Notes under the pieces: generated by a model
What the model was told of the DNA's origin: nothing
Seen by the model: only the letters and a program-made list of their open reading frames with translations
Database searches by the model: none
Sequence record: OR805292.1
DNA length: 64,000 nt
Reading direction: 5' to 3' (one strand)
Shown: in pieces, positions 1 to 64,000 of the stretch
Layout of the letters: the number at the start of each line of letters is the position of its first letter
Position numbering within the stretch: position 1 is the stretch's first letter
Position numbers and translations under genes: made by a program

Positions 1-326
1 TTAGGTTGATAGTTTATCATTCTAGCTAAACGTATAATGCTATCCCTACGCTCAGCAGTATCCATAAAGTTTTCTCTAGAATTTAAATCCATTCTAAATG
101 CAAGGCTAGTTCCTAGATATGCAAGCAATTCTATAATAGCAATAAATTCAGAGCTTTCTATGTAGTCATTAAAATCTTCAGGATAATGAATTTGAACATA
201 ATTAACTAACGCAGTCTTTAAGGAATCAAAATCATATGCTTTGAAATCGACGTCCTTGAAACTTTTATATATTTTTCTATAATCTTCCGCTGCGAACAGA
301 TTAGATTGTCTTACGTCTTGTGACAT
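1..326 (-). CDS. Baseplate wedge protein, T4 gp6-like (N-terminal part, runs off the window)
   Basis: Not in ORF track. Manual translation from ATG at 326: MSQDVRQSNLFAAEDYRKIYKSF...FNDYIESSEFIAIIELLAYLGTSLAFRMDLNSRENFMDTAERRDSIIRLARMINYQP, typical of gp6/baseplate-J N-termini; directly downstream of gp25-like gene. Confidence 0.85.
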   Translation of the reverse strand, partial: MSQDVRQSNLFAAEDYRKIYKSFKDVDFKAYDFDSLKTALVNYVQIHYPEDFNDYIESSEFIAIIELLAYLGTSLAFRMDLNSRENFMDTAERRDSIIRLARMINYQP

Positions 327-340
327 GAATTAATTCCTAC

Positions 341-733
341 TTATAATCTATCTATGTTAGAACTATTTTCTTGAGTAAAAATAGCAATAAGCCTTTCTGG
401 TGTTTGGTATGGCAAAAATGTAAGTAATACCTCTATTCTTATTCCGTTGTGAAGTTGTATTACTTTTATATCGTCATCGCTGTTTAATTGAACTCTCGGA
501 TCAGAACCGATTACGTCCTTAACATCATCTACAACTATTCCTACTGTATATTCGTCTAGGGGATCCATTACATAGTCGTGTATAATACTTCCGAATTCGG
601 GTAACATAACTCGTTCGCCCTTTCTTGTATAGAAATGATTCATTAAATCTACTTTAACTAAATCTATATCATTTACTTGATACGGTGGCCTAACTTTACC
701 TACCGTAGAAAATCCAATAAACACTTTTGCCAC
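341..733 (-). CDS. Baseplate wedge subunit, gp25-like
   Basis: DLMNHFYTRKGERVMLPEFGS...DPRV motif pattern of the gp25/GPW family; baseplate context. Confidence 0.9.
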   Translation of the reverse strand: MAKVFIGFSTVGKVRPPYQVNDIDLVKVDLMNHFYTRKGERVMLPEFGSIIHDYVMDPLDEYTVGIVVDDVKDVIGSDPRVQLNSDDDIKVIQLHNGIRIEVLLTFLPYQTPERLIAIFTQENSSNIDRL

Positions 734-788
734 TTTATTATTCCTGTTTATTTCAATATTTATCTGGATATTTTTCTACATACTTAAC

Positions 789-817
789 TTGACGGATAAC
801 AGTAAAATTAGTATACT
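789..817 (+). promoter_or_regulatory. sigma70-type early promoter
   Basis: TTGACG-17 bp-TATACT upstream of 870. Confidence 0.7.
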
Positions 818-869
818 GTATGCATGTTAAGTAATTCCGCTTAACAGTAACTAAGCAAAGAAAAAGAAA

Positions 870-1112
870 ATGGCAAAAGAAAAAGTAACTTTCCCTATCT
901 ATAAATTCAACCGCATTGCAGAAATGGCTGACAAATATAATTCTAAAACTAAGACACAACGGTTTCAAGTTATGTCTAAGTTTAAAGGAACTCAGCTCAT
1001 AGAAGTTGGACTGTACGATACTAAAGATAAGAAATATGTACTAGTAGATACACGCCATTATACAATGGATGATTGTATAAAAGAAATGGAATCTATGATT
1101 TCGGGAAAGTAA
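870..1112 (+). CDS. Hypothetical protein (80 aa)
   Basis: ORF with own promoter and downstream terminator; no family recognised. Confidence 0.7.
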   Translation: MAKEKVTFPIYKFNRIAEMADKYNSKTKTQRFQVMSKFKGTQLIEVGLYDTKDKKYVLVDTRHYTMDDCIKEMESMISGK

Positions 1113-1126
1113 CTTAAACAGAAGGG

Positions 1127-1156
1127 AGGGGGTTAAGTAACTAACCCCCTATTTTT
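1127..1156 (+). terminator. Intrinsic terminator
   Basis: agggggtta/taaccccct stem followed by a T-run. Confidence 0.7.
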
Positions 1157-1441
1157 ATGCCCGGAAAATTAAAGTATCATAATAGCTATGACTTTATATA
1201 TGGAGTCTATGTTATTGCAAAAGATTCCCACAAGGGACAATATGTATGCATAGCTTTATCTGAAGACTTAGACGAAGAATATATATTTAATGAAATCAAT
1301 TTTTATAGTGTACGCTATATAAAAGATAATTTCTACGATGTATATTGCAAATTTGATTTATTTACTTTTGCTAGAATGTTGGCAACACATTTAGAATTAT
1401 TGTACGACAGAAGATATAATTATTTTAATGATGATTTATAA
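1157..1441 (+). CDS. Hypothetical protein (94 aa, Tyr-rich)
   Basis: ORF fills the gap up to the bidirectional terminator at 1440-1460. Confidence 0.6.
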   Translation: MPGKLKYHNSYDFIYGVYVIAKDSHKGQYVCIALSEDLDEEYIFNEINFYSVRYIKDNFYDVYCKFDLFTFARMLATHLELLYDRRYNYFNDDL

Positions 1442-1460
1442 AGGAGCATTATGCTCCTTT
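1440..1460. terminator. Bidirectional terminator palindrome
   Basis: aaaggagca-tta-tgctccttt; loop is the stop codon of the gp5-like gene; identical 21-mer at 25428-25448. Confidence 0.8.
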
Positions 1461-2882
1461 ATTTTTGTGCTCAGGACACGGTTCGAATGTATTAAATCTA
1501 GATACTATAGTAGTTACTCCTGGCTGAGACATTCTATTATATCTATTTGCATCACTAAACTCAGGCAATATATTAGTTTTGCCATTAGTAGTAGGTGTAC
1601 TTGCTTCAGTAGGAGAATCAGGTGCCGGCGGCTGCGGACCGTTCATATGTATATTAGCACCTAACTCGATAATATCCCCGCCTGCACTTAATCCATATGT
1701 TCCGTTAGTAGCAGTTGCTATCTGTCCTGCAGCTTGTAAATTATAATTAGAACCTGCTTTTAAAGATATATCAACTCCGGCAGTGTTATGCAAACTGCCT
1801 CCTAATTGATTTAGTAATGTATCTTTTTGCGATTGAATATTTAAATTATTATTAGCTTGTATAAATATATCTCCGCCTTGACCTGTTAGTTCCGGGGCTA
1901 TGCCTCCGGTAGAAACGGTAGTGTAGTCTTTAGATGCTTTAATGTTTATATTTCTTCCTGCCTCTATATTAATATCTCTATCTGCTCGTATATTGAAATC
2001 TTCCATAAAACGTAAAGATCCGGATTTTGCACCAAATACATCTACGTTACCTGAGTTATCTAATTCTATCCAAGCAGTGCCCAATTTATTAATTATATAA
2101 ATTATTCCATTAGTTTCATCTAATCTTATTTGAGCACCAGATCTAGTTCTTAATGTGATATGTTCGGATGTGGGTGCATCATCCATAACGAACTGATGAC
2201 CGCCATGCCTTCTTGCATTTGCACCGTCTATTACTGGACCTGGGGTAAGAATACCGAATACCTGACTAGGTGCTTCCCTGCGTGCGGATGATGAAGATAC
2301 ACCCCGTATATTATCGTTAATAAGCCCTTGCGTTTTTAATCCTTGGGCAAGACTAGCAACAGGTTTATTAATAGTTTGTGCATTTACTTTTTCTAGTGTG
2401 TTTTTATTATATTCACCTACAGGTAGAGATTTGCCTGCTGTCTCATAATTATTAACACTGCCAGCAACTGCAGGAATCATATGATTCATCTGTTGTTGCC
2501 ATATGCATCCAAACCAAAATCCCTTTGCAGGGTCGCCGTTAGCAAACATTACAGCTACCTGATTTTCAAGATCTGGCGGTACTGCCCACATACCGTAAGA
2601 TGTTTGTGTTTCGTGGAATGCAGATACATCTTGTGAGCCGCCGATTGTCATAGGATTAGTTGCGCCAGCAAATGGCGAACAGTATCCAACTAACAACCAA
2701 CCAGATTCATCGCTCGGATCAGTACCGAATTCCGGCACCCAAACCCTAAGTCTTCCCATTCTGTTGCTATCGACATTATCTTTGACAAACCCAATATACA
2801 TTCCGTAATATTTTTGTGCTCTGCCTGTCGGTGTTTTGCTAGCAGACGGATTTACACCTACTGTTCTAGAATATGTACTCAT
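1449..2882 (-). CDS. Baseplate central spike, gp5/VgrG-like
   Basis: N-terminal OB-fold motifs (GFVKDNVDSNRMGRLRVWVPE; PPDLENQVAVMFANGD) and a C-terminal beta-helix-like repeat region. Confidence 0.88.
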   Translation of the reverse strand: MSTYSRTVGVNPSASKTPTGRAQKYYGMYIGFVKDNVDSNRMGRLRVWVPEFGTDPSDESGWLLVGYCSPFAGATNPMTIGGSQDVSAFHETQTSYGMWAVPPDLENQVAVMFANGDPAKGFWFGCIWQQQMNHMIPAVAGSVNNYETAGKSLPVGEYNKNTLEKVNAQTINKPVASLAQGLKTQGLINDNIRGVSSSSARREAPSQVFGILTPGPVIDGANARRHGGHQFVMDDAPTSEHITLRTRSGAQIRLDETNGIIYIINKLGTAWIELDNSGNVDVFGAKSGSLRFMEDFNIRADRDINIEAGRNINIKASKDYTTVSTGGIAPELTGQGGDIFIQANNNLNIQSQKDTLLNQLGGSLHNTAGVDISLKAGSNYNLQAAGQIATATNGTYGLSAGGDIIELGANIHMNGPQPPAPDSPTEASTPTTNGKTNILPEFSDANRYNRMSQPGVTTIVSRFNTFEPCPEHKNKGA

Positions 2883-4906
2883 TATTGATTAAACCTTTGG
2901 ATGTCTATGTCTGTTATATCAGTTAATTTATCTCTTACTGCTTGCAATTCTTGGCGGAATATGCCTTTGGAAAAAACATGCTTCACTACTATAACTTGAT
3001 ATATGCCGTTTATAATAGTATTTTGTTTCATGGAAGATGTTACTGTTCCTTCTATATAGTTTAAATTAGGAGTCTGACTAGTAAACAAAAAGAATACTTG
3101 AGACGAAGTAGGATTAACATAAGATGTATTTGTATTGTTTATCCTATCCTCTACTGTACTTATTTTATTAGTTGTGGGCGGACCTAGCCAATAAGGATCT
3201 CCTTTTATAGATAAATCTATTTTAAGCAATTCGGCGTTATCATCATACATTATTTGAGAAAATAATGAAGATAAAAAAGATTTACCTGCATGATAGTTGT
3301 CTTCTACACCTATATCATCATTTGAAGTATCTGGGGTTTCTATAGTTGTAATAGGAAGTTTACTTAATGAATCTGCAGTAGCATCTTCTATAAATTGTAT
3401 GGCATTTTGCCTTACTTCAGTTTCTTGATCTGTATCGGGATCTGCATTTGTATTTTCTCTAATCCTTGCTTGCCTTCCTTTTGACACCAAAGACGATTGT
3501 TCTGTATTTGTATCTACTGTAGATACATTTCTAGGATCCTGGCGATCGGTGCCGGGAGTAACTGTTGAATTAAATTTGCTTTTTACAGATGCACTTGTTG
3601 ACATCTTCTGTTTTAATAATAACTGATCAGGAGACATTCTTCTACCCGGATCAACAGATGTATATGTATCTACTGTTCCTGTTTGTCTAGGTAGCGTAGC
3701 ATACCACATAAAATTAAATTTCAAATTAAAATCTAATATTTGATCATTTAATCCAGTAAATAGATAATTATAATGCTTCCTTAGTACACTTCTGCCTAAA
3801 TATTCATTAAATCTGTTTTCTGAAGACTCGGGTGTAACTCTAGATTCATCCTTCGATGCAACTATTGTCATTGTATCGTACGGTACGATAACATACCTAA
3901 AATTCCTGGCATAATCCCCTCTTCCTGGGTCATATTCTAGCGTGTCTACTTGAGACAAAACCCTATATAATTTTTTAACCATAGACCTGTTCGGATCTGG
4001 ATTAAATTGGGGGTGAGCCGGAACATCTGAACCCGCAATTTCCTTTTCAATAACTTCCGTAGAATTTATTATAGTTTCAATTATATACTGAATACTAGTA
4101 TTATCATAAAATTGAACAGTAGTTACTGAGTTATCATCCACTACATAGTCGGATAATCTATCAATTGTTTGGTCGGAATTAGATATTTTTAACGGAGCAT
4201 TTATTAATCTCTCATCCGAAATTATTATTTCGTACTTATCTGGCTTTAATTGTTTATTAGATGCTCGCTGTGGCTGTCTATCATTGAGCGATTGTTTCAA
4301 TTTTTCTAACATTTCGCCTACAGTTTTGCCAGAAAGAGATATACCTTGTTGCATATCGCCGTATTGGTTTGTATATCCTAGTTCACTGTATACTGCTCCT
4401 ACAAAATCATAAGTTGTACCCGATCCTGTAACAACCATATCCATTTTAGTTATAGTAATAGGAAATACCCATTTTGCCTTCATAACAGACGGCAACGAAG
4501 AAGTTGTTGTTCTGCCTTTAAAAGTCAATTCCATAAAATATGGTGCTTTTAAGTAATTATCTATACCTAAACTAACAGCAGATGCATATAATTGATCTAA
4601 CATACTACTGCCATGTGGTTCTTGAATTTTAAAAGATAATGTTGTAGACTCGCCCGTGCCGGTTTCTACTGTCATTCCGGGAACAGTTGTTAATATGAAG
4701 TCGTCTATACCTAATCCAGTAACACCCGATTCTGCAATTGTTATTTGCCTAGACCTGTCTAATACATTATTGTTTACTATATCTTCTATAGAGCACATAT
4801 ATAGTCGTAAATGATATGTAGTGCTAGTTATAGAATCCAAGGGATTAGGTAAAAACGGATACATATTTGTATCCGTATTAGTAGGAGTAGGTTTGTTTAA
4901 TGACAT
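2882..4906 (-). CDS. Baseplate hub protein (gp27/VgrG-hub-like)
   Basis: Adjacent to gp5-like gene; C-terminal IKGDPYWLG and GIYQVIVVKHVFSKGIFRQEL motifs typical of hub proteins. Confidence 0.65.
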   Translation of the reverse strand: MSLNKPTPTNTDTNMYPFLPNPLDSITSTTYHLRLYMCSIEDIVNNNVLDRSRQITIAESGVTGLGIDDFILTTVPGMTVETGTGESTTLSFKIQEPHGSSMLDQLYASAVSLGIDNYLKAPYFMELTFKGRTTTSSLPSVMKAKWVFPITITKMDMVVTGSGTTYDFVGAVYSELGYTNQYGDMQQGISLSGKTVGEMLEKLKQSLNDRQPQRASNKQLKPDKYEIIISDERLINAPLKISNSDQTIDRLSDYVVDDNSVTTVQFYDNTSIQYIIETIINSTEVIEKEIAGSDVPAHPQFNPDPNRSMVKKLYRVLSQVDTLEYDPGRGDYARNFRYVIVPYDTMTIVASKDESRVTPESSENRFNEYLGRSVLRKHYNYLFTGLNDQILDFNLKFNFMWYATLPRQTGTVDTYTSVDPGRRMSPDQLLLKQKMSTSASVKSKFNSTVTPGTDRQDPRNVSTVDTNTEQSSLVSKGRQARIRENTNADPDTDQETEVRQNAIQFIEDATADSLSKLPITTIETPDTSNDDIGVEDNYHAGKSFLSSLFSQIMYDDNAELLKIDLSIKGDPYWLGPPTTNKISTVEDRINNTNTSYVNPTSSQVFFLFTSQTPNLNYIEGTVTSSMKQNTIINGIYQVIVVKHVFSKGIFRQELQAVRDKLTDITDIDIQRFNQ

Positions 4907-5205
4907 TAAATTATACCTTCTAACGATTCTATAGTGGGTGCATATATAGATTTTCCTGCAGTAAAATCATATATAGGATCGATTAATTCATCCATATTTC
5001 TTACCGCAAATACCCACCAAAGTTCTTCTGTTCCGTATAAATCATACGAAAGCAAATCAGGTCTTTGATCATATTTAGGTGCAATAACAATTAATTCATC
5101 AGTTATATTAGGTAATATTTTCCTAGGAACCCATAAATCTAAATAAAAATCTTTTATAGGTGTATCATAATATCGGCTTTTCGTAGAAGAAATGTTATTT
5201 GCCAT
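4906..5205 (-). CDS. Baseplate wedge protein, gp53/LysM-like
   Basis: RPDLLSYDLYGTEELWWVFAVRN motif. Confidence 0.85.
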   Translation of the reverse strand: MANNISSTKSRYYDTPIKDFYLDLWVPRKILPNITDELIVIAPKYDQRPDLLSYDLYGTEELWWVFAVRNMDELIDPIYDFTAGKSIYAPTIESLEGII

Positions 5206-5840
5206 TATATAAATCCTTTATTATTCTTCAGTAACTCACCTGTCCTAAATTTACTTAGATCAAATGTCTGCCTAACCTCTTGGGGGTTATATTGAGGCTC
5301 TAACGTTATCGTCATAGTTAATTGAGTAGGAACATCTGTATTTTCACTTATATTGTTAAATCTTACAGGAACATAATCTACTTTGTTGTCTAAAATAATA
5401 CTGAAATTTTTAACAACTACTGGCACATTTTTGAACATGTATGTTCCTAAGTAATTAAATGATAAAATAGGCGGCGGTGTGCCTGCTCTTACTAAATCTG
5501 TTTGTCCGAAGTAATTTTTTGTTACTGTTCGCATAAAATGCATTGCTGCTAATGTATATCTTGCCTCTACATCTGTTTGTGATGTAAATATTGCTTCTAC
5601 TGATATAGGCTGAGGTGCAGATTTAACATATGCAAGGTATTTGTAGTTAGTATGAGTAAAATGAAAGGATTCATCGTATTCTGCATCTGCTGCTAATGTA
5701 ACTATCGGTCTGAACGGAAATATCAAACCGCCTGTCTTTTTTAGAGGTGCAAGAATGTTAACAAGCTGGTCGTTACTTTCTCCAAATAAATCATTTGCAG
5801 CTAACGCATTCTTTGGTTTTAAAATTGCTCTACTATCCAC
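5205..5840 (-). CDS. Tail-tube-fold baseplate/tube initiator protein (gp48/gp54/CIS-tube-like)
   Basis: GLIFPFRP, GTPPPILSFNYLG, VPVVVKNFSI pattern; GTG start; late-promoter motif upstream. Confidence 0.65.
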   Translation of the reverse strand: MDSRAILKPKNALAANDLFGESNDQLVNILAPLKKTGGLIFPFRPIVTLAADAEYDESFHFTHTNYKYLAYVKSAPQPISVEAIFTSQTDVEARYTLAAMHFMRTVTKNYFGQTDLVRAGTPPPILSFNYLGTYMFKNVPVVVKNFSIILDNKVDYVPVRFNNISENTDVPTQLTMTITLEPQYNPQEVRQTFDLSKFRTGELLKNNKGFI

Positions 5841-5889
5841 GATATATAATCTCTTTTATATATTTATCAGTAGGTTTATATGCTAATAT

Positions 5890-5918
5890 TTGACTTTGAA
5901 AATATTTTGTTGTAAAAT
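5890..5918 (+). promoter_or_regulatory. sigma70-type promoter for gp55-gp47-gp46
   Basis: TTGACT-17 bp-TAAAAT. Confidence 0.65.
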
Positions 5919-5942
5919 AATAATAAAAAGCATGGATGCACA

Positions 5943-6785
5943 ATGAATACAAAAATTGTAGTTAATTATATTAATAATAAAGAAATGTTAAAGGAAATAC
6001 ATCGTAGTAAAAATTCATTCTGCGAATATATTTCCCCAAAGTATAAAGATTACGATATTATCTTTACTTCAAAAGAAGACTGTCTGAAACAAGAAAATAT
6101 AAACGCAGCAATACTTAAACGAGCAGAGCGTTTAACTCAAGTACAGATAGATGAATATGCATTAAGAACAAATACTAGTTCTAAAAAAGCAAAAGCATCT
6201 ATAACCCAAGTAGATCCTGCAACAATAAATAAACATGATGTTGTTTTTCGTGTTATCACATACGAACATATTCCAGAAGATCATGATAGGAAAAAGACAA
6301 AAAAATCAATTAAAGACTATCATGTTAAGTTAAATTTTACTCCTTTTAAGCATTTTATTATAGACGAAAATAATAACTTAGTAGAAGTAGGCAGAAGTCA
6401 CAGCAAAAAAGGAGAGTTTTGCTTAACTGGAGGATCTATATCAGATAGATTAGCAAAAATGTTTATGTTGTTAATTGACAAATTCGGTCAAAAAAGCAAC
6501 TGGCGTGGATATTCATATCTAGATGAAATGAAGGGACAAGCTTTACTTCAGTTAGCGTCTATGGGGTTGCAATTCGACGAACATTTAAGTGATAATCCCT
6601 TTGCATATTACACTTCGTCTATAAACAATTCTTTTACTAGGGTATTCAACATAGAAAAACGTAATCAAATAATCAGGGACGATTTATTACAAAATATGGG
6701 ACAAAATCCTAGCCTTACTAGACAATTAGAACACGATGAGCAAATTCGGTTGCTCAGAGAATTAAATGATTCTAAAGATGATTAA
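5943..6785 (+). CDS. gp55: Late-transcription sigma factor, T4 gp55-like
   Basis: NYINNKEML N-terminus; NWRGYSYLDEM and NPFAYYT motifs; immediately upstream of gp47/gp46 as in T4. Confidence 0.85.
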   Translation: MNTKIVVNYINNKEMLKEIHRSKNSFCEYISPKYKDYDIIFTSKEDCLKQENINAAILKRAERLTQVQIDEYALRTNTSSKKAKASITQVDPATINKHDVVFRVITYEHIPEDHDRKKTKKSIKDYHVKLNFTPFKHFIIDENNNLVEVGRSHSKKGEFCLTGGSISDRLAKMFMLLIDKFGQKSNWRGYSYLDEMKGQALLQLASMGLQFDEHLSDNPFAYYTSSINNSFTRVFNIEKRNQIIRDDLLQNMGQNPSLTRQLEHDEQIRLLRELNDSKDD

Positions 6786-6796
6786 AAGGATTTAAA

Positions 6797-7810
6797 GTGG
6801 GTAATTTATTTAAGAAAGTTGCATGTTTTAGTGATATTCACTTCGGATTGCATCATAACTCTAAAATTCACAATCAAGACTGTGAAGATTTCATTAAGTG
6901 GTTTTGTAAAACTGCTAAAGAAAAAAATGCAGAAACATGTATATTTTTAGGCGATTGGCATCATACAAGAAACACCATTAATGTATCTACGCTAAACTAC
7001 ACTATGTCTAGTTTAGAACTACTAAACGATACGTTCGAAAAAGTATATTTTATCACTGGCAATCATGACCTTATGTATAGAGAAAAAAGAGAAGTACATT
7101 CTATTCCGATGGGTCACAAATATCCTAATATAGTTATGATAGAAGATCCGTTCGAACAAGGAGATGTATCTATTCTACCGTGGTTAGTAGGAGATGAATG
7201 GAAAGACGTTCCTAAAATAAAAGCAAAATATTTGTTTGGGCATTTAGAAATTCCAGGATTTAAACTAAATGCAATGGTAGAAATGCCCGATGTAGGAGAA
7301 ATAAAATCCGAACATTTTGTTAATCAAACATATGTATTTTCTGGACATTTTCATAAGAGACAAGTAAATGGAAAAATTAATTATATCGGCAATCCATTTG
7401 GTCACAACTATTCTGATGTATGGGATTTTGATAGGGGTGCAATGTTTTTAGAATGGGGAGGGGAGCCTGAATATGTTAATTACGAAGACGGACCCAGGTT
7501 CATATCCACTACATTGAAACAAATACTAGAAAATCCAGATTATTATCTTAAGCCAAAAACTCACGTAAAAGCAACTATAGATGTAGATATAACATACGAA
7601 GAAGCCAATTTCTTACGTGAAACATTCTTGTCTTCATATAAAGTTAGAGAATTTAAATTATTACAGTCTAAATACAGCGAACACGAAATAGAAAGTGATA
7701 CTGAAACAGAATTCGAAACTGTAGATGAAATTGTTATTTCCGAACTAACTAATATTCAAAGTGATAACTTTGATAAAAACATACTTATAAGCATTTACAC
7801 AAACCTATAA
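6797..7810 (+). CDS. gp47: Recombination endonuclease subunit gp47 (Mre11/SbcD-like)
   Basis: Metallophosphoesterase motifs SDIHFG, LGDWHH, GNHD, GHL, SGHFH. Confidence 0.95.
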   Translation: MGNLFKKVACFSDIHFGLHHNSKIHNQDCEDFIKWFCKTAKEKNAETCIFLGDWHHTRNTINVSTLNYTMSSLELLNDTFEKVYFITGNHDLMYREKREVHSIPMGHKYPNIVMIEDPFEQGDVSILPWLVGDEWKDVPKIKAKYLFGHLEIPGFKLNAMVEMPDVGEIKSEHFVNQTYVFSGHFHKRQVNGKINYIGNPFGHNYSDVWDFDRGAMFLEWGGEPEYVNYEDGPRFISTTLKQILENPDYYLKPKTHVKATIDVDITYEEANFLRETFLSSYKVREFKLLQSKYSEHEIESDTETEFETVDEIVISELTNIQSDNFDKNILISIYTNL

Positions 7811-9564
7811 TGTTAAAATTTAAATCTATATCAATGCGAAATTTTATGTCTGTCGGTAATAATACACAGACTATATTGCTAGACGAAAACGATCTAACAT
7901 TAGTTTTAGGAGAAAATTTAGATCTCGGTGGCAATGACAGTAAAAACGGAACCGGTAAGACTGCAAAATTAAATGCACTTTCATACGCACTCTTTGGTAC
8001 AGCATTAACTAATATAAGAAAAGAAAATCTAATTAATAAAACAAATGAAAAAAATATGTATGTTAAATTAGAATTTTCGTTGAATAATAAAGAATACAAA
8101 ATAGAAAGGGGAAGAAAACCTAATATATTTAAAGTTATAATCAACAACAAAGAATTAGAAACAGACGAAACTGACGAAGCGCAAGGCGACAGCAGACAAA
8201 CCCAACTTGCATTAGAAAAGGAATTAGGTTTTAGTCATAATATGTTTAAAAACATAATTGCACTAAACACTTATTCCACTCCTTTTCTTTCTATGAAAAC
8301 TACCGAACAAAGAGAATTAATAGAACAACTGCTAGGCATAACTAAACTAAGTGAAAAAGCAGATATTCTAAAAAATTTAGTTAAAGATACTAAAGATAGA
8401 ATTAAAGAAGAAGAATTTAGAATTAAAGCAATCCAAGAAGCAAATAAAAGCATAGAACAAAACATTGCTTCTATGGAACTTAGAAGCAAAGCTTGGGATA
8501 AAAGACATTTAGATACTTTACAAGAATACAGAGAATCGCTAGAGCATCTAAATAAAATAGATATAGATACTGAAATAGAAATGCATAAAGTTTTAAAAGA
8601 GATTTCTATTAAAGAAAGAGAAAAAAATGATATTTTAAAAGAATATAATATTGTAGAACGAGAAATACAGTCATTATCTACAACAGTATCTCACCTTTCG
8701 TCACAATTACTAAAAACTACAGAACACAACGAATGTCCTACGTGCGGACAAGAATTAAATGATAGTCATACTTCATTAACTGAATCTTTAAAATTAAAGT
8801 TAGAATCTGCAACTAATTCACTTAAAGAAAAAGAAAATGAAAAAGAATTAATTTTAAATACATTGAATTCTATTTTTATACCGGAAAAACCATCTACGTT
8901 TTATTCGTCTTTAGATGATGTTTATAATCATAAAACTATGATTAATACACTAGAGCATTCTATAGAAAAAGAAGAAATGCTAACTAACCCTCACGTAGAA
9001 AATGTTTCTATTTTACGAGATAGCATAAAACCGGTGGATTTCGAAACTATTAATACGTTAGTTTCGTTACGAGATCATCAAGAATTTTTATTAAAACTGC
9101 TAACCTCAAAAGATAGTTTTATAAGAAAAAAGATTATAGATCAAAATTTATCTTATCTAAATACAAGACTTGCACACTACTTAATAAAAATAGGATTGCC
9201 ACACGAAGTAAAATTTATGTCTGACCTAGAAGTTCAGATTACAGAACACGGCAGAGAATTAGATTTTGATAATTTAAGTAGAGGTGAACGCACCCGTTTA
9301 ATTCTTTCACTAAGTTGGGCATTTAGAGATGTATTTGAAAGTCTTAACTATAAAATAAATCTGCTATATATAGACGAATTAATAGACAATGGATTAGATA
9401 CCAGAGGTGTAGAATCTGCTCTAAGCATTCTAAAACAAATGTCAAGGGATTCTAGCAGAAAAGTATTTTTAGTGTCACACAGAGAAGAATTAATTGGACG
9501 AGTTGATGTTCAACTAAAAGCAGTAAAAGAAGGTGGATTTACTTCTTATACAATCGAAGGATAA
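7810..9564 (+). CDS. gp46: Recombination ATPase subunit gp46 (Rad50/SbcC-like)
   Basis: Walker A NGTGKT, zinc hook CPTC, signature LSRGE, Walker B LYIDE. Confidence 0.95.
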   Translation: MLKFKSISMRNFMSVGNNTQTILLDENDLTLVLGENLDLGGNDSKNGTGKTAKLNALSYALFGTALTNIRKENLINKTNEKNMYVKLEFSLNNKEYKIERGRKPNIFKVIINNKELETDETDEAQGDSRQTQLALEKELGFSHNMFKNIIALNTYSTPFLSMKTTEQRELIEQLLGITKLSEKADILKNLVKDTKDRIKEEEFRIKAIQEANKSIEQNIASMELRSKAWDKRHLDTLQEYRESLEHLNKIDIDTEIEMHKVLKEISIKEREKNDILKEYNIVEREIQSLSTTVSHLSSQLLKTTEHNECPTCGQELNDSHTSLTESLKLKLESATNSLKEKENEKELILNTLNSIFIPEKPSTFYSSLDDVYNHKTMINTLEHSIEKEEMLTNPHVENVSILRDSIKPVDFETINTLVSLRDHQEFLLKLLTSKDSFIRKKIIDQNLSYLNTRLAHYLIKIGLPHEVKFMSDLEVQITEHGRELDFDNLSRGERTRLILSLSWAFRDVFESLNYKINLLYIDELIDNGLDTRGVESALSILKQMSRDSSRKVFLVSHREELIGRVDVQLKAVKEGGFTSYTIEG

Positions 9565-9565
9565 T

Positions 9566-9591
9566 AAAAAAGAGGCTTAAGCCTCTTTTTT
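9566..9591. terminator. Bidirectional terminator palindrome
   Basis: aaaaaagaggc-ttaa-gcctctttttt between convergent genes. Confidence 0.85.
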
Positions 9592-10326
9592 ATTAGTTTC
9601 TATTTTTGCTTTATCTAGTTGCTGTTTACTAATATATTTCGCATTAATTGTTATATTTTTGTTATCTCTTGCTTTAGTTAACCTATGAGCACCGTCTATT
9701 ACATATAGTTTACCGTTGTCTTTATACACTATTATAGGGATGCTCACATCGGCAGCTTTTACTCTCGACGGCGCTAATTTGGTATATCGTAATATCCATG
9801 TTAAGTCTTTTATTTTAACACTTTCCACAGGAGCATGCTCTGTACTTCTAAAAATATCATCTAATCTATATTCATTACCATTATGCGTTAATGTACTATG
9901 TTTACCTTCTGTATAAGATTCAGAAATAGTATTAATGTTGTTGCCTATGTTAGATATTCTTGTTAAACTAGATTCAGTATCAGAAGCTATTATGTCTCTA
10001 CTATCTCCTGATCCTTTAAAATCGTAAACAATTATTCTTACTACATTAGGGAATATAGAAGATTTATTTACTTTAAGTCTTTTTATACGGTTACCCTGGG
10101 TGTCGTATAATGTTTCGTCAATTATATTAATATTAAAAGATTTTGCTAAATCCTTTGCAGTAATACCTACCTCTGCGGGCGATTCTTTAGAATATCTAGC
10201 CCTATTATCTATTACTAACTCGGTATTGTTAAAAAATGGATATTTATTCAATACATTGTTTAGTATTTTTTTAAATTTTGTATCTATAGGCTTAAACGGT
10301 AAAATCTCACCTTCTATAAATCTCAT
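9577..10326 (-). CDS. Protein with C-terminal ParB/sulfiredoxin-like domain
   Basis: PIIVYKDNGKLYVIDGAHRL motif. Confidence 0.65.
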   Translation of the reverse strand: MRFIEGEILPFKPIDTKFKKILNNVLNKYPFFNNTELVIDNRARYSKESPAEVGITAKDLAKSFNINIIDETLYDTQGNRIKRLKVNKSSIFPNVVRIIVYDFKGSGDSRDIIASDTESSLTRISNIGNNINTISESYTEGKHSTLTHNGNEYRLDDIFRSTEHAPVESVKIKDLTWILRYTKLAPSRVKAADVSIPIIVYKDNGKLYVIDGAHRLTKARDNKNITINAKYISKQQLDKAKIETNKKEA

Positions 10327-10328
10327 TA

Positions 10329-10826
10329 TTATTTACTCAGCTGTTTTACTTTCTCTTTATTCTCTTCTGTCCAGAAATTATTCCAACTACAGAATACCCA
10401 ACCCTTATAATCTATACTATTATTTACTTTAATACCGGTTTTTTCTTCAAATACTACCCATTTGCCTTGCCGCGTTATTTTTATAAAAATAATATTAAAA
10501 TCACCCTCGCTAGCAGTATCGCGTACCTGTGATATCCATGTATCTAACTGTTTGCACTCTCCTTCGAACAACGAAGTAAATGAAAATTTTGCATACGATT
10601 TACATTCAGAATTAAAATGTTCCCATGTATCCGGAGGGAAAATATCACCTTTATAGGATTTGATTTGATTATTACCTAGTGATGTTTTTCTGACAGAATT
10701 TTGTCCTCCTATAAAGGCACCTGAATGTGCTGTTCTGGTAAAGGGTTCGTTGTAAAATGAGGTAAGATCTTTTGCTACATCTCGTTCCCAGCTACTACCT
10801 TTAATTTTACTTTTCGATCCAGACAT
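10329..10826 (-). CDS. Holliday junction resolvase (PD-(D/E)xK, Hjc-like)
   Basis: KGSSWERDVAK...SGAF...GDI...ECKSY pattern. Confidence 0.8.
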   Translation of the reverse strand: MSGSKSKIKGSSWERDVAKDLTSFYNEPFTRTAHSGAFIGGQNSVRKTSLGNNQIKSYKGDIFPPDTWEHFNSECKSYAKFSFTSLFEGECKQLDTWISQVRDTASEGDFNIIFIKITRQGKWVVFEEKTGIKVNNSIDYKGWVFCSWNNFWTEENKEKVKQLSK

Positions 10827-10957
10827 GTTTTGTTAACCTTTTATATACCTGTTAAATTTTACATTATTTAGTTAATTTTATACCCATATAATACTGTCGA
10901 GATAAATATGTGTGTAGATAACTTATAGCATTATTTTTAACGATTTTAGTACAATGG

Positions 10958-10986
10958 TTGACAGTATTAATGTCGTATGCTATAAT
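10958..10986 (+). promoter_or_regulatory. Perfect sigma70 consensus promoter
   Basis: TTGACA-17 bp-TATAAT exactly; no ORF of 60 aa or more follows for about 1.35 kb. Confidence 0.9.
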
Positions 10987-10992
10987 CCGCAA

Positions 10993-12190
10993 CATAATAA
11001 AACTAAAGGACGTATGTAACAAAACAGACGTTCTCCTAAGTGTTTTAAAGTTTTTGCTTAGGAAGACCCAGTTGTATGTTTAAAGGGTGAACGGTAACGG
11101 GCATTCTTGTTTAAGACTAGTTCTTATGAAGACATTGGCAACTAACATAGCAGCTTTGTTCCATAATTGGATATTGGTAGTAGAAACTATCCCCATCGTG
11201 CCTTTACTGTAGTACCGTTAGAGACGGAGATAACGCAGGAAAAAAGGTTATTTAAATTATGATTTTGGGTGCTGCAGAACACTTTCGTAAACAAAAGGAA
11301 TATAGTTTACGTATACACAACGGGAACGGGAAAAAGCTTTTTAAGCAAAAACGAGTCCCTGGTAATTGGTGTTTAACGGGAGTGACGTCCCAAATGTTAT
11401 CCATCGATTAACACTGTAAGAAGGTTGTAAGGGTTATTGTGTTCGAAGTGGTTTACACAACTGTTCTTCCTACATTTATGTACAGAAGTGTAAACGAAAG
11501 GATGTTGCTCTGGTAGAAAAAGATCAACGTACTTTATGACACTATCCTTGTGACATATGTACTTGTACCAACAACAGCCGCAGGTTACGGATATGGTATT
11601 ACAAACTGTACTGCGGTTCCGGGAGTTGAAAGTGGATGTTAGCTTAGGTGGCTGTTTGCTTAATTATAATGTTTAATTTAGGCAATATAAGCGTCGGGTG
11701 AGGCTTTCGTAGGTTGCGTGTTTATGCTACGGTGTAAATGGGCTAGACTACTGGCGCATACATGAGTATTGTAGGATTGGCGCTTTAATAAAGAAATTTG
11801 TTAAAGTTTGAGTTTAGCTCCCCGCTCATTAGCAATAAACGTTGCTAGTCGATAGTATACCCACGCCTAAATAATGCCGTCATTGTTTAGTTTTTTTTAA
11901 AAAATATAATTGTCAATTATATGTCGTACGCATCTACCCCGAAAAGGGGTAGATGTTTATGACTTTCGTTTACACTCATGTCATAATCAGTACACGCCAT
12001 TTTAGGCCATTCTACATCAATACACTGCTTCTAGCAGTGTATTGGACATACAAAATAATCTTAAATTATATCAAATTTGTTTAATTACTTTAATTTTGTT
12101 ACTTTAGTAATTTGTATTTTGTTTATATGAGTTGTAGTTTACGAAAACGAATATAAACAAAATACATATGTGAACTGTAGTTCACATACT
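10993..12190 (+). ncRNA. Candidate large structured non-coding RNA (or origin with primer RNA)
   Basis: ORF-free and G/T-rich relative to flanks; many helices with G-U pairs on the + strand; long-range pairings (see findings). Confidence 0.65.
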
Positions 12191-12340
12191 TACTAACGTT
12201 GTATATTACGGTAATTCTATAAAATATCTCTATATAATTATAAACGTTTTATGGCATACTACGACTGAACGAAATTGAAAATTAACTAGAGATTTAATTA
12301 GATAAATAATATTGTAAAAATTGTATAGAGGTATACATCA

Positions 12341-12793
12341 ATGAACGATTACACACATTACACAGAGGAAGATTTCATATTTTTAGCATATGATTTAAAT
12401 ACTCAGCTTATAAATGATGGATATCCTGACGCTGCTGTAAAATTTATTACTAATCAGTTTATTTTAGAGCATAGACATCCTGACGAAATAAAACGTTGTA
12501 TAGGATGTAATTCTAAAATGTACGAAGATGTTATTGCTACTAAGAGAAATTTATCTGGTAAATCGCATTGCAGACATTGCGAATCGAAACTTAGTATGTA
12601 TAAGGAAGTTGTTAAGGAAGTAGCAAATACAACACAAATACTTCGCATACCAGAAAAACATTTAAATTCAGTTAAACGATTAATTAGAATATATAATGAG
12701 CAAAACAAAACTAGTGCATATCAGAGTATATTAGTTAAAACAAAGAAACTTAACACAGGAGTTTCTAAAAAGTCAAAAAGAAAGGGACGTTAA
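12341..12793 (+). CDS. Hypothetical Zn-ribbon protein with basic C-terminal tail
   Basis: CIGC...CRHC; tail KTKKLNTGVSKKSKRKGR; GATAAATA at 12301 and SD gagg upstream. Confidence 0.7.
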   Translation: MNDYTHYTEEDFIFLAYDLNTQLINDGYPDAAVKFITNQFILEHRHPDEIKRCIGCNSKMYEDVIATKRNLSGKSHCRHCESKLSMYKEVVKEVANTTQILRIPEKHLNSVKRLIRIYNEQNKTSAYQSILVKTKKLNTGVSKKSKRKGR

Positions 12794-12809
12794 TTGTCCC
12801 TTTCTTTTT
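12775..12809. terminator. Bidirectional terminator
   Basis: aaaaagaaagggac/gtccctttcttttt stem; stop codon of the 150-aa ORF in the loop. Confidence 0.85.
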
Positions 12810-13029
12810 ATAGGAAGCTTCTACCTGTTTCTGCTTCAATTTTTTGTTTAATAAATTCTCCTAAACGTACCCGCTCTTGATATGATAACGACCAAGCAGT
12901 GTGCCAGTCAAACCCATTAATTTTATCACATATTTGGACTATTTCGCCTTCTAATCCCAGTGATTCTTGTTCATATTCTTGTATAACGTTCCTAATATCA
13001 TCTGGGGTTCCCGATACTAGGATTCTCTG
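12808..13029 (-). CDS. Start-less 73-codon frame, probable -1 frameshift extension of 13017..13871 (gp51/gpT-like segment)
   Basis: QRILVSGTPDDIRNVIQEYEQESLGLEGEIVQICDKINGFDWHTAWSLSYQERVRLGEFIKQKIEAETGRSFL*; no ATG/GTG/TTG near its 5' end; begins at slippery heptamer T TTT TTC. Confidence 0.7.
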   Translation of the reverse strand, partial: QRILVSGTPDDIRNVIQEYEQESLGLEGEIVQICDKINGFDWHTAWSLSYQERVRLGEFIKQKIEAETGRSFL

Positions 13030-13871
13030 AAAAAACTTACTGGGTTAAAATCTACAGGTACTACAAAACTTTTATTACAGTTGTCACATACTGCATCAAA
13101 GTCGCCATTAACTCCTACTTGATTTATTTCTTTTAAAAGACTATCTATTTTATTAACATCTGCTCTATCTATATTTGCTATAAATTCTTTTATATCGGCT
13201 AGTGTCTGAGCAGTATTGTTAACTATATCTATACCGTTAGTTTCATCTACAATACGAACTATTGTTTTTGCAATTAATTCAAAATTTAATGTTGACAGTT
13301 CATTTATTGTATTAGAAAATGCAGAAAGTTTTTCTTCATCTGAATACATATCGCTTTGCATTATTCTAATAAATTTTGCTTGTTCTAGTGCAGTTTTTGC
13401 AACTGTCATATTATCTGAAAAATCATATGGTCTAATAAATATAGATAGACCGTTATCAAGGTTCACGACGTATTGGTCTTCTAAATAAGTGGATGTATTA
13501 ATGACATTTAATAAGTCTATTCCATATAAATTTTTATGATTACAATGCGGGCACGTAGAAGAAATATCTATTGTGTTACCGTATGATGCTGCTTTTATAG
13601 CAACACATATCATATGAATGTCATTAATCAAGAGTTTATTTACATCTTTAATTCCTGGTACACAACTCTTAATTACTTCTTTTAAGCCTTCACCGTTCAC
13701 TAATGCATCAGGATTTTTTATTAATACTTCATCTTTTCCTGTCATAGCATATACCCCTAGTTCTCCGGAATCGGTGTATTCTACAACATTTGATGGATAA
13801 AATGAATTTCCGCTGGGCAAACGAATATAAGATTTGAATGTTCTGTAATATTGATGTAATTTGTTGCTCAT
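13017..13871 (-). CDS. Baseplate hub assembly / tape-measure chaperone, gp26-like
   Basis: YIRLPS, AMTGKDEVL, AIKAASYG, CPHC...CDNC pattern of T4 gp26-like proteins; divergent from tape-measure-like gene. Confidence 0.75.
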   Translation of the reverse strand: MSNKLHQYYRTFKSYIRLPSGNSFYPSNVVEYTDSGELGVYAMTGKDEVLIKNPDALVNGEGLKEVIKSCVPGIKDVNKLLINDIHMICVAIKAASYGNTIDISSTCPHCNHKNLYGIDLLNVINTSTYLEDQYVVNLDNGLSIFIRPYDFSDNMTVAKTALEQAKFIRIMQSDMYSDEEKLSAFSNTINELSTLNFELIAKTIVRIVDETNGIDIVNNTAQTLADIKEFIANIDRADVNKIDSLLKEINQVGVNGDFDAVCDNCNKSFVVPVDFNPVSFFRES

Positions 13872-13940
13872 AATGTGTATATGCTCTTTTGATAAATATG
13901 CTATATACCGTATTTATCATAGCATTTTATAGAGGTTCTT

Positions 13941-16337
13941 GTGGCAGAAGATATTAGAATTGTTGGCGTTGATCCTAGTGTCCCCGGCTGGGCTAGAGAA
14001 GAAACTCTTAATAAAATAGTATCTGAGTTAAAAAAACTCAATGGATCTAATACAAGAGAAAACGACGAACTAAAAGATGCAGTAGATGAATTAGTTAGGG
14101 TCACCCGTAGAACTAGCGAAGATACATCTAGAACAGATAATAACACTGAAATAAAAGAAGCATTAAACAGATTATCTTCTTCGTTAAAACAACAGAAAAA
14201 ATCTGATAATTCTTTATCTGCAAAGCAAGGGGGAAACAAACCTCCCGTATTGCCGACTGACAATAAGAAATCTAAATTAGATACAGATACTATAGGCGCA
14301 TTTATTACTGCCGTCGGTACTGCTTCAAAGGCAGTAGCAAAATTTACTTTAAGTATGGCATCTTTTGCAGTTGGTGGAAGTATATACGCTGCATTAAAGC
14401 AAGCTGCATCGTCTCAGCTTACTTTATCTAGAGATTTATATAAATCAGGTTGGAACTTCGGAACGGTATTAGACGATGCATCTGGTATTATTAAATCTAC
14501 TAACTTAGACGGTATTTCGTATGCCATAAAAGGTTTAGGTATAAATTCATCTGCACTATCTGAAGTATTAAAAGGCAATGAATTAGCAATACAAAAATAC
14601 GGAATAAAATCGTTTGTAGATCTGTCTTCTAGCTTAAAAAGACAAGGCAATAGCTTAGGTATGTCTTTAAAAGAAACAGCAGATTATGTAGGAGAATATT
14701 TAGAATCTCAACGTTTAATGGGCACATTTGATAAAATGCGCCAAGTAAACATGACTGCCCTTGCATCTAAAGCACTTAAAGATACCCAAGCATTTGCTAC
14801 TGCGTTAAGAATGTCTACAGAAGACCTTCAGGCAAAAATGAATGAAAGTTTAAAAGATGTAGACTTTCGTGTAGCAATAGAATCAGTTAACGCAAATTCT
14901 AAAGAAGCCGCTGCCCAAATTTATGCTGCTTTGCCGGAACAATTGCAAACTATGTTTAAGGTAGCTCTTAAAGATACTCCGTCTTTTATGGCATCTAAAG
15001 AATACGCCGATTTGATAAAATCTGGACAAGGAGAATTAGCTAGACAAATAATTGCAGTATCATCTGGACTGAAGTCTGGTAATATAACTAACGGTCAGGC
15101 AGATGATGCAATGAAACGACTTATAAAATCTACTAGTTTTGCAGAAAGTACAATGCGTAGACTTGCTATGCTAGATGCTCGTGGACTAATAGATAGTAAT
15201 GTTGCCGCTGCCGCATATGGATTAAAAGACCTTAGAGATAAAATGGATGGTCATTATGAAGGAATCCAAAATACAGAAGCTACAAATTTAGCAAAAGTTG
15301 AAGATGTAAGAAATAGAGCATTAGCTGTATTAGATACGTTTGTATCATCTATAATGAGAGCAGGATTCGAATCTAGTGAATTTGCTAAATTATTAGATAA
15401 TGCAAATGAAATGTTAAAAACAATTCATAATACAGCAGAAGACTTAGGTAAACAACTAGGTCCGGAATTATTTAAATTTGTTAACAATGCTATGGAATAT
15501 CTAAATGGTTTATTTAGTAAAGATGTAGCAGGAAATATAAATGTAAATTATTCTAAAATAATAGGAGATATTTTAACAAGTTCTGGTGCTGCTATAGTAG
15601 TTGGCGTTCTTGCTATTATGACTACATTTAAAGGTGTTGTTATTTCTTCGTTATCGTCGTGGCTTAAAGGTGCATCGGGACCTATGTCATCATTAGGTGG
15701 CACAGTAAAAACTATAGCAGGAAGATTAGGATCATTTGCAGCACTAGCAGTATCGTTTACGAATGGAATAGGTAGATTAAGTCAATCAATTTCGGACGGC
15801 GGCGATGCAATAGAATCTGCATTAAATTTTTTATCAGGCGCAGGCGAAGGTATAATAGATCCTGTGTTCAAATCCCTTACATGGGCAGCTAACAAATTAG
15901 GTATAGTATCTGATGAAGCAGCAGATGGATTTAGTAAATACATCAGTGATACTAATTTGCAACAGTTCTTGGGTCTACAAGATATACCTATAAAAGTAGA
16001 AACTACTAATAAACCTGCATATACACCGCCTGGACCTACTGCTACTAAAACATCTGCATACGGTAAAATAGAAACTCCGAAAGCTCCTGCTATAATCCCT
16101 ACAGCTCAGCCAGATGTAGCAGACGCAGCAAAACAAAGTCCTACTCCTGTAGATCCTACTAGCAATATAAAGCCTATAGAAAATACAGGAATGAGTTCTC
16201 AAGACATGCTAAATAGAAGTACAGATAAACTTATACGTTTACAAGAAGAACAAATACGACAGTTACAAGAGCTTGTAGATATTCAGCGCAGAGCATTAGC
16301 TGCTACTAGAGAAACTGGATTTACAAGAACTAGGTAA
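13941..16337 (+). CDS. Tape-measure-like protein
   Basis: Long Ala/Leu/Lys-rich helical sequence with hydrophobic segments and a Pro-rich tail; next to gp26-like chaperone. Confidence 0.6.
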   Translation: MAEDIRIVGVDPSVPGWAREETLNKIVSELKKLNGSNTRENDELKDAVDELVRVTRRTSEDTSRTDNNTEIKEALNRLSSSLKQQKKSDNSLSAKQGGNKPPVLPTDNKKSKLDTDTIGAFITAVGTASKAVAKFTLSMASFAVGGSIYAALKQAASSQLTLSRDLYKSGWNFGTVLDDASGIIKSTNLDGISYAIKGLGINSSALSEVLKGNELAIQKYGIKSFVDLSSSLKRQGNSLGMSLKETADYVGEYLESQRLMGTFDKMRQVNMTALASKALKDTQAFATALRMSTEDLQAKMNESLKDVDFRVAIESVNANSKEAAAQIYAALPEQLQTMFKVALKDTPSFMASKEYADLIKSGQGELARQIIAVSSGLKSGNITNGQADDAMKRLIKSTSFAESTMRRLAMLDARGLIDSNVAAAAYGLKDLRDKMDGHYEGIQNTEATNLAKVEDVRNRALAVLDTFVSSIMRAGFESSEFAKLLDNANEMLKTIHNTAEDLGKQLGPELFKFVNNAMEYLNGLFSKDVAGNINVNYSKIIGDILTSSGAAIVVGVLAIMTTFKGVVISSLSSWLKGASGPMSSLGGTVKTIAGRLGSFAALAVSFTNGIGRLSQSISDGGDAIESALNFLSGAGEGIIDPVFKSLTWAANKLGIVSDEAADGFSKYISDTNLQQFLGLQDIPIKVETTNKPAYTPPGPTATKTSAYGKIETPKAPAIIPTAQPDVADAAKQSPTPVDPTSNIKPIENTGMSSQDMLNRSTDKLIRLQEEQIRQLQELVDIQRRALAATRETGFTRTR

Positions 16338-16366
16338 TAAACACAATATATATTGAGATAGAGTAC

Positions 16367-18082
16367 ATGTCTAGTTGGAAAAAACATTTTAAGCCTGCAT
16401 CAAATTCAGCGCTGCCTATACAAACTAAAAATACATCTGGTTATGCTTCTGCTGTTTCAAAATATAACACATGGCTTCCTGAAGTTTATATGGGTCCGCC
16501 TAACAGATTGGAGCGGTACATTCAATATGAACAAATGGATCTTGATCACGAAGTAAACACTGCATTAGATACTATAGCAGAGTTTTCCACACAACCGGAC
16601 GGTGTAACCGGGTTGCCATTAAATATAAAATTTACAGAAGAACCTACTGAAACAGAATTAAAAATTTTAACAAAAAGCTTAAAAAGATGGATACATCTTA
16701 ATAAGTTTGAAGATAGGCTTTTCGGTATTTTTAGATCTACAATAATGTATGGAGATCAATTCTTTATAAGAGATCCGGAAACTTACGAATTATATTGGGT
16801 AGATCCGCACAAAGTAGAAAAAATAATTGTTAACGAAAGTAAAGGAAAAGAAATAGAGACCTATTTCATTAAAGATGTCGATTTAAATACTGCAGAGTTA
16901 GTAGGATCTAATGTAACTAATAAAATACAAATAGGATACGGAAACACAGCATCTGCTTTCCCCCAAGCAACTATGGGAATAAATCCTGCAGGACCATACG
17001 CATCTGCAAATAATCCTAGTCAGAATGGCTCGTTAGCTAACAGCGAAGCTATGCCGATAAATGCAAAGCATATAGTTCATTTTTCTATGACGGAAGGTAT
17101 GAATTCTGCGTGGCCGTTTGGTACTAGTGAATTAGAGACTATATTTAAAGTATATAAGCAAAAAGAAATGCTTGAAGATGCAATGCTTATATATAGAATT
17201 CATCGCGCACCAGAAAGACGTGTGTTTATTATTGACACAGGTAACTTACCTCCTAACAAAGCTCAGCAAGTGTTAGAGCGCGTTAAATATGAAGTACAAC
17301 AAAAAAGGATTCCTAATAAAACTGGCGGCGGAAGTAATATTCTAGACTCGTCATATAACCCTCTTTCTACTCTTGAAGATTATTATTTTGCTCAGTCAGC
17401 AGACGGCAGAGGATCGAAAGTAGATGTTTTACCGGGAGGTTCTAATCTAGGCGAAATAGATGATATGCGTTATTTTAATAATAAAATGATGCGTGCGTTA
17501 GGAGTTCCTAGTTCGTATCTGCCTACAGGACCTGATGATGGTACAGCAGGGTATAATGACGGAAGAGTAGGAACTGCATATATACAAGAATTTAGATTTA
17601 GTGAAAGATGCAAAAGACATCAACGCCAAATAGTAAAAACATTAGATAAAGAATTTAAACTATATCTTAAGTTTAGTGGTATTACTATAGACAATAGTAT
17701 ATTTAATATAACATTTGTAGAGCCACAAAATTTTGCTAAATATCGACAAATAGATATGGATTCTGCTCAAGTTGCAGTTTTCAATGGAATTGCTGATGTC
17801 CCCTACATAAGTAAGCGGTTTGCATTAAAACGTTATTTAGGTTGGGGAGAAGCTGAAATTCTAGAAAACGAAAAGATGTATGCAGAAGAACAGAGTCTTA
17901 AAAACAAACGTGGTAAAAAAGCTGATGCTGGTATGAGGCAAGTGGGTATTTCGCCAGCAGCGCTAGCTGGTGTCGGGGAGTTTGATACTAGTGCAGTTAG
18001 TGATAGTTCTGACTTCGGTGATGACGATATAGTCGATGATATCGATTTAGATCAAACAGTAGAAGACTTTGGGAAAGAATAA
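16367..18082 (+). CDS. gp20: Portal protein gp20
   Basis: EDAMLIYRIHRAPERRVFIIDTGNLP, EDYYF, LPGGSNLGEIDD motifs. Confidence 0.97.
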   Translation: MSSWKKHFKPASNSALPIQTKNTSGYASAVSKYNTWLPEVYMGPPNRLERYIQYEQMDLDHEVNTALDTIAEFSTQPDGVTGLPLNIKFTEEPTETELKILTKSLKRWIHLNKFEDRLFGIFRSTIMYGDQFFIRDPETYELYWVDPHKVEKIIVNESKGKEIETYFIKDVDLNTAELVGSNVTNKIQIGYGNTASAFPQATMGINPAGPYASANNPSQNGSLANSEAMPINAKHIVHFSMTEGMNSAWPFGTSELETIFKVYKQKEMLEDAMLIYRIHRAPERRVFIIDTGNLPPNKAQQVLERVKYEVQQKRIPNKTGGGSNILDSSYNPLSTLEDYYFAQSADGRGSKVDVLPGGSNLGEIDDMRYFNNKMMRALGVPSSYLPTGPDDGTAGYNDGRVGTAYIQEFRFSERCKRHQRQIVKTLDKEFKLYLKFSGITIDNSIFNITFVEPQNFAKYRQIDMDSAQVAVFNGIADVPYISKRFALKRYLGWGEAEILENEKMYAEEQSLKNKRGKKADAGMRQVGISPAALAGVGEFDTSAVSDSSDFGDDDIVDDIDLDQTVEDFGKE

Positions 18083-18303
18083 TGAAAATAAACGATATTA
18101 TAACAGAAGGTTATTATAATCCTGCAGACGATTCTAGTGCAATTGCACATAAGTCAGACACACGTAGACCTAGACTAACATTTTCTCATTTAAATAAGCT
18201 TAGAAAAATGAGAGAATTGCGTAAAGTAGAAACAGAAGAACATTTAGTGTTAGTTAGACAAATGTATAGTCAACCGATACAATCGGACGATGCATTTGGA
18301 TAA
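18082..18303 (+). CDS. Small prohead core/head protein (73 aa)
   Basis: Between portal and scaffold genes; RRPRLTFSHLNKLRKMRE. Confidence 0.55.
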   Translation: MKINDIITEGYYNPADDSSAIAHKSDTRRPRLTFSHLNKLRKMRELRKVETEEHLVLVRQMYSQPIQSDDAFG

Positions 18304-18408
18304 AATTTCTAAAAATGTTAGTTTTTGGGGCATAAATGCCCCTTTTTTAATATTAAGTGTAAATACCGATATAAATAATATACAACGTTTTCCTAAAGGA
18401 GTAAAAAC

Positions 18409-19221
18409 ATGTCTCATCGTAAGGAACTAGAAAAAGTTCTAGATCTTCTACTAAATGAAAATGCAGAACAAGCTTCGGCTTTATTACATCAAATTGTTGT
18501 AGCTAAAGCTCGTGATATTTACGAACAAGAATCTGCAGATTTTGAAGAAGATTTTGTAAATGAAGAAGTAGGTGGCGACAGCCGCGAATCGTTTATTGAC
18601 GACATTAAATCTGACGAAGAAGAAATTGATGCAGATGAAATGTTTGATGATCAGTCTAGCGAATTAAATTCTGAAGATGAAGAAGAAGCTGATGCTGATC
18701 AAGATATAGAAGATAAAGTAGAAGATCTAGAAGCTCAATTAGCTGCATTAAAAGCAGAATTTGAAACTCTAGTAAGTCAAGAGGAAGATGAACCGTATCA
18801 TCCTAATTTAGAACAAGATTTAGATGATGCTGCTGCTGATGCCTTAGAAAAATTTGAAAGTTTAGAAGAAGCAACTAAGTTTAGTGATTCTGTAAACGTA
18901 GATATGAAACAAGAAGGTAAATTAGCAGGAACAGGTAATAAAAGTAAAACTGGTTCTGTAGATAAAGAATCACCTTTTAGTAAACCTACTCAAAAGAAAA
19001 ATTACGGAGTAGATCCTGTTAAATTTGCTAAATCTACTAATCAAGGCGCTGAAGCTTCAAAAAAAGCAGACGAATCGTGTGATTTGAATACAGAAGCTAC
19101 TCCTGAAAAAGTTAGCGATCCTGCAATGAAACAAGAAGGTAAATTAGCAGGAACAGGTAATAAAAGTAAAACTGGTTCTGTAGATAAAGAATCACCCCTA
19201 TCTAAAGCACCTAAGAAGTAA
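18409..19221 (+). CDS. Acidic prohead core protein (gp67/gp68-like position)
   Basis: Very Asp/Glu-rich; upstream of protease; internal duplication. Confidence 0.6.
   Translation: MSHRKELEKVLDLLLNENAEQASALLHQIVVAKARDIYEQESADFEEDFVNEEVGGDSRESFIDDIKSDEEEIDADEMFDDQSSELNSEDEEEADADQDIEDKVEDLEAQLAALKAEFETLVSQEEDEPYHPNLEQDLDDAAADALEKFESLEEATKFSDSVNVDMKQEGKLAGTGNKSKTGSVDKESPFSKPTQKKNYGVDPVKFAKSTNQGAEASKKADESCDLNTEATPEKVSDPAMKQEGKLAGTGNKSKTGSVDKESPLSKAPKK
18904..19196 (+). repeat. Exact 71-bp direct repeat (18904-18974 and 19126-19196)
   Basis: Encodes MKQEGKLAGTGNKSKTGSVDKESP twice. Confidence 0.95.
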
Positions 19222-19239
19222 TTTAGGATAAGTATAAGT

Positions 19240-19872
19240 ATGGCTAGACAGCTTTACGAATATATGTCCCAATCTAAGGGATCGATAATAATAGAACACG
19301 GCACCGGACCTGACGGTGCTCGTGATCTATTCATGCGCGGAATATTTATTCAAGGTGATGTAAAAAATCATAATCAGCGCATCTATCCCCTACATGAAAT
19401 ATCTCATGCAGTTGAATCAGTAAAAGCAAAAATACAGGAAGGGTTTTCTGTTTTAGGAGAACTCGACCATCCAGAAGAATTAACTATTAATTTAGACAGA
19501 GTGTCTCATATAATCACAGAAATGTGGATGGAAGGCAACTGCGGCTACGGCAAATTAAAATTATTAGATACTCCTACTGGAATTATTGCTAAAAGCTTAT
19601 TAACTGCCGGAGCCAAATTGGGCGTAAGTTCTCGCGGCTCAGGTAATGTAGGTTATGACGGTGTAGTGAGCGACTTTGATATTGTAACAGTCGATATTGT
19701 TGCACAACCGAGCGCTCCTAATGCATATCCTAAACCTATATATGAAAGTTTATACAACATGAAAGGCGGCGAAATCATTATGGATTTAGCCCGTAACACA
19801 CGACAGGATCCTAGTGCAGATAAATATCTCAGTAGGGAAATAATAAAACTTATATCCGAATTGAAAAAATAG
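19240..19872 (+). CDS. gp21: Prohead protease gp21
   Basis: GELDHP, GVSSRGSG, DIVAQPSAPNA motifs. Confidence 0.97.
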   Translation: MARQLYEYMSQSKGSIIIEHGTGPDGARDLFMRGIFIQGDVKNHNQRIYPLHEISHAVESVKAKIQEGFSVLGELDHPEELTINLDRVSHIITEMWMEGNCGYGKLKLLDTPTGIIAKSLLTAGAKLGVSSRGSGNVGYDGVVSDFDIVTVDIVAQPSAPNAYPKPIYESLYNMKGGEIIMDLARNTRQDPSADKYLSREIIKLISELKK

Positions 19873-19884
19873 TAGGAGATTTAA

Positions 19885-20991
19885 ATGACAGTGAAGTTCG
19901 AACATATCCTAAACGAACAAACTTCTTTAAGTGCAGAAGTAAAATCTGCTATTACAGAAGCATGGGAAGCTCGTATAGGACAAGTAAAAGAAGAACTCAC
20001 TGCTGAGCTTCGTGAAGAATTTGCTCGTAAGTTTGCACACGACAAAGAACAACTTGTCGAAGCAATGGACAAATTCTTAGAAGAAAAAATCCGCAGTGAA
20101 ATCGAAGAATTTGCTCAAGACAAACGAGAACTAGCTGCCGAACGAGTTCAAGCTAAAATGCAAGTAAAAGAACATATCGAAATGCTCGATAAGTTCTTAA
20201 TAGATGCAGTTTCTAAAGAAGTCAAAGAGCTTCGGGAAGATCGCCGTGCAATTAAAGGCAATCTAGAGAAATTAGAAGAGTTTGCACTCACTAATCTTGC
20301 AACTGAAGTCAAAGAGCTTCGGGAAGAAAAGCAAGCATTAGTTCGTCAGAAAGTTAAATTAATAAGTGAAGCAAAAAAACAACTAGCAGAAACTAAAAAG
20401 CAGTTCATAAAGAAAGCGTCGCAAATAGTAGACACAAACATTAATAGCGTATTGCAAGAAGAAATAAAGCAATATAAAGAAGATATTGATGCTGCTCGTC
20501 GAAATGACTTTGGACGTCGTTTATTTGAAGCTTTTGCTGCAGAGTACATGACTTCGCATCTAAACGAAGGTAGTGAACTTAAGAAACTCAAAAATATTCT
20601 TATACAAAAAGAAGAAGCCCTTAATGAAGCTTTATCTCATGTAGAAGAACGTGAAGCACTTGCAGAAAATCTACGCACTCGCATTTCTGTATTAGAAGAG
20701 CGTGTTAAACGTAGCTCTGTAATGTCTGAATTGTTAGCTCCGCTAAATAAAGAAAAGCGTGGCGTAATGCAAGATCTTTTAGAGTCTGTAAAAACAGAAC
20801 ATTTAAAAGCTGCATATAACAAATATTTGCCAGCAGTGCTAGATTGTAGCGCAGCCCCGGCAAGTAAAAAAGAAGCTCTAACTGAGTCAGCAAGAGCTGT
20901 AAAAACTGGTAACAGGGCGTCTAGCGTTGCCCAGCAAGATGACTCATCTGTAGGCGTTGATGAATTAAGACGCCTAGCAGGCATTAAGTAA
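19885..20991 (+). CDS. gp22: Prohead scaffold gp22-like
   Basis: Coiled-coil sequence between protease and capsid genes; ends ELRRLAGIK. Confidence 0.88.
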   Translation: MTVKFEHILNEQTSLSAEVKSAITEAWEARIGQVKEELTAELREEFARKFAHDKEQLVEAMDKFLEEKIRSEIEEFAQDKRELAAERVQAKMQVKEHIEMLDKFLIDAVSKEVKELREDRRAIKGNLEKLEEFALTNLATEVKELREEKQALVRQKVKLISEAKKQLAETKKQFIKKASQIVDTNINSVLQEEIKQYKEDIDAARRNDFGRRLFEAFAAEYMTSHLNEGSELKKLKNILIQKEEALNEALSHVEEREALAENLRTRISVLEERVKRSSVMSELLAPLNKEKRGVMQDLLESVKTEHLKAAYNKYLPAVLDCSAAPASKKEALTESARAVKTGNRASSVAQQDDSSVGVDELRRLAGIK

Positions 20992-21010
20992 TTAGGAGAA
21001 TAACTTAAAA

Positions 21011-22198
21011 ATGTCTAATCGTCTATTTGAAAGCAACTGGGCTGCTACTAAAAGCGCCCTCACTGAAGGTCTAAAAGGTCAACGTAAGTCGACCATGGAC
21101 GCAGTAATGGAAAACACTAAGCGTTTCTTAGTTGAAAATGCTTCCGCCGGTGCTACCCAAGCCGGTAACATAGCTACTATCAACAAAGTGATGCTACCCC
21201 TAATCCGTCGTGTTATGCCTTCCGTTATTGCTAACGAAATTATGGGTGTACAGCCTATGACTGGTCCCGTAGGTCAGATACATACCCTACGTGTTCGTTA
21301 TGCTGATACTGCATCTGGTGTTCAAGCTGGTACTGAAGCACTAAGCCCGTTCGATATTGCAAAAGCATATTCCGGTAACGAAGCTTTAAACAACAGCACT
21401 AACCCAGTTCCAGGCGCTGCCAACACTTCTCGTATGGAAGGTTTTGCTGGTAATCGCATGAACATTCAAATTCTAAAAGAAACCGTAGAAGCACGTACTC
21501 GTCGTCTAAGCGCTCGCTGGACCTTCGAATCTGCACAGGATGCTAACGCTCTTCACGGTATAGATATAGAAGCTGAAATCATGCAAGCTTTAGCTCAAGA
21601 AATTACCGTCGAAATCGACCAAGAAATGCTAAATCGTCTACGTATTTTAGCTGGTCCGGCTCCTGTAACTTATAACCAAGCTGCTGTATCTGGTACTGCT
21701 ACTTATGTTGGTGATGAACATGCTGCATTGGCTGTAATGATCAACCAACAGGCTAACTTAGTTGCTGCTCGTACTCGTCGCGGCGCTGCTAACTGGGCTG
21801 TTATTTCGCCTAACGCACTAACTGTTCTACAGTCTGCAACTACTTCGACTTTTGCTCGTACTACCGAAGGTGTATTTGAAGCGCCTACTAACGTTAAATT
21901 TGCAGGTACCTTAAACGGAACTATGCGCATTTATGTAGATACTTATGCTGCTGAAGATGAAAAAGTTTTAATCGGTTATAAAGGTTCGACCGAAACTGAT
22001 GCTGCTGCATTCTTCTGCCCGTATATTCCGTTAATGAGCACTGGTCCGGTAATTGATCCTACTACTTTCGAGCCTGTAGTATCATTTATGTCCAGATACG
22101 GTTACTTAGAACTCACCAATACTGCTAACTCGCTGGGTAACGGTGCTGACTATCTAAGTTCGATTGCTATAGATGCATCCACTCTTAAATTCTTCTAA
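21011..22198 (+). CDS. gp23: Major capsid protein gp23
   Basis: LPLIRRVMP, GVQPMTGPVGQI, RRLSARWTFESAQD, FFCPYIPL motifs. Confidence 0.98.
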   Translation: MSNRLFESNWAATKSALTEGLKGQRKSTMDAVMENTKRFLVENASAGATQAGNIATINKVMLPLIRRVMPSVIANEIMGVQPMTGPVGQIHTLRVRYADTASGVQAGTEALSPFDIAKAYSGNEALNNSTNPVPGAANTSRMEGFAGNRMNIQILKETVEARTRRLSARWTFESAQDANALHGIDIEAEIMQALAQEITVEIDQEMLNRLRILAGPAPVTYNQAAVSGTATYVGDEHAALAVMINQQANLVAARTRRGAANWAVISPNALTVLQSATTSTFARTTEGVFEAPTNVKFAGTLNGTMRIYVDTYAAEDEKVLIGYKGSTETDAAAFFCPYIPLMSTGPVIDPTTFEPVVSFMSRYGYLELTNTANSLGNGADYLSSIAIDASTLKFF

Positions 22199-22234
22199 TA
22201 ATAACAAGTTATACTTGTTATTCGAAGAATACCA

Positions 22235-22267
22235 AAAAAAGTGTAGTAGAAATACTACACTTTTTTA
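22235..22267 (+). terminator. Terminator after capsid gene
   Basis: aaaaaaagtgtagta/tactacacttttttt. Confidence 0.85.
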
Positions 22268-22316
22268 TTGACTAGAAAAAAATAATTTGTTAGTATTATA
22301 AAAAACTATTTTATAT

Positions 22317-23894
22317 ATGTCAGACTTAATAATACAAATAAAAGAATTGATAAAAAGTAAACCAAAGCATTTCAGTGTTTTGATTAAAAAAGATTTAAAA
22401 TTAGCAGAATTTGTAGAGCAACACTGCACTAATCCCTATAATACTGTGTATGCTGCTAAAGTGTATACTGCTATAACCGGCGAAAAAGAAGAATGCAAAT
22501 ACGGAAACACAAAAAAATTTAATTCAATAAATGACGGGTTTAGATTTTGTGGTACTGCATCCTCGTGCAAGTGTTGTAAAGAAAGTGTATCTAATAACTT
22601 AGTGCAATCAAAAAAGATAGAAAATAAAGAAATATCAAAGAAAAAGCGTGAAAAAACTAATCTAAAAAAATACGGAGTATCAAATACTGGGCAATCTGCT
22701 ATTGCTCTACAAAATCATGCAAAATTTTACGAAAATAAACAAAATGTAGACAAAGTAACGTCTAAGATAAAGCACACTAAGTCAATAAAATACGGTAACA
22801 AAAATTTTAATGGTAATAAATGGTATTCTAAAATATCGGAAAAACTAAAAGAAAATAATTTATCTTTTACTATACAAGAACATGAATATAAAGGTATGGC
22901 AGAAACATATTGCATAAAATGTGGAACCTGTAATACCACTTTTATGTCTAAGGTTAGATATAGTAGTATACCGACTTGTGCAATATGTATGCCAGAATTG
23001 ACAGTATGTAATTCAACACAAGAACAAGAATTATTTAATTTTATAAGACAACATTATTCTGGAGAAATAATAACTGGATCTAGAAAAATATTAGATTCTG
23101 GAAAAAGTTTAGATATATACCTCCCTGAAAAAAATCTTGCAATAGAATATAATGGGCTTTATTGGCATGTAATGGATAACGATCGTTTACCGCACATAAC
23201 CAAAACGTATCACTATGACAAATATATAGGATGTAAAGAAAAGGGAATATCGTTAATTACTATATATGGACATTTGTATAACTCTAAAAAAACTATAATA
23301 GAAAACAGATTACTTCATAAATTAGGCTATACACAAGAGACGGTATATGCTAGAAAATGTATTATTAAAGATGTGCCTTCTGCAGAAGAAAAAGAATTTT
23401 TGAATAAAACGCATATACAAGGTTATGTTCCGTCATCTATAAAATACGGATTGTATTTTAATGATGTATTAGTTGCATTAATGAGTTTTATAAAGTCATC
23501 TAACAGAAACATTTCGGGAAATAACAGATACGACTACGAATTGCTTAGATATGCAACATCTTGTTCGGTACTAGGCGGCGCATCTAAATTGTTTTCTCAT
23601 TTTGTAAAGAATAATATTCCTAATTCTATAGTTTCATATTCACAAAATGAATGGAATACAGGCAATGTTTACCGTATATTAGGGTTCAAACAAGAACCTA
23701 AAATAAACATAGGATATTGGTATGTAAGTCCGGATTTTTGTAAAGTATATCATAGGACTAATTATACTAAAAAGAAATTAATAGAACATGGTTTTAATTC
23801 AAATAAATCAGAACACCAGATAATGGAAGAGCGTGGATTCAGACGACTATATGACTGTGGTAATACCAAATGGGTGTGGGAAAACAAAATATAA
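22317..23894 (+). CDS. Free-standing homing-endonuclease-like gene (Vsr/DUF559-type nuclease plus C-terminal Hef/Mom-like domain)
   Basis: LDIYLPEKNLAIEYNGLYWH; C-terminal YARKC...HIQG...ELLRYA...GGASKLF...LGF; CxxC motifs; own TTGACT promoter at 22268. Confidence 0.8.
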   Translation: MSDLIIQIKELIKSKPKHFSVLIKKDLKLAEFVEQHCTNPYNTVYAAKVYTAITGEKEECKYGNTKKFNSINDGFRFCGTASSCKCCKESVSNNLVQSKKIENKEISKKKREKTNLKKYGVSNTGQSAIALQNHAKFYENKQNVDKVTSKIKHTKSIKYGNKNFNGNKWYSKISEKLKENNLSFTIQEHEYKGMAETYCIKCGTCNTTFMSKVRYSSIPTCAICMPELTVCNSTQEQELFNFIRQHYSGEIITGSRKILDSGKSLDIYLPEKNLAIEYNGLYWHVMDNDRLPHITKTYHYDKYIGCKEKGISLITIYGHLYNSKKTIIENRLLHKLGYTQETVYARKCIIKDVPSAEEKEFLNKTHIQGYVPSSIKYGLYFNDVLVALMSFIKSSNRNISGNNRYDYELLRYATSCSVLGGASKLFSHFVKNNIPNSIVSYSQNEWNTGNVYRILGFKQEPKINIGYWYVSPDFCKVYHRTNYTKKKLIEHGFNSNKSEHQIMEERGFRRLYDCGNTKWVWENKI

Positions 23895-23945
23895 GTTTTT
23901 AAAATACAGAGTTGTGTTATACTTTAAAAATAAAAGGGGTTTTTA

Positions 23946-24410
23946 GTGTCAGACATAGTTGATATACGTTTTGAGTTTGTAGGATACGATTCAGACATAA
24001 AATACATAAATAATTGCGAAAATAGTGGATGTTATGATGAAGGTATATGTCGTTGTGGACATTTTGAAGATACAGATATAAATGGTATACCAGATGATCC
24101 CGAATATATTTTTCCAACTAAAATGTCTGTATGGAGACGAGTAGGATATAATGGAAAATATGATGATTACAAACATAGTTACTATGAAATCACTGAATCC
24201 GATAGAAAGTATTTTGCAAAAATAATGCATTTTATCGGTTATACACTAGATTCTTTTTATTTTGATATCGAATCGGGGTACTATGGCGAAGAAGGCGGAG
24301 ATCTAGTACACAATAAACAGGGCTTGTTAAAATCTGCCATGATTGACATTTTAAACAGACCCGACGAAGAAGACAGATTGGTGTATTTATTATCTAAAAC
24401 TTGGGAATAA
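23946..24410 (+). CDS. Hypothetical Cys-motif protein (paralog of 24412)
   Basis: C-x3-GC-x3-GICRC and GYYGEE motifs. Confidence 0.7.
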   Translation: MSDIVDIRFEFVGYDSDIKYINNCENSGCYDEGICRCGHFEDTDINGIPDDPEYIFPTKMSVWRRVGYNGKYDDYKHSYYEITESDRKYFAKIMHFIGYTLDSFYFDIESGYYGEEGGDLVHNKQGLLKSAMIDILNRPDEEDRLVYLLSKTWE

Positions 24411-24411
24411 T

Positions 24412-25110
24412 ATGGATACATTCATTACATTTTATGGCAGATACTATGCAACTTTAGATTACGAACTGCAACACAATTGTAATAACGATTGTATAGAAAG
24501 CGGCATATGCAGATGTTCTGTAATAACATCCCCTGTAGTGGTATCTATCAATAACTATAAAGTGTATGATATGGTTGAGGTGTTAGTAAATAAACCCGAT
24601 TTAAACGGAACACCTAGATGTGTTAGATATATGTATAGTCAAATAGAGCAATATTGTGTAGAAAGAATCATAACAAAACATAAAATTTTAGACGGTTCAC
24701 TGTATTATGTAACTGTAGAACGTGGTTATTACGGTGATGAAATCGGTGACATAATCCATGAAAATGAACAAAATGCAATGGATGATATATTAACAATGAT
24801 TTCATTAAAAACCGATATAGAAAAACTACATTATGTTTTAATGTTAGAATACGGGTATATTGCTCCTATAATTTCTGAGTGTAAAAACTTGGCTATTAAA
24901 AAAGTATGTATAAACGATATAGTTCCTACTATTGCATATAAAAGTATGGAACCTCAGCATACCTATCATTTAGATGTATATGATGATATGATAATGGGTG
25001 TGCTAAAGGGAAATAAATTGATTGATGGTAATCATAGATATTCATTTTATATGAATAAAATGAGAGATAAAAACAAAGATAATTTTGTATATTATATAGA
25101 ATTATCTTAA
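24412..25110 (+). CDS. Cys-motif protein with ParB/Srx-like C-terminus
   Basis: CNNDCIESGICRC, GYYGDE, and LIDGNHRY. Confidence 0.65.
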   Translation: MDTFITFYGRYYATLDYELQHNCNNDCIESGICRCSVITSPVVVSINNYKVYDMVEVLVNKPDLNGTPRCVRYMYSQIEQYCVERIITKHKILDGSLYYVTVERGYYGDEIGDIIHENEQNAMDDILTMISLKTDIEKLHYVLMLEYGYIAPIISECKNLAIKKVCINDIVPTIAYKSMEPQHTYHLDVYDDMIMGVLKGNKLIDGNHRYSFYMNKMRDKNKDNFVYYIELS

Positions 25111-25120
25111 AGGTGTATAT

Positions 25121-25426
25121 ATGAAAACAATAGGCGTGGATTATGATGACACTATATCACAAGATGATAACGGATGGTTATCTGTATTACTTGCACTTGA
25201 GCATATTGGATACAGGGTTGTTATTGTTACTTACCGTAATCCTACCTGCTATCCAGAAGATCTTCAATTTTTAATAGATAAAGGATATAAGGTATACTTT
25301 ACAAGTCAACATGCTAAAAGAACGTATATGGAAAATCTTGGCATAGATATAGATATTTGGATAGACGATAGTCCCGAATCTATATTATATAATTATGATT
25401 CATATTTAGGTAAGTATATAAAATAA
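25121..25426 (+). CDS. Minimal HAD-family phosphatase
   Basis: Motif I GVDYDDT, motif IV WIDDSP. Confidence 0.75.
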   Translation: MKTIGVDYDDTISQDDNGWLSVLLALEHIGYRVVIVTYRNPTCYPEDLQFLIDKGYKVYFTSQHAKRTYMENLGIDIDIWIDDSPESILYNYDSYLGKYIK

Positions 25427-25486
25427 AAAAGGAGCATTATGCTCCTTTTTTATTGATAAATATATGCATCTTAAGGAATAAGGTGT

Positions 25487-28400
25487 ATGTCGAGTAAAAT
25501 TAAATTCACGGATCAATATATCCTATCTAGTGTTGGGCAAACTTCTAATAATATAGTATATTTGCAAGTAAATGATGATCAGCAATTAGTTGTTACTCAT
25601 CCTATGTATGCAACTGAATGGTCTACATTAGGTGGGCTTAGAGTAACAGGTGATCAGTCTAAATTTGATGGATCATTAGAAGTTGGATATGAATTGCTAG
25701 TAGGACAAACATCTACCTTTAACAATGACATGGTAGTAAACGGTTTAGTTACAGTAAACAGAGATTCTCTAGATGCGATGCTCATTCACGGGAATGTTAC
25801 ATTACATGGCAACTTAACTGTAGTAGGTAGCAGCTCAGGGACTACACCCGGGCAAGTAACTATTTCCGACAACATTATGGTTGTGAATACAGATGACGTA
25901 GGTCCAGGCGTCACTGCAACATATTCTGGTTTTGAAGTCCAACGTGGAATTCCCGTAGGCGAAACTAATAGTCACGGTGAACCCGGCCAAGGTAAATTGC
26001 CTTCTGCTGGTTTAGTTTGGAATGAAGTGCAAAAATCCTGGGATCTTAATTATAACCCTATTCTTTCTGAAAAATTACCACAAAATCCTAGAATAATTAA
26101 CTTAGGGCAGCCAGTTGCTGACAACGATGCTTCTACAAAAAAATATGTGAATGATAGCATAACTGCTGCACTCGACGATGATATTTATTTAGATAGACTT
26201 ACTGATGTAACAATTTCTTCTCCGGCTAATAAAAATATACTACAGTACGATTCTTCTACATCGCAATGGAGAAATTTACCATATTCGTTTATACGATTAA
26301 CGGATGTAACTGGTGTATCTGTCCCGAGAGGATATGTGAGATGGAATGCAGCAGGAACACAGTTAGTATATGAAACCACTATAGATTATGCACAGTTAAC
26401 TGGGTTGTCTGATGTAGCTAAAGCAGGACAAGGATCTCTAAGTTTTCTTAGTGATGTAACATTATCATCGTTATCTAATACACAGGCATTATTTTATAAT
26501 GGAACCTCTTGGGTTAATAGACTAATTAATTACTCCGACATTCAAAATACTCCTACTAACAATTCGTATAGTTTTATTGGATTAAATGATACAAATAATA
26601 CAGTTGTTAATAACGGATATGTGAGATGGAATGCAGCAGGAACACAGTTAGTATATGAAACCACTATAGATTATGCACAGTTAACTGGGTTGTCTGATGT
26701 AGCTAAAGCAGGACAAGGATCGTTAGATTATTTAACAGATGTTAGTATAGGAACTGCTAGCTCTGGTAATGTGCTAAGATATAACGGAACTAATTGGGTA
26801 AACCAAGTATTATCATATACTGATCTTTCTAATACTCCTACTAACAATTCGTATAGTTTTATTGGATTAAATGATACTAACGATACTGCACTGTCGGGCG
26901 GCTATTTACGATGGAATCCCACTGGAACACAGATAGTATATCAATCCACTATAGATTATGCCCAGTTAACTGGGTTATCTTCTGTTGCTAAAGCAGGACA
27001 AGGGGCTCTAAGTTTTCTTAGTGATGTAACTATATCGTCACCTGGCGCTAGTAATACATTGCGATACGATACTACTTCGTCTAAATGGGTAAACACTAGA
27101 CTTGCTTATTCCGATTTAACAGGTCAACCAACCTCTGCTAATTATCAACTAGTTGGGTTAAGTGATACTGCAAGCACATCTGTACCACTTGGATATCTTA
27201 GATGGAACTCCGCTGGAACTCAAGTAACATATGCTACTACGATAGATATATCAGTTATATCTGGTAAATCTACTGTAGCTTCTGCTGGTTCAGCAACACT
27301 ATCTAATCTAGAAGATGCTGCTGTTACAACGCCTGCTGGCGGGAATACTTTAATATGGAATGCGTCTACAAATAAATGGACAAACGGCATATTAGATGTA
27401 TCTAATATTACTAATGCTGTACCTGTTAGTAGAACAGTATCTGCAGGAACTGGACTATCTGGCGGAGGAAATTTATCTAGTAATATTACGTTGTCGGTTA
27501 ATAGAACATTAACTGATACATGGTATGCTGCTGCATCACATACTCATGATGCATCTAATATTACGTCTGGTGTTATTGCGAATGCTAGACTGCCAGTTGG
27601 AAGCACAACAGCACAAGGTATTTTACAGTTAACAGATAGTGTTGCTAGCACATCTACAACTACTGCCGCTACACCTAATTCAGTAAAAACTGCATATGAT
27701 TTGGCAACGACAAAAGCTAATATATCACATACTCATGATGCATCTAATATTACTACTGGTACTATTGCTGTAGCCAGACTTCCAGTTTCGTCTACTACTG
27801 CACAAGGTATAGTTCAGCTTACTGACGGTGTTGCTAGCACATCTACAACTACTGCTGCTACACCCAATTCAGTAAAAACTGCATATGATTTGGCAACGAC
27901 AAAAGCTAATGCTTCTCACACCCATGATGCATCTAATATTACGTCTGGTGTTATTGCGAATGCTAGACTGCCGTTTGCCTCAACTACTGTATATGGTATA
28001 GTAACTCTGTTAGATTCAGTTGCCAGTACATCTATATCTACTGCTGCTACACCGAATTCGGTGAAAACTGCATATGACTTAGCAACGACAAAAGCTAATA
28101 TATCACATACACATACTCCTGTTCAAGTAGGTTTATCGAATATTTCTAATAACGGAAATACTATAACGGGAAATACAACTATATCCGGTGCATTGTCAGT
28201 AACAGGAAATGCTGTTTTTAATACATCTGATATAAAATTAAAAGATAATATACAGCCCATTAAAAATCCAGTAGAACTTCTTAGCAAAATTTCAGGATAT
28301 ACCTATACTAGAAATGATTGTAATAACGAAAAACAAACCGGTATTATTGCGCAGGAAGTTGAAACGATACAACCTGAAAGTGTAAGAGAGGTAGACGGTA

Positions 28401-28513
28401 TAAAAACTGTAAACCATAATGGAATAATTGCACTGTTAGTTAGTGCAGTTAATGAACTTTCTAAAGAAATAGAAGAATTAAAACAACAACTTTCTTACAA
28501 AAAAAGGGACTAA
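25487..28513 (+). CDS. Tail fibre with internal repeats and C-terminal S74 intramolecular chaperone
   Basis: ASTTAQGIVQLTD...AATPNSVKTAYDLA fibre repeats; SDIKLKDNI...GIIAQEV...VN chaperone motif. Confidence 0.9.
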   Translation: MSSKIKFTDQYILSSVGQTSNNIVYLQVNDDQQLVVTHPMYATEWSTLGGLRVTGDQSKFDGSLEVGYELLVGQTSTFNNDMVVNGLVTVNRDSLDAMLIHGNVTLHGNLTVVGSSSGTTPGQVTISDNIMVVNTDDVGPGVTATYSGFEVQRGIPVGETNSHGEPGQGKLPSAGLVWNEVQKSWDLNYNPILSEKLPQNPRIINLGQPVADNDASTKKYVNDSITAALDDDIYLDRLTDVTISSPANKNILQYDSSTSQWRNLPYSFIRLTDVTGVSVPRGYVRWNAAGTQLVYETTIDYAQLTGLSDVAKAGQGSLSFLSDVTLSSLSNTQALFYNGTSWVNRLINYSDIQNTPTNNSYSFIGLNDTNNTVVNNGYVRWNAAGTQLVYETTIDYAQLTGLSDVAKAGQGSLDYLTDVSIGTASSGNVLRYNGTNWVNQVLSYTDLSNTPTNNSYSFIGLNDTNDTALSGGYLRWNPTGTQIVYQSTIDYAQLTGLSSVAKAGQGALSFLSDVTISSPGASNTLRYDTTSSKWVNTRLAYSDLTGQPTSANYQLVGLSDTASTSVPLGYLRWNSAGTQVTYATTIDISVISGKSTVASAGSATLSNLEDAAVTTPAGGNTLIWNASTNKWTNGILDVSNITNAVPVSRTVSAGTGLSGGGNLSSNITLSVNRTLTDTWYAAASHTHDASNITSGVIANARLPVGSTTAQGILQLTDSVASTSTTTAATPNSVKTAYDLATTKANISHTHDASNITTGTIAVARLPVSSTTAQGIVQLTDGVASTSTTTAATPNSVKTAYDLATTKANASHTHDASNITSGVIANARLPFASTTVYGIVTLLDSVASTSISTAATPNSVKTAYDLATTKANISHTHTPVQVGLSNISNNGNTITGNTTISGALSVTGNAVFNTSDIKLKDNIQPIKNPVELLSKISGYTYTRNDCNNEKQTGIIAQEVETIQPESVREVDGIKTVNHNGIIALLVSAVNELSKEIEELKQQLSYKKRD
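26330..26721 (+). repeat. Exact 107-bp direct repeat (26330-26436 and 26615-26721) within ~95-aa tandem units
   Basis: Direct sequence comparison; encodes GYVRWNAAGTQLVYETTIDYAQLTGLSDVAKAGQGS. Confidence 0.95.
27535..28110 (+). repeat. Three ~62-aa fibre repeats with exact DNA blocks (e.g. 50 bp at 27545-27594 and 27923-27972)
   Basis: SHTHDASNIT...KTAYDLATTKAN repeated. Confidence 0.9.
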
Positions 28514-29118
28514 CCTAAGTCCCTTTTTTCTGAAATTCCTAATAGCATTAAGCTAAAATCATTTAAGCAGTATTCTAGTTTATCTCTTATTTTATTTAAT
28601 TCTTTTATATTTTTATTAAAATATTTGTAATCTTTATTATATTTTGTTTTAAAAACACATATTTTGTTTAAATCGCAGTTTATATCTGAAATTACAGATA
28701 ATAAAAAATATTCTGTATAGAATGTAGATATAATCCATGATGTTTTTAGAGTAACTAAATCAGATAACAATGCTGCCTGTAACTCTTGATGTATACTATA
28801 AACGGGATTTATATTCTTTTTATAATTAGCAAGTATGGCAGGGTATTTATATTTAGATGTTTCTGTTTCTAGCGTGTTATATAATGTACATAATTCTGAA
28901 TCGAATTTTATAGTTTCGTTATAATAATTTAACGCAATTTTAGTTGCTATATCTAATTCTAATTTTTTATATAATTCTTTTGTGCAAAGATTTTTTATAT
29001 TAGAATTAATACCTTTATTATTATATAATTCTTTGTTTATTATACCGGTTTTATTATATATGTTTAAATATTTTTTATATTTAAATTCAATTAAATTAGT
29101 TACTTCATTGTGTACCAT
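28510..29118 (-). CDS. Hypothetical protein (202 aa)
   Basis: ORF ends in the bidirectional terminator at 28500-28529. Confidence 0.6.
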   Translation of the reverse strand: MVHNEVTNLIEFKYKKYLNIYNKTGIINKELYNNKGINSNIKNLCTKELYKKLELDIATKIALNYYNETIKFDSELCTLYNTLETETSKYKYPAILANYKKNINPVYSIHQELQAALLSDLVTLKTSWIISTFYTEYFLLSVISDINCDLNKICVFKTKYNKDYKYFNKNIKELNKIRDKLEYCLNDFSLMLLGISEKRDLG

Positions 29119-29120
29119 TT

Positions 29121-29612
29121 TTATACTTCTTTATGGTTTGACAATATTAATTTAAGTTTATCGATACTTTTAGCAGATTTAAAACTTTGCTTTGCACCAT
29201 AGTGCATAGGATTCGGCCAAGTACCCAATGAAACCCAAGCATATCCTGACGATTCCGAATTAAGTATAGGAATGAATTCGTCTTCTACAACACAAACAAA
29301 ACTGTAATATCTAAAATTTTTATCTTTACTTTCGTAAATATCAAACGGATAAATTTTATCTATATTGGGTACAAAACCCATTTCTTCTTGAAGTTCTCTT
29401 AGAAGTCCATCCTTTGGTAATTCGTTATTTTCTAACATACCTCCCCATAAACTCCATGTAAGACTGTATGTCTTGTGTTCTGCACGCAAATTATATAGAA
29501 TTCTATTAGTTTTGCATGAAATAAAAAGAGTCCCTACAGCTATCTTTTTAGCTAATTGAGCAGATGTTATCGACGCGCCAATATCCTGCTTTATAATCCC
29601 CTGCGTATCCAT
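29121..29612 (-). CDS. NUDIX hydrolase
   Basis: Nudix box GGMLENNELPKDGLLRELQEEMG; start taken at internal ATG 29612 (uncertain). Confidence 0.88.
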   Translation of the reverse strand: MDTQGIIKQDIGASITSAQLAKKIAVGTLFISCKTNRILYNLRAEHKTYSLTWSLWGGMLENNELPKDGLLRELQEEMGFVPNIDKIYPFDIYESKDKNFRYYSFVCVVEDEFIPILNSESSGYAWVSLGTWPNPMHYGAKQSFKSAKSIDKLKLILSNHKEV

Positions 29613-30918
29613 ATTGCCATTCTCTATCTTTAAATTTGTATAATTCTTTATCGTATAAATTTCTAACATACACAGGACTATTATTTGTTACTCTTGCATT
29701 AAATGTAACTACCCATTGTGTTCCTGTATATTCTATTATATCAGAATCGTATGCAACAAAACTATTACCCCATGGATATGAATTTTTTATTGCAGGTTCT
29801 TCTCCTTTAGTTAACGAATTTAGTACCATATATCTTTGGCCTATTTGTGCTTCCGGTAATTTATTTCCAGGAAACATTTTAGATGGATCTATAATTCTAT
29901 TTATAGGCGGAATAGTAGCAGAAGGCAACGTTTCGTCTATTGGGGTAAATGTAGTTGTATTTGTAGACGAAGGTTCTATATATCCTATTATTTCTATATC
30001 GGGATTATCTATATTTCCCTGAATGAGTTTAACTGTAGTAACATTTTGTTCAACTGAACCGTATATATTAAGTAATTTGTCCCATGAATCTGATGATACA
30101 TCTCCGTATGTATTAAGTAATGTTAGTTTATTATCAATTACTCTTAGACCATAGTTTCCGGGCGTTACACATAACTGTTCTTTAACTGTACCAGGGGTTA
30201 TATTAAAGAAATCGGTTGTACTTTTTATATCAGAAAAACTATCTGTATAAATGTTACTTATGATTGTATTGATTATCTTTTGTTTTTTAACTTTAGCTGG
30301 CGGATTTATATATACAATCATTTGAAATATAAGAGACGATATATCGTAGTCAGTAGATGTTCCTACAGGTATAGTCCTGTTAGACCATTGTGTTTCTTTT
30401 AATTCTAATTCAAATATTCTAGACCAATCTAAGGGGTTTTGATTTTGTTCTAGCTGTATACTAGGATTAAATAATACTAATATTTGTTCTAAAATTTGTA
30501 ATTTATTATCTGTATTAGAAGTCAATATATCTAATCGTGTTGTTAGTTTATAAGGCACAGGCATATATGCTTCAACTGTGTATCTATTTCCGGGTTTGTT
30601 AATATAACTACCATTTGCATCTGTAGCCAATTCTGTAACATTAGATACTTTTACCCCTTGTGTATCAACCCGATAATCTGGTGCCAAATCTAAACCAGTG
30701 ATATAACCTGCCATAATAGGCACAGGTATTACTGTATTTTGATTATTTCCGTTAATAATAGATGCAACTTGTCTAGACATATCTCCGTATATAACTGGGA
30801 CTCTTTTTTGAATAGATACGCCGTTATCGTCAGGTGCAGTTCTTATGTTTATATCTGAAAAAACTCGTAGAAACTGTAAAAGATATCGTCTTAACTGCTC
30901 GTCATAAAAATAGTTCAT
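29548..30918 (-). CDS. Tail terminator / sheath stabiliser, gp15-like with C-terminal extension
   Basis: YFYDEQLRRYLLQF, RVPVIYGD, PVPYKL, QILEQILVLFNP motifs. Confidence 0.85.
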   Translation of the reverse strand: MNYFYDEQLRRYLLQFLRVFSDINIRTAPDDNGVSIQKRVPVIYGDMSRQVASIINGNNQNTVIPVPIMAGYITGLDLAPDYRVDTQGVKVSNVTELATDANGSYINKPGNRYTVEAYMPVPYKLTTRLDILTSNTDNKLQILEQILVLFNPSIQLEQNQNPLDWSRIFELELKETQWSNRTIPVGTSTDYDISSLIFQMIVYINPPAKVKKQKIINTIISNIYTDSFSDIKSTTDFFNITPGTVKEQLCVTPGNYGLRVIDNKLTLLNTYGDVSSDSWDKLLNIYGSVEQNVTTVKLIQGNIDNPDIEIIGYIEPSSTNTTTFTPIDETLPSATIPPINRIIDPSKMFPGNKLPEAQIGQRYMVLNSLTKGEEPAIKNSYPWGNSFVAYDSDIIEYTGTQWVVTFNARVTNNSPVYVRNLYDKELYKFKDREWQYGYAGDYKAGYWRVDNICSIS

Positions 30919-32009
30919 TATTTTTTACCGTATATTTCGTTGAGTTTATCTTCGTTTAGATTTACTCTGGCTTTTACCGCTTTAGATAATGCTTGTTTTT
31001 CTGGTGCTGTAGTACAATCATTATTTGTAACAATGTTTGTGTTATCAATGAATGTATCTAATAGCATATTTACAGGAGTCCATTTTCTCCTAGCATCATC
31101 TTCTATTTTTATATAGCGATTTCCTACTTTTCTAAATAATCTGTCTGGCTTGAAGTCTGTTCTTAAAAAGAATTCTCCCTCTTGCATATCATCTGGAAAT
31201 TCTGTACCAGACCCTTTTAGTTTGTATGCATTTGGCGGCACACCAGTTCCAGTCCATAATAATAATTCGAACGAACCGTTTTCTTTTTCTGCCATCCAGA
31301 GATGTGCAGCATCCGACCACGTGGGATCGAACATAACATTTTTTCTTGCTTCTTCTATTATACCATCTGTTATGTCCTGATATTTGTCGTCGTTTGTTAT
31401 AGGGCATTTATTATCATCATAACATCCAGCAGGACCTATTTCTTCTCCGTCGGGACCTATTGCTGTTCCGTCTGTTCCTATAATATCTTCGTATTCTTGA
31501 CCGCCTTTTAGTTGTTGAGCTTTTACTCTCCATAAATGAGACCACCAGCCCGGACCATATCCTTCTGCAGAATGAGTAGCATCTTGAATTACATAATATC
31601 TATTTAATATAGGATCGTTAATATCTAGTGTATCGGGATCTCTTAAATGCGGTAATTCCAATACATCACCGGACATTAATTTTCTACCTATTTGATTTAG
31701 CATAGAATTATAATGAAATGTTATGAAAATGGTATCGTTTGTTAAAAATATACCGAACTGTGATAAATCGAATTCAGAATTTTGCGGCTGATAACACCCC
31801 CTTAAGTCAAACAAACTACTATCATATTTTCTATTTCTATTTTCTAAAAATAAAATATCTTCTATTGTAGTTTCGTCGCCTTTACCTGTCCCTACATATT
31901 TGTGAACTATAATTCCAGTACCGCCCATTTCGACAAAATCTTTTACAGTTCTGTCTACGAAACTATAGTCTTTTCCTTTGTTAGGATTCCAAAGTGATAA
32001 CCGTGCCAT
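30918..32009 (-). CDS. Neck / head-closure protein, gp14-like
   Basis: IEDILFLENRNRKYD, LSQFGIFL, GRKLMSGDVLELPH. Confidence 0.75.
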   Translation of the reverse strand: MARLSLWNPNKGKDYSFVDRTVKDFVEMGGTGIIVHKYVGTGKGDETTIEDILFLENRNRKYDSSLFDLRGCYQPQNSEFDLSQFGIFLTNDTIFITFHYNSMLNQIGRKLMSGDVLELPHLRDPDTLDINDPILNRYYVIQDATHSAEGYGPGWWSHLWRVKAQQLKGGQEYEDIIGTDGTAIGPDGEEIGPAGCYDDNKCPITNDDKYQDITDGIIEEARKNVMFDPTWSDAAHLWMAEKENGSFELLLWTGTGVPPNAYKLKGSGTEFPDDMQEGEFFLRTDFKPDRLFRKVGNRYIKIEDDARRKWTPVNMLLDTFIDNTNIVTNNDCTTAPEKQALSKAVKARVNLNEDKLNEIYGKK

Positions 32010-32075
32010 ATAAACTCCTAGTTATAGGTATTTATCTGATAAAATAAACAAAAATATCTCAATAAAAAAGCAACC

Positions 32076-32573
32076 TTAGGTTGCTTTTTTTTCTCTTTGC
32101 TTTTTTCTTAAATCGTTGTATTTTTTTTCATAATTAACCGATAGTTCGGGGAATTCTATTTTTAATAAATCTTGTGCTTTTTTTATTTTAGAAAAATCTA
32201 TTTTTTCTGGTAAATCTCGTAAAATATCTTTATCTTTTTCTATAATAGATAATATATCGGGGTTAGTTATATACTTAACTGCTTCTCTGTCGAGGGAAGC
32301 CAAAACCATATTTCTTTCAGTTCTTATATTTTTTAATGTTTTATTTGCAGCAGAATCTAAATCTATTACTACTTTAGTTGGATTTTGTATTTTATCAAAT
32401 TTTAATGAATCGAAAAATTGTTGTTCTAATGTGTCGGGAAGTTTATCGTATATAACATATTGGGTATTTTCGTTAAATATACCTAGCGTATATAATTCTT
32501 CTGTAGATTTGTCTGTTATTAATTTAGCAACCCTTGTTTCGTCGATAGGGTTTGTATAAAAGATGGTTTTCAT
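32076..32573 (-). CDS. Putative tail-fibre assembly chaperone
   Basis: Follows three fibre genes; C-terminal R..R..L...D....LRDLP pattern. Confidence 0.55.
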   Translation of the reverse strand: MKTIFYTNPIDETRVAKLITDKSTEELYTLGIFNENTQYVIYDKLPDTLEQQFFDSLKFDKIQNPTKVVIDLDSAANKTLKNIRTERNMVLASLDREAVKYITNPDILSIIEKDKDILRDLPEKIDFSKIKKAQDLLKIEFPELSVNYEKKYNDLRKKQREKKAT

Positions 32574-32586
32574 GTGTATCTATCCT

Positions 32587-34122
32587 TTAGTAGTATATTA
32601 CAAGTGAGAAGAACGGTGCATCGAAATAATCTTCGCCGAATCTGTTAGTCCAACCTGATGGATTGTAATTTATTATGTGATCTGCTTTTGTTATTTTACA
32701 GTTAACATCAAAATATGTGGTAGTTTTTGTTGTTACCCATTGTTCAGTTATATTTAGTTGATTATTCCATACCATTGCATCAGCGTTTCCTAATACAACT
32801 ACATAATTTGTATCTGGCGCAGGCACAGATAGATATACTCTATAGCGACCAGATGCTAATTTACTAACTGTTAAATTCCAGGAATCTAGTCTACTGCCGG
32901 TAGGACCGGACCAAGATATCCATCCTTTTGATTTTTTTATTAAAGTGTTATATCCGGCCCATTCATTTAATGCTTGCGCCGGAGTAAATCTCATAGTATT
33001 GTTTGAATTACTTCTTACAAAACCTATTTTGCTATTTCTAGTAAATTGATCACTGGTATTGTTGCCCGTAGATCTTAACAATCTACCGGTGATGGCACCT
33101 GAGGAATCTCGCTCTACTACAGTGCCTGGAGTAGCAAGTGTAGAGTTTATTCTACCGTCTAATGCAGCAGAATCTGATGCTTTACCGTTAACAGGAAGAG
33201 CCCCTATTTGTGCAGGCGTCGGTCTATATCCTAAATGAAATACTTGATTATTGCCAATGTATAGTTGATTTGGAGATAATCTATATTGTAATGCTAGAAC
33301 AGGAGTTGTATTAAGTGAGCCTCTATTATACAGTTTAATAAAAACAGATGATGTACTAAGCGTGGTATTATTTAATTCTAATATAGTAGCTGATGAATTG
33401 TTAGTAGCTATTGTATTATTAATAGATAGACCGTTAGAAATACCCCTGGATTCTAAGTATGATTTTCCTGATCTAAACGACATTAATCCGTCAGATGGTG
33501 TTACATTGATGGCTGCATTTGCTACAGGAGCAGCAACCTTCATAAATTTTGCAGCAGGTATTCCGTTTAAATTATTCGAGTTTGCTGCTTTATCTGTTTT
33601 CTTTAGAAATAAAGAATCTGCTTCTGCTTTAGTGTAAGTAACATCCTTACCGAAAACACCTAAATTTGTTCTAGCAGAACTTGCGTTCAATACGTCTGCA
33701 AAATTTTTAGATATATCGAATATAGGGTAATTTTCTAATTTATCTAGTTTTACTGAATATTTGTCTACTAAGTGAGGGTTATTATAGTTAGTAATATGAG
33801 CCCATACTGCGTCTTCTTCGAATTTAGTAATAGGAACCCAGTTATTTATATTTGTACTATCTAATCCATTTGGTCCAGGGAATATGTACATTTGCCTTGT
33901 ATTTTCTTTCCACCATAACTGCCCTGTTACGGCAGATACCGGCGGAAGATGATATGAGAAATTATTTAGTATATTAATTAAATTCTCACCAACATCTTGT
34001 ACATATGATTTTACATAAGTTCCTGTGAATACTAATGAAGTTTCTGTATTTTTTTTTAAATCTTTGACTAAATATCCGCCATCGATTAATCTATATCGAT
34101 AATGTTTTACTCTGTAATTCAT
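32587..34122 (-). CDS. Tail/baseplate fibre protein (paralog 3)
   Basis: ENL...NF..PP...GQLW N-domain, AHITNYNNPH motif, C-terminal KGWISW...KLASGRYRVY domain. Confidence 0.7.
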   Translation of the reverse strand: MNYRVKHYRYRLIDGGYLVKDLKKNTETSLVFTGTYVKSYVQDVGENLINILNNFSYHLPPVSAVTGQLWWKENTRQMYIFPGPNGLDSTNINNWVPITKFEEDAVWAHITNYNNPHLVDKYSVKLDKLENYPIFDISKNFADVLNASSARTNLGVFGKDVTYTKAEADSLFLKKTDKAANSNNLNGIPAAKFMKVAAPVANAAINVTPSDGLMSFRSGKSYLESRGISNGLSINNTIATNNSSATILELNNTTLSTSSVFIKLYNRGSLNTTPVLALQYRLSPNQLYIGNNQVFHLGYRPTPAQIGALPVNGKASDSAALDGRINSTLATPGTVVERDSSGAITGRLLRSTGNNTSDQFTRNSKIGFVRSNSNNTMRFTPAQALNEWAGYNTLIKKSKGWISWSGPTGSRLDSWNLTVSKLASGRYRVYLSVPAPDTNYVVVLGNADAMVWNNQLNITEQWVTTKTTTYFDVNCKITKADHIINYNPSGWTNRFGEDYFDAPFFSLVIYY

Positions 34123-34123
34123 A

Positions 34124-35722
34124 TTAGAAGAACCATGTAAATGTTATGTTGTTAGCGTCTGCGTATACATTAGTAAACGAATCTAAAGAATAGTTATTAT
34201 AATTAATATTGTATGTTCTGAAGAATTCTAAATCTGTATAAGTAGTGCTTCTTAAATATACCAATGATGAATTGTAGCTAAGTCTCCCAGTGCCAGCAGC
34301 CATACCAGTAGATATTTGACCGTCACTAGTAACTCCTACAAACGGAACAACAGAACCCGCAGCAGGCGTAGAAAATGAATTGTAATATATTCTATATTTC
34401 CCTGTACCTAGTTTAGTTAATGTACAGTTATGTGACTTATAAGTAGAACCTGTTATTCCGTTAAATTGTATCCAAGCTTTAACTACACCTTTCGGTTCGT
34501 TAGCCCTAAACCACGACTGGAATGAAGAGACATTTGCTCGTCTAACATAGTTATCGCTTGTATTTGAATTTCTAAATAGAATTAAATTTCCTGTTTCTAT
34601 GTTTTCGTCTGGATTAGAAACTTGAATGTGTCTAGCATGTACATCTCCTGCACCATCTCTTAATACAACTGCATTGTCATTTGGACTGCTAGATTGATAA
34701 ATGCCATTTAATAATAGTGTATTGACAGCCTTTCCATTTAGTGGAAGTGAACCGACAGCAGCGTTAGACGGTATTCTTCCTGTATGATACATTTCACTAG
34801 GATTAGTATCGTAGTCTATTATTAAATTAGTTTTTGTAAATCTATATGATTTTACTGGTTGTGCTGTTTGATTGTTTGCAGTAGCACGATTAAATAAAAC
34901 CATAGTAACTATAGGATCACTATTATCGTTAATAAACGATAACATAGCACCGGTATCGTTTGCAGATGCAATTCTTCCGTCTGACCTTATTCCAGACAAC
35001 AAATCTATATTTCCTGCACCTGTGTTAACTACTATAGAACCTTTAGAGTTATTATATGTTAACGCAGTATTAGTGATTATACTGGTTGTATCGAATGTTC
35101 TATAAACAACAGGGTTGTCTACAAGGACAAAATCAGCACTAGTTAAGCCATCTAATCTGTCAGTATTATTTACTGTACCACCTTTTGTCATAAAAAGATT
35201 GTTTACAGTAGTTTTATTGTAAGTTTCTGAAGTCCCGTATACTTCTAAATTAGATCGGCATATAGATGCATCTAATACATCTGCAAGATTTAATGTTTTG
35301 TTAAATGTGTAAACATTAGGAACATTTCCCAATCCCACTTGTGCTTTTGTTGTCTCGTGGGGATCGTTAATACCTGTTCTTGATTCGTGATCTGTTAGCT
35401 CATTTAAAATAGTAGATCCTAGATTTTTCCAATCGGAAGAAACAGACGTAGGTTTATCATTACTTATGTAAACTTTAACACTTTTTTCATCTGGATTAAA
35501 CCATAATTGACCTTCTATCGGATTTAACGGAGCAATAGTATGACTAAAATTTTCCATCTTCCATAGCATATTCTGGAAGAACTGACTTTTGTAAGATTCA
35601 TTGTACGATCCTATTAGTCCAATAGAAGAGTACGTATTGTCTATTTGTATATCGTTAACGGTTTTATTTGGTTTAGAAGAGCCGCCGTTGACAGATGAAT
35701 AACGTTTAATAGTGTAAGGCAT
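34124..35722 (-). CDS. Tail/baseplate fibre protein (paralog 2)
   Basis: MENFSHTIAPLNPIEGQLW, NDPHETTKAQVGLGNV, KAWIQF...KLGTGKYRIY. Confidence 0.7.
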   Translation of the reverse strand: MPYTIKRYSSVNGGSSKPNKTVNDIQIDNTYSSIGLIGSYNESYKSQFFQNMLWKMENFSHTIAPLNPIEGQLWFNPDEKSVKVYISNDKPTSVSSDWKNLGSTILNELTDHESRTGINDPHETTKAQVGLGNVPNVYTFNKTLNLADVLDASICRSNLEVYGTSETYNKTTVNNLFMTKGGTVNNTDRLDGLTSADFVLVDNPVVYRTFDTTSIITNTALTYNNSKGSIVVNTGAGNIDLLSGIRSDGRIASANDTGAMLSFINDNSDPIVTMVLFNRATANNQTAQPVKSYRFTKTNLIIDYDTNPSEMYHTGRIPSNAAVGSLPLNGKAVNTLLLNGIYQSSSPNDNAVVLRDGAGDVHARHIQVSNPDENIETGNLILFRNSNTSDNYVRRANVSSFQSWFRANEPKGVVKAWIQFNGITGSTYKSHNCTLTKLGTGKYRIYYNSFSTPAAGSVVPFVGVTSDGQISTGMAAGTGRLSYNSSLVYLRSTTYTDLEFFRTYNINYNNYSLDSFTNVYADANNITFTWFF

Positions 35723-38085
35723 TATAGATTTACCCAGGATGAAAAATATACTTGTAATGATGCTAATCCCGGATCGTCATATTCCCTTGAATAATCTTGA
35801 TAACCGGTTCCGTCGTTGTTATTAAAATTACTGTTTAATGTACTAGCAACGTCAAAGTATGATAATGTTTTGTTATAGCAATATATAGACACTGCTCTAA
35901 ATGCTTTAGAATAGTTAACAACATCTCCCTCTATGGCACCTACGTGCCCCTCTGACATACATTGTGTCATAACAGCATAATTTGTATTTGTTGGACGCAA
36001 AGTAGTAAAATAGAATCTATATAATCCTGTTCCTAATTTTGTTATAGATAAATTTAAAGTGTTTATTACAAAGAAGGAACCGCCCGTAAGATTTGTGTCT
36101 GAGAATGATGCCAGACCTTTTGGCATATCTATTTCTACTTTCCAGTCATATCCTAAATAAGTTACTAATTGGTCCCTGCTAGCAAAACGAACATAATTGT
36201 CATTGGTATTATTGTTTCTAAATGTTACTTGGGCATTTACTGACATAGGGTCTGCATTAGTGTATGTCATACTAAATGAAGATGCAGATAGATACCCGCC
36301 GTTTGCATCAGGAAGATTAGAAGGTGTATATCTTACTGCTATTGTGTTGGCACCCGGACTAGTTGAATTTATTTTACCGTTAAGTAAATATGAATCTACA
36401 GCAGTACCGTTCCACGCCAATGCTCCTACTTCGGCAGCGGTCGGTGGCCGTCTGTCGTGGAATGCTAAATTACCAGAACCTATATATAGATTGTCTGCTT
36501 TAAATGATATGATACTATTTGCTACTAATGGTGTATTTATTGCACCAGTATTATAGAAGACAAACTGTATTCCGTTATCTAATGTATTGTTAGTAACCAT
36601 ATTCATACTAACAGCAGTAGTATTATTTTGAGAATGAATATCTGTAACAGTACCGCCTAGTATTAGACTAGTTCCGTAATTGGGTTTATATGCTAATCTG
36701 AAACTATTATCATTCATTACTATTACATCTCCTGATGTAACAGATGAAGTTATAGACGAAGTAACAAACGGCGTTTGTTTTTTAACGTAAGCTGTGCTAT
36801 CTAACCCGCCTAGTAATTCTGAATCTGGAGAAGAACTATTTGATTTATCTACGAATAGATTATTATATTCTTGGGAATTGTATGTTTCGTTTTTACTATA
36901 TATAGATAAATTATTTCTAGCGGCTGCCTTATTTAAAACATCTGCTAGGTTCAGTGTTTTATCGAATGTATTTACGTTATCTACTAACCCTAGACCTATC
37001 TGTTCTTTTGTAACTTGATGAGGGTCGTTTTTATCATTAATGTGAGCACTGAGTAAATCTAATGTGCCCTGAGTTAATGGATGCCATTTTGCTAGATTTG
37101 TAAATTCACCGGGTTCTCCTACATATACATAAAATGATCCTTGTGTACCGGGTCCTTCTGTTTTATACCATAGTTGTCCTTTTATAGCATTTTGGGGAGG
37201 AGAAGAACTAGCAAAGTTTTCTACCATCCATATCATGGATTCACTAAATGCTTTTTCGTAACCTGCCGAATTATATCCTGGCATAGATATAGAAAGTAAG
37301 TTAGAAGAAATATAGTTATCAGGTACATTTAATCCTGGAATCTTGTTATAGCACTTTGCAGAAAAAGATAATACCTCGAAAGTACATAAATCCTGATTAC
37401 CTGATACAAATCCAAATAATGCAGATGTTTTAAAATCAGTTAGTGTATCATCGTTTAGATCTATAGTAAACACCGAGTTATCTATTATTACGTTAGAATT
37501 CCAGTCGGAACACTTAGCTGTTATTTTATTATTTTCTCTAATTACATTAATAATTGTATATCTATTTGACCAACCGAGATACCCTGTAGATGATGTAGAA
37601 GTAGCCCCAGCAGGACTATTAATTCCTATTGTTTTACTAGAAAGAATCGTTCTAGTTTTATTGTTATCTAAAATTAGTTCCCAATTCCTTCCGGATCCGC
37701 TGCTAGATGTGTTACCTAATGACCGGACAGCAGATATATATTTTCCTTTTTGTCCAGCAACACACAAACCTAACCTGTTATTTCTTATAGAATTGCTAGA
37801 TATTTTTATTGTAATATTAAAATCACTAACTTGATCCATGTATAACGCATAGCTATATAACGATGCTGCATTAGTTGATATAGGATCGGGAGTTCTTGTG
37901 TAAGAAAGAATAGAAGTAGCTGACCATCCTGCAGTGACGCCGCCTATTGCTTTTCCTTCCCATGCATCATACAAGTTAACTGATGTAGCTTTTGACCAAT
38001 CAGAAACAACTTCTTGGTAACTAGGAAAAGAAGTTAGTTCTCTATTTTGGTAATAATTATTTGATAAACGTAATTCGTAACCCAT
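35722..38085 (-). CDS. Tail/baseplate fibre protein (paralog 1) with extra ~230-aa N-terminal beta-rich domain
   Basis: VENFASSSPPQNAIKGQLW, AHINDKNDPHQVTKEQIGL, KLGTGLYRFYF. Confidence 0.7.
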   Translation of the reverse strand: MGYELRLSNNYYQNRELTSFPSYQEVVSDWSKATSVNLYDAWEGKAIGGVTAGWSATSILSYTRTPDPISTNAASLYSYALYMDQVSDFNITIKISSNSIRNNRLGLCVAGQKGKYISAVRSLGNTSSSGSGRNWELILDNNKTRTILSSKTIGINSPAGATSTSSTGYLGWSNRYTIINVIRENNKITAKCSDWNSNVIIDNSVFTIDLNDDTLTDFKTSALFGFVSGNQDLCTFEVLSFSAKCYNKIPGLNVPDNYISSNLLSISMPGYNSAGYEKAFSESMIWMVENFASSSPPQNAIKGQLWYKTEGPGTQGSFYVYVGEPGEFTNLAKWHPLTQGTLDLLSAHINDKNDPHQVTKEQIGLGLVDNVNTFDKTLNLADVLNKAAARNNLSIYSKNETYNSQEYNNLFVDKSNSSSPDSELLGGLDSTAYVKKQTPFVTSSITSSVTSGDVIVMNDNSFRLAYKPNYGTSLILGGTVTDIHSQNNTTAVSMNMVTNNTLDNGIQFVFYNTGAINTPLVANSIISFKADNLYIGSGNLAFHDRRPPTAAEVGALAWNGTAVDSYLLNGKINSTSPGANTIAVRYTPSNLPDANGGYLSASSFSMTYTNADPMSVNAQVTFRNNNTNDNYVRFASRDQLVTYLGYDWKVEIDMPKGLASFSDTNLTGGSFFVINTLNLSITKLGTGLYRFYFTTLRPTNTNYAVMTQCMSEGHVGAIEGDVVNYSKAFRAVSIYCYNKTLSYFDVASTLNSNFNNNDGTGYQDYSREYDDPGLASLQVYFSSWVNL

Positions 38086-38192
38086 GACAATGCTCGATAT
38101 TCTTTATGATATTTATCATAGTAATTTTAGGTAAATTTATGAAATTATATTTATTTTCTTTTATAAAACATAAAATATAGTTGTTTAATTTA

Positions 38193-38485
38193 ACTGGGTG
38201 TAATATAATTTGTAGTGTATGCAATACATTTGCATATATACCAAGCACTGTATGGTGAGTTGCATACAGCGATGGGCAATCGTAGTGCCGACATTGATCT
38301 AGTATGATCTGAAATAGGTCCCTTACGCCGAGGTAAGGCTATCTGGCACGGATAGTAGTGGATGTGTATGTTCGAAATAACGATATCATATTTTAGACAT
38401 ACGCCGCCGTCAGCATTTTTAGTTTGCAACTGCTGATATCTTTAAGTTTTGTTGATGGCCGGGGGTGGTGCCCAGTGCATTTTTA
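38193..38485 (+). ncRNA. Candidate ~285-nt multi-helix RNA
   Basis: Terminal helix 38193-38200/38469-38476 enclosing at least six hairpins; GC-richer than flanks; G-U pairs favour the + strand. Confidence 0.6.
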
Positions 38486-38680
38486 TTGTAGAGTTAATGT
38501 GTAAAAGGAATAAATGTGATTAAAGACGAGGTTCTTTTCTAAAACTGTTTCTAAAAATAAATGCGTTAAAACCTTGGGTTTAGTTAATGCATTATATATG
38601 CTATATAATTATCCCTACATAAACATGTATGTTTAACTTGTTTAGTTAACAACAAAATATGCAAATTAAGGAATTAACTG

Positions 38681-38848
38681 ATGACTAAATTTAATAAAAA
38701 ATCGTTAGATACGTATGAAGATAGAGAAGATTATAGAGATGAAGAAACCGGTGACAGGTTAAATAATAAGAAATCTGAACCTAAAAAAAATAATACTGAT
38801 TATAAGCCGTTTGGTAAAATTACCAACCGCTATAATAATGATAATTAA
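38681..38848 (+). CDS. Small charged hypothetical protein (55 aa)
   Basis: Not in ORF track; SD aagga; MTKFNKKSLDTYEDREDYRDEETGDRLNNKKSEPKKNNTDYKPFGKITNRYNNDN. Confidence 0.6.
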   Translation: MTKFNKKSLDTYEDREDYRDEETGDRLNNKKSEPKKNNTDYKPFGKITNRYNNDN

Positions 38849-38876
38849 ATAGTAAATATTATTATCATTTACTACG

Positions 38877-39296
38877 GTGATAATAATGATAGAAACTATT
38901 TTAACTTCGAGAGTATTTGCTTATGTAGTTTGCATAGGTATAATATCGTTAGCAATAACGCTCTCATATCAAAAATATCAAAAGCTTATTAGTGTAAATA
39001 AATCTCTTGAACAATCTATAGAAACGTTAACTAATGATAATAATTCATTGCAGTTAACTATTTCTGAACAAAATAAAAAGATTGAAACATATATTCAACT
39101 TAGATTATATGAAGAATCTATAGCCAAACAAAAAGCAGAATCACATGCTGCTTTAGAAAAACAATTACAAGATACTAAATCTCAATTAAATGAATTAATA
39201 GAACGTAGAAAGAATGAGGCACCAAATGATCAAAGTGTGTTATGCTCTACTGTCAGGATTGATCCTGCTTTACGCAACTGGATGCTCGCAAACTAA
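38877..39296 (+). CDS. i-spanin (Rz-like)
   Basis: N-terminal TM helix plus coiled coil; overlaps a downstream lipoprotein gene. Confidence 0.75.
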   Translation: MIIMIETILTSRVFAYVVCIGIISLAITLSYQKYQKLISVNKSLEQSIETLTNDNNSLQLTISEQNKKIETYIQLRLYEESIAKQKAESHAALEKQLQDTKSQLNELIERRKNEAPNDQSVLCSTVRIDPALRNWMLAN

Positions 39297-39543
39297 ACCA
39301 GTTAAATCTGTAGTGATAGAAAAGGAAATAGTTCCTGTTCTTCCGCCAGATTCTCTTATAGTATATTGTTACGAAAATGAAAATCCCGATACGTATGGCG
39401 AAACGGTAGGTTCGGTTAAAAAACTAAAATCTATAATTAAAAATTCTTGTAATAAAAATATGAAAGATATAGAACTTTGGAAATCTGAAGTTAAAAAACT
39501 ATATCCTACTGCGAATGACTTAGAAATAAAAAAGCAGCCTTAA
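39214..39543 (+). CDS. o-spanin (Rz1-like lipoprotein)
   Basis: Signal peptide with lipobox ATGC; PVLPP motif. Confidence 0.75.
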   Translation: MRHQMIKVCYALLSGLILLYATGCSQTKPVKSVVIEKEIVPVLPPDSLIVYCYENENPDTYGETVGSVKKLKSIIKNSCNKNMKDIELWKSEVKKLYPTANDLEIKKQP

Positions 39544-39803
39544 GCTGCTTTTTTATTGTCCGAGTCACATGGGTTTATTTTATCTTTTATATTCTGTTTT
39601 ATATAACTTCCTGCAATACCTAGTATACTAAACAAACATACTAATCCTATAAATACGTGAGTTTCTATCAAAGAACTAAATCCAATGATTGCCGGAACAC
39701 CGTATTGTGCAATAGCCATTAATAAATTCACTACATGGAAAATATAAGAATATCTTTTATATATTTTAGTCCAATTATCTGTTAATTTAAGTTTCCTAAA
39801 CAT
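39540..39803 (-). CDS. Putative holin
   Basis: Two TM segments, KLTDNWTKIYKRYS N-terminus, charged C-terminus; overlaps endolysin. Confidence 0.7.
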   Translation of the reverse strand: MFRKLKLTDNWTKIYKRYSYIFHVVNLLMAIAQYGVPAIIGFSSLIETHVFIGLVCLFSILGIAGSYIKQNIKDKINPCDSDNKKAA

Positions 39804-40297
39804 ACATTCCTCTCTTCAGTTCTTCGTTTTACTAATCCTTTTAAAACAACTCCTCCTGCTTTAGTCCATTTTAGTAATTCGTTGCATGCTCCTACTTTAT
39901 CGCCTGCATTTAATTTTCTAAGCATTGTGGATTGATTTCCATTTTTTAATGTGACAAATCCGTCTTTAACCCCTTTTTTCCCTGGTCCTACGTTATATAA
40001 GAACGAAAGAAACGCAGCATGTTCGTATGGCGTTAATTCTACCTTTACTACATTTGTTAAGATTTTATTATGTTCTAAAAGATCTTTTGCTAATTGATCC
40101 AAACATTGGTTGTCTGTAAATTGTTGTCCTTTTTTTAGCTCAGGTCCGGTGTGACCGTAACAAGATGTTAAAATTCCTACTGGATCTACATATACCTCGT
40201 TTACTTTACCTTCAAACGGAGCCAATAATGCTCCTCCTAGTGCAATTGCACCGGATAATCCCATTGCAATTAATTTTTTTCTAATATTATTATCCAT
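39782..40297 (-). CDS. SAR endolysin, GH24 lysozyme (phage 21 R-like)
   Basis: Gly/Ala-rich N-terminal anchor; FEG-x7-DPVG-x2-T-x-CYGHT catalytic region; GLVKRRTEERNVC. Confidence 0.92.
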   Translation of the reverse strand: MDNNIRKKLIAMGLSGAIALGGALLAPFEGKVNEVYVDPVGILTSCYGHTGPELKKGQQFTDNQCLDQLAKDLLEHNKILTNVVKVELTPYEHAAFLSFLYNVGPGKKGVKDGFVTLKNGNQSTMLRKLNAGDKVGACNELLKWTKAGGVVLKGLVKRRTEERNVCLGNLN

Positions 40298-40418
40298 ACT
40301 AATCCTTTATAAAATAAAACATGTTAACATATATGTCAACTATATGTATAACGGCAGCTTTGCAATAGTAGCATTATGCTATATACTGTTTTTTATAACA
40401 TAAACCGTTGGAGTATAT

Positions 40419-40850
40419 ATGACACTTATTTCTCAAATAAAAGCAGATCAACTTTCTGCTCGTAAATGTAAAAATAAAATAGCTACATCTCTCCTTACTA
40501 CACTACTTTCAGAAGCATCTCAACCCGGCATAAATGACGGAAAGAGAGAATCTACAGATAACGAAGTAATAAGTGTGATTAATTCGTTTATCAAGAATAA
40601 CAAAATAGCACAAGAAAATGCTAGCAAAGATATTCTTTGCGTATTACAAGAAGAATTAGCTATCTTAGTTTCTTATCTACCCGAACAATATACAAAAGAT
40701 AAATTAACTGAGATTATATCTAAATATATAAATAATAATCCTGATTTTACTATTTCGTCTGTTATGCAGTATTTACGACAAAATCATTCAGGAAAATATG
40801 AAGGTAGAATGGCAAAAGAAATAATTGATACTTGTATGTACGGAGTTTAG
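40419..40850 (+). CDS. GatB/YqeY-domain protein
   Basis: LISQIKADQLSARK...E..IL.SYLPEQ pattern. Confidence 0.85.
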   Translation: MTLISQIKADQLSARKCKNKIATSLLTTLLSEASQPGINDGKRESTDNEVISVINSFIKNNKIAQENASKDILCVLQEELAILVSYLPEQYTKDKLTEIISKYINNNPDFTISSVMQYLRQNHSGKYEGRMAKEIIDTCMYGV

Positions 40851-41064
40851 TGTGAAAATTTTAGAAATGGCAGAATCTAGTTGGATAGAATTTGTAGAAA
40901 GAAAAGACAATGATGTTATATTGCAGACAAAGTCTGGATATACATATCTTATAAAACGAGTTCCAGATGACGTATGGCTCGAATGGAATATAGCTCCTTC
41001 CGCAGGGGCGTATTTTGTTGCAAATATAAGAAACAAATATCAAATTAATAAAGTTGTAGGATAA
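40851..41064 (+). CDS. KTSC-domain protein
   Basis: SSWI...YTYL..VP..W..W..APSAGAYF..NIRNKY; GTG start after the YqeY stop. Confidence 0.8.
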
Positions 41065-41534
41065 TGATAGAAATAATAGCAGCAATTGGACCCAAATTAG
41101 AAATAGGACTCAATGGACGATTGCCATGGAATTACATATCGGAGGATATGGCTCATTTTAAAAAACACACAATAGGGAAATGTGTTATAATGGGCAAGAC
41201 GACGTTCGAGAGTTTAAATAAAATACCTCTGTCTGGTCGTACTAACATTGTGATGTCTACTAATGAAATTTACACAGGCGTATGCAACGTAAGATCGGTT
41301 AAAGATGCGTTAGATACAGCAATGATAAAAGACAAAGGAATTGCAGTGATAGGCGGCGCCAGCATCTATAAACAATTTGAAGGTATAGCAACTAAACTTG
41401 TAATAACACATATACCGGATAAGTATATATCGTCTGCAGATACTTATTTTCCAATAGATCTAAATAATTGGAATGTTTTTAACGAATATAATATAACATC
41501 TGATATAATTGTTAAGGAATATGTTAAAAAATGA
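41064..41534 (+). CDS. frd: Dihydrofolate reductase
   Basis: IG.NG.LPW..EDMAHFK, IMGKTTFES, LSGRTNIV, IGGASIY, ADTYFP. Confidence 0.97.
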   Translation: MIEIIAAIGPKLEIGLNGRLPWNYISEDMAHFKKHTIGKCVIMGKTTFESLNKIPLSGRTNIVMSTNEIYTGVCNVRSVKDALDTAMIKDKGIAVIGGASIYKQFEGIATKLVITHIPDKYISSADTYFPIDLNNWNVFNEYNITSDIIVKEYVKK

Positions 41535-41776
41535 TATTTTTTCATATTTTAGGGGTTGTAGGTACAGTATGTGTATTATTCTGTTATTGGATGATAGCAG
41601 AAGGTAAATGGACAAATAAAACTAAAAAATATTATTTAATTAATGGAATCGGCGCGTTATTTTTGTTAGCTAGTTTAGTTGTTAATTTTAATTTAGGATC
41701 TGTAATTCTAGAGATATTCTTTTTGATTATTACTGTTCGTGGATATTTAAAGGCAATAAAAGAAAACGATGTATAA
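41531..41776 (+). CDS. Small three-TM membrane protein (CBU_0592-like)
   Basis: Hydrophobic; Y..N.IGA...L.SL...FNL.S..LEIF pattern. Confidence 0.6.
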   Translation: MIFFHILGVVGTVCVLFCYWMIAEGKWTNKTKKYYLINGIGALFLLASLVVNFNLGSVILEIFFLIITVRGYLKAIKENDV

Positions 41777-42038
41777 CGAAATAATAAACCGTATAAATTC
41801 TGAACAAGAATTTAAGAGATTATTAAAGGCGTCTGATACTAATTTTCCTGTAAAAATATCTAAACATTTTATATTTGATAAATCTTCTAATGTTTCTCTA
41901 AATATGAAAGATATAATTTATCCTGTTGTATGTATAACTGTGTTTTCATTTGTGCAAAATACAGATATAGGTGTATGCAATCACCATGTATATCCATTAG
42001 AGTGCATTAAAGCTAAATTGTTTACTGAGGAAAATTAA
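41769..42038 (+). CDS. Hypothetical protein
   Basis: Translationally coupled ORF in operon. Confidence 0.6.
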   Translation: MYNEIINRINSEQEFKRLLKASDTNFPVKISKHFIFDKSSNVSLNMKDIIYPVVCITVFSFVQNTDIGVCNHHVYPLECIKAKLFTEEN

Positions 42039-42593
42039 ATGGGATCTCATTTAATAAAAACTGGTGTAAAAAATATAAAAAATAATTCTCAACAGATAGA
42101 ATTTGACGATATAGTTAAGTTAGTATCTGATTCGTATAACAGATGTGTAAATGAAATAAACAAATCAAAAATAGAATTCGATCTGTTATTAGAAACAACG
42201 TACTCTGAAGAAATAGAATACGTCGAACGGATAATTAATTTTTATAGGAAAAAAAATACAAAATTATTGTTAAATGCAATGAAAATTACTAAAACAAAAC
42301 ATTTACTTTTTTCTATTAAGTCTACAACCGCTCGCCCTGCTCACGGCGAAGTGCTATGTATTGGTAGATATAAAGGCTGGCCATCTGCTTGGACTATACT
42401 TGAAAATTTAATAGGTGTACAAACACGTTGTGGTAATTCTAATCAACAACAATTTCAACTATTAAATATAAACTTAATAGACAAAAAATTTATTAATAAC
42501 GTAGTGGATGAAAATGGAAATATAGTTATTGATTCCGAAATTCGTAAGGAATTAGAAAAATACGCTGTAGTAACTAGGAAAAGTTGGTATTAA
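42039..42593 (+). CDS. Hypothetical protein
   Basis: SD gagga upstream; operon context. Confidence 0.65.
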   Translation: MGSHLIKTGVKNIKNNSQQIEFDDIVKLVSDSYNRCVNEINKSKIEFDLLLETTYSEEIEYVERIINFYRKKNTKLLLNAMKITKTKHLLFSIKSTTARPAHGEVLCIGRYKGWPSAWTILENLIGVQTRCGNSNQQQFQLLNINLIDKKFINNVVDENGNIVIDSEIRKELEKYAVVTRKSWY

Positions 42594-42608
42594 TAATAGG
42601 GGTAAAAC

Positions 42609-43172
42609 ATGAATATTTCCTTGCGCCGCGCCAGAAAATTAGAAATTAAATTAAAGAATTTTTTAAATGAATCTGCAAATTATAAAGCACAGATTAGGGT
42701 AAATTCTAATAGTGAACAAATCATAGAAACACTACATGTATCTAGGGTAAAATTTGAAACTGAATTAGAAAATAAAAGAAAACTAATATCTGCTAGATTT
42801 AAAATAAGAGAACTAATTGGTAAAAATAATCACAACGTAGGTATCGATAATCTTATTACCCAAAGAGAGCACATAAAAGAACAAATAGTTCTTCTGCAAA
42901 CTATGTTACTTAATGATACTGTAGAAGATTGTATTGCATGTGATATAATAGAAGCAGAACGAAAACTCAATGAATCTATGGGTAAGAAAACTACTGTAGT
43001 TCCTGTTTCTATTATAAATTCTAATTTAAAATCAAAATACTTATTAGAAAAAAATTCATTAAAAGCACGTTTAGACGAAATTGATGAAAAGATTTTATCG
43101 TTAAACAATTCTACTACTATAACAATTGATGACGATATAAAAGAATTATTGCTAGATAATAGACTTATTTAG
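42609..43172 (+). CDS. Hypothetical coiled-coil protein
   Basis: Heptad-rich ORF with SD upstream. Confidence 0.7.
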   Translation: MNISLRRARKLEIKLKNFLNESANYKAQIRVNSNSEQIIETLHVSRVKFETELENKRKLISARFKIRELIGKNNHNVGIDNLITQREHIKEQIVLLQTMLLNDTVEDCIACDIIEAERKLNESMGKKTTVVPVSIINSNLKSKYLLEKNSLKARLDEIDEKILSLNNSTTITIDDDIKELLLDNRLI

Positions 43173-43243
43173 TAATCATATATAACTATTGACGTTATAT
43201 TTTAATTGTGTTTTACTATGTAAAAATTTTAAGGAATAAAAAT

Positions 43244-43495
43244 ATGAAAGTAGAAATTTACGGTAAAGAAAATTGTCCGCATTGTAAAAATGCAGTTCAG
43301 TTATGTGAAATGAGGGGATTAGAATACTATTATTACGATGTTAGTGATCAAGAAACCGGCATGGAATTAATAACAGAATTAACTAATCGTATAGGAACTA
43401 GGCCGAAATCTGTTCCTCAAATTTTTATCGATAATCAACATGTGGGGGGATATACTCAGTTTCATTGTGCATTAGATGCAGCAAGGAATATGTAA
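43244..43495 (+). CDS. nrdC: Glutaredoxin
   Basis: CPHC, SVPQIFID, VGGY; start moved to ATG 43244 after SD aagga. Confidence 0.93.
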   Translation: MKVEIYGKENCPHCKNAVQLCEMRGLEYYYYDVSDQETGMELITELTNRIGTRPKSVPQIFIDNQHVGGYTQFHCALDAARNM

Positions 43496-43645
43496 ATAAA
43501 ACTATTGTATGTTTTTGTGTAAAGATGTAATACTTCGTTTTATCGGTTAAATTTTAAAAATTTTCTAATTCAGTAAACAAAAAGGTCGTGTTAGAAACAT
43601 TTTGTAAAAATTTCTTTAAAACTTATATAGATATTTGGTTATTAC

Positions 43646-44176
43646 ATGTCTAGCATATATAGTAAGTTAAAAGATATAATAATTATCGATGTGGAAGCTA
43701 GTGGATCGTATCCTATTGAGATTGGATTTATAACTAGTTCGGGCAAAATAGAATCTAATTTAATAAGAAGACACCATTCTTGGTTATCTTGGGACTATAG
43801 AGCAGAAAGAAAAGTCCATAAAATTTCTAAGAGTATGCTTAGTTCGCACGGAATAAGTGTCAGGAATGCCTGCACATGGCTAAATGAGTCATTATGCGGA
43901 AAGACTGTATATTCTGATTGCGCACAAAATGATAATAAGTGGTTACGTGCATTATTTTCTGCAGGAAACTGCGGGCAGAATTTTAGAGTATTAGATACTA
44001 ACAATCTAATGCCGCAGTATCCGAAACGGTTTTATAATGAAAAATTTTTAGAATTTAAGAGAAAGAATTATAAATTAACTCAACAACACAGAGTAGATTC
44101 AGATGTTTTAGTAATTAAAGATTCTTTATTGGAACTAGCAGAATTGGAAGAGTTTATTAATGAGCAGTTTAACTGA
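43646..44176 (+). CDS. DEDD/DnaQ-like 3'-5' exonuclease
   Basis: IIDVEASG...IEIG...D..WL...HRVDSD. Confidence 0.75.
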   Translation: MSSIYSKLKDIIIIDVEASGSYPIEIGFITSSGKIESNLIRRHHSWLSWDYRAERKVHKISKSMLSSHGISVRNACTWLNESLCGKTVYSDCAQNDNKWLRALFSAGNCGQNFRVLDTNNLMPQYPKRFYNEKFLEFKRKNYKLTQQHRVDSDVLVIKDSLLELAELEEFINEQFN

Positions 44177-44339
44177 TATAAAAGAATTGATAGAAAAGAA
44201 GAGCATTAATATAGCCATACTAGAATTTTCTGGCTGGTACTTAAAGACTAATATTGGTATTTTTACATTAATAGGAGACCAGTATTATAAAGATGGAACA
44301 CCTATTTCTAAAAAAGAAATTGAGGAACTTCTAAAATGA
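44160..44339 (+). CDS. Small hypothetical protein (59 aa)
   Basis: Not in ORF track; fills the gap and couples via ATGA to 44336. Confidence 0.6.
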   Translation: MSSLTDIKELIEKKSINIAILEFSGWYLKTNIGIFTLIGDQYYKDGTPISKKEIEELLK

Positions 44340-44623
44340 AACGAGTTGCATTATTGATACCATTGTGTGTTTTATATGGTTGCAGTTCTAATCCATACGA
44401 AAACAATATAGTCAATAATGCAACTCGTTATGTAACAGTAGAAACACCAGAAACAATAAGTAGAAACATTGCAAATCGATATGCATTAAATACCGATGAA
44501 TTTCCTGCAAAACCCCACGACACATATAAAATGTATGGCGAACAAATTAAATCTACCTTTAGGGGAAATGCAAGAAGATTAATAGAATCTACTATTATTT
44601 CTATATTTAGAAATAATAGATAA
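44336..44623 (+). CDS. Putative lipoprotein
   Basis: MKR-hydrophobic-LYGC lipobox. Confidence 0.65.
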   Translation: MKRVALLIPLCVLYGCSSNPYENNIVNNATRYVTVETPETISRNIANRYALNTDEFPAKPHDTYKMYGEQIKSTFRGNARRLIESTIISIFRNNR

Positions 44624-44625
44624 TA

Positions 44626-45054
44626 TTATTTCTTTCTTTTCTTAGATGCTACAGGTTTTATTTCGTCTGCTGTATGTTCTGTTTTAGATTCGTTATTAAA
44701 TGTAGTTTCATTAGAAACAATTGCTTTATTTGTCGGTTTCTCTTCTATTTTAGAAAAATCTTTACATGCATCCCATTCGAACTCTTTAAAATGTGCAGGA
44801 CCATCGTATACAACTACTCTTACTTCTTCGATTTTTAAAGTAGGATATACTACACCATCTATTTCTACTAAGCCGCAAATTTCAAACTCCTTTAAGAGCG
44901 AAGGATCGGTTTGATTAGTTAACACACATCTTCCGGTGCATTTACCTACCTCTACATTAAATTTTCTATTGCTTATTTGGGATAATATTGTTGCTTTTCC
45001 TGCAGGTTCATAAGGAACTTTGGCAAAAAATTTTACTTTATTAAGAAATATCAT
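44626..45054 (-). CDS. Hypothetical late protein
   Basis: GATAAATA on - strand at 45078-45085; SD ggag. Confidence 0.65.
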   Translation of the reverse strand: MIFLNKVKFFAKVPYEPAGKATILSQISNRKFNVEVGKCTGRCVLTNQTDPSLLKEFEICGLVEIDGVVYPTLKIEEVRVVVYDGPAHFKEFEWDACKDFSKIEEKPTNKAIVSNETTFNNESKTEHTADEIKPVASKKRKK

Positions 45055-45165
45055 AATCTTCTCCTAAGTTTATTTAATATTTATCTGCTAATACATTTGA
45101 CGAAATACATTGAATATTTTAAAATATTGCAAATAAACACGTATAATTCAGTTTGGGAGTGTAGC

Positions 45166-47349
45166 GTGAAATTAGAATCGGATAATTCTGTAACAATAGA
45201 ATCTACAAACATGGTAGGTGGAAAATCTTTCACTATTAAAAATAGTCCGAAAGCCTTTTCTATTCTATCTAACGGGTTATATAAAGATAAAATTCGTGCA
45301 ATTGTAAGAGAAATTGGGTGTAATGCACGAGATAGTCATGTTGCAGCAAATAAATGTGATGTTCCTTTTGAATATCATGTTCCTACTGATTTAGAGCCGT
45401 TTTTTAGCATAAAAGACTTCGGTGTAGGTTTAGATTACAACGAAGTAATGAATATTTATACTACTTATTTTGATTCTACAAAAACACAATCAAATGATTT
45501 TATTGGTGCTTTTGGGCTCGGATCAAAGTCACCGTTTTCCTATGTAGATAATTTTTCTATAATTTCTACAAAAGATGGAATAACAAGAACTTTCGCTGCA
45601 TTTATAAGTGAATCTGGTGTTCCGGATATGCTTATGCTAAGCGAAATGAAAACAAATGAGCCCAACGGGGTTGAAGTAAAGATTCCTGTATCAAATCGGG
45701 CTGATTACAAAATTTTTGATAAAAACTGTGTAGATGTATATTCGTGGATGAATGTGTTGCCAGTAGAAGTAAATGGCCACCATGTATTAAAAACCCCAGA
45801 AGTTTTTCTATCTGTAACAAACAGAGCTACAATATATAAAGGCACAAACGAATCACATAAACTATATGCAAGACAGGGCGGAGTATTATATCCAATTGAT
45901 ATAGAATCTATATCCGAAGAATATCTTGATGATAGCTATGTCCGTAAATTAGATAATAGAAACTTTTATTCATATTTTGTTGTAATAGATTTTAGTATAG
46001 GGGAACTAGATGTATCTGCATCTAGAGAAGAATTATCTTATATTCCGTTAACTCAGAAAAATTTATCTACTGCATTAATTGATTTTGTATGTTCCTTTAC
46101 TAAAGCTATTACAGATGATATAAATTCGAATATAGACGCAGTAACGAAAACAAAAGTGTTATATGAATATAAACAGAAATCATTTAATATATTTGTTCCT
46201 GATATAAAAACATTAACCAATATCATATATGCCAATATTTCGGATTCTGTAGAAATAGGTCAAGTATATATACCGATATCTGAAGTAAAAGCATTGTTTA
46301 CCAATGTTAACTATTATACACTAGATTATGGTATTTTTAGGAAGGCAAGATTTTTAGTTACATACTATAAACATCTAAGTACAGGTGAAATAAAAAGATA
46401 TAGAAATTATACTTCCAGTGCCTCGTACGAAGGTATAACATATATTTCTGATAATATAGCAATTGACGATAGTAATACTGTAAAATATTTTATAATAGAT
46501 GATAATACATCGTCAAAAGCAATAAGAGACTATATATCGAATATTTACAGAGCACGGTGTAAAGTTATAATTTGTAAAAATAAAAATGGAAAAATAAAAA
46601 GAAACGATATATATAATTTCGCAAGAAAATATTATATTTCTAAATCGCAAATTATATTTTCGTCTGATCTAAATATTCCTGTTGTTCCTAAGCAAAATAA
46701 CAGAATCAAAAAAGAAGATGAAGAATGTATTTTGTTATGCAGAAGTTTTAATATATGGAAAGAATCGATAGTAAAGCTGTCTGATATAAAGGATGATTGT
46801 TATTATGTAGAATTTTCTGGATGGAATATGACTACTGATTTGTCTGATTCGGATATTACTGCACTTACATTATATCATTCTAAACCAATATACGGGGTAA
46901 GAAAGATAAACTTAGATCAAATCAAGAAAAATAAACATTTTATTCCTATTACTGATCATGTAATAGATGAAATGTATAATAATGTTAAGGATGTTATAAA
47001 ACAGTGTAGACCGGATTCTACTTATTCCGATGTAGACAAATTGCTTCATTATATAAATTCTGCAAACTTAAAGGACTCATTAACAAATACTGAAATAAAA
47101 GAATATGAAAAATACAAAAATACTTATAAACCGATTAGTGAGTCGTCGATTAAAAATATCATACGACATTTAGATACAGAAAAACTAGCTAATCAATTAA
47201 AAATAATACATAAACGCGCCAGCCGGTATGAAAATATTCTATCTAAGTATCCGCTTATTGAACACGTTAATTTAAGTAAAGTAGGTATACTACACGTAGT
47301 GAATTATATGAATATGATAGATAACAACGGAGAATCTAAAAATGACTAA
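45166..47349 (+). CDS. rIIA: rIIA-like protein (N-terminal GHKL ATPase fold)
   Basis: AIVREIGCNARDS, IKDFGVGL, GAFGLGSKSPF, LDVSASREELSY; GTG start after SD gggag. Confidence 0.92.
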   Translation: MKLESDNSVTIESTNMVGGKSFTIKNSPKAFSILSNGLYKDKIRAIVREIGCNARDSHVAANKCDVPFEYHVPTDLEPFFSIKDFGVGLDYNEVMNIYTTYFDSTKTQSNDFIGAFGLGSKSPFSYVDNFSIISTKDGITRTFAAFISESGVPDMLMLSEMKTNEPNGVEVKIPVSNRADYKIFDKNCVDVYSWMNVLPVEVNGHHVLKTPEVFLSVTNRATIYKGTNESHKLYARQGGVLYPIDIESISEEYLDDSYVRKLDNRNFYSYFVVIDFSIGELDVSASREELSYIPLTQKNLSTALIDFVCSFTKAITDDINSNIDAVTKTKVLYEYKQKSFNIFVPDIKTLTNIIYANISDSVEIGQVYIPISEVKALFTNVNYYTLDYGIFRKARFLVTYYKHLSTGEIKRYRNYTSSASYEGITYISDNIAIDDSNTVKYFIIDDNTSSKAIRDYISNIYRARCKVIICKNKNGKIKRNDIYNFARKYYISKSQIIFSSDLNIPVVPKQNNRIKKEDEECILLCRSFNIWKESIVKLSDIKDDCYYVEFSGWNMTTDLSDSDITALTLYHSKPIYGVRKINLDQIKKNKHFIPITDHVIDEMYNNVKDVIKQCRPDSTYSDVDKLLHYINSANLKDSLTNTEIKEYEKYKNTYKPISESSIKNIIRHLDTEKLANQLKIIHKRASRYENILSKYPLIEHVNLSKVGILHVVNYMNMIDNNGESKND

Positions 47350-48085
47350 TGCAATTCCATATATTATTAGAAAAGATAGTGTAACGGTGGTATTAACTGA
47401 TACTCCGTATATCATAAGGGAATCTGATAAAAAATATAAAAAAGCAATTAAATATATAAAAGCCGAACAGTGGGATGAATTAAAGAAGTTAATTGATGTT
47501 AAAAATCATATTTCTGAATTCCTGAATGGTAAAATTAAAGTAGTCCGGGGTCGGTTTGAGTATAATGGTCAGGTAATTCATAATTCCTTAACTAAACGGA
47601 TTATGCAAATGCATTCTGACGGTTTTCCAGTAGACCCGATGATTAATTTCCTTGTAAATTTAATGGAAAATCCTAGTTTTACTGCGGTTAATGGTTTGTA
47701 TGATTTCTTAGAAACAAATAATCTTCCTATTACTACTGACGGATTCTTTTTAGCATACAAACGAATTCGTGAAGATTATACTGATGTAAGAACTGGCACA
47801 ATAGATAACAGCGTAGGTAAAGTTGTTTCTATGCCAAGAAATGAAGTACAAGATAACAGCAATATTACTTGCGCTCCTGGATTGCATGTATGTTCGCGCG
47901 AATATCTACAACATTTTAGTGGTGAAAAGGTAATATTAGTAAAAGTAAATCCTAAAGATGTAGTGTCTGTTCCTAAGGATTATAATTTTTCTAAAATGCG
48001 TACTTGTAAATACGAAGTAATATCCGAGCTGTCGTTAGAAGATGCGTTTGAAGATATTGCATCTAACAAGCCAGTTCACAGTTAA
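47342..48085 (+). CDS. rIIB: rIIB-like protein
   Basis: LPITTDG.FLAYK, MPRNEV.D....C..GLHV, KVNPKDVVSVP, KMRTCKYEV. Confidence 0.92.
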   Translation: MTNAIPYIIRKDSVTVVLTDTPYIIRESDKKYKKAIKYIKAEQWDELKKLIDVKNHISEFLNGKIKVVRGRFEYNGQVIHNSLTKRIMQMHSDGFPVDPMINFLVNLMENPSFTAVNGLYDFLETNNLPITTDGFFLAYKRIREDYTDVRTGTIDNSVGKVVSMPRNEVQDNSNITCAPGLHVCSREYLQHFSGEKVILVKVNPKDVVSVPKDYNFSKMRTCKYEVISELSLEDAFEDIASNKPVHS

Positions 48086-48099
48086 TAAAACTGTACATA

Positions 48100-48126
48100 A
48101 AAAGGGATGCATTGCATCCCTTTTTA
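48100..48126 (+). terminator. Terminator
   Basis: aaaagggatgca/tgcatccctttt. Confidence 0.8.
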
Positions 48127-48168
48127 TTTTATTATAAAATATGTTACTATCCTTTAATGGTATAAAAT

Positions 48169-50190
48169 ATGAAAAATTATTTGTTAACTGTACCTGTCAA
48201 TTCTAATGTAGATTATACTAAACTAGATATACACGATTTTGTTCCTGCAATAAAAGAATTAACAACTAGATTATTTTATAACACAGGCGTAACACTTCAA
48301 AAAGAAACTATTTTGTTTAATGATTTGGTAGTATCCGAAGATGCTAGTCGATTAGCATTTATTAATAGCATTTTGCATAATCTATTGAATACCTGCTCTA
48401 CTACTGAGTTAGAAAATATTGCAGATGAGTGTGATACTATTTGCACAGAATACTATAATAATTCTAGAATCGCATATTCTGAAAGAGAATACAATGCATA
48501 TAAAAATATAAAAAATAATGAATCGTATTTTTCAAGTCTAAAATATTATGAACAAAAATATGTGATTGATGCCATAGAATATTACGAAGAAGAATCTGAT
48601 ATTAATTTCTCGCATGATACAAAAATATACCTATCATCTTTATATTCGAAACTTAATAAAGCACAGCAGAATTTTTCTAATAATATAATAAAACATACTG
48701 CAAAAAACAGGTATTACTTTGAACACGATTTCCAAGTTGAAGGTATACCAGATAACATAAAAGATATAATGCGGGAGAATGCAAGGGCAGACGGCCATAA
48801 ATCCGGATATGTAGCCACAACTGAACACTACATCTACACAGCCATAATGCAATATTGTTCGTACGAGTATACTAGAAAAACAATGTTAGAAGCTTTTTAT
48901 GTAGCTAGTAACGGCGAATATAGCAATACAACTAATATAACAGATATTGTATCTATTAAATCTGAAATAGCAAAATTGTTTGGGTTTAGTACGTTTGCAG
49001 AAAAATCATTAAAGCATAAAATGGCAAAAACACCCGATAATGTATTTTCTGTATTAAATAAATTGAAAGACTTAGTAGTAGATAAAGCATTAGAAGAAGA
49101 AAAAGAACTTTTAACTTTCGCTAAATCTAAAGGATATCAACGACCTTCTGTCCGCGCCGCCGACAGAAATTATTATTCTACTATGAGATTAAAAGAAGAA
49201 TATAATTTAGACAAAAAGGTTATAGAAGAGTATTATACATATGCAGGTGTTCTTCCTTGTATATATGGTGTTATAAAAAAACTTTTTGATGTTACATTTG
49301 TAGAAGACCCTAATGCATCTGTATGGCATGAAGATGTTAAATGCTACAAGGTATTCGAAGATAGCAAGCATATTGCATATATTTTTATAGATCCGTTTTC
49401 TAGGAACGGAAAACAATCCGGGGCATGGATGAATGGTATTGTTAAAAGGGATTTTGCTTATAATACTACTCTACCGGTTGCAGTAATAGTGACTAATCTG
49501 TCAAAAACATCTATTACATTAGATGATGTACGTACACTCCTGCATGAATTTGGTCATGCATTACACCATGTACTTACTAAAGTAGAATTTCCTAATTATA
49601 ATGGAATTTCTGTAGAATGGGATGCAGTAGAATTGCCGAGCCAATTATTGGAAAATTGGATTAATGATAAAGAGCTTTTAATTGAAATGTCGTCTCATTA
49701 TTCTACAAAAGAAAAAATTCCAGAATATATAATTGATAACTGGTTAGCTATAGATAATTATATGGCTGCGTCTTCTTTAAGAACACAGTTATTGTATTCA
49801 TTAGTAGATATGAAAATTTTTAATAGCAATGCAACGACAGATAAAGATTGTATAGAAATTTTTAATGAAGTAGCAAAAGATTTAAAATTAAACATAGAAG
49901 ATAATCCGTTTATGCATTTGTTTTTATATTCGTTTTCTCATATATTTTCCGGAGGATATACAGCAGGTTATTATAGCTATTTGTGGGCAGAAATTATGTC
50001 AAGTGATGTTTATTTAGAATTTAAAAATAAAGGAATGTATAATATAGAATTTGCTAATAAAATTAAAAAAGATATTCTATATGCAGGTTCTATTAATGAC
50101 TTTGATGTAATGTATAGAACATTAATGGGTAGAGATCCTGACCCAGAATCTCTGCTAATAGTTAGGGGATTGCAGAATAGCAAAAAATAA
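48169..50190 (+). CDS. prlC: M3-family metallo-oligopeptidase (oligopeptidase A/Dcp-like)
   Basis: HEFGHALH, WDAVELPSQLLENW, HIFSGGYTAGYYSYLWAE. Confidence 0.93.
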   Translation: MKNYLLTVPVNSNVDYTKLDIHDFVPAIKELTTRLFYNTGVTLQKETILFNDLVVSEDASRLAFINSILHNLLNTCSTTELENIADECDTICTEYYNNSRIAYSEREYNAYKNIKNNESYFSSLKYYEQKYVIDAIEYYEEESDINFSHDTKIYLSSLYSKLNKAQQNFSNNIIKHTAKNRYYFEHDFQVEGIPDNIKDIMRENARADGHKSGYVATTEHYIYTAIMQYCSYEYTRKTMLEAFYVASNGEYSNTTNITDIVSIKSEIAKLFGFSTFAEKSLKHKMAKTPDNVFSVLNKLKDLVVDKALEEEKELLTFAKSKGYQRPSVRAADRNYYSTMRLKEEYNLDKKVIEEYYTYAGVLPCIYGVIKKLFDVTFVEDPNASVWHEDVKCYKVFEDSKHIAYIFIDPFSRNGKQSGAWMNGIVKRDFAYNTTLPVAVIVTNLSKTSITLDDVRTLLHEFGHALHHVLTKVEFPNYNGISVEWDAVELPSQLLENWINDKELLIEMSSHYSTKEKIPEYIIDNWLAIDNYMAASSLRTQLLYSLVDMKIFNSNATTDKDCIEIFNEVAKDLKLNIEDNPFMHLFLYSFSHIFSGGYTAGYYSYLWAEIMSSDVYLEFKNKGMYNIEFANKIKKDILYAGSINDFDVMYRTLMGRDPDPESLLIVRGLQNSKK

Positions 50191-50281
50191 TAAATTTTGC
50201 TGCATATATAAAAAGCTATGTAACGCTATGCTATTTGGCTTTTGTTGCATTTTATAGCACAAAAACACCATAAAAATAGCC

Positions 50282-50310
50282 TAGACAAGCAACTGTAAAC
50301 ACTGTATAAT
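50282..50310 (+). promoter_or_regulatory. sigma70-type promoter
   Basis: TAGACA-17 bp-TATAAT. Confidence 0.75.
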
Positions 50311-50337
50311 TGCTTTATTATAGTAAGGGATAAAATA

Positions 50338-50634
50338 ATGAACATTCATTTATCTTTTAAGGAACAACTTTCTAAGCTAATTGATGAAAACATAAATAAA
50401 TACCCCGATGCTATAGATTGGATAGTATCTCAAATGGCTTTAATAGATATTGAATCTAAAAAGACAAAAGCAGAATCTATTATGGAAGCTCTTATAGGTG
50501 ATACTGAATTTTTTAATAACCCTATAGAACAGGGTGGAAGTAATAAAGATTTTATAGTGTGGTATGTAACTAAATATAATTGTACTACTAAATACGCTAT
50601 AGAACGGTTACTTCATTATTGTAAACAGAATTAG
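50338..50634 (+). CDS. Hypothetical protein
   Basis: SD aaggga; follows promoter. Confidence 0.7.
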   Translation: MNIHLSFKEQLSKLIDENINKYPDAIDWIVSQMALIDIESKKTKAESIMEALIGDTEFFNNPIEQGGSNKDFIVWYVTKYNCTTKYAIERLLHYCKQN

Positions 50635-50750
50635 CCCTTAGGACCGCCAAATGTTTTGGCTTAAGGCGCACCGGTGCTGTATCGGAGCTTAGTGATTCGC
50701 TACCACAAAAGCATAAGCAGCTAGGAGACTTAAAACGTCTCCTATTTTTA
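50634..50750 (+). ncRNA. Candidate small structured RNA / attenuator
   Basis: Three GC-rich stems plus terminator taggagac/gtctccta followed by T6. Confidence 0.4.
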
Positions 50751-50761
50751 TATATACAGGA

Positions 50762-50956
50762 GTGAAGTATATGAATAGCGATTATGCCTCTATATTTATA
50801 GTAATATTTGCTATATTAGTTGTGTTTATTTGTAAACCGACAACATTTAATGAGCCTAAAAACATTATCGATACAAACAAAAGCAATGTAGCGAACGACA
50901 GTATTCCACTTACAGGAAACATTTCTAGAACACCGGGTATAGGTATAGGATTATGA
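50762..50956 (+). CDS. Small single-TM protein
   Basis: Hydrophobic N-terminal helix; ATGA-coupled to next ORF. Confidence 0.6.
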   Translation: MKYMNSDYASIFIVIFAILVVFICKPTTFNEPKNIIDTNKSNVANDSIPLTGNISRTPGIGIGL

Positions 50957-51105
50957 AAAAGAAAAACCCAATCGAGCGCAATCCAGTTGCACATCATGTA
51001 AACACATTTAACAAACCTAAAGTAGAAAAAGATAAGACAAAATACTCTAGGAAACAAAAACACAGGACTAGGAATAGTCCTGATTTTTTATGTATAATAT
51101 ATTGA
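50953..51105 (+). CDS. ArfA-like small basic protein (50 aa)
   Basis: Not in ORF track; MKKKNPIERNPVAHHVNTFNKPKVEKDKTKYSRKQKHRTRNSPDFLCIIY; YSRKQKH resembles the ArfA SYxRKxKH tail. Confidence 0.6.
   Translation: MKKKNPIERNPVAHHVNTFNKPKVEKDKTKYSRKQKHRTRNSPDFLCIIY
51063..51089 (+). terminator. Intrinsic terminator inside the ArfA-like ORF
   Basis: caggacta-GGAA-tagtcctg then a T6 run, ending 14 nt before the TGA. Confidence 0.8.
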
Positions 51106-51153
51106 CAGATATTGTATTTGGAATATACAATATGCATAACAAGGAGTGTTATT

Positions 51154-52272
51154 GTGGCAAAAACGAAACATATTTTTAAAGTTCCAGATTATTCTCTTTT
51201 AAAATTAGATTCTAAGACATATACTAAGGATTATAGGAATGCAATTTGGTATTTGCATTATGAAGCATCTGCTGCTACTCTTAAATCTGCAACACTAAAA
51301 TGGATTAAAAATAATACATCTTATGATGTAAAAGATTTATCTTCGTTGAGTGATTCTGATTTTTCTATTATCGGAAAATATTGTACTATACTAAATGCCG
51401 GCGGACAACTTCCTAGTCATGCTAATTTCGTCGAATCACACATAGACAAGATATTTCAATCTATCAAAAAAGAAGAAATTACAGAAATTGTCGAAGAACC
51501 AGAACCTAAAATAGAGCATGATAGTTGCAAAGTTAAAAAAATAAGTATACAGGATAGAATTAAGAGCCAGGCATATAAAGCTTGCGGAGAAATTGAAGGA
51601 TTAATAGATCAATTTTATAGTAATCCTAGTGAGTTTGTAGTATCCCAGCAAGAAATAGAATCCTTATTTAAAAAATCAGAAATAAAATCCCATCATGTAA
51701 AATATATTACCGAAATATATAGCACTAATAAAAAAGAATTAGAGGAGCTTTCGGCAGGAAAATCCGAACAGTTAAACGAAGGTTATAATTTTTTAACTAA
51801 ACGGGATATAAACAAAGCCATAAAGCTATTTAATTTAATTATAGAAACTGCGTCTAGTAGTAAAATAGTTACTGTTAAAAAACGAGCTAAAAAACAAAAG
51901 CCATTGGATATTTCTAAATTAGTTAAATCATTTAAATATTTAGAAAAAAGCACAGATCTTAACTTAGAAAGTATTAATCCTGTCCATATTGTTGGTGCAA
52001 AAGAAGTATGGGTGTTTAATACAAAAAGTAGAAAGTTAGGAAAATATATTGCTTTAGACACTACAGGTCTATCAATAAAAGGAACTACTATAACTAATTT
52101 TTCTGAAAAAAGTATAGAAAAAACTATTCGTAAACCAGAAGAATATTTTAAAAATATTAAGAAAATTTCTAAAAAGGCAAAAGAAAAATTATTTGTAGAT
52201 ACTAAATCTGTCGAAACTAAACTAAAAGGAAGAACAAACGAGCATTGTATCATTCTTGAGGTTATAAAATAA
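51154..52272 (+). CDS. Conserved hypothetical protein of T4-like phages
   Basis: GTG start after SD aaggag; TTGACA at 51102; C-terminal WVFNTKSRKLGKY...KT.RKPE motif. Confidence 0.7.
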   Translation: MAKTKHIFKVPDYSLLKLDSKTYTKDYRNAIWYLHYEASAATLKSATLKWIKNNTSYDVKDLSSLSDSDFSIIGKYCTILNAGGQLPSHANFVESHIDKIFQSIKKEEITEIVEEPEPKIEHDSCKVKKISIQDRIKSQAYKACGEIEGLIDQFYSNPSEFVVSQQEIESLFKKSEIKSHHVKYITEIYSTNKKELEELSAGKSEQLNEGYNFLTKRDINKAIKLFNLIIETASSSKIVTVKKRAKKQKPLDISKLVKSFKYLEKSTDLNLESINPVHIVGAKEVWVFNTKSRKLGKYIALDTTGLSIKGTTITNFSEKSIEKTIRKPEEYFKNIKKISKKAKEKLFVDTKSVETKLKGRTNEHCIILEVIK

Positions 52273-52307
52273 ATAGTGTTATCTATATATAGAGGCACTT
52301 TATAAAA

Positions 52308-53060
52308 ATGGCTACAAGTACAGCAAGAACAGAAATAAAGAAACAAATAATGCGAAGACTGGGAAATAGTATGACTGATGTAGAACTAGACCCAGAAGAT
52401 TTAGATTTAGCAATAGATTTTGCAATAGATAGATACCGCCAGCGTGCCGAAAATGCTTGCATGGAAAGTATGCTGTTTATAACTCTTCAAAGAGATGAAA
52501 CTGAATACACTTTACCTACTGAAGTTCAAGAAGTAAGACGATTATATCGTAGATCTGTTGGATCGGGAACATCTGGCGGTACTAACTTTGATCCGTTTGA
52601 ATCTGCATTTTCGAATATATTCTTTTTACAAGCAGGACGAACTGGCGGTCTAGCAACATGGCATCTATTTTCCGAATACCAAGAAACCTTAGGAAGAATA
52701 TTTGGATCTGAAATAAACTTTACATGGAACTATGCAGATAGAAAACTTACTATCATGCGAAAATTCCAAGGTGCCGAAACAGTATTGGTAGTTGTGTGGG
52801 TAGCAAAATCTGAAGATGTGCTTTTGACTGATGTATATAGTAGACCGTGGTTAAGAGATTATGCTATTGCCCAGTCTAAATATATGTTAGGTGAAGCACG
52901 TAGTAAATTTACTAATGGCTTACCAGGACCGAACGGTAGTGTTACTTTAAACGGCGATCAGTTAAAACAAGAAGCATTTGCTGAAATGGAACGCTTAGAA
53001 AACGAAATTATAAATTATACAACCGGAACATCGTTTGGTATGCCATTCATTATTGGATAA
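52308..53060 (+). CDS. Neck protein, gp13-like
   Basis: RLG....VELD, WLRDYAIA..K...GEARSKF...PGPNG..LNG. Confidence 0.85.
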   Translation: MATSTARTEIKKQIMRRLGNSMTDVELDPEDLDLAIDFAIDRYRQRAENACMESMLFITLQRDETEYTLPTEVQEVRRLYRRSVGSGTSGGTNFDPFESAFSNIFFLQAGRTGGLATWHLFSEYQETLGRIFGSEINFTWNYADRKLTIMRKFQGAETVLVVVWVAKSEDVLLTDVYSRPWLRDYAIAQSKYMLGEARSKFTNGLPGPNGSVTLNGDQLKQEAFAEMERLENEIINYTTGTSFGMPFIIG

Positions 53061-53064
53061 ATGG

Positions 53065-53706
53065 ATGATTATAGGGACGTTAGGATTTATTGGGTCAGGA
53101 AAAAATACTGTAGCAAAATATTTAGTTGAAAATCATAATTTTATACAGGATAGTTTTGCGGCAGCGTTAAAGGATTTACTGTCATCTACTTTTAGTTGGG
53201 ATAGAACGTTATTAGAAGGTACTACACCGGAATCTAGGCGTTGGAGAGAAACTACAGATACATGGTGGGCGACAAAGTTAGGTATACCTAATTTTACTCC
53301 TAGGTATGCAATGCAATATATAGGAACCGATGTATTACGGATGCATTTTAATGATAATTTATGGATATTAACATTAGAAAAGCGATTAGAATCATTTATA
53401 CAAAATAATAAGAATGTAGTAGTATCTGATGTAAGATTTAAAAATGAATATAATATGCTAAAGCAATATGGTACAAAGTTCATATATGTAGAAAACGTTA
53501 TCCCAGAATGGTATAATATTGCATTAGATTTAAATACATCAGATTATACTGATAAAGAAAAACAAAATATTATCGAGAATTCGTCATTAAAAGGTGTCCA
53601 TATATCTGAATGGGACTGGGTAGGATTGGGTTACGATGAGAAAATTATTAATAATAGTACACTGGAAGAACTGTTTCTAACTGTAGATAGTATTATTAAT
53701 AAATAA
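53065..53706 (+). CDS. Deoxynucleoside monophosphate kinase (gp1-like)
   Basis: IIG..GFIGSGK.TV, SFAAALK, PR..MQ.IGTDV.R, VVSDVRF.NE, HISEW. Confidence 0.92.
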   Translation: MIIGTLGFIGSGKNTVAKYLVENHNFIQDSFAAALKDLLSSTFSWDRTLLEGTTPESRRWRETTDTWWATKLGIPNFTPRYAMQYIGTDVLRMHFNDNLWILTLEKRLESFIQNNKNVVVSDVRFKNEYNMLKQYGTKFIYVENVIPEWYNIALDLNTSDYTDKEKQNIIENSSLKGVHISEWDWVGLGYDEKIINNSTLEELFLTVDSIINK

Positions 53707-53823
53707 TATAAATAGGGGCAATGCCCCTATTTTATTGAGTGTTATATCTGCAATGATTATTAAGTATGCGATAAATACTGATATCGTAATACTGTATAAT
53801 TCATAAAGGGAGATTATAACACA

Positions 53824-56463
53824 ATGGCAACTCTCATTTCTCCGGGTGTAAGTGTAACTATAACAGACGAATCTTTTTATGCATCGTCTGGTCCGGGAAC
53901 TGTACCGCTTATAATCATAGCAACTGCTCAAGATAAAACTGATAGTGCCGGTACTGGAATTGCACCGGGAACCACTAGACAAAATGCAGGTAGACTATGG
54001 CTAATTAGTTCTCAAAGAGAACTACTACAAACGTTTGGTGTCCCGACTTTTAAAACAGTCGGCGGAACTGCATTACACGGATATGAACTAAATGAATATG
54101 GATTGTTAGCAGCACATTCGTATTTAGGAATATCTAATAGAGCATATGTTGTGCGGGCAGATGTAGACACATCTCAGTTAGAACCGTCTGATACTGAGCC
54201 CACTGCTAATCCTGCAGACAACACCTATTGGTTAAACCCTACAAAAGTTGTGTCGGGGTTGTATGAGTCTAACGGCACTGACTGGGTAAAAGCAAATGTA
54301 TTCTATGCAACTGAATTTGACGCAGCTGGTCGCCCAGCAAATGTTCCGTCTAGTTACAAATATGCAATGTCAGTAGGACAAGCTGCTCCTAACGTAGAAA
54401 ATGCAATATATAGACGCAATATATCCGGCGCCTGGGTTTTAATTACTGCTAACGATAATACAGTTGTATATAATAAGGTATATCCTGTAGTAGGTGCTGT
54501 AGGGAATCTATGGGTAAACCTAAGGGAAACTTCATATGCATTGTCTAGATTCGATGCAAATGTAGGAAGTTTTGTATCCGTATCTACTCCTTTGTACAAA
54601 ACAAGCGATGATGCTACTGACGGTTTCGGAACTACACTACGCCAGGGCTCGGTGTTTGTGCAATATAATGCAAAAGGAACATTATCTAGTGCAGTTAATC
54701 CTGCAGTAACTGAACTACAACATAAGGTAAAAATACACAACGGTAACACTTTCACTGCTGTTTCTGTAACCTTAGCAGCAACTGGTCCTTATAGCGATAC
54801 ATTAGTATTAGGACGCTATAACGGAACATCAGTGACAGTTAACGCATCTGGTTCTAGCGTAGAGGCATTTGCTCAATCGTTAGGACAAGCTTTAGTTTCT
54901 AACGGTGTTACTGATATTTCAGTTAATTACAATACTGCCTCTAGAATGGTAGCGTTAGTTAACGATAGTGGAAAAGATATAATAGTTACATCATCTACTA
55001 TGTTTAGTGCCGGCATATATTCTAATTGGGTTCCACTAGAATATAGTTCTGCTGTAAAACAACCGTCCGGTCAATTAGATAACGGTACATTGTGGTACAG
55101 CACAGATTATAAAGTTGACATTCTAGTTAATGATGGCGTAGGAGCATGGACTGATTTAGCTGGCAGTTTATTTGTACAAAGTGCTGAACCTACTACTAAC
55201 GTAGCTGACGGCGATGTATGGGTAAGCACTTCGTCTGCAGGCAATTATCCGGTTATATATCGTAGGGTAAATAACCAGTGGAGATTAGTAGATAATACTG
55301 ATCAAACAACACCTAACGGTGTAATATTTGCTGATGCAAGACCTGTAAATTCCGGAGCATTAGATGCAGACGCCCCGGACGCACTTGCATATCCGCAGGG
55401 AATCTTGCTATTTAATACTCGCTATTCCACACGTAACGTTAAACAATGGCAAAATAATTATACCTTTGAAGGTAACGTTATAGGAGATAGATGGGTATCT
55501 GTTAGTGGTTTAAGATCGGATGGTTCTTTATACACCGGCGGCGAAGCAGTTAAACAAGTAGTCGTTCGTTCTATTGCTAGCACAATACAGGCTAATGAAG
55601 ATATTCGTTCTGAAAACGTGTTTTATAACCTAATTGCCGCGCCTGGCTATCCTGAACTAATAGACGAGTTAGTAGCATTAAACGTTGATAGAAAACAAAC
55701 TGCATTTGTTATAGGCGATTCGCCATTTACTTTGAGTGCAACTGGTACTAATTTACAAGAATGGTCTTCTAATTCTAAATTAGCAACAGAAAACGGTTCG
55801 GATGGATTAGTTACTGCTGATCCGTATTTAGGTGTATATTATCCGTCCGGGCTAAGTACAGATCTAAATGGTAATAATGTAGTTGTTCCTCCTAGTCATA
55901 TGTTACTTCGTACTATTGCGTATAATGACCAGGTTGCATATCCGTGGTTCGCTCCGGCAGGGTATCAACGCGGTATAGTGTCTAACGCAACTTCGGTAGG
56001 TTATATAAACAGCGAAGGTGAATTCGTTGCAGTTTCGTTAAATGAAGGACAGCGGGATACTCTGTATACTAATAATGTTAACCCAATATCGCAAGTGCCT
56101 AATAGAGGTATAGTAGTATGGGGTCAAAAATCTAGAAATCCAGTTACTTCGTCATTGGATAGAGTTAACGTAGCAAGATTGGTAAACTATGTTAGATATC
56201 AATTAGATTTGTTACTAAAACCGTTTGTATTCGAGCCAAATGATTCACGTACTCGTCAAGCAGTGCAGGTAGCAGTAGAAGCTTTCTTAAGCGAAATAGT
56301 AACATTACGCGGTATCACTGATTTCGTTGTAGACTGTTCTGATTCTAATAATACTCCGGATCGTATAGACAGAAACGAATTGTGGGTTGACGTTGCAATA
56401 GTGCCCACCCGTGCAGTTGAATTTATTTATGTTCCGATTCGTTTGCAAAATACTGGATCTTAA
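53824..56463 (+). CDS. gp18: Tail sheath protein gp18
   Basis: LISPGVSV, WFAPAG..RG, WGQKS, LDRVNVARL, FVFEPND, IVPTRAVEFIY. Confidence 0.97.
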   Translation: MATLISPGVSVTITDESFYASSGPGTVPLIIIATAQDKTDSAGTGIAPGTTRQNAGRLWLISSQRELLQTFGVPTFKTVGGTALHGYELNEYGLLAAHSYLGISNRAYVVRADVDTSQLEPSDTEPTANPADNTYWLNPTKVVSGLYESNGTDWVKANVFYATEFDAAGRPANVPSSYKYAMSVGQAAPNVENAIYRRNISGAWVLITANDNTVVYNKVYPVVGAVGNLWVNLRETSYALSRFDANVGSFVSVSTPLYKTSDDATDGFGTTLRQGSVFVQYNAKGTLSSAVNPAVTELQHKVKIHNGNTFTAVSVTLAATGPYSDTLVLGRYNGTSVTVNASGSSVEAFAQSLGQALVSNGVTDISVNYNTASRMVALVNDSGKDIIVTSSTMFSAGIYSNWVPLEYSSAVKQPSGQLDNGTLWYSTDYKVDILVNDGVGAWTDLAGSLFVQSAEPTTNVADGDVWVSTSSAGNYPVIYRRVNNQWRLVDNTDQTTPNGVIFADARPVNSGALDADAPDALAYPQGILLFNTRYSTRNVKQWQNNYTFEGNVIGDRWVSVSGLRSDGSLYTGGEAVKQVVVRSIASTIQANEDIRSENVFYNLIAAPGYPELIDELVALNVDRKQTAFVIGDSPFTLSATGTNLQEWSSNSKLATENGSDGLVTADPYLGVYYPSGLSTDLNGNNVVVPPSHMLLRTIAYNDQVAYPWFAPAGYQRGIVSNATSVGYINSEGEFVAVSLNEGQRDTLYTNNVNPISQVPNRGIVVWGQKSRNPVTSSLDRVNVARLVNYVRYQLDLLLKPFVFEPNDSRTRQAVQVAVEAFLSEIVTLRGITDFVVDCSDSNNTPDRIDRNELWVDVAIVPTRAVEFIYVPIRLQNTGS

Positions 56464-56564
56464 CATAAATTAGTAATGCAAAATAAAAAGGCACTTAGTG
56501 CCTTTTTATTTGACTACAAATTATATCTATAGTATACTATTGTTTAAAACTAAGGATTGCTTTT

Positions 56565-58181
56565 ATGTCTATTGTATGTAAAATTTGTAATAAATCATTT
56601 CCTAGTATGATTACAAGTACACATCTAAAAACACATAACATCACTACTGCAGAATACAAAGATCTTTATGGAAAATATTCTCTTGTATCAGATGAATATA
56701 GATCAAAGCGGTCAGAACAGTCATCTGGCATTAATAATCCTAATTATGGAAATAAATGGTCAGACAGCATGAAAGAATCTATGTCTAATAAAAAATCCGG
56801 AACTATTCCGTGGAATAAAGGCATAGAGTTACACGATACTACTATGTACGTGAAATCTGCAGAACAGAGAGAACTAAAGTACAAAGAAGGGATACTAACT
56901 AGGAAATCATATGTTAGAACTGTAGAAATAAATAAAAAAATTTCTGATAGTGTGAAGAAGTATGTTGCAGAAAATAAAGAAGAAGTAAAACAGAGAAGTG
57001 CCAAAGCAAAAGACACATATAGTACAAAGAAAACGTTAGGGTTAGTGCAAATACGAAAAGGATATAAGTTAACAAAATCACATAAAGAAATAGCTATACA
57101 AACATTAAACAATTATAGGGATTCTAAAATAGCTGAATCTAATAAACAAATAGAAAGTAATATATCTCTTGCAAATCTAACATTATTAAATGACATAAAT
57201 GAAAACAGCTTAGTGTTAAGGTGTAATATATGTAATAATGAATGTTCTTTTACAAAACAATATTTTAGAGCTAGTAAATTTAAAATAGAATTATGTCCTG
57301 TATGTTATCCTAGAAATAGTAATAGATCTGAAAAAGAAAAAGAAATAGAATATTTTATAACAAGTTTAGGTATTTCGTGTATAAATTCTGCACGTATAAA
57401 CAATAAAGAAATAGATATATTTTGTAAAGAATTAAATATTGGATTTGAATTTAACGGTTTATACTGGCATAGTGAGGATGTTTTAGAGTATTCTGGATAC
57501 AGTAAAACAAAAGATTACGAAAAGAAAATATTTTTTAGAGATAAAGGAATTAGATTAATTCAAATATTTGAAGATGAGTGGGACTTAAAGCAGGATATAG
57601 TAAAGAGTAGAATAAGAGCTATATTAGGAAAAACAGAACACAAAATATATGCAAGGAAATGTACTGTTAAAGAAATAAATTCTAAAGTTGCAAATGATTT
57701 TGTAGAAAAAACACATTTACAAGGTAAAGGTAGAGCAAATGTAAGATTAGGGTTGTATTATGACAACGAACTAGTTTCTGTAATGACATTTTTAAATAAA
57801 GATATTACTAATAAAACATCGAGTTGTCAAATAAATCGTTTTAGTGTAAAACATAATACATCTATCCCAGGCGCCGCCGGAAAATTGTTTGCTTACTATA
57901 TAAATAACTATAATCCATCTAGTGTTATTTCGTATGCAGATTCTCGCTGGTCCGACGGTAATTTATATGAACAGCTAGGATTTAAATTAGATAAACAGAC
58001 ACTCCCTAATTACTGGTATATAAAAGATAATGATCTTAAAAGATATCATAGATACAATTTTAGAAAAGATAAGTTGCCCGAAACTTTACTAACAGAAAAA
58101 GAATATATGGATAGTTTAGGATGGAATAGAATATGGGATTCGGGATCTACTAAATGGGTTTGGACAAATAAAGGGGCATAA
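56565..58181 (+). CDS. Free-standing homing-endonuclease-like gene (paralog of 22317)
   Basis: N-terminal CKIC...HLKTH Zn finger, NPNYG motif, EIDIF...GFEFNGLYWH, YARKC...HLQG...GAAGKLF...LGF; own TTGACT-17-TATACT promoter at 56510-56538. Confidence 0.8.
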   Translation: MSIVCKICNKSFPSMITSTHLKTHNITTAEYKDLYGKYSLVSDEYRSKRSEQSSGINNPNYGNKWSDSMKESMSNKKSGTIPWNKGIELHDTTMYVKSAEQRELKYKEGILTRKSYVRTVEINKKISDSVKKYVAENKEEVKQRSAKAKDTYSTKKTLGLVQIRKGYKLTKSHKEIAIQTLNNYRDSKIAESNKQIESNISLANLTLLNDINENSLVLRCNICNNECSFTKQYFRASKFKIELCPVCYPRNSNRSEKEKEIEYFITSLGISCINSARINNKEIDIFCKELNIGFEFNGLYWHSEDVLEYSGYSKTKDYEKKIFFRDKGIRLIQIFEDEWDLKQDIVKSRIRAILGKTEHKIYARKCTVKEINSKVANDFVEKTHLQGKGRANVRLGLYYDNELVSVMTFLNKDITNKTSSCQINRFSVKHNTSIPGAAGKLFAYYINNYNPSSVISYADSRWSDGNLYEQLGFKLDKQTLPNYWYIKDNDLKRYHRYNFRKDKLPETLLTEKEYMDSLGWNRIWDSGSTKWVWTNKGA

Positions 58182-58269
58182 TGCCCCTTTATTTGTATCC
58201 TATAATGAAAAATTGTTAGTTACTGATAAATATGTTTATCGTAATAACGAGACATTAATAGGAGAATGT

Positions 58270-58890
58270 ATGGCAACATTAGACAAATTTGGGGTACCAA
58301 GTTCGGCAGGTTCAGAACGCGGTATTTTGCAACCCAAGCTCCAGTACAAGTTTCGCGTGAGTTTTGATGGTTTTGGTGATGGATCTAATTCTCGCCAGTT
58401 AACCCAGAGCGTAGTTTCTGTCGAAAGACCGAAAATAAACCATGCGTCGACTGCTGTTCATTCGTATAACTCTGTAGCATATGCTATGGGGAAACACGAA
58501 TGGCAAACTATCGAAATTGTATTGCGTGACGATATTCAGAACTCAGTTGTTAATGTAGTTGGTAAACAATTGCAGAAACAAATGAACCATTTTGAACAAT
58601 CTAGCCCAGTAGCTGGTAGAAACTATAAATTTACTATGAGAATAGAATCTCTAGACGGAAACAACAATACTGCACCATTAGAATACTGGGATGCAGAAGG
58701 TTGTTTTTTACTTGATGTAAACTATGGTTCTCGTGCATATGATAGCTCTGAGCTTACCTTAATAACCCTTACTGTTCGTGCAGATAACTATACTCATCAT
58801 GCAGGCGGCAACGAAGTTGCACTCGGTGGCGATCCGTTTACTGACGACGACGCCGGATTACGCGGTGCACCTGGTGCTCGTGTAAACTAA
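58270..58890 (+). CDS. Tail tube protein (gp19-like)
   Basis: LQPKLQYKFRV, GKHEWQTI, GCF...NYG..Y, ITLTVRADN; start moved to ATG 58270 after SD ggag. Confidence 0.88.
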   Translation: MATLDKFGVPSSAGSERGILQPKLQYKFRVSFDGFGDGSNSRQLTQSVVSVERPKINHASTAVHSYNSVAYAMGKHEWQTIEIVLRDDIQNSVVNVVGKQLQKQMNHFEQSSPVAGRNYKFTMRIESLDGNNNTAPLEYWDAEGCFLLDVNYGSRAYDSSELTLITLTVRADNYTHHAGGNEVALGGDPFTDDDAGLRGAPGARVN

Positions 58891-58949
58891 TAAGAAATCT
58901 GCAAGCTATTTTACTTAGCTTGCAGTTATTCTTTTTATTGGATTTATAT

Positions 58950-60428
58950 ATGGCATTTGATGATATATTCGGTACAATAGCCGGCGCTGCTGGCGATATA
59001 TTTGGGGCAACAGTGGGAGAAGCAGGAAATATTTTGTCTTCTGTTGCTACTCGGTCTGCTAAGAAATTTTTAGGCGGTTTAATTGGCGACGGGCATGGCG
59101 CATATCTAAGAGATAGTAGACATGCAACATATAATTTTGGTCTTAGGGGTTCGTATATACAACAGAACTATCCTAGGTCTAAGTTTCAATATCTTGTAAA
59201 AATAAACTATAATACTATAGATCCGGTAAAATCGTTTGTTGATACTTATTTAAATAGAGATGAACAAGATATGATAGTTCCTCTAATAAAACGTATCGAT
59301 ATGCCATCTATGCAAATAGATACAGAAAAATTAAATCAATATAATAAATGGCGTATTTCTCAAACAAAGATAAAATTCCAGCCCATTACAATGGTGTTAC
59401 ACGATGTAGTAGATGGAAAAACATTACGTTTTTGGGAAATGTATTATGAATATTATTTTAATGACGGTGTTTACGCCAAGAAAACATCAGATTCTATAAG
59501 TAATTTTGATCCCATTAGAAATACATTAAGAAGGGGCGAGTTAAACGTATCTGAGTTTTATAATGATATTATCTCTAAAGAAGGTGTTTTTAAACGAGAT
59601 TTTGGATTTAGGTTAGATACTCAAGTGTTTAATACAACTTCATTTATAGGAAAATATAGTAGATATTTGTTTGACTCTATTGATATATACCAGGTTCACG
59701 GACAATCATATTCCAGGGCAAGATTAGTAAATCCCAGAATAACAGATTTTAGACATGATGCATTAGCATATGACAATTCTAGTGATTTAATGGAATTAAC
59801 ATTTACATTTGAATACGAAGATGTAGTGTATGATAATTTTGTTAGGCCATTAGCTGAAACTGAACTTGAATTTTATGATAATGCTAATAATTTAGAATTA
59901 GATTATCAACCGGCACGCCCGCCAGTTAGTGTTAGGGTAAGAAACGACAGTACTGAAGGTGGTTTCGGCAGATCTTCGTCTGGATTAGGTAATGTATTAG
60001 GTGATATTACAGGGGATATATTCGGCGGAATTCGGTCTGGTGTATCTACAGTTTTAGATGCAACAGGTGTAAATGGTGTGTTAGATAATATAGGAGTAGG
60101 CGCAGTATTAGGAAGTGCTGCTAATAGCGTATTGGGAAATATTGAGCGAAATGTAACAGACTATGTTACTACTTTTCCTGAAAATGCAGCCAGGGCAGTG
60201 GGTGAAAGTATATTTACAGGAGAAGTAGAATTCCCGGTAGATCCGAAAGGTTCTATGAGAAAAATATTAGATCAAGCAAAATCAGAAACTACTGGAACTA
60301 TACGAAGAACATTTGAAACTGGTGTAAATACTGCTATAACTGGTGTTTTAAATGGCGCAGGAAAAATTATAGATAATCCCAGGGGATCTAGAAATACAAA
60401 CGTATCTAACAGGAGTGTTGGATTATAA
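58950..60428 (+). CDS. Tube-fold baseplate/tail initiator (gp54-like) with Gly-rich extensions
   Basis: KRIDMPS.....LNQYN.....KI.FQPITMVLHDV; LTFTFEYE. Confidence 0.65.
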   Translation: MAFDDIFGTIAGAAGDIFGATVGEAGNILSSVATRSAKKFLGGLIGDGHGAYLRDSRHATYNFGLRGSYIQQNYPRSKFQYLVKINYNTIDPVKSFVDTYLNRDEQDMIVPLIKRIDMPSMQIDTEKLNQYNKWRISQTKIKFQPITMVLHDVVDGKTLRFWEMYYEYYFNDGVYAKKTSDSISNFDPIRNTLRRGELNVSEFYNDIISKEGVFKRDFGFRLDTQVFNTTSFIGKYSRYLFDSIDIYQVHGQSYSRARLVNPRITDFRHDALAYDNSSDLMELTFTFEYEDVVYDNFVRPLAETELEFYDNANNLELDYQPARPPVSVRVRNDSTEGGFGRSSSGLGNVLGDITGDIFGGIRSGVSTVLDATGVNGVLDNIGVGAVLGSAANSVLGNIERNVTDYVTTFPENAARAVGESIFTGEVEFPVDPKGSMRKILDQAKSETTGTIRRTFETGVNTAITGVLNGAGKIIDNPRGSRNTNVSNRSVGL

Positions 60429-60883
60429 TGGCACTTGATAGATTTAGTATAGACATGTTGAAGCGTAGAGGTGCTTCTAAGAAAGTAATACAAACGGGTT
60501 CGTCTTTAGTTAACACATTTGAAAATGGATCTGGCTTTGATAATGCTTTGGATGCTACTAGTCTTATTCTAGACAATTACGGAAATTCTTCAGTTGGCGC
60601 CGTTAATTCGAATATGTTTTTTGCTCTACGATCATTTTTTGTAAGTAAACATACTTCTTTACCTAACGCAGAAACCCTAGCATTAATGATGTTAGATGCA
60701 GCTAAGCTACTAAATAAACCACCGATGACATTAGCAGAAGAAGTGGCAAGTACGGGACAATTAATGTTAGGAAATGACACATATACTGTATTAAATTTTT
60801 TAAGACCTGCCGGAGAAAAGCAAAATCTATTAATAATAAACGATAATTCTGGGAAATTCAGAGGAAGGAACGTCAAATTATAA
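60428..60883 (+). CDS. Hypothetical structural-region protein
   Basis: Coupled ORF between tail and head-completion genes. Confidence 0.65.
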   Translation: MALDRFSIDMLKRRGASKKVIQTGSSLVNTFENGSGFDNALDATSLILDNYGNSSVGAVNSNMFFALRSFFVSKHTSLPNAETLALMMLDAAKLLNKPPMTLAEEVASTGQLMLGNDTYTVLNFLRPAGEKQNLLIINDNSGKFRGRNVKL

Positions 60884-61311
60884 TGGGTAGTTACAAGCAA
60901 GGAACGTATATTCCGAAGAATCCCGGAAAATATATAGGAAAAAAATTACCATACTATAGATCTGCATGGGAATATAAATTTATGCAGACAGTTGACGAAA
61001 ATATGGCTGTAATTGAATGGGCCAGCGAACCCATTTCTATTCCTTATTTTAATCCAGTTACAAACAAACAATCGTTATATGTGCCAGATTTTTTAATGGT
61101 ATACGTTGATAGTAAGGGCAACAAACACACCGAAATAGTCGAAATAAAACCGAGAAAAGAAACATTTTTAGAACATGCTAAAACTAAACAAGATAAATAT
61201 CGGTTAGCAATGAATGCAGCAAAATGGCAAGCAGCCGCTAAGTTTTGCGCTGCACGGGGTATAAGATTTAGAGTAATTAACGAAGACCATATTTATAGGA
61301 ATCCTAAATAA
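60883..61311 (+). CDS. Head completion nuclease, gp4-like (TnsA-like fold)
   Basis: PKNPGKYIG, YRSAWE..FM, WASE...IPY, YVPDF, EIKP. Confidence 0.9.
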   Translation: MGSYKQGTYIPKNPGKYIGKKLPYYRSAWEYKFMQTVDENMAVIEWASEPISIPYFNPVTNKQSLYVPDFLMVYVDSKGNKHTEIVEIKPRKETFLEHAKTKQDKYRLAMNAAKWQAAAKFCAARGIRFRVINEDHIYRNPK

Positions 61312-61312
61312 C

Positions 61313-61819
61313 ATGACTAAAAGATTAGAAGAAGTATTTGATTTTGTTTCGTTTGACGAAGAAGCGCCAGCAGAAATTATAGAAACTGCTAACGAAGAGG
61401 ATGTTTCTGGCCAAATAGTAGACATAAATTCTCAATCGGATAAAATTGATGCAGCATTAGTTGGTGTAACTCATTTGGATAGTCATGACAGAGATATGGA
61501 TGAAATTGCAAAAACTGCAATGGATGCATACCGCGATTTGTGGGATATAAGTCAAAACATACATGATGCCCAAGTAGGTAAAGTGTTAGAAGTGGCACAT
61601 AATATGCTTAAAACTGCCCAGGACGCCAAGGAAGCAAAAAATTATAGAAAATTAAAAATGGTAGAGTTACAAATTAAAAAAGCAAGATTGGATTGGGAAA
61701 TGACTCATAAAAAAACGTCCACAGATGCCCCTGCCGGATCTAATGGTGTATATTTTGATAGAAATGAGCTAATCGGTCTTCTTTTAAATAAGGATAATGA
61801 TAACTCTGCAGATAAATAA
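61313..61819 (+). CDS. Possible terminase small subunit / helical protein
   Basis: Helical MTKRLEEVFD...D.EMD..A..A pattern and position; weak. Confidence 0.4.
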   Translation: MTKRLEEVFDFVSFDEEAPAEIIETANEEDVSGQIVDINSQSDKIDAALVGVTHLDSHDRDMDEIAKTAMDAYRDLWDISQNIHDAQVGKVLEVAHNMLKTAQDAKEAKNYRKLKMVELQIKKARLDWEMTHKKTSTDAPAGSNGVYFDRNELIGLLLNKDNDNSADK

Positions 61820-61843
61820 AATAAATTATAAAGGAAGATATAA

Positions 61844-62446
61844 ATGAAATCTTTCAGAGATTATTACGATGCGTCAAAACGCAAATATTCGTTTGTAATT
61901 AAAATAGCTACAGACGAAATAAATTCTGAACAAAAATCTGTATTAGAATCTAGTTTAGTAAAATATGATATACTTTCATTTTCTAATTTTAAAGAAACTC
62001 CTTATCAATTAAATCCGTTAGATTTTCCTAATATACCTTGTTCTAAAGTATTCATAGCAGAAATAGAGATGGTATATCCGGCTACACCGGATTTATTAAG
62101 AAATTATATATCTAAAGCACTTTGTATAAAAGAAAGCAATGTTCTGGTATTTACGTCTGAAGATCCTAGATTAGAAGACGCAAAAGAATTCGTGTACAGA
62201 CAAAGTAAAGAATACAAAGATAATTATAAACCAGTATTAGGTTCGGAAGAAATATGGAAAACTGAAGCACCATATGGCGACGAATCAGTTAAAGAAGCAC
62301 TAGCGGCAGCTCCTGCAAAAGAAGATAGTTATGTAACTAACAATCTAATTCCGGCGCAAAAACTAGATAAAATAAACAATAAAGAAGTTGTAGTTCCTAA
62401 TAACAATGCTGTTATAGGTACTAATGATTATAGAAATAAAAGATAA
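61844..62446 (+). CDS. Hypothetical late (virion) protein
   Basis: GATAAATA at 61811; SD aagga. Confidence 0.65.
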   Translation: MKSFRDYYDASKRKYSFVIKIATDEINSEQKSVLESSLVKYDILSFSNFKETPYQLNPLDFPNIPCSKVFIAEIEMVYPATPDLLRNYISKALCIKESNVLVFTSEDPRLEDAKEFVYRQSKEYKDNYKPVLGSEEIWKTEAPYGDESVKEALAAAPAKEDSYVTNNLIPAQKLDKINNKEVVVPNNNAVIGTNDYRNKR

Positions 62447-62475
62447 AGGGCCCAGGGTCCTAGATAGGAGAAATC

Positions 62476-63972
62476 ATGTTTAATATTAATGACATTCTGC
62501 GTCTAGCAGGAGTTCAGGCAGTTAGAGAATCAGAAATATGCGATGATAAAGACTGCACTGATGCCGAATGCCCTGTGCATGGCAAAGACAAAGTAGAAGA
62601 AACTGCATCTGCAGGAGCATCATCAGCAGGCGGAATAGCTTCTGTTGCAAAACCATTTACCGAAGATGACGACGATAATTATGATTGGTTGGCAGCCCAA
62701 CAACGTCGTTCTCGCCAATATCGCCCAGGCGAATTTGAATTCGATGAGGCTAGTAAATTAGATGAAGAAAAGGATGAAGATGGAAATAGAATTTTCCACA
62801 CATTTAAATCTTGGGTCCGCGCATGTAAAGCATTAAAACCCGGTGTTAGATTCGAGGGTGACGAAGACATATGCCAGGCATTCGGCTGCGGCGAATGGGA
62901 TGGAGAAACCGGATATATTTCTAAAGATGCTCCGTATCCTACTAAATGGGATAATTCAGTTAATGAAGATTCTGCGTTTGATAAATTAGCAGGAACTGCA
63001 GATGATTATTCTGATGATATTTCGTTTGGCATAGATGATAACGATGACGTTACACATTACAGAAATAACTTTGAAGTAACTGATGTCGATGATATGATAC
63101 AAGATATACTTGCATATAGTGATATATATAGGGATCAGGCAAAACTAGAAACTTTACCATATGCAGTTATAAAGCGAATTCACGATAAAGTTATGGGTGA
63201 AACATTTGAATCTACTTTAGATGAAATATCTAAATTAGCTGGAATATCTAACGTAGAAGAAAGTGTGCATGATATGGATATTCCTAAGACCGGATATGCA
63301 TTTAATGATCCTAAAAAAGACCCTACATTAGATGATGATTACAAAGCTGTTTCTTTAGAAGAATTAGAGAATGCATATAGAATTCTTAAAAACGCAGGCC
63401 TTAATGTATCTGCAGAAGAAATAAAAACAGTAATAGATAGAAGAAAAAATGTGTCAGAGGCATCGCCTAATTTAGATAAAGCAGCTAGTGATTATACTTT
63501 AAAAAATTTCGGTGACTTCGATAATGACGATGAAGACGACGAAGATCTAAATGATTTAGAAAATTCGGAAGATTTTGAAGATATACCTGTAGATTTTGAT
63601 ATAGATCTTGGACCAGGAACAGTCGGAAGCGAAGTTGCTAATTCAGTAGATGATGTTGCAGAAATTATAGCAGATATATTGATGACTAGTAACAAGTATA
63701 ATAGCGAGCAAGAATTAGTCAATATGCCAGTTCAGAGACTTCGTGCTATACATAAATCATTAATGGACGAAGGTGCGGTCACTTCAATAAATACTAATAC
63801 AGTAGATGCTAACGACTATTTCCCTAACGGATATGATGGAAATGTAGTAGGCGCAGCTGGACCGTCTAGTGCAAAATCTGGCGATAATGCTTTACAAAAA
63901 GCATTTGCATCCGAGAGTATAGATGATATAAGAGCGTCGTTGCATGAAGCCCTTAATAAATTTAAAGGTTAA
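62476..63972 (+). CDS. Very acidic putative internal head protein
   Basis: Asp/Glu-rich; LRLAGV and SKLAGI motifs like the scaffold C-terminus; repeated hydrophobic-x-E sites. Confidence 0.55.
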   Translation: MFNINDILRLAGVQAVRESEICDDKDCTDAECPVHGKDKVEETASAGASSAGGIASVAKPFTEDDDDNYDWLAAQQRRSRQYRPGEFEFDEASKLDEEKDEDGNRIFHTFKSWVRACKALKPGVRFEGDEDICQAFGCGEWDGETGYISKDAPYPTKWDNSVNEDSAFDKLAGTADDYSDDISFGIDDNDDVTHYRNNFEVTDVDDMIQDILAYSDIYRDQAKLETLPYAVIKRIHDKVMGETFESTLDEISKLAGISNVEESVHDMDIPKTGYAFNDPKKDPTLDDDYKAVSLEELENAYRILKNAGLNVSAEEIKTVIDRRKNVSEASPNLDKAASDYTLKNFGDFDNDDEDDEDLNDLENSEDFEDIPVDFDIDLGPGTVGSEVANSVDDVAEIIADILMTSNKYNSEQELVNMPVQRLRAIHKSLMDEGAVTSINTNTVDANDYFPNGYDGNVVGAAGPSSAKSGDNALQKAFASESIDDIRASLHEALNKFKG

Positions 63973-64000
63973 TATTATGTTAAGGAAATAAAAGGGTGTT

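Follow-up and report, generated by a model that had tools for sequence, protein, structure and literature searches.

Background

Long-tailed phages characteristically use programmed -1 frameshifting in their tail-assembly chaperone genes. The lambda products gpG and gpGT are reportedly tail assembly chaperones (Xu, Hendrix and Duda 2004, Mol Cell 16:11; cited in PMC9024508), and phage P2 carries the G/GT principle into a contractile-tailed myovirus with gpE and gpE+E', a -1 frameshifted tail chaperone pair. To our knowledge, T4 and its relatives have so far stood outside the tail-chaperone frameshift rule. The roles of T4 gp26 and gp51 have been obscure since the 1970s; both proteins are listed as hub assembly chaperones in a review, which also gives gp51 as absent from the particle (PMC3004832).

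The gene described here belongs to the family of gp26 and gp51. It lies in a 64,000-nt stretch (hereafter, the window) of Pseudomonas phage Cassandra, a PA5oct-like phage (record OR805292.1). The observations were best explained by a single gp26/gp51-family gene that is decoded in two ways through a -1 slip, and we consider this account likely as a whole.

Anatomy of the locus

The zero-frame ORF occupies 13017..13871 on the minus strand and encodes 284 aa of the gp26/gp51 family (PF12322, T4_baseplate); this would be the short product. It ends ...agT TTT TTC AGA GAA TCC TAG, i.e., a slippery heptamer T TTT TTC (13029..13035, minus strand; context agT TTT TTC) stands in the zero-frame register as X XXY YYZ, three codons before the TAG stop (13017..13019). 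In the -1 frame, a TAA at 13047-13045 is followed by an open stretch that starts at 13044 and reaches the TAA at 12810-12808. This stretch contains no ATG, GTG or TTG, and no ORF was listed in this frame at a 20-aa minimum. Upon a -1 slip, base 13029 would be read twice and a further 73 codons (12811..13029, minus strand; QRILVSG...GRSFL) would be added to 281 zero-frame residues, giving a long product of 354 aa. At the predicted junction of this product, ...PVSFF is followed by QRILVSGTPDDIR; the predicted tryptic junction peptide of the 354-aa form is SFVVPVDFNPVSFFQR, and the predicted C-terminal peptide of the 284-aa form is SFVVPVDFNPVSFFR.

A hairpin with a T tract resembling an intrinsic terminator (12774..12810, minus strand) shares bases with the -1-frame stop, and not with that of the zero frame. 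It was the sole terminator-like site within 12500-14200, where shuffled sequence averages 0.4. The original prediction had described a probable programmed -1 frameshift, fusing a gp26-like chaperone to a start-less segment that ends at the terminator. When the sequence was re-read, its stated coordinates were exact to the base, and the two product sizes and the junction peptide agreed; the lack of a start codon in the 73-codon frame and the position of its end were likewise borne out.

Conservation of the heptamer and of the -1 frame

An in-register heptamer was found 10–40 nt before the zero-frame stop in 130 distinct loci, with protein identity down to 28%, and the -1 frame past the heptamer was about 60–90 codons long in these loci. 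TTTTTTC accounted for 121 of the heptamers, AAATTTT for eight and TTTTTTT for one. The distance from heptamer start to stop was 10 nt in 93 loci (range 10–40). The X base was T in all 122 T-type loci, across eight different preceding residues, against 69% T as the background at matching codon positions in the rest of the same genes. Similarly, the Phe codon pair was TTT-TTC in 121 loci, where usage of TTT:TTC elsewhere in the genes was 71:29. If they function as proposed, these sites offer mechanistic work a bacterial U UUU UUC frameshift signal that is very strongly conserved and occurs in many natural variants.

Among 80 jumbo-type loci from IMG/VR (28–43% identity), which are mutually related such that locus counts are not counts of independent events, every complete locus carried the in-register heptamer; past the stop, the -1 frame was open for 173–263 nt and the +1 frame for merely 7–211 nt. 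Of 80 cyanophage-type loci, all that were complete had the same architecture, as did 10 named phages. Individual phages with it are the jumbo phages RaK2, 121Q, CBB and Atu_ph07, together with S-WAM1, OLIVR5 and LPCS28; T4-like cyanophages and Pelagibacter phage Mosig are likewise represented among the 130 loci. Because it was found in every complete jumbo- and cyanophage-type locus and in the 10 named phages, the architecture is, judged from these sequences, far beyond chance.

Across loci, the -1 frame had no stops, where the other two frames had 575 and 497. When the differences in the -1 frame were sorted by codon position, the counts were 1600:852:3214, i.e., they fell mostly at third positions. 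No start codon was conserved in the -1 frame across loci; amino-acid conservation began at the slip site. The extension of the window gene aligned with 68 distinct extensions of other loci (alignment A2). Conservation of the heptamer among relatives had been named beforehand as a check on the predicted frameshift, and together with the counts of stops and the third-position bias it supports a programmed -1 frameshift. The setting that had been proposed, a jumbo myovirus, proved too narrow: the feature is present in jumbo phages but is also widespread across T4-like phages, among which T4 itself is the exception.

Predicted RNA structure around the slippery heptamer

Folding predicted an RNA hairpin at 12990..13022 (minus strand), a candidate frameshift stimulator that begins 6 nt past the heptamer and encloses the TAG stop (-13.8 kcal/mol, z = -2.3; equalled by 5 of 200 shuffles). 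Family-wide, the mean z of the 55-nt stretch past the site was -1.39, while control windows in the same loci ranged from +0.3 to -0.4. One subclade displayed a helix with compensatory changes, which begins just 1–3 nt past the heptamer. RNAalifold returned no family-wide consensus structure (zero pairs), and no SD-like element was obvious on reading the window sequence.

Alternative explanations of the -1 frame

Homopolymer runs are prone to errors in some sequencing chemistries, and an indel at this run, or the tail of a functionless, decaying pseudogene, might imitate a second frame. The indel had been named beforehand as an outcome that would count against the prediction, and was examined in three related genome records and in the contigs of four sequencing runs. 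PAC2 and PA5oct had the same length and the same heptamer as the window at the slip site, and contigs from two RNA-seq and two DNA runs crossed it with no inserted or deleted letters, so that the inspected PA5oct-like genomes and four independent runs were in agreement and an indel was excluded. Nor does decay fit a peptide that was 100% identical in PAC2 and PA5oct, the three substitutions all lying at third codon positions of the -1 frame; this frame is under purifying selection, and the same frame structure recurs in about 130 diverged loci. Error or decay was thereby effectively refuted, and we give it next to no credence. The 73-codon frame could also be an independent mini 'gp51' gene, begun at its own (perhaps non-canonical) start or by termination-reinitiation, with no fusion being made. 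Short stand-alone ORFs are indeed annotated at this position in S-PM2 (gp51, 57 aa), Mosig (Mosig_00136), OLIVR5 (gp159c), 121Q (gp595), CBB (gp249) and Atu_ph07 (gp687), a Pfam family of small proteins, Gp51_C, exists, and an exhaustive phmmer search of the extension against 1.8 billion representatives returned no in-frame fusion and six stand-alone predictions only, of 69–88 aa. Yet the -1 frame of the window has no ATG, GTG or TTG from which such a gene might begin, and the first in-frame start of relatives is found anywhere between +9 and +150 nt, with many loci having none before about +100. Conservation (FFR.RLL...) starts at the heptamer, upstream of all annotated starts and within the overlap with the zero frame; the -1 frame is usually closed by a stop 6–27 nt upstream of the heptamer, and the heptamer is kept in register at synonymous positions. 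In T4 gp51, moreover, this segment continues the domain in a single frame. An independent gene is therefore very improbable.

A fusion might instead arise before translation, if RNA polymerase were to add a U within the U6 run such that some mRNAs encode the fusion in one frame. The site is homopolymeric (a T6 run on the coding strand, lengthened to T7 in one clade), and assembler contigs of the RNA runs would hide a minority of edited transcripts, although the RNA-seq-derived contigs show the run unedited. The runs of 5–6 T seen here fall short of those known to yield efficient transcriptional slippage at bacterial and IS-element sites. Eight loci use A AAT TTT, a classical tandem-slippage heptamer with only T5, and in 121 of the 130 loci Z is C, which does not prolong the run. 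The surplus of RNA structure downstream is also typical of ribosomal frameshifting, and transcriptional slippage was judged very unlikely.

Proposed decoding of the gene

On comparative sequence grounds, production of a long form by -1 recoding is very probable. We infer that the slip is ribosomal, at an efficiency such that most ribosomes would stop at TAG (13019-13017) and release the 284-aa product, the putative counterpart of T4 gp26. A fraction, in which tRNA-Phe would occupy both the P and the A site on U UUU UUC (13035-13029), would slip back by one base, probably aided by the hairpin 6 nt downstream, and would read the 73 further codons to TAA (12810-12808). The resulting 354-aa protein would carry an added C-terminal module of four helices, and may be the counterpart of T4 gp51 (domain plus Gp51_C tail). 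Both products would share 281 residues and derive, at a fixed ratio, from a single mRNA that ends at the terminator past the -1 stop.

Family matches and structure models of the body and the extension

The 284-aa body matched PF12322 with 89.6 bits (cut-off 24.5; E = 3e-25), residues 38–282 aligning with positions 16–219 of the 219 in the profile. It also matched phrog_150, 'baseplate hub' (E = 5e-23), reaching only position 226 of 282 in that profile, while the PHROG tail-chaperone profiles gave only E = 0.01 and 0.26. The body carries two CxxC motifs, and is encoded by the one gp26/gp51-family copy detectable in the Cassandra genome. Body and extension were modelled with AF2 as two separate pieces. 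The model of the 284-aa protein had a pLDDT of 88, and its relatives in BFVD were all gp26/gp51-type 'baseplate hub' proteins. A Foldseek search of the PDB with this model found nothing below E = 0.3, and PDB Foldseek, AFDB Swiss-Prot, the VIA second look and the VIA wide search all produced helical-hairpin matches only.

The extension was modelled as four helices (pLDDT 89). It matched no PHROG profile and no family in a copy of Pfam from which PF28602 (Gp51_C) was absent. Its protein-atlas features led to clusters of Gp51_C (score 0.92; 178 shared features), where 22 of 100 matches fell. Nothing below E = 1 was found for the extension model by Foldseek in the PDB, and a shape search of the ESM Atlas gave generic helical matches only. 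Profile searches with alignments A1 and A2 against PDB sequences found nothing, nor did a search of NCBIfam.

Annotation of the locus in related phages

No frameshift is annotated at this position in any of the inspected records of related phages, and full-text searches of the freely readable literature turned up no description of one. If the present reading is true, the locus is misannotated in several hundred phage genomes, in that the long product is absent and clipped mini-ORFs are called instead. S-PM2 is a case in point. It shares the locus architecture of the window gene. Its PF12322 gene ends ..SFFA and stop, the heptamer TTTTTTC lies 10 nt ahead of that stop, and the -1 ORF runs for about 60–70 codons; the 57-aa 'gp51' of that phage (T4-like gene clusters 11 and 12) appears to be a clipped annotation of the extension. 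Records of the S-PM2 type treat the small ORF as a gene in its own right; none gives it as the product of a frameshift.

Comparison with the tail chaperones of lambda and P2

The locus resembles lambda G/GT in its working principle. There are two predicted products with a shared N-terminal body, a -1 slip on X XXY YYZ a few codons before the stop and an extension without its own start codon, all within a small tail-assembly gene. In S-PM2, LPCS28 and OLIVR5 the gene lies between a gene of tail-tube type and a large protein, much as G/GT lies between V and H. The order in S-PM2 is tail tube (phrog_45), gp26 plus extension, and then a 1167-aa protein that matches the tape-measure family phrog_9570 (E = 5e-21); LPCS28 and OLIVR5 have a like order, their large downstream proteins matching no known family. 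As in lambda, the window protein is probably not a virion component: the PA5oct orthologue of the 284-aa gene is without an MS note, unlike its neighbour.

This neighbour is represented in the window by a divergent gene of 798 aa (13941..16337, plus strand), outside the recoding site, that encodes a candidate tape-measure protein. Its orthologue in PA5oct was found in virions by MS, and its syntenic counterpart in RaK2, ORF088, carries a tape-measure-like annotation. The protein-atlas features of the 798-aa protein resembled those of tape-measure clusters (0.94); it had no match in Pfam, PHROG or NCBIfam. These observations hint at a tape-measure protein, which is a possible client of the chaperone pair.

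The differences from lambda are equally evident. The body of the window gene is a PF12322 domain of roughly 200–280 aa, whereas lambda has a spiral chaperone of roughly 100 aa; the heptamer reads U UUU UUC, against G GGA AAG in lambda; and the window gene is transcribed away from the candidate tape-measure gene instead of lying upstream of it. Homology of sequence or fold to lambda G, lambda T or the HK97 chaperone was not detected by PDB Foldseek, VIA or profile searches. A match to the HK97 chaperone (2ob9), although it covered 98 of 104 residues, was dismissed as noise (E = 4.6; VIA Z = 5.0, with 792 chains at Z of 5 or more). Hence, the original prediction was right about the G/GT principle as far as sequence anatomy goes; homology to G/GT was not shown, the likeness of the extension to gpT that it had also suggested found no counterpart in sequence or fold, and the resemblance to gpG and gpT is one of functional analogy only. 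As regards P2, atlas features of the extension touched a Phage_P2_GpE cluster (0.91; 158 shared features, where the guide value is 170), which is a lead only, as homology to gpE was supported by no alignment. By analogy with T4 26/51 and lambda G/GT, both forms would serve, outside the virion, as chaperones for the initiation of hub, tape measure and tube, and the extension would perhaps add an extra binding surface; we incline modestly towards such a G/GT-like chaperone function.

Comparison with T4 gp26 and gp51

Sequence comparison places both T4 proteins in the family of the window gene, as paralogues. T4 gp26 matched PF12322 with 215.6 bits and T4 gp51 with 177.5 bits. T4 gp26 (208 aa) consists of the domain alone and ends directly past the FF motif (..KEFFELL), as the zero-frame product of the window does; T4 gp51 (249 aa) consists of the T4_baseplate domain plus a tail of about 48 aa, and covers phrog_150 to position 280 of 282, where the window body stops at 226. 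In a phylogenetic tree, gp26 and gp51 of T4 and avDM7 grouped with the frameshifting gene of LPCS28 (support 97/95).

The gp51 tail could be linked to the -1 extensions at two levels. Extensions of the cyanophage type matched phrog_634, 'hub assembly catalyst' (E = 4e-31 for the S-WAM1 extension), and positions 231–276 of phrog_150; the gp51 tail also matched phrog_634. Using hhalign, gp51 residues 200–244 aligned with columns 2–47 of the cyanophage-type extensions, and a profile of these extensions (A5) found T4 gp51 at E = 2e-5. From these alignments, the C-terminal tail of gp51 is homologous to the cyanophage-type -1 extension. The window extension is of the jumbo-phage subtype, which is more divergent and unmatched by the PHROG and Pfam models used. 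The A5 profile reached two jumbo-type extensions at E = 0.009, with no false matches among 6633 segments; when iterated, it recruited 55 jumbo-type extensions, those of other loci than the window, again with no false matches. Direct alignment of jumbo-type (A2) with cyanophage-type (A5) extensions by hhalign was weak (E = 0.027, probability 1.8%). The window extension and the gp51 tail occupy the same position, past the FF junction, and this position, the weak bridging match and the language-model features indicate that the two are probably homologous.

Direct homology of the window extension to single T4 sequences was tried with hhalign and rejected (10.8%, 0.1% and 0.4% for gp51, gp28 and gp25). 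A weak match of the extension to gp51 residues 40–75 was spurious, the real correspondence being with residues 200–249 by way of the cyanophage-type extensions. The extension had been predicted to be gp51-like, and for the gp51 tail this holds for the cyanophage type (phrog_634, hhalign) and more weakly for the jumbo type. To equate gp51 itself with the extension was mistaken, since gp51 is a full paralogue of gp26 with its own copy of the domain.

T4 has genes 26 and 51 as separate paralogues that are transcribed divergently, without recoding, whereas the window has one gene, and the frameshifting phages have one gp26/gp51-family copy per genome. The FF codons of T4 gene 26 are TTC TTT, which are not slippery, gene 25 follows directly past gene 26, and a product from an internal start, 26', is made from gene 26. 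The sequences of the approximately 130 relatives that share the frameshift suggest that T4 genes 26 and 51 are a split version of one recoded gene. We give slight preference to the view that the frameshift is the ancestral and still predominant T4-like state and the PF12322 family the T4-type counterpart of G/GT, and that the T-evens replaced recoding by duplication. Frameshifting would then have been kept by cyanophages, pelagiphages, Pootjesviridae, some Straboviridae and jumbo phages of the RaK2, PA5oct and Atu_ph07 types, while in T4 the short form would be fixed as gp26 and the long form as gp51. Such a duplication would explain the apparent lack in T4 of a tail-chaperone frameshift that is nearly universal elsewhere. 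If this is true, gp26 and gp51 may be read as two obligatory forms of one chaperone, the function of which becomes directly testable, and together with the frameshifting phages they would provide a clean natural case of recoding replaced by gene duplication and subfunctionalisation.

Anatomy of the predicted recoding site

The region of the predicted frameshift was 100% identical to Pseudomonas phage Cassandra (OR805292; Wroclawvirus, PA5oct-like) and 98.4–98.7% identical to ten further records of the PA5oct-like group. On the minus strand, a zero-frame ORF of 284 aa ran from an ATG at 13871 to 13017; its 3' end read agT TTT TTC AGA GAA TCC TAG, with a slippery heptamer, T TTT TTC, at 13035–13029 in the X XXY YYZ register. 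The -1 frame was closed upstream by a TAA at 13047–13045, was open from 13044 and ended with a TAA at 12810–12808 (all minus strand), and it contained no ATG, GTG or TTG between 13044 and 12810. A -1 slip on the heptamer would join 281 zero-frame residues to an extension of 73, giving a predicted product of 354 aa with the junction ...PVSFF followed by QRILVSGTPDDIR. The sole terminator-like site within 12500–14200 (12810–12774, minus strand) overlapped the -1 stop and not the zero-frame stop. The heptamer, the closed and start-less -1 frame, the end at a terminator and both product sizes were therefore all present as originally predicted.

The terminator hairpin (12774–12810) sat between the -1 extension and a convergent gene on the plus strand (12341–12793; 150 aa, no family), the stop codon of which lay inside the hairpin. 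A and T runs flanked the hairpin on both sides, so that it may be active in both directions. Across all 64 kb of the window, ARAGORN detected neither tRNA nor tmRNA genes, and so nothing there suggests a phage-encoded tRNA-Phe at the slippery site.

A hairpin enclosing the TAG stop began 6 nt after the heptamer (13022–12990, minus strand; -13.8 kcal/mol, z = -2.3). Family-wide, the 55 nt after the site had a mean z of -1.39, compared with +0.3 to -0.4 in control windows from the same loci, and z fell below -2 in 32% of these windows against 4–10% of controls. One subclade displayed a helix with compensatory changes, while no single structure common to the whole family was found after the heptamer. 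RNA structure here is a probable, but not an established, stimulator of frameshifting.

Sequence fidelity and existing annotation

PAC2 and PA5oct were identical to the window in length and heptamer. They differed within the extension by three substitutions, all at third codon positions of the -1 frame, and the extension peptide was therefore 100% conserved. Contigs from two RNA-seq and two DNA runs spanned 12700–14000 and contained substitutions only, with no inserted or deleted letters. An indel at the homopolymer run, which the original prediction had named among the findings that would refute it, is excluded by the agreement of PAC2, PA5oct and the contigs of all four runs.

The frameshift was annotated in none of the annotated PA5oct-group records inspected, and searches of open full-text literature found no description of it. 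The PAC2 record instead annotates a 43-aa GTG ORF (hypothetical protein XAI94002.1; 12899–13030, plus strand) inside the -1 extension; this is probably spurious, because the sequence that it overlaps evolves as coding on the other strand.

Conservation of the predicted frameshift

A jumbo-type set of 80 IMG/VR loci (relatives of 28–43% identity) was analysed by script, locus by locus. Every locus carried a heptamer in register 10–40 nt before the stop, mostly TTTTTTC; one clade had A AAT TTT and another TTTTTTT. Where the locus was complete, the -1 frame was open for 173–263 nt past the stop, while the +1 frame was open for 7–211 nt only (less than 65 nt except in two loci). The -1 peptides were clearly homologues of each other and of the window's extension, and the consensus of their alignment (A2) was FFRxxLLxLxxxEI...KALKK...CWYMRGGxSYxEAxxLSxxERxII..IIKxNLETTK..GLPFF. 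Conservation started at the slip site itself and there was no conserved start codon in the -1 frame among these loci. Across 77 loci, the extension region was free of stops in the -1 frame, whereas the remaining two frames had 575 and 497, and pairwise differences by codon position of the -1 frame were 1600:852:3214, as is characteristic of a translated reading frame. The named jumbo phages Atu_ph07, 121Q, RaK2 and CBB had the same architecture; their records leave the extension region empty or call truncated ORFs of 40–69 aa.

The pooled sets comprised 130 distinct loci, all with the heptamer in register (121 TTTTTTC, 8 AAATTTT and 1 TTTTTTT), although metagenomic loci are mutually related and such counts overstate independent events. 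The conservation in relatives that had been proposed as a check was thereby borne out, and the loci spanned five lineages (Kyanoviridae, Pootjesviridae, Straboviridae, Arenbergviridae and several unclassified jumbo genera). The X base was T in 122 of 122 T-type loci, with its codon encoding eight different amino acids, against a background of 69% T; this indicates selection at the nucleotide level, such as a slippery site would need.

The 284-aa protein

The 284-aa product matched Pfam PF12322 (T4_baseplate; E = 3e-25), reaching the last profile position at residue 282, and so the slip site lies exactly at the domain end. It also matched phrog_150 ('baseplate hub'), but only up to profile position 226 of 282. 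Among 5.8 billion proteins searched, 95 relatives were found, nearly all of 275–303 aa; they kept a C-terminal motif (...NFF, SFF or DFF), and none had the extension fused in frame.

Two CxxC pairs, CPHC (107–110) and CDNC (262–265), lie far apart in the sequence and are kept in most, not all, family members; at matching places in T4, gp26 has CxC and CxxC, and gp51 has CxxC and CC. In the AF2 model the pairs are on beta hairpins, where weak fold matches were to NrdR zinc ribbons, which suggests that they could form a split zinc ribbon.

Cyanophage-type extensions and the gp51 tail

Among distant relatives, cyanophage S-WAM1, Agrobacterium phage OLIVR5 and Cronobacter phage LPCS28 (Straboviridae) had TTTTTTC 10–13 nt before the stop, with -1 ORFs of 59–67 codons. 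These ORFs matched phrog_634 (S-WAM1, E = 4e-31; LPCS28, 6e-11; OLIVR5, 3e-8), and those of S-WAM1 and LPCS28 also matched the tail of phrog_150 (231–276 and 231–281 respectively). The truncated ORF of OLIVR5 carries the annotation 'baseplate hub assembly catalyst', the name given to T4 gp51. In all of 80 further cyanophage-type loci, TTTTTTC lay exactly 10 nt before the stop, and complete loci had a -1 ORF of 64–70 codons. The alignment of cyanophage-type extensions (A5) matched residues 200–244 of T4 gp51 at 29% identity, with the second F of FF corresponding to F200 of gp51.

The A5 HMM was run on the stop-to-stop segments from every locus, 6633 in all. Beyond its own set it identified T4 gp51 (2e-5), avDM7 gp51 (3e-6), two jumbo-type extensions (0.009) and nothing else; on iteration it gained 55 jumbo-type extension ORFs, with no off-target match among the 6633 segments, and the window's own extension was not recruited. 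By language-model features, the nearest neighbours of the latter were unnamed viral clusters of 71–89 aa, and the first named family was 'Baseplate hub assembly catalyst' (Gp51_C, PF28602; 0.92, 178 shared features). It occupies the same position after the FF junction as the gp51 tail, at similar length, and a motif common to both was seen by eye, S.SE....(M/L)(P/S).ER..(I/Y)...(I/L)(I/L). The predicted likeness to gp51 thus held indirectly, through the A5 HMM, features and position, but not directly, there being no PHROG or Pfam match to the window's extension and an E-value of 0.027 when A2 was aligned with A5 (hhalign). Homology with the T4 gp51 tail is probable, not proven. The extension's atlas features also touched a Phage_P2_GpE cluster, GpE being the frameshifted tail chaperone of P2 (0.91, with 158 shared features), but this count is lower than the tool's guide value for a reliable match; it is only a lead towards a deeper relationship of gp51 tails to classical tail chaperones.

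Immediately downstream of the gp26-type gene, many published genomes have short annotated ORFs that are truncated parts of the -1 extension, beginning at its first internal start codon. Such pieces, with coordinates local to the fetched loci (L-numbers), were 121Q gp595 (L086, 2220–2429), CBB gp249 (L088, 2367–2543), Atu_ph07 gp687 (L085, 2430–2552), S-PM2 'gp51' (L173, 1303–1476), Syn19_013 (L174, 1348–1485), Mosig_00136 (L175, 1348–1482) and OLIVR5 gp159c (L090, 1620–1760). Both phrog_18291 and phrog_634 appear to be built from pieces of this kind.

T4 genes 26 and 51

T4 gene 26 (208 aa) ends in ..KEFFELL*, where the FF codons, TTC TTT, are not slippery; gene 25 begins on its stop codon and no extension follows. 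T4 gp26 matched PF12322 (E = 8.8e-64) and ended where the domain ends. T4 gp51 matched the same family (E = 3.9e-52), its residues 1–201 spanning the full profile, and continued beyond the domain as a tail of ~48 aa; its match to phrog_150 reached position 280 of 282, and the C-terminus matched phrog_634. Since both match PF12322 over the whole profile, they are paralogues, and in T4 they are divergently transcribed neighbours (L084, 5803–7229). Because the gp51 tail matches cyanophage-type -1 ORFs, while gp26 stops at the domain end, these paralogues correspond to the long and short predicted products, respectively, of the one frameshifting gene that other phages have. Also annotated in T4 is 26' (96 aa), which arises from an internal start, and so T4 makes several size forms of the family without recoding.

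Copy number, the distribution of one-frame genes and a tree agreed with this correspondence. Frameshift phages had one detectable copy per genome (100 records, 100 places; 588/588 in a second search). One-frame gp51-type genes occurred in 1380 records, those listed being all T-even-like phages of ~160–180 kb. In a maximum-likelihood tree, gp26 and gp51 of T4 and avDM7 formed one clade with the frameshifting LPCS28 gene (97/95 support), separate from the cyanophage and jumbo clades, which points to a duplication inside Straboviridae.

According to a review of T4, gp26 and gp51 are both hub assembly chaperones, and gp51 is essential, of unknown function and not in the particle (PMC3004832). A gp51 homologue in Acinetobacter phage Konradin (MN648195.1, 119940–120689) is annotated 'tape measure protein assembly chaperone'; a chaperone role for gp51 has therefore already been proposed by at least one annotator, without the context of a frameshift.

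Alternative explanations

Were the -1 frame an independent small gene, it should have a start; its lack of one contradicts this reading, as do conservation that begins at the slip site, inside the overlap with the zero frame, a heptamer constrained at synonymous positions, and the in-frame fusion of the same segment in T4 gp51. Transcriptional slippage at a low level is allowed some room by the RNA runs, which were seen as contigs only, but the runs of only T5–T6, the A AAT TTT clade and the fixed C in position Z all fit it poorly. The data exclude both an artefact and a pseudogene. The proposed -1 fusion of a gp26-like body to a start-less segment is instead supported by the conserved heptamer, the coding -1 frame and the T4 gp51 fusion, and the comparative sequence evidence argues that the gp26/gp51 family of hub-assembly genes has a real, deeply conserved -1 recoding site that annotation has missed. 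T4 genes 26 and 51 can be reinterpreted in the light of this single frameshifting gene.

Comparison with tail assembly chaperones

In S-PM2, a tail-tube-family gene (phrog_45) is followed by gp26 plus extension and then by a 1167-aa protein that matched a tape-measure PHROG (E = 5e-21). LPCS28 and OLIVR5 had a similar layout, with downstream proteins of 610 and 642 aa to which no family was assigned. In the window, the divergent neighbour of the frameshifting gene is a 798-aa ORF (13941–16337, plus strand), which had no Pfam, PHROG or NCBIfam match. MS identified the PA5oct orthologue of this ORF as a virion protein, and the RaK2 record describes the syntenic ORF088 as tape-measure-like; with atlas features similar to those of tape-measure clusters, the 798-aa ORF is tentatively considered a candidate tape-measure protein.

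Membership in the lambda-type chaperone family was unsupported. The HK97 structure 2ob9 matched the 284-aa product at Z = 5.0, which is within noise, being among 792 chains with Z of 5 or more, and BFVD neighbours were all gp26/gp51-type proteins. No sequence or fold likeness to lambda-type chaperones stood above noise. The link originally drawn to the lambda G/GT principle held for the working arrangement: lambda G/GT, P2 E/E+E' and this gene are alike in being small tail-assembly genes in which a -1 slip, placed a few codons ahead of the stop, leads into a start-less extension. We infer that the gp26/gp51-type gene would work like G/GT, with no claim of homology to it, and the recoding site extends the known frameshift of phage tail chaperones to the gp26/gp51 family.

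What the first reader, a model, noticed from the sequence alone, without database searches (positions are those of the whole stretch)
38193..38485. Second unexplained structured RNA candidate (~285 nt) at the fibre/lysis boundary
Seen: a GC-richer island in AT-rich intergenic DNA, closed by actgggtg/tgcccagt and followed by a T-run. Inside are tgtatgca/tgcatata, ctgtatg/catacag (38248-38269), gatct/aggtc, ccttac/gtaagg (38321-38338), tatct/ggata, gtgtatgtt/gacatacgc (38364-38404, with a T-loop-like TTCGAAAT) and gccgtcagc/gttgatggc (38406-38459, competing with tcagca/tgctga). G-U pairs favour +. It lacks tmRNA, RNase P and tRNA end signatures. Inference: a discrete multi-branched ncRNA of unknown class (ribozyme, packaging RNA, protein decoy or lysis regulator).
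Basis: partly seen in the sequence, partly recalled or inferred. Interest (0 to 1): 0.7.

Follow-up and report, generated by a model that had tools for sequence, protein, structure and literature searches.

The report
Known phage non-coding RNA, function unknown
This GC-rich island between the tail-fibre and lysis genes of a Pseudomonas jumbo phage is the counterpart of a small non-coding RNA already reported from RNA-seq of the sister phage PA5oct (ncRNA003); it looks real, but its class and function remain unknown.

Summary
The window is the last 64 kb of Pseudomonas phage Cassandra, a PA5oct-like jumbo phage. The locus is not new. In PA5oct the orthologous stretch (98.6% identical) is annotated "ncRNA003, putative lncRNA" on the + strand from stranded RNA-seq, at 0.01-0.05% of phage reads.

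My reading is a small + strand transcription unit:
- a promoter TTGTTT-17-TATAAT at 38181-38209;
- a start near 38216;
- a row of six local hairpins;
- a weak hairpin plus U5 at 38458-38484.

Its 5' arm lies in the promoter spacer, and one natural variant breaks it.

Three hairpins share a UGUAUG/CAUAC stem core, the densest such cluster in the window. The island core varies four times less than the adjacent spacer.

There are no Rfam, tRNA or tmRNA matches. No relatives exist outside the genus, so covariation cannot be tested. Fold z-scores are unexceptional for this genome.

The - strand 79-aa ORF has atypical codon usage, no ribosome-binding site and no homologues. However, 4 of its 5 substitutions are synonymous, so it is not fully excluded.

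Function is inferred only.

The parts
38181..38209 (+). Sigma-70-type promoter-like site, TTGTTT, 17-nt spacer, TATAAT. It predicts a start near 38216.
   Evidence: TTG-N20-TATAAT occurs only twice in the 64-kb window, here and at 10958. Both sit at the 5' edge of ORF-free GC-richer stretches. Both hexamers are invariant in 16 sequences. PA5oct promoters are reported as TTGAC / TATAATA. The stricter tool scan did not list it, because its -35 matches only 3 of 6.
38216..38485 (+). Predicted ncRNA body of about 270 nt, orthologue of PA5oct ncRNA003. The published bounds map to about 38228-38531.
   Evidence: Identity to MK797984.1 is 98.6%, where the stretch is annotated ncRNA on the + strand from RNA-seq. 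MFE is -87.4 kcal/mol with z -2.7. No indel occurs in 16 sequences.
38216..38238 (+). Hairpin H1, a 9-10 bp stem with the UGUAUG core, at the predicted 5' end.
   Evidence: z -3.1. The only variable site is in the loop.
38248..38269 (+). Hairpin H2, CUGUAUG / CAUACAG with an 8-nt loop.
   Evidence: z -2.0. The only variable site is in the loop.
38270..38296 (+). Hairpin H3, weak.
   Evidence: z -1.0, no better than shuffles. Invariant.
38297..38363 (+). Long irregular hairpin H4, with the GC-rich tip CCUUAC/GUAAGG.
   Evidence: -22.7 kcal/mol, z -2.5. Invariant in all sequences.
38364..38404 (+). Hairpin H5, with the UGUAUG / CAUAC stem core. Its apical loop holds the palindrome GAUAUC (38382-38387).
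   Evidence: z -4.7, with 0 of 200 shuffles as stable. Invariant.
38406..38459 (+). Hairpin H6, a 10-bp outer stem. It has an inner hairpin and an internal loop holding a second GAUAUC (38435-38440).
   Evidence: z -3.0. Pair 38409:38456 is G-U in most sequences, A-U in PAC2, and G-C in MIJ3 and one Logan contig. It is paired in every sequence.
38458..38484 (+). Weak terminator-like hairpin (38458-38464 / 38470-38476) followed 3 nt later by U5.
   Evidence: In MIJ3 two substitutions turn two mismatches into pairs, and the hairpin energy goes from -7.2 to -12.8 kcal/mol. In Cassandra it is no better than shuffles, z +0.75. The tool's terminator scan finds none.
38190..38480 (-). Minus-strand reading frame, probably spurious. 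It gives a 79-aa ORF from an internal TTG in this window. The longer 96-codon frame from an ATG is interrupted once by a stop in most genomes and is uninterrupted in two.
   Evidence: Codon score is -0.12 against 0.34 +/- 0.10 for real genes. No Shine-Dalgarno sequence precedes either start. No homologues. However, 4 of 5 substitutions are synonymous. It is annotated as a hypothetical protein in five GenBank records.
38486..38680 (.). AT-rich, fast-varying spacer between the RNA and the 55-aa ORF.
   Evidence: 8.7% variable sites against 2.1% in the island core, Fisher p = 0.003. All five indel events of the locus fall here.

Best explanation
This is the Cassandra copy of PA5oct ncRNA003, a small non-coding transcription unit on the + strand.

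Proposed mechanism:
- Host RNA polymerase with sigma-70 starts near 38216 from TTGTTT-17-TATAAT (38181-38209).
- The roughly 270-nt transcript folds, as it is made, into a row of six local hairpins rather than a closed multi-branch.
- Transcription stops inefficiently at a weak hairpin plus U5 (38458-38484). Some read-through continues towards the 55-aa ORF and the spanin genes.
- Three hairpins carry the same UGUAUG/CAUAC stem core, and two predicted loops carry the palindrome GAUAUC. The most likely mode of action is therefore a trans-acting RNA that offers repeated binding sites to one RNA-binding protein of phage or host (a titrating or scaffolding RNA), expressed from mid-infection.

Status of each step:
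- Shown here: the sequence features, their rarity in the window, and the conservation relative to the spacer.
- Reported by others: the + strand transcript.
- Inferred: the exact start, the terminator and the function.

I put about 0.6 on 'real + strand non-coding unit' and about 0.25 on the protein-binding mechanism. The confidence given is for the statement as a whole.
For: - The orthologous stretch in PA5oct is annotated ncRNA003, + strand, from stranded RNA-seq, with no plausible ORF.
- The promoter pattern occurs only twice in 64 kb. One copy sits exactly at the 5' edge, 19 nt before the published 5' end.
- It is a GC-rich island in an AT-rich intergenic gap. This is a known predictor of structured RNA (PMC6429828, PMC8723152).
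- Hairpins H5, H1, H6 and H4 have z between -2.5 and -4.7.
- The island holds 6 GTATG/CATAC motifs in 200 nt, against a window mean of 0.43. The eight densest sliding windows are all here. TGTATG...CATAC hairpins occur nowhere else in the window.
- GATATC occurs twice within 53 nt, against 14 sites in 64 kb.
- The island core has 2.1% variable sites and no indel. The adjacent spacer has 8.7% and five indels.
- Inside 38216-38485 none of the 8 variable sites disrupts a predicted helix. One pair shows three pairing states.
- The MIJ3 substitutions strengthen the local 3' hairpin.
Against: - The read share is low: 0.01, 0.05 and 0.03% of phage reads at the early, middle and late time points. These counts were summarised without regard to strand.
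- Covariation is untestable: 81 of 84 pairs never vary and none shows a compensatory change.
- The whole-fold z-score ranks only 38th of 407 windows.
- The 3' hairpin in Cassandra is no better than shuffles, and the terminator scan finds none.
- The -35 hexamer is poor.
- The substitutions fit a - strand coding frame equally well, with 4 of 5 at third codon positions.
- No binding protein, target or relative outside the genus is known.
Confidence: 0.42

Rival explanations
1. Cis-acting leader. The same + strand RNA is the 5' part of the mRNA for the 55-aa ORF and the spanin genes. The weak hairpin plus U5 is a premature-termination point that sets how much transcription reaches the lysis genes. 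The short RNA would be a by-product or a 5'UTR-derived sRNA.
For: - The next genes downstream are co-oriented.
- No sigma-70-like + strand promoter was found in the spacer before the 55-aa ORF.
- The terminator is weak.
- The GenBank feature runs to 103668, inside the 55-aa gene, which may reflect read-through.
- Mutually exclusive helices exist: 38216-38224 pairs with either 38230-38238 or 38260-38268.
Against: - 195 nt of fast-varying, indel-prone spacer separate the U-run from the ORF. That is unlike a functional expression platform.
- No riboswitch, T-box or other leader family matches.
- The paper's table ends the RNA at 103368, well before the ORF.
Confidence: 0.25
2. Minus-strand orphan protein gene. 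The island encodes a 79-aa protein (96 aa in two genomes), and the + strand reads are antisense or background transcription.
For: - The frame is open in all 16 sequences.
- Four of 5 substitutions in it are synonymous third-position changes, close to the 83% seen in the neighbouring fibre gene. The chance probability is about 0.03-0.05.
- Five GenBank records call it a hypothetical protein.
Against: - The codon-usage score is -0.12. This is below the lowest 79-codon window of real genes (minimum 0.09, mean 0.34). GC3 is 0.37 against 0.21.
- The start is TTG and no Shine-Dalgarno sequence precedes either possible start.
- The longer frame is interrupted once in most genomes.
- GC skew on the + strand is positive, opposite to the neighbouring - strand genes.
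- There is no Pfam or PHROG match and no homologue among 5.8 billion and 1.84 billion proteins. The four weak hits are summed tandem-repeat artefacts.
- The PA5oct authors, working with stranded reads, saw no plausible ORF.
Confidence: 0.12
3. Relic or passenger. The island is a small inserted cassette of different base composition, a moron-like unit or the remnant of something larger. It is transcribed at a low level but has no present function.
For: - Its GC content differs from both flanks.
- Fourteen-nt direct repeats (13 of 14 identical) bracket the unit at 38156-38169 and 38532-38545.
- The read share is very low.
- The sequence is confined to one genus.
Against: - The core is four times less variable than the adjacent spacer and has no indels.
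- There is a 147-nt invariant run.
- A flanking repeat of this kind is expected by chance about once in six such loci (my estimate).
- No source sequence was found in phages, plasmids, genomes or metagenomes.
Confidence: 0.13
4. DNA-level element. The clustered TGTATG/CATACA hexamers are binding sites for a DNA-binding protein. That protein would regulate the divergent fibre and lysis genes or mark a replication start. The RNA would be incidental or would serve as a primer.
For: - The motif cluster is unique in the window.
- The locus is a divergent-transcription junction.
- The + strand is G-rich.
Against: - The motif pairs have spacers of 5, 8 and 25 nt. That suits RNA hairpins with a shared stem, not sites for a dimeric DNA binder.
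- There is no skew extremum beyond what gene orientation explains.
- There are no iteron-length repeats.
Confidence: 0.08

Closest known systems
PA5oct ncRNA003 (locus tag EST35_0168, 'putative lncRNA'; Lood et al. 2020, PMC7318152)
   Same: It is the orthologous locus: 98.6% identical, with the same neighbours and on the + strand. It was defined from stranded RNA-seq as a transcribed stretch without a plausible ORF.
   Different: Only the bounds differ. The paper gives 103065-103368 (window about 38228-38531). GenBank gives 103065-103668. I place the start near 38216 and the first stop at 38484. No structure, promoter or function was described there.
5'UTR-derived ncRNA candidates of virulent Pseudomonas phages, from ONT-cappable-seq (PMC10914365)
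   Same: A promoter, then a short RNA ended by premature termination upstream of a co-oriented gene. Conservation is limited to the genus.
   Different: No start or stop mapping exists for this locus. A 195-nt variable spacer follows the stop. At about 270 nt it is longer than the examples quoted in that paper.
Structured ncRNAs found as long GC-rich intergenic regions in AT-rich genomes (PMC6429828, PMC8632094, PMC8723152)
   Same: It shares the diagnostic signature: an ORF-free gap much richer in GC than its surroundings.
   Different: Those motifs are accepted on covariation across many relatives. Here 81 of 84 pairs never vary.
Known phage or bacterial stable RNAs of similar size (phi29-type packaging RNA, tmRNA, RNase P RNA, 6S RNA, T-box and riboswitch leaders, small ribozymes)
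   Same: Size range and a multi-hairpin fold. Two palindromic loops could in principle pair loop to loop.
   Different: No cmscan match to any of 4227 Rfam families, even at E <= 10. ARAGORN finds nothing.
Morons, the independent promoter-to-terminator units inserted between phage genes (general phage biology, from my own knowledge)
   Same: It has its own promoter-like site, a stop signal and a deviating base composition, and it lies between two gene modules.
   Different: Morons carry a protein gene on the transcribed strand. Here the + strand has no credible ORF, and both substitutions in the 27-aa + strand ORF are non-synonymous.

Membership tests
PA5oct ncRNA003 (RNA-seq-defined phage ncRNA) | Orthologous sequence at the same genomic junction | tested here: met
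   98.6% identity over 501 nt. The same flanking fibre-like gene and 55-aa ORF are present, and the ncRNA feature overlaps the island.
PA5oct ncRNA003 (RNA-seq-defined phage ncRNA) | A + strand transcript in infected cells | not testable with these tools
   Reported for PA5oct only. No reads were available here, and no data exist for Cassandra.
Any curated RNA family (Rfam 15: tmRNA, RNase P, 6S, packaging RNA, T-box, riboswitches, introns, ribozymes) | Covariance-model match at or near the family threshold | tested here: not met
   0 matches at gathering score over the window. 0 matches at E <= 10 over 38000-38700, both strands.
tRNA / tmRNA | Cloverleaf or tRNA-like ends detected by ARAGORN | tested here: not met
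   None at default settings. With the threshold lowered to 70-80% only two low-quality calls appear, one in the AT-rich flank and one on the - strand with an undefined anticodon.
Stand-alone bacterial-type sRNA gene | Sigma-70-type promoter at the 5' edge | tested here: met
   TTGTTT-17-TATAAT at 38181-38209 is one of two such sites in 64 kb. The -35 is weak, so the strict scan omits it.
Stand-alone bacterial-type sRNA gene | Intrinsic terminator at the 3' edge | tested here: inconclusive
   U5 is present. The local stem is mismatched in Cassandra (-7.2 kcal/mol, z +0.75) and has 7 bp in MIJ3 (-12.8). The scan finds none.
Structured ncRNA (evolutionarily supported fold) | Compensatory base changes in helices | tested here: inconclusive
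   There are 0 compensatory changes. One pair has three pairing states, and 81 of 84 pairs are invariant. There is no statistical power.
Protein-coding gene (- strand 79-aa ORF) | Homologues, or a family match, outside the genus | tested here: not met
   Only its own cluster was found. The four other hits are summed tandem-repeat artefacts. No Pfam or PHROG match.
Protein-coding gene (- strand 79-aa ORF) | Codon usage and translation signals like the phage's genes | tested here: not met
   The score is -0.12 against 0.34 +/- 0.10. The start is TTG, with no Shine-Dalgarno sequence.
Protein-coding gene (- strand 79-aa ORF) | Excess of synonymous change | tested here: inconclusive
   4 synonymous to 1 non-synonymous, p about 0.03-0.05, from only five sites.
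5'UTR-derived ncRNA by premature termination | Start site, internal stop and read-through into a co-oriented gene | not testable with these tools
   The geometry fits, but it needs end-mapped transcripts.

The most novel reading that the evidence does not exclude
The RNA is the founding member of a new, genus-restricted class of jumbo-phage RNAs. It would be a multi-hairpin decoy or scaffold whose repeated UGUAUG/CAUAC stems and GAUAUC loops capture a specific host or phage RNA-binding protein during mid to late infection, for example to tune lysis timing or to blunt a host defence.
Probability: 0.15. Interest if true: 0.5.

Novelty: already known. Interest (0 to 1): 0.3.

Why it matters
Phage-encoded non-coding RNAs are poorly understood, and jumbo phages of this genus are used as therapy candidates and as models. 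One of them, Paride, has been isolated on Pseudomonas aeruginosa. If this RNA acts in trans, it would be a handle on how such phages regulate late events.

The practical gains from this check are modest:
- The locus is tied to a published RNA.
- The transcription unit gets testable bounds.
- A repeated stem motif is pointed out.
- Five GenBank records that call a - strand hypothetical protein here are probably mis-annotated.

Tried and rejected
Searches for known RNA classes:
- Rfam at gathering score and at E <= 10 found nothing.
- ARAGORN at default and relaxed settings found nothing credible.

Searches for relatives that could give covariation:
- Phage records: 11 hits, all >= 98% identical.
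- IMG/VR by neighbouring proteins and by a 22-mer: none.
- Metagenome 18-mers: one found nothing. The other gave 120 hits, which turned out to be one unrelated gut gene plus chance matches.
- Genome collection: 5 chance hits.
- Plasmids: none.
- The fibre N-terminus and the whole fibre by protein search gave only its own genus, or domain-level hits without synteny.
- Six extra Logan/ENA contigs added no new variable position inside the island; one shares the 38456 change seen in MIJ3.

Searches for paralogues:
- blastn and a covariance model (R1) against the window and against PA5oct ncRNA001, 002 and 004 found only the query itself.
- No shared promoter pattern was found at the other PA5oct ncRNAs.

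Ideas considered and dropped:
- A tRNA-cluster remnant.
- A DGR or retron RNA: there is no reverse transcriptase and no repeat of fibre sequence.
- Small + strand peptides: the substitutions are non-synonymous.
- Antisense pairing to the 55-aa leader: a 10-nt match at chance level.
- A replication origin inferred from skew.

Steps that failed or were unavailable:
- Structure prediction of the 79-aa ORF was not available.
- Two z-score scans timed out before a reduced one ran.

Full report
**Where this is.** The window is the last 64 kb of Pseudomonas phage Cassandra (OR805292.1, 100% identity; window 38100 = record 262267). Cassandra is a PA5oct-like jumbo phage of the genus Wroclawvirus, the only genus of its family. 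The finding lies in a 595-nt gap. On one side is the start of a 787-aa fibre-like gene on the - strand, whose start codon ends at 38085. On the other is a 55-aa ORF on the + strand (38681). After that come an Rz-like spanin (38877-39296), an Rz1/LysC-like spanin (39214-39543), a holin-like gene and the endolysin. 'Fibre/lysis boundary' is therefore correct.

**Check of the observation.** GC is 39-49% in 100-nt windows inside 38200-38500 and 15-26% in both flanks.

- The + strand of 38193-38485 folds to -94.3 kcal/mol (z -2.8, 0 of 200 shuffles as good). The - strand folds to -67.5 (z -2.4).
- To see what that means in this genome, I folded 407 windows of 290 nt sampled across the window on both strands.
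- The + strand fold here has the lowest absolute energy of all, but its z-score ranks only 38th. The window-wide mean z is -1.0 with sd 1.6.
- The overall stability is thus largely a matter of composition. The 'G-U pairs favour +' argument is as well: shuffled + strand sequences already fold 23 kcal/mol better than shuffled - strand ones.
- Individual hairpins are more telling: z is -4.7 for 38364-38405, -3.1 for 38213-38241, -3.0 for 38405-38461, -2.5 for 38297-38363, -2.0 for 38246-38271 and -1.0 for 38270-38296.

**It is already annotated.**
- In PA5oct (MK797984.1) the orthologous stretch, 98.6% identical, carries the feature 'ncRNA003; putative lncRNA; annotation based on RNA-Seq data' on the + strand.
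- The paper (PMC7318152) lists ncRNA003 at 103065-103368, + strand. It takes 0.01, 0.05 and 0.03% of phage reads at 5, 15 and 25 min.
- It is one of four transcribed regions 'that lack plausible ORFs'.
- Reads were stranded for annotation, but the counts were summarised without regard to strand.
- Those bounds map to window about 38228-38531.
- The GenBank feature ends at 103668 instead. One of the two values is probably a slip.
- Five other records (Cassandra, Deifobo, Paride, Ettore, PAC2) instead annotate a hypothetical protein on the - strand.

**Anatomy.** A promoter-like site TTGTTT, 17 nt, TATAAT lies at 38181-38209.
- The pattern TTG-N20-TATAAT occurs only twice in the whole window on either strand, here and at 10958. 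Both times it sits at the 5' edge of an ORF-free, GC-richer stretch.
- PA5oct promoters are reported as TTGAC and TATAATA and are used by host polymerase.
- A start about 7 nt after the -10 falls near 38216, which is 12 nt before the published 5' end.
- That 8-nt arm also holds 2 of the island's 10 variable sites. One of them, in PAC2, turns a G-C pair into A-C.

From 38216 the RNA folds into local hairpins that are the same whatever ends are chosen:
- H1 38216-38238
- H2 38248-38269
- H3 38270-38296
- H4 38297-38363
- H5 38364-38404
- H6 38406-38459

At the 3' end, the arm GCCCAGU can pair locally with 38458-38464. In MIJ3 two substitutions convert the two mismatches of this stem into pairs, and the energy goes from -7.2 to -12.8 kcal/mol. 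U5 follows 3 nt later. In Cassandra this hairpin is no better than shuffles, and the tool's terminator scan lists nothing. If it is a terminator, it is a leaky one.

- First, H1, H2 and H5 share the stem core UGUAUG/CAUAC. The island holds 6 GTATG/CATAC motifs in 200 nt, against a window mean of 0.43. The eight densest sliding windows of the whole 64 kb are all here. TGTATG...CATAC hairpins occur nowhere else in the window. The spacers between arms are 5, 8 and 25 nt. That fits RNA hairpins with a common stem better than DNA sites for a dimeric protein.
- Second, the palindrome GATATC occurs twice, 53 nt apart (38382 and 38435), both in predicted loops. There are only 14 sites in 64 kb. A loop-loop contact is possible but is only an inference.

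**Comparative evidence.** I compared 10 GenBank genomes and 6 Logan/ENA contigs, three of which are identical to known phages.
- The island has 10 variable sites and no indel. A run of 147 nt is invariant.
- In a six-genome alignment, variable sites are 2.1% in 38193-38429 and 8.7% in the spacer 38486-38680 (Fisher p = 0.003). They are 3.3% in the fibre gene, where 64 of 77 fall at third codon positions.
- All five indel events of the locus fall in the spacer.
- Inside 38216-38485 none of the 8 variable sites disrupts a predicted helix. Two are in hairpin loops, one in an internal loop and three in the 3' linker or local stem. The other two are the two sides of one pair, 38409:38456, which is G-U in most sequences, A-U in PAC2, and G-C in MIJ3 and one contig.
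- My rough estimate is that such a clean pattern arises by chance about 8% of the time.
- Formal covariation has no power: 0 compensatory changes, and 81 of 84 pairs never vary.

**The - strand ORF.** The 79-aa frame is open in all sequences. A longer 96-codon frame from an ATG is interrupted once by a stop in most genomes and is uninterrupted in two.

For a gene:
- 4 of the 5 substitutions in it are synonymous third-position changes, p about 0.03-0.05.

Against a gene:
- The codon score is -0.12, below the lowest 79-codon window of real genes (mean 0.34, sd 0.10, minimum 0.09). GC3 is 0.37 against 0.21.
- The start is TTG, and no Shine-Dalgarno sequence precedes either start.
- GC skew is opposite to that of the neighbouring - strand genes.
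- There is no Pfam or PHROG match.
- No other cluster was found among 5.8 billion proteins.
- A full HMMER pass over 1.84 billion representatives gave only four hits. They match different parts of the query in tandem-repeat proteins, and each repeat alone is insignificant.

I regard the ORF as probably spurious but not excluded. The same five substitutions are equally neutral for the RNA model.

**Class.** No Rfam family matches at gathering score or at E <= 10. There is no tRNA or tmRNA. No paralogue turned up in the window or among the other three PA5oct ncRNAs, by blastn or by a covariance model. No relative was found outside the genus in phage records, IMG/VR, metagenomes, genomes or plasmids.

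**Mechanism.** The best-supported reading is a small + strand non-coding unit made by host polymerase, folded into a chain of hairpins and ending at a leaky stop. The repeated stem motif makes a protein-binding (titrating or scaffolding) RNA the most likely mode of action. This last step is inference.

The main rival uses the same transcript as a leader, whose premature termination sets read-through into the 55-aa and spanin genes. Such 5'UTR-derived RNAs are described in other virulent Pseudomonas phages (PMC10914365). The fast-varying 195-nt spacer argues against a tight regulatory coupling. The other rivals are a - strand orphan gene, a functionless inserted relic and a DNA-level binding-site cluster.

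**Verdict.** The feature is real and was reasonably described, but it is already published as ncRNA003. Its closed multi-branch shape is not supported. Its class and function stay open, because only near-identical genomes exist.

- (a) In my reasoning I recalled from memory short consensus motifs of two known RNA elements, the T-box leader and the CsrA/RsmA binding site, as leads. The tool-based test (cmscan) found neither family.
- (b) One note and the printed output of three scripts list variable positions. These include the position that separates the interrupted form of the - strand frame from the uninterrupted form. I later saw that this may fall under the rule on breaks. I have left that position and change out of this report and have deleted nothing.

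Noticed in passing
window 10827-12340: About 1.5 kb without a credible ORF lies behind a perfect TTGACA-17-TATAAT promoter at 10958-10986. The body is GC-richer, with a T-run near 11893 and a GC hairpin at 11932-11956. Positions 11153-11278 are 83% identical to nt 40-161 of PA5oct ncRNA004, so this looks like a diverged copy of another RNA-seq-defined 'lncRNA'. Windows at 11943 and 12523 have fold z-scores of -4.6 to -7.2. The only Rfam hit is a weak nqrA-II match (22.9 bits against a threshold of 55).
   Followed up: partly
PA5oct MK797984.1 103065-103668 (L001 3129-3732), about window 38228-38832: The GenBank ncRNA003 feature ends at 103668 and overlaps most of the 55-aa CDS. The paper's Table 1 ends it at 103368. 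One of the two is probably a typing slip, or else the longer value records read-through.
   Followed up: partly
window 38190-38480 (- strand): There is an annotation conflict among sister genomes. Five records call a hypothetical protein here (79 aa, or 96 aa in Ettore), PA5oct calls an ncRNA on the other strand, and the remaining four distinct genomes annotate nothing (NC_071039.1 is the RefSeq copy of PA5oct and also carries the ncRNA).
   Followed up: yes
window 38156-38169 and 38532-38545: Fourteen-nt direct repeats (13 of 14 identical) bracket the whole promoter-to-stop unit. The second starts one base after the published 3' end of ncRNA003. One Logan contig (SRR24309835) has a 12-nt deletion of one of two tandem TTTCTAAAA copies there. 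This may be chance; I estimate about 0.16 such repeats expected.
   Followed up: partly
window 38486-38680: The spacer before the 55-aa ORF is the fastest-varying stretch of the 6.5 kb compared: 8.7% variable sites and five indel events. It is much more variable than the neighbouring genes or the upstream gap 38086-38192 (0.9%).
   Followed up: yes
PA5oct ncRNA001, 002 and 004 (L136 264-499, L137 252-702, L138 317-935): All four RNA-seq-defined PA5oct ncRNAs have 39-46% GC in a 33% GC genome. They share no detectable sequence or covariance-model similarity with ncRNA003.
   Followed up: partly
window 38877-39543: The two spanin genes overlap out of frame by 83 nt (i-spanin 38877-39296, o-spanin 39214-39543, which has a lipobox-like LLYATGC). 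Start positions differ between the GenBank records.
   Followed up: no

Follow-up and report, generated by a model that had tools for sequence, protein, structure and literature searches.

In this study we identified, within a window of 64,000 nucleotides (the whole stretch of DNA analyzed, from sequence record OR805292.1), a 50-codon phage gene that is read in frame through a terminator hairpin before its only stop codon is reached. Membership of the product in the widespread but uncharacterized Pfam family DUF7230, a link between this family and the rescue factor ArfA, the placement of the terminator and the recurrence of that placement in relatives are each established at the level of sequence. 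The combination of an ArfA-related family with a terminator ahead of the stop leads us to conclude that this phage probably encodes a back-up factor by which stalled ribosomes are freed. On balance, we favor a more specific reading, in which the product is a rescue factor of the ArfA superfamily (DUF7230 branch) that would be translated from non-stop mRNA under tmRNA control.

The gene, its terminator and its neighborhood

Pseudomonas phage Cassandra matches the region at 100% identity, and PA5oct, MIJ3, Paride and further Wroclawvirus jumbo phages of P. aeruginosa match it at 98.5-99.5%. Judged by these identities, the source of the window is a PA5oct-like Pseudomonas jumbo phage (Cassandra). 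Intrinsic terminators of the host type should function in this genome. An earlier note on this DNA described the 50-codon ORF as unannotated, which is incorrect because the Cassandra and PA5oct records both annotate it as a hypothetical protein (Cassandra_0509 and EST35_0191, respectively). The features of the region are as follows.

50722..50744, + strand: terminator-like hairpin followed by T5, upstream, found by the terminator scan; closes the preceding unit
50771..50956, + strand: 61-aa ORF (Cassandra_0508) with a hydrophobic N-terminal segment, upstream of the ArfA-like ORF
50953..51105, + strand: ArfA-like ORF, 50 codons plus stop (Cassandra_0509 / PA5oct EST35_0191; Pfam DUF7230, 59.7 bits; phrog_6310)
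50974..51075, + strand: conserved DUF7230 domain, residues 8-41 (NPVA-helix, FNKPKVE, DKTKYSRKQKH), colinear with ArfA residues 8-54 by hhalign
51058..51063, + strand: codons K36-H37, aligned with ArfA K44-H45 (KH motif)
51063..51082, + strand: terminator hairpin with an 8-bp stem and GGAA loop, within the ORF (codons 37-44), found by the terminator scan
51084..51089, + strand: T6 tract, codons 44-46
51090..51105, + strand: codons of the hydrophobic tail (CIIY) and the only in-frame stop; unconstrained, with an unrelated tail in a close relative
51102..51131, + strand: promoter-like site for the next gene, sigma-70-like, TTGACA-N18-TACAAT (11/12 matches)
51154..52272, + strand: downstream gene Cassandra_0510, phrog_11903 (function unassigned), a separate transcription unit

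The ArfA-like ORF begins at the ATG at 50953 and ends at the TGA at 51103-51105, and its protein (50 aa) reads MKKKNPIERNPVAHH...KQKH RTRNSPDFLCIIY. Since the hairpin at 50722 closes the preceding unit, Cassandra_0508 and the ArfA-like ORF form a two-gene unit flanked by two terminators. The TGA of Cassandra_0508 overlaps the ATG of the ArfA-like ORF (ATGA), an overlap that suggests translational coupling. Cassandra_0508 had no family match in Pfam or PHROG, and Rfam and tRNA/tmRNA scans returned no matches. At the other end, the stop codon of the ArfA-like ORF sits within the -35 box TTGACA (51102-51107) of the next promoter. The promoter motifs of PA5oct are TTGAC and TATAATA (PMC7318152).

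The earlier note proposed that the ORF is read in frame through a GNRA-capped terminator, and both the sequence and a terminator scan confirmed a GGAA-looped hairpin. The hairpin at 51063-51082 consists of CAGGACTA-GGAA-TAGTCCTG and is followed by a single A and then T6. Folded with its A/U (A-tract/U-tract) extension it reaches -13.1 kcal/mol (z = -4.0), a stability matched by none of 200 dinucleotide shuffles. It starts at the last base of codon 37, which encodes the H of the KH motif, and itself encodes residues 38-44. The stop codon starts 14 nt past the last T of the T6 tract and is preceded by an FLCIIY tail, just as the note had described. A transcript ending at the T6 tract, the predicted point of termination, would be expected to carry about 45 codons and no stop.

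Scanning the whole window turned up seven further strong terminators that close long ORFs (at 1438, 9562, 44609 and 58171 on the + strand and at 22266, 12810 and 9589 on the - strand). In all seven the stop lies inside the hairpin or at its first bases, so the terminator at 51063 is the exception among the gene-end terminators, which bears out what had been claimed for it.

The sequence beyond the terminator is informative in a close relative, phage 30-3. There the annotated ORF has 75 codons, and neither the conserved domain nor the hairpin-encoded residues differ. The tail is unrelated because of one single-base length difference, and it extends into the control region of the next gene. We therefore conclude that the sequence past the terminator is unconstrained as protein. 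In our reading neither allele is a broken gene; an unconstrained tail fits a product that would end at the terminator, or at least one with a dispensable tail.

The overlap of terminator and coding sequence might also be incidental. In that case the gene would encode an ordinary small basic DUF7230 protein, with an operon terminator placed on an unconstrained 3' end, and coupled translation or leaky termination would yield enough full-length mRNA for a 50-residue product, tmRNA having no regulatory role. In favor of this reading, the genome is compact and the next promoter begins within the last codons of the ORF. Furthermore, by the established principle of attenuation, a ribosome that trails the polymerase closely can keep a hairpin from forming. 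We nevertheless consider an incidental overlap unlikely. The seven other gene-end terminators of the window, each with the stop at or in the hairpin, argue against it, as do a tail that is wholly different in phage 30-3 and the survey of relatives described below.

The DUF7230 family and its link to ArfA

The ArfA-like protein matches Pfam DUF7230 (PF23876) over residues 8-41 with 59.7 bits against a cutoff of 27 (E 3e-16). A HMMER search of 1.84 billion representative proteins recovered 25 relatives at E<=1e-3, and all 24 aligned relatives match DUF7230. Two of the 25, with long multi-stretch matches (P0013 and P0019), were repetitive eukaryotic proteins and were dropped as spurious. The family alignment displays a basic N-terminus, the pattern NPVAKH..FNKP.V.RDKTKY.RK.KHK and tails of variable length, of which many have an abundance of F, L, I and C; K36 is nearly invariant. 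By tblastn, PA5oct-like phages and many Vibrio phages contain the family, as does the Pakpunavirus group (PAK_P1 and about 130 records). Judged by these relatives, the 50-codon gene is real and conserved. A word-indexed protein search with the 50-aa protein found no match besides itself, an NCBIfam scan found none, and DUF6291 gave a weak match in 6 of the 24 family members (best E 0.012). In the AF2 model (pTM 0.21) the chain is extended and forms a single short helix, at residues 11-19. Foldseek found no matches with this model, as expected for so extended a peptide.

The protein had been called ArfA-like from its letters, with an HMM search suggested as a check. That search gave a clear match to DUF7230 and none directly to ArfA: Pfam ArfA (PF03889) had no match at E<=10 for the protein or for its aligned relatives, and neither the protein nor the DUF7230 profile matched solved structures, ArfA chains included. 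Direct comparisons with E. coli arfA (from NC_000913, the accession given in PMC7538156) gave weak evidence of a relation. BLASTP aligned phage residues 23-44 with ArfA residues 31-52 at 9 of 22 identities (pairwise E 0.002), and within this alignment KVEKDKTKYSRKQKH lies over ArfA residues 31-45, the two proteins agreeing at Y, R, K, K and H. By hhalign, the DUF7230 and ArfA alignments are colinear over 43 columns with a P value of 4.6e-4 and a probability of only 33%. A local HMM cross-search, calibrated on 20,000 composition-matched shuffled decoys, gave a weak signal for E. coli-type ArfA (empirical p about 0.001) and no signal for Pseudomonas-type ArfA, which is without the KH motif. Since the direct signal is weak, the claim of homology rests on intermediates.

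Such intermediates were found among phages. A tblastn search of phage genomes with ArfA identified ArfA-like genes in pf16, Arash, J2-1, RXM, RsoM2USA, XM05 and CRP-212. The J2-1 protein (51 residues) exceeds both Pfam thresholds over overlapping residues, with 41.3 bits for ArfA across the whole profile and 28.6 bits for DUF7230. Against the solved ArfA chains 5U4I, 5MDV and 5H5U it aligns almost from end to end (E 1e-5), with the three-residue gap described below. Its match to the window protein has an E value of 3e-7, and its match to the DUF7230 profile a probability of 96.6%. Similarly, the CRP-212 protein is a Pfam ArfA member (33.3 bits) with the N-terminus NPVAK, and it aligns over its full length to the DUF7230 profile (86%). 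DUF7230 membership together with J2-1 and CRP-212 thus supports the description of the protein as ArfA-like. Based on these results, we consider it highly probable that DUF7230 is a divergent branch of the ArfA superfamily.

The doubt left about this homology concerns convergence in a short, lysine-rich motif. In its strongest form, the phage gene would encode a convergent basic peptide unrelated to ribosome rescue, for instance a nucleic-acid-binding or nucleoid-associated phage protein, and the KH-ending motif, like the hairpins, would have arisen by coincidence in lysine-rich, AT-rich sequence. The low complexity of the sequence, the weak direct statistics and the lack of matches in the Foldseek and solved-structure searches are all compatible with such an origin. 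The intermediates, however, score above the curated cutoffs for both families, the shuffled controls had matched composition, and the hairpins also occur in bacterial genomes of normal GC content (for example, -39 kcal/mol in Sedimenticola). We therefore regard convergence of this kind as very improbable.

Taking DUF7230 as a branch of the ArfA superfamily, the phage protein can be compared with E. coli ArfA (YhdL, PF03889) along its length. Both are small basic proteins with the same order of elements, namely a short helix, then a hydrophobic residue and a V-E strand, and finally a K-rich segment with Y-x-R-K-x-K-H at its end. In the hhalign register, the AF2 helix at residues 11-19 lies over ArfA helix 15-24, phage PKVE lies over the ArfA strand Q27-E30 that docks on RF2 (V and E are identical), and phage K36-H37 lies over ArfA K44-H45. 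The KH motif of ArfA contacts the mRNA entry channel (PMC8012679). The two proteins differ in that the phage protein has no direct ArfA HMM match, has DKT in place of ArfA KKGKGS (the three-residue gap) and is divergent in its N-terminal half, with NPVAKH..FNKP where ArfA has NAIEALLHDPLFRQR. Furthermore, the DUF7230 gene here is phage-borne.

This divergence bears on a possible role as an inhibitor or decoy. An ArfA-like binder might fill a stalled ribosome's empty mRNA channel or its A site and trigger no peptide release, and it could thereby block tmRNA-SmpB or host ArfA, or silence host ribosomes. The channel-binding C-terminal motif is conserved, and the part that diverges is the N-terminal half, through which ArfA makes contact with RF2 and activates it. 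Additionally, ArfA A18 is a position at which RF2 activation is blocked by a bulkier residue, and the residue aligned with it in the hhalign register is not small. In contrast, PKVE falls over the RF2-docking strand Q27-E30 with V and E identical. Furthermore, the family members on Methylococcales chromosomes, described below, stand in housekeeping contexts with an arfA-type hairpin, for which a cellular rescue factor is the better fit. We regard an inhibitor or decoy as improbable, and a rescue factor remains the reading we prefer.

The phage ArfA homologues (Citromicrobium RXM g10, Pseudoalteromonas J2-1, Pseudomonas pf16, Salmonella Arash, Erythrobacter XM05 and Roseobacter CRP-212) resemble the window gene in being phage-encoded, ArfA-related and small, and RXM also has a hairpin and a hydrophobic tail within the ORF. 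Unlike the window protein they score above the ArfA threshold, and most have an ordinary stop. These homologues are known from annotation only, and several are unannotated or misnamed. A search of the literature for phage ArfA-like proteins found only the one-sentence annotation of RXM g10 (PMC8953757).

We also considered the origin of the gene. The ArfA of the host was found in an unverified record named 'phage Y3', which has the look of host DNA; it belongs to the KGKGSYRRE type, lacks KH and contains a hairpin within its own ORF. The copy in the P. putida phage pf16 resembles this type. As the host ArfA is of the KGKGSYRRE type and is without KH, the PA5oct gene is not a recent capture of the host gene.

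Two other rescue factors invite comparison. BrfA of B. subtilis (YqkK) likewise has a rho-independent terminator before its stop, a tmRNA-regulated product and a KH motif, which lies at its C-terminal end within the mRNA channel. It differs in being confined to the B. subtilis group and in having about 62 residues when active. ArfA and BrfA are regarded as convergent despite their common KH motif (PMC8012679). No sign of a relation between BrfA and the phage protein was found, as Pfam at E<=10 returned only DUF7230 and the weak DUF6291, and the BrfA chain 6SZS was absent from the solved-structure matches. The resemblance of the phage protein to BrfA is one of mechanism only. ArfT of Francisella, from the widely distributed charged-helix family, is similarly a rescue factor of ~40 residues whose charged, ribosome-binding segment recruits release factors. 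In contrast to what is proposed for the phage gene, an origin from non-stop mRNA is not reported for ArfT, and its family often contains tandem repeats. The charged-helix family had no match in the Pfam and NCBIfam scans.

Hairpins ahead of the stop in relatives

The earlier note suggested checking whether the terminator precedes the stop in homologues. The answer is positive and position-specific in several lineages, and most phage relatives have an ordinary stop.

Among metagenomic relatives with long tails, a strong hairpin starts from the KH codon and lies before the stop in all nine fetched. In eight of these (L007-L010, L094-L096 and L098) a T tract follows, and in L097 the hairpin stands without one. 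Erwinia phage Hallingskeid has its stop within the T tract. We also scanned 185,579 species genomes for the alignment motif DKTKYxRKxKH, using a degenerate DNA pattern obtained from it by back-translation, and recovered 68 loci. The Methylococcales genes are full DUF7230 members (60.8 bits) with in-ORF hairpins of -24 to -39 kcal/mol; they are chromosomal and adjoin mnmG-rsmG-parA-parB and aroQ-accB-accC. The Sedimenticola and Chromatiaceae genes have textbook terminators of about -39 kcal/mol at KH. In the Endozoicomonas genes an ArfA-like N-terminal half is fused to the DKTKY end.

We then compared 109 non-redundant relatives with DNA, drawn from phages and bacterial chromosomes, of which 46 are long-tailed (at least 12 residues after KH) and 63 short-tailed. 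Many of the 109 are from Methylococcales, yet several unrelated lineages contribute. The 66-nt segment at KH falls within the lowest 5% of local folding energies in 30 of the 46 long-tailed loci and in none of the 63 short-tailed ones (Fisher 1.6e-15, Mann-Whitney 1.7e-12, for loci that are not phylogenetically independent). When perfect stems were strictly required, a hairpin lay entirely before the stop in 23 long-tailed loci. Twenty of these hairpins begin between -11 and +6 nt relative to the point where the KH codon ends, and a T-rich tract follows 13 of the 23. The ordinary order, a stop and then a terminator, was found in only 2 of the 63 short-tailed genes.

E. coli arfA, which served as a positive control, has the same hairpin-before-stop layout. 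In both the phage gene and E. coli arfA the hairpin lies just past KH and ahead of the stop, and a hydrophobic, poorly conserved tail lies beyond it (FLCIIY in the phage protein). In the phage product about 8 residues would follow KH, against the 9-10 that follow K44-H45 in E. coli ArfA. The hairpins themselves differ, as that of the phage is a clean intrinsic terminator whereas that of E. coli arfA is a long RNase III-type stem.

Most phage copies in IMG/VR, and PAK_P1, reach an ordinary stop 2-10 residues past KH without any hairpin, and the PAK_P1 gene overlaps the next gene. The non-stop design is therefore not a family-wide requirement, and the PA5oct group is unusual among phages in keeping the arfA-type arrangement. 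These normal stops are also the observation among relatives that favors an incidental overlap of terminator and ORF. On the other side, the hairpins of the relatives are tied to the KH codon with no earlier stop, and an arrangement of stop and then terminator is rare in the short-tailed genes, both of which count against an incidental overlap.

Proposed mechanism and significance

We propose the following model for the ArfA-like gene of PA5oct-like phages as a rescue factor gated by tmRNA. The gene would be co-transcribed with the small membrane-protein gene upstream, and most transcripts would stop at the intrinsic terminator within the ORF and so lack a stop codon. Ribosomes would stall at the 3' end of these messages, and the product would be tagged and degraded for as long as the host tmRNA-SmpB has capacity. 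Once tmRNA is saturated, as may happen through mass mRNA breakage during infection or through mRNA-cutting defense systems, an untagged product of ~45 residues would escape. The K/R-rich C-terminal end of this product (KYSRKQKH) is predicted to enter the empty mRNA channel of other stalled ribosomes, where the N-terminal half (NPVA helix and PKVE strand) may recruit a release factor and free the peptide.

It is already known that ArfA and BrfA are made from non-stop mRNA. What appears to be new is the link between DUF7230 and ArfA, together with the spread of the family through phages and non-enteric bacteria; a jumbo-phage copy that would retain the tmRNA-gated architecture likewise appears to be new. 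Our literature search found no paper on DUF7230, and the current version of PMC10680825 contains no mention of ArfA. In a survey of more than 15,000 genomes, ArfA was confined to Gammaproteobacteria and some Betaproteobacteria, along with the B. subtilis group (PMC11633108). Further small release-factor recruiters beyond the reach of sequence searches were predicted in a review (PMC8012679), and DUF7230 would be one of these.

Small proteins ending R-D-K-T-K-Y-x-R-K-x-K-H occur in Alphaproteobacteria, Methylococcales, Sedimenticola and Endozoicomonas, and further in Bacteroidota, Verrucomicrobiota, Desulfobacterota, Firmicutes MAGs and hundreds of phages. We offer only tentatively the suggestion that DUF7230 and these wider proteins together make up a domain-wide ArfA superfamily. 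If this is true, ArfA-type rescue would be far more widespread than is now thought. Phages would then carry their own rescue factors, either constitutive, with an ordinary stop, or tmRNA-gated, as in the PA5oct type, and these factors would keep ribosomes free when infection or an mRNA-cutting defense floods the cell with non-stop messages.

Together, the results would provide a testable function for DUF7230, which is found in many cultured phages (PA5oct-like jumbo phages, Pakpunavirus therapy candidates and Vibrio phages) and on bacterial chromosomes. A phage rescue factor gated by the tmRNA capacity of its host would be a new auxiliary or counter-defense function.

Genomic surroundings of the two-gene unit

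The ArfA-like ORF (50953-51105, + strand), a putative ribosome-rescue gene, and the 61-aa ORF ahead of it (50771-50956) form a two-gene unit between two terminators, and two features of the window upstream of the unit were considered.

48169-50190, + strand: 673-aa ORF, annotated as oligopeptidase A in PA5oct and as hypothetical in Cassandra
50635-50745, + strand: GC-rich intergenic stretch of ~110 nt, separating the gene that ends at 50634 from the two-gene unit

The 673-aa ORF lies two genes upstream of the putative ribosome-rescue gene, and the proximity of a peptidase gene may be coincidence. The intergenic stretch has at its 3' end a terminator (50722-50744, followed by T5). Its folding energy is -34.4 kcal/mol, yet its z is only -1.7. 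The stretch had no match in Rfam, tRNA or tmRNA scans and is absent from the list of four ncRNAs of PA5oct. Possible identities are a 3' UTR, a small RNA and a leader of the genes downstream.

Within the ArfA-like ORF, the hairpin at 51063-51082 is followed on the minus strand by TGTTTTTG, which suggests from the sequence that the hairpin may act in both directions.

Annotation of homologues in phage records

Clear ArfA homologues in the cultured phages pf16, Arash and RsoM2USA are either missing from the annotation or wrongly named. These homologues and the phage 30-3 homologue of the ArfA-like ORF are listed by comparison locus and position.

L087:595-735: pf16, ArfA score 72.5 bits; the sole annotated ORF there is on the opposite strand
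L088:517-741: Arash, ArfA score 67.8 bits; annotated as 'ribosomal protein L2'
L091:568-753: RsoM2USA, 21.7 bits, below threshold; antisense to an annotated hypothetical gene
L168:301-528: phage 30-3, annotated at 75 codons; runs into the beginning of the following gene

The 75-codon annotation in phage 30-3 is the longest frame, and if transcripts stop at the terminator, its overlap with the following gene is probably biologically meaningless. A 24-kb record entitled 'UNVERIFIED Pseudomonas phage Y3' (OQ572405.1, L167) carries an arfA-like gene of the KGKGSYRRE type that lacks the KH motif and has a hairpin ahead of its stop. This gene looks like P. aeruginosa chromosomal arfA, and the sequence may have come from the host and not from a phage.

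The RDKTKYxRKxKH ending and DUF7230 outside phages

RDKTKYxRKxKH also forms the C-terminal ending of small proteins with very unlike N-terminal halves (L119, L120, L118, L122, L134 and others), which come from MAGs of Firmicutes, Bacilli, Desulfobacterota, Verrucomicrobiota and Alphaproteobacteria as well as two archaeal MAGs. Most of these proteins have an ordinary stop and score under the DUF7230 threshold. The shared ending may represent a common ribosome-channel module joined to differing N-terminal parts or, alternatively, contamination with phage DNA.

The Methylococcales DUF7230 genes with long in-ORF hairpins (L115, L163, L124, L097 and other genome loci) are chromosomal, with mnmG-rsmG-parAB or aroQ-accBC as neighbours. 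Thus, DUF7230 may serve as the ArfA of these Methylococcales.
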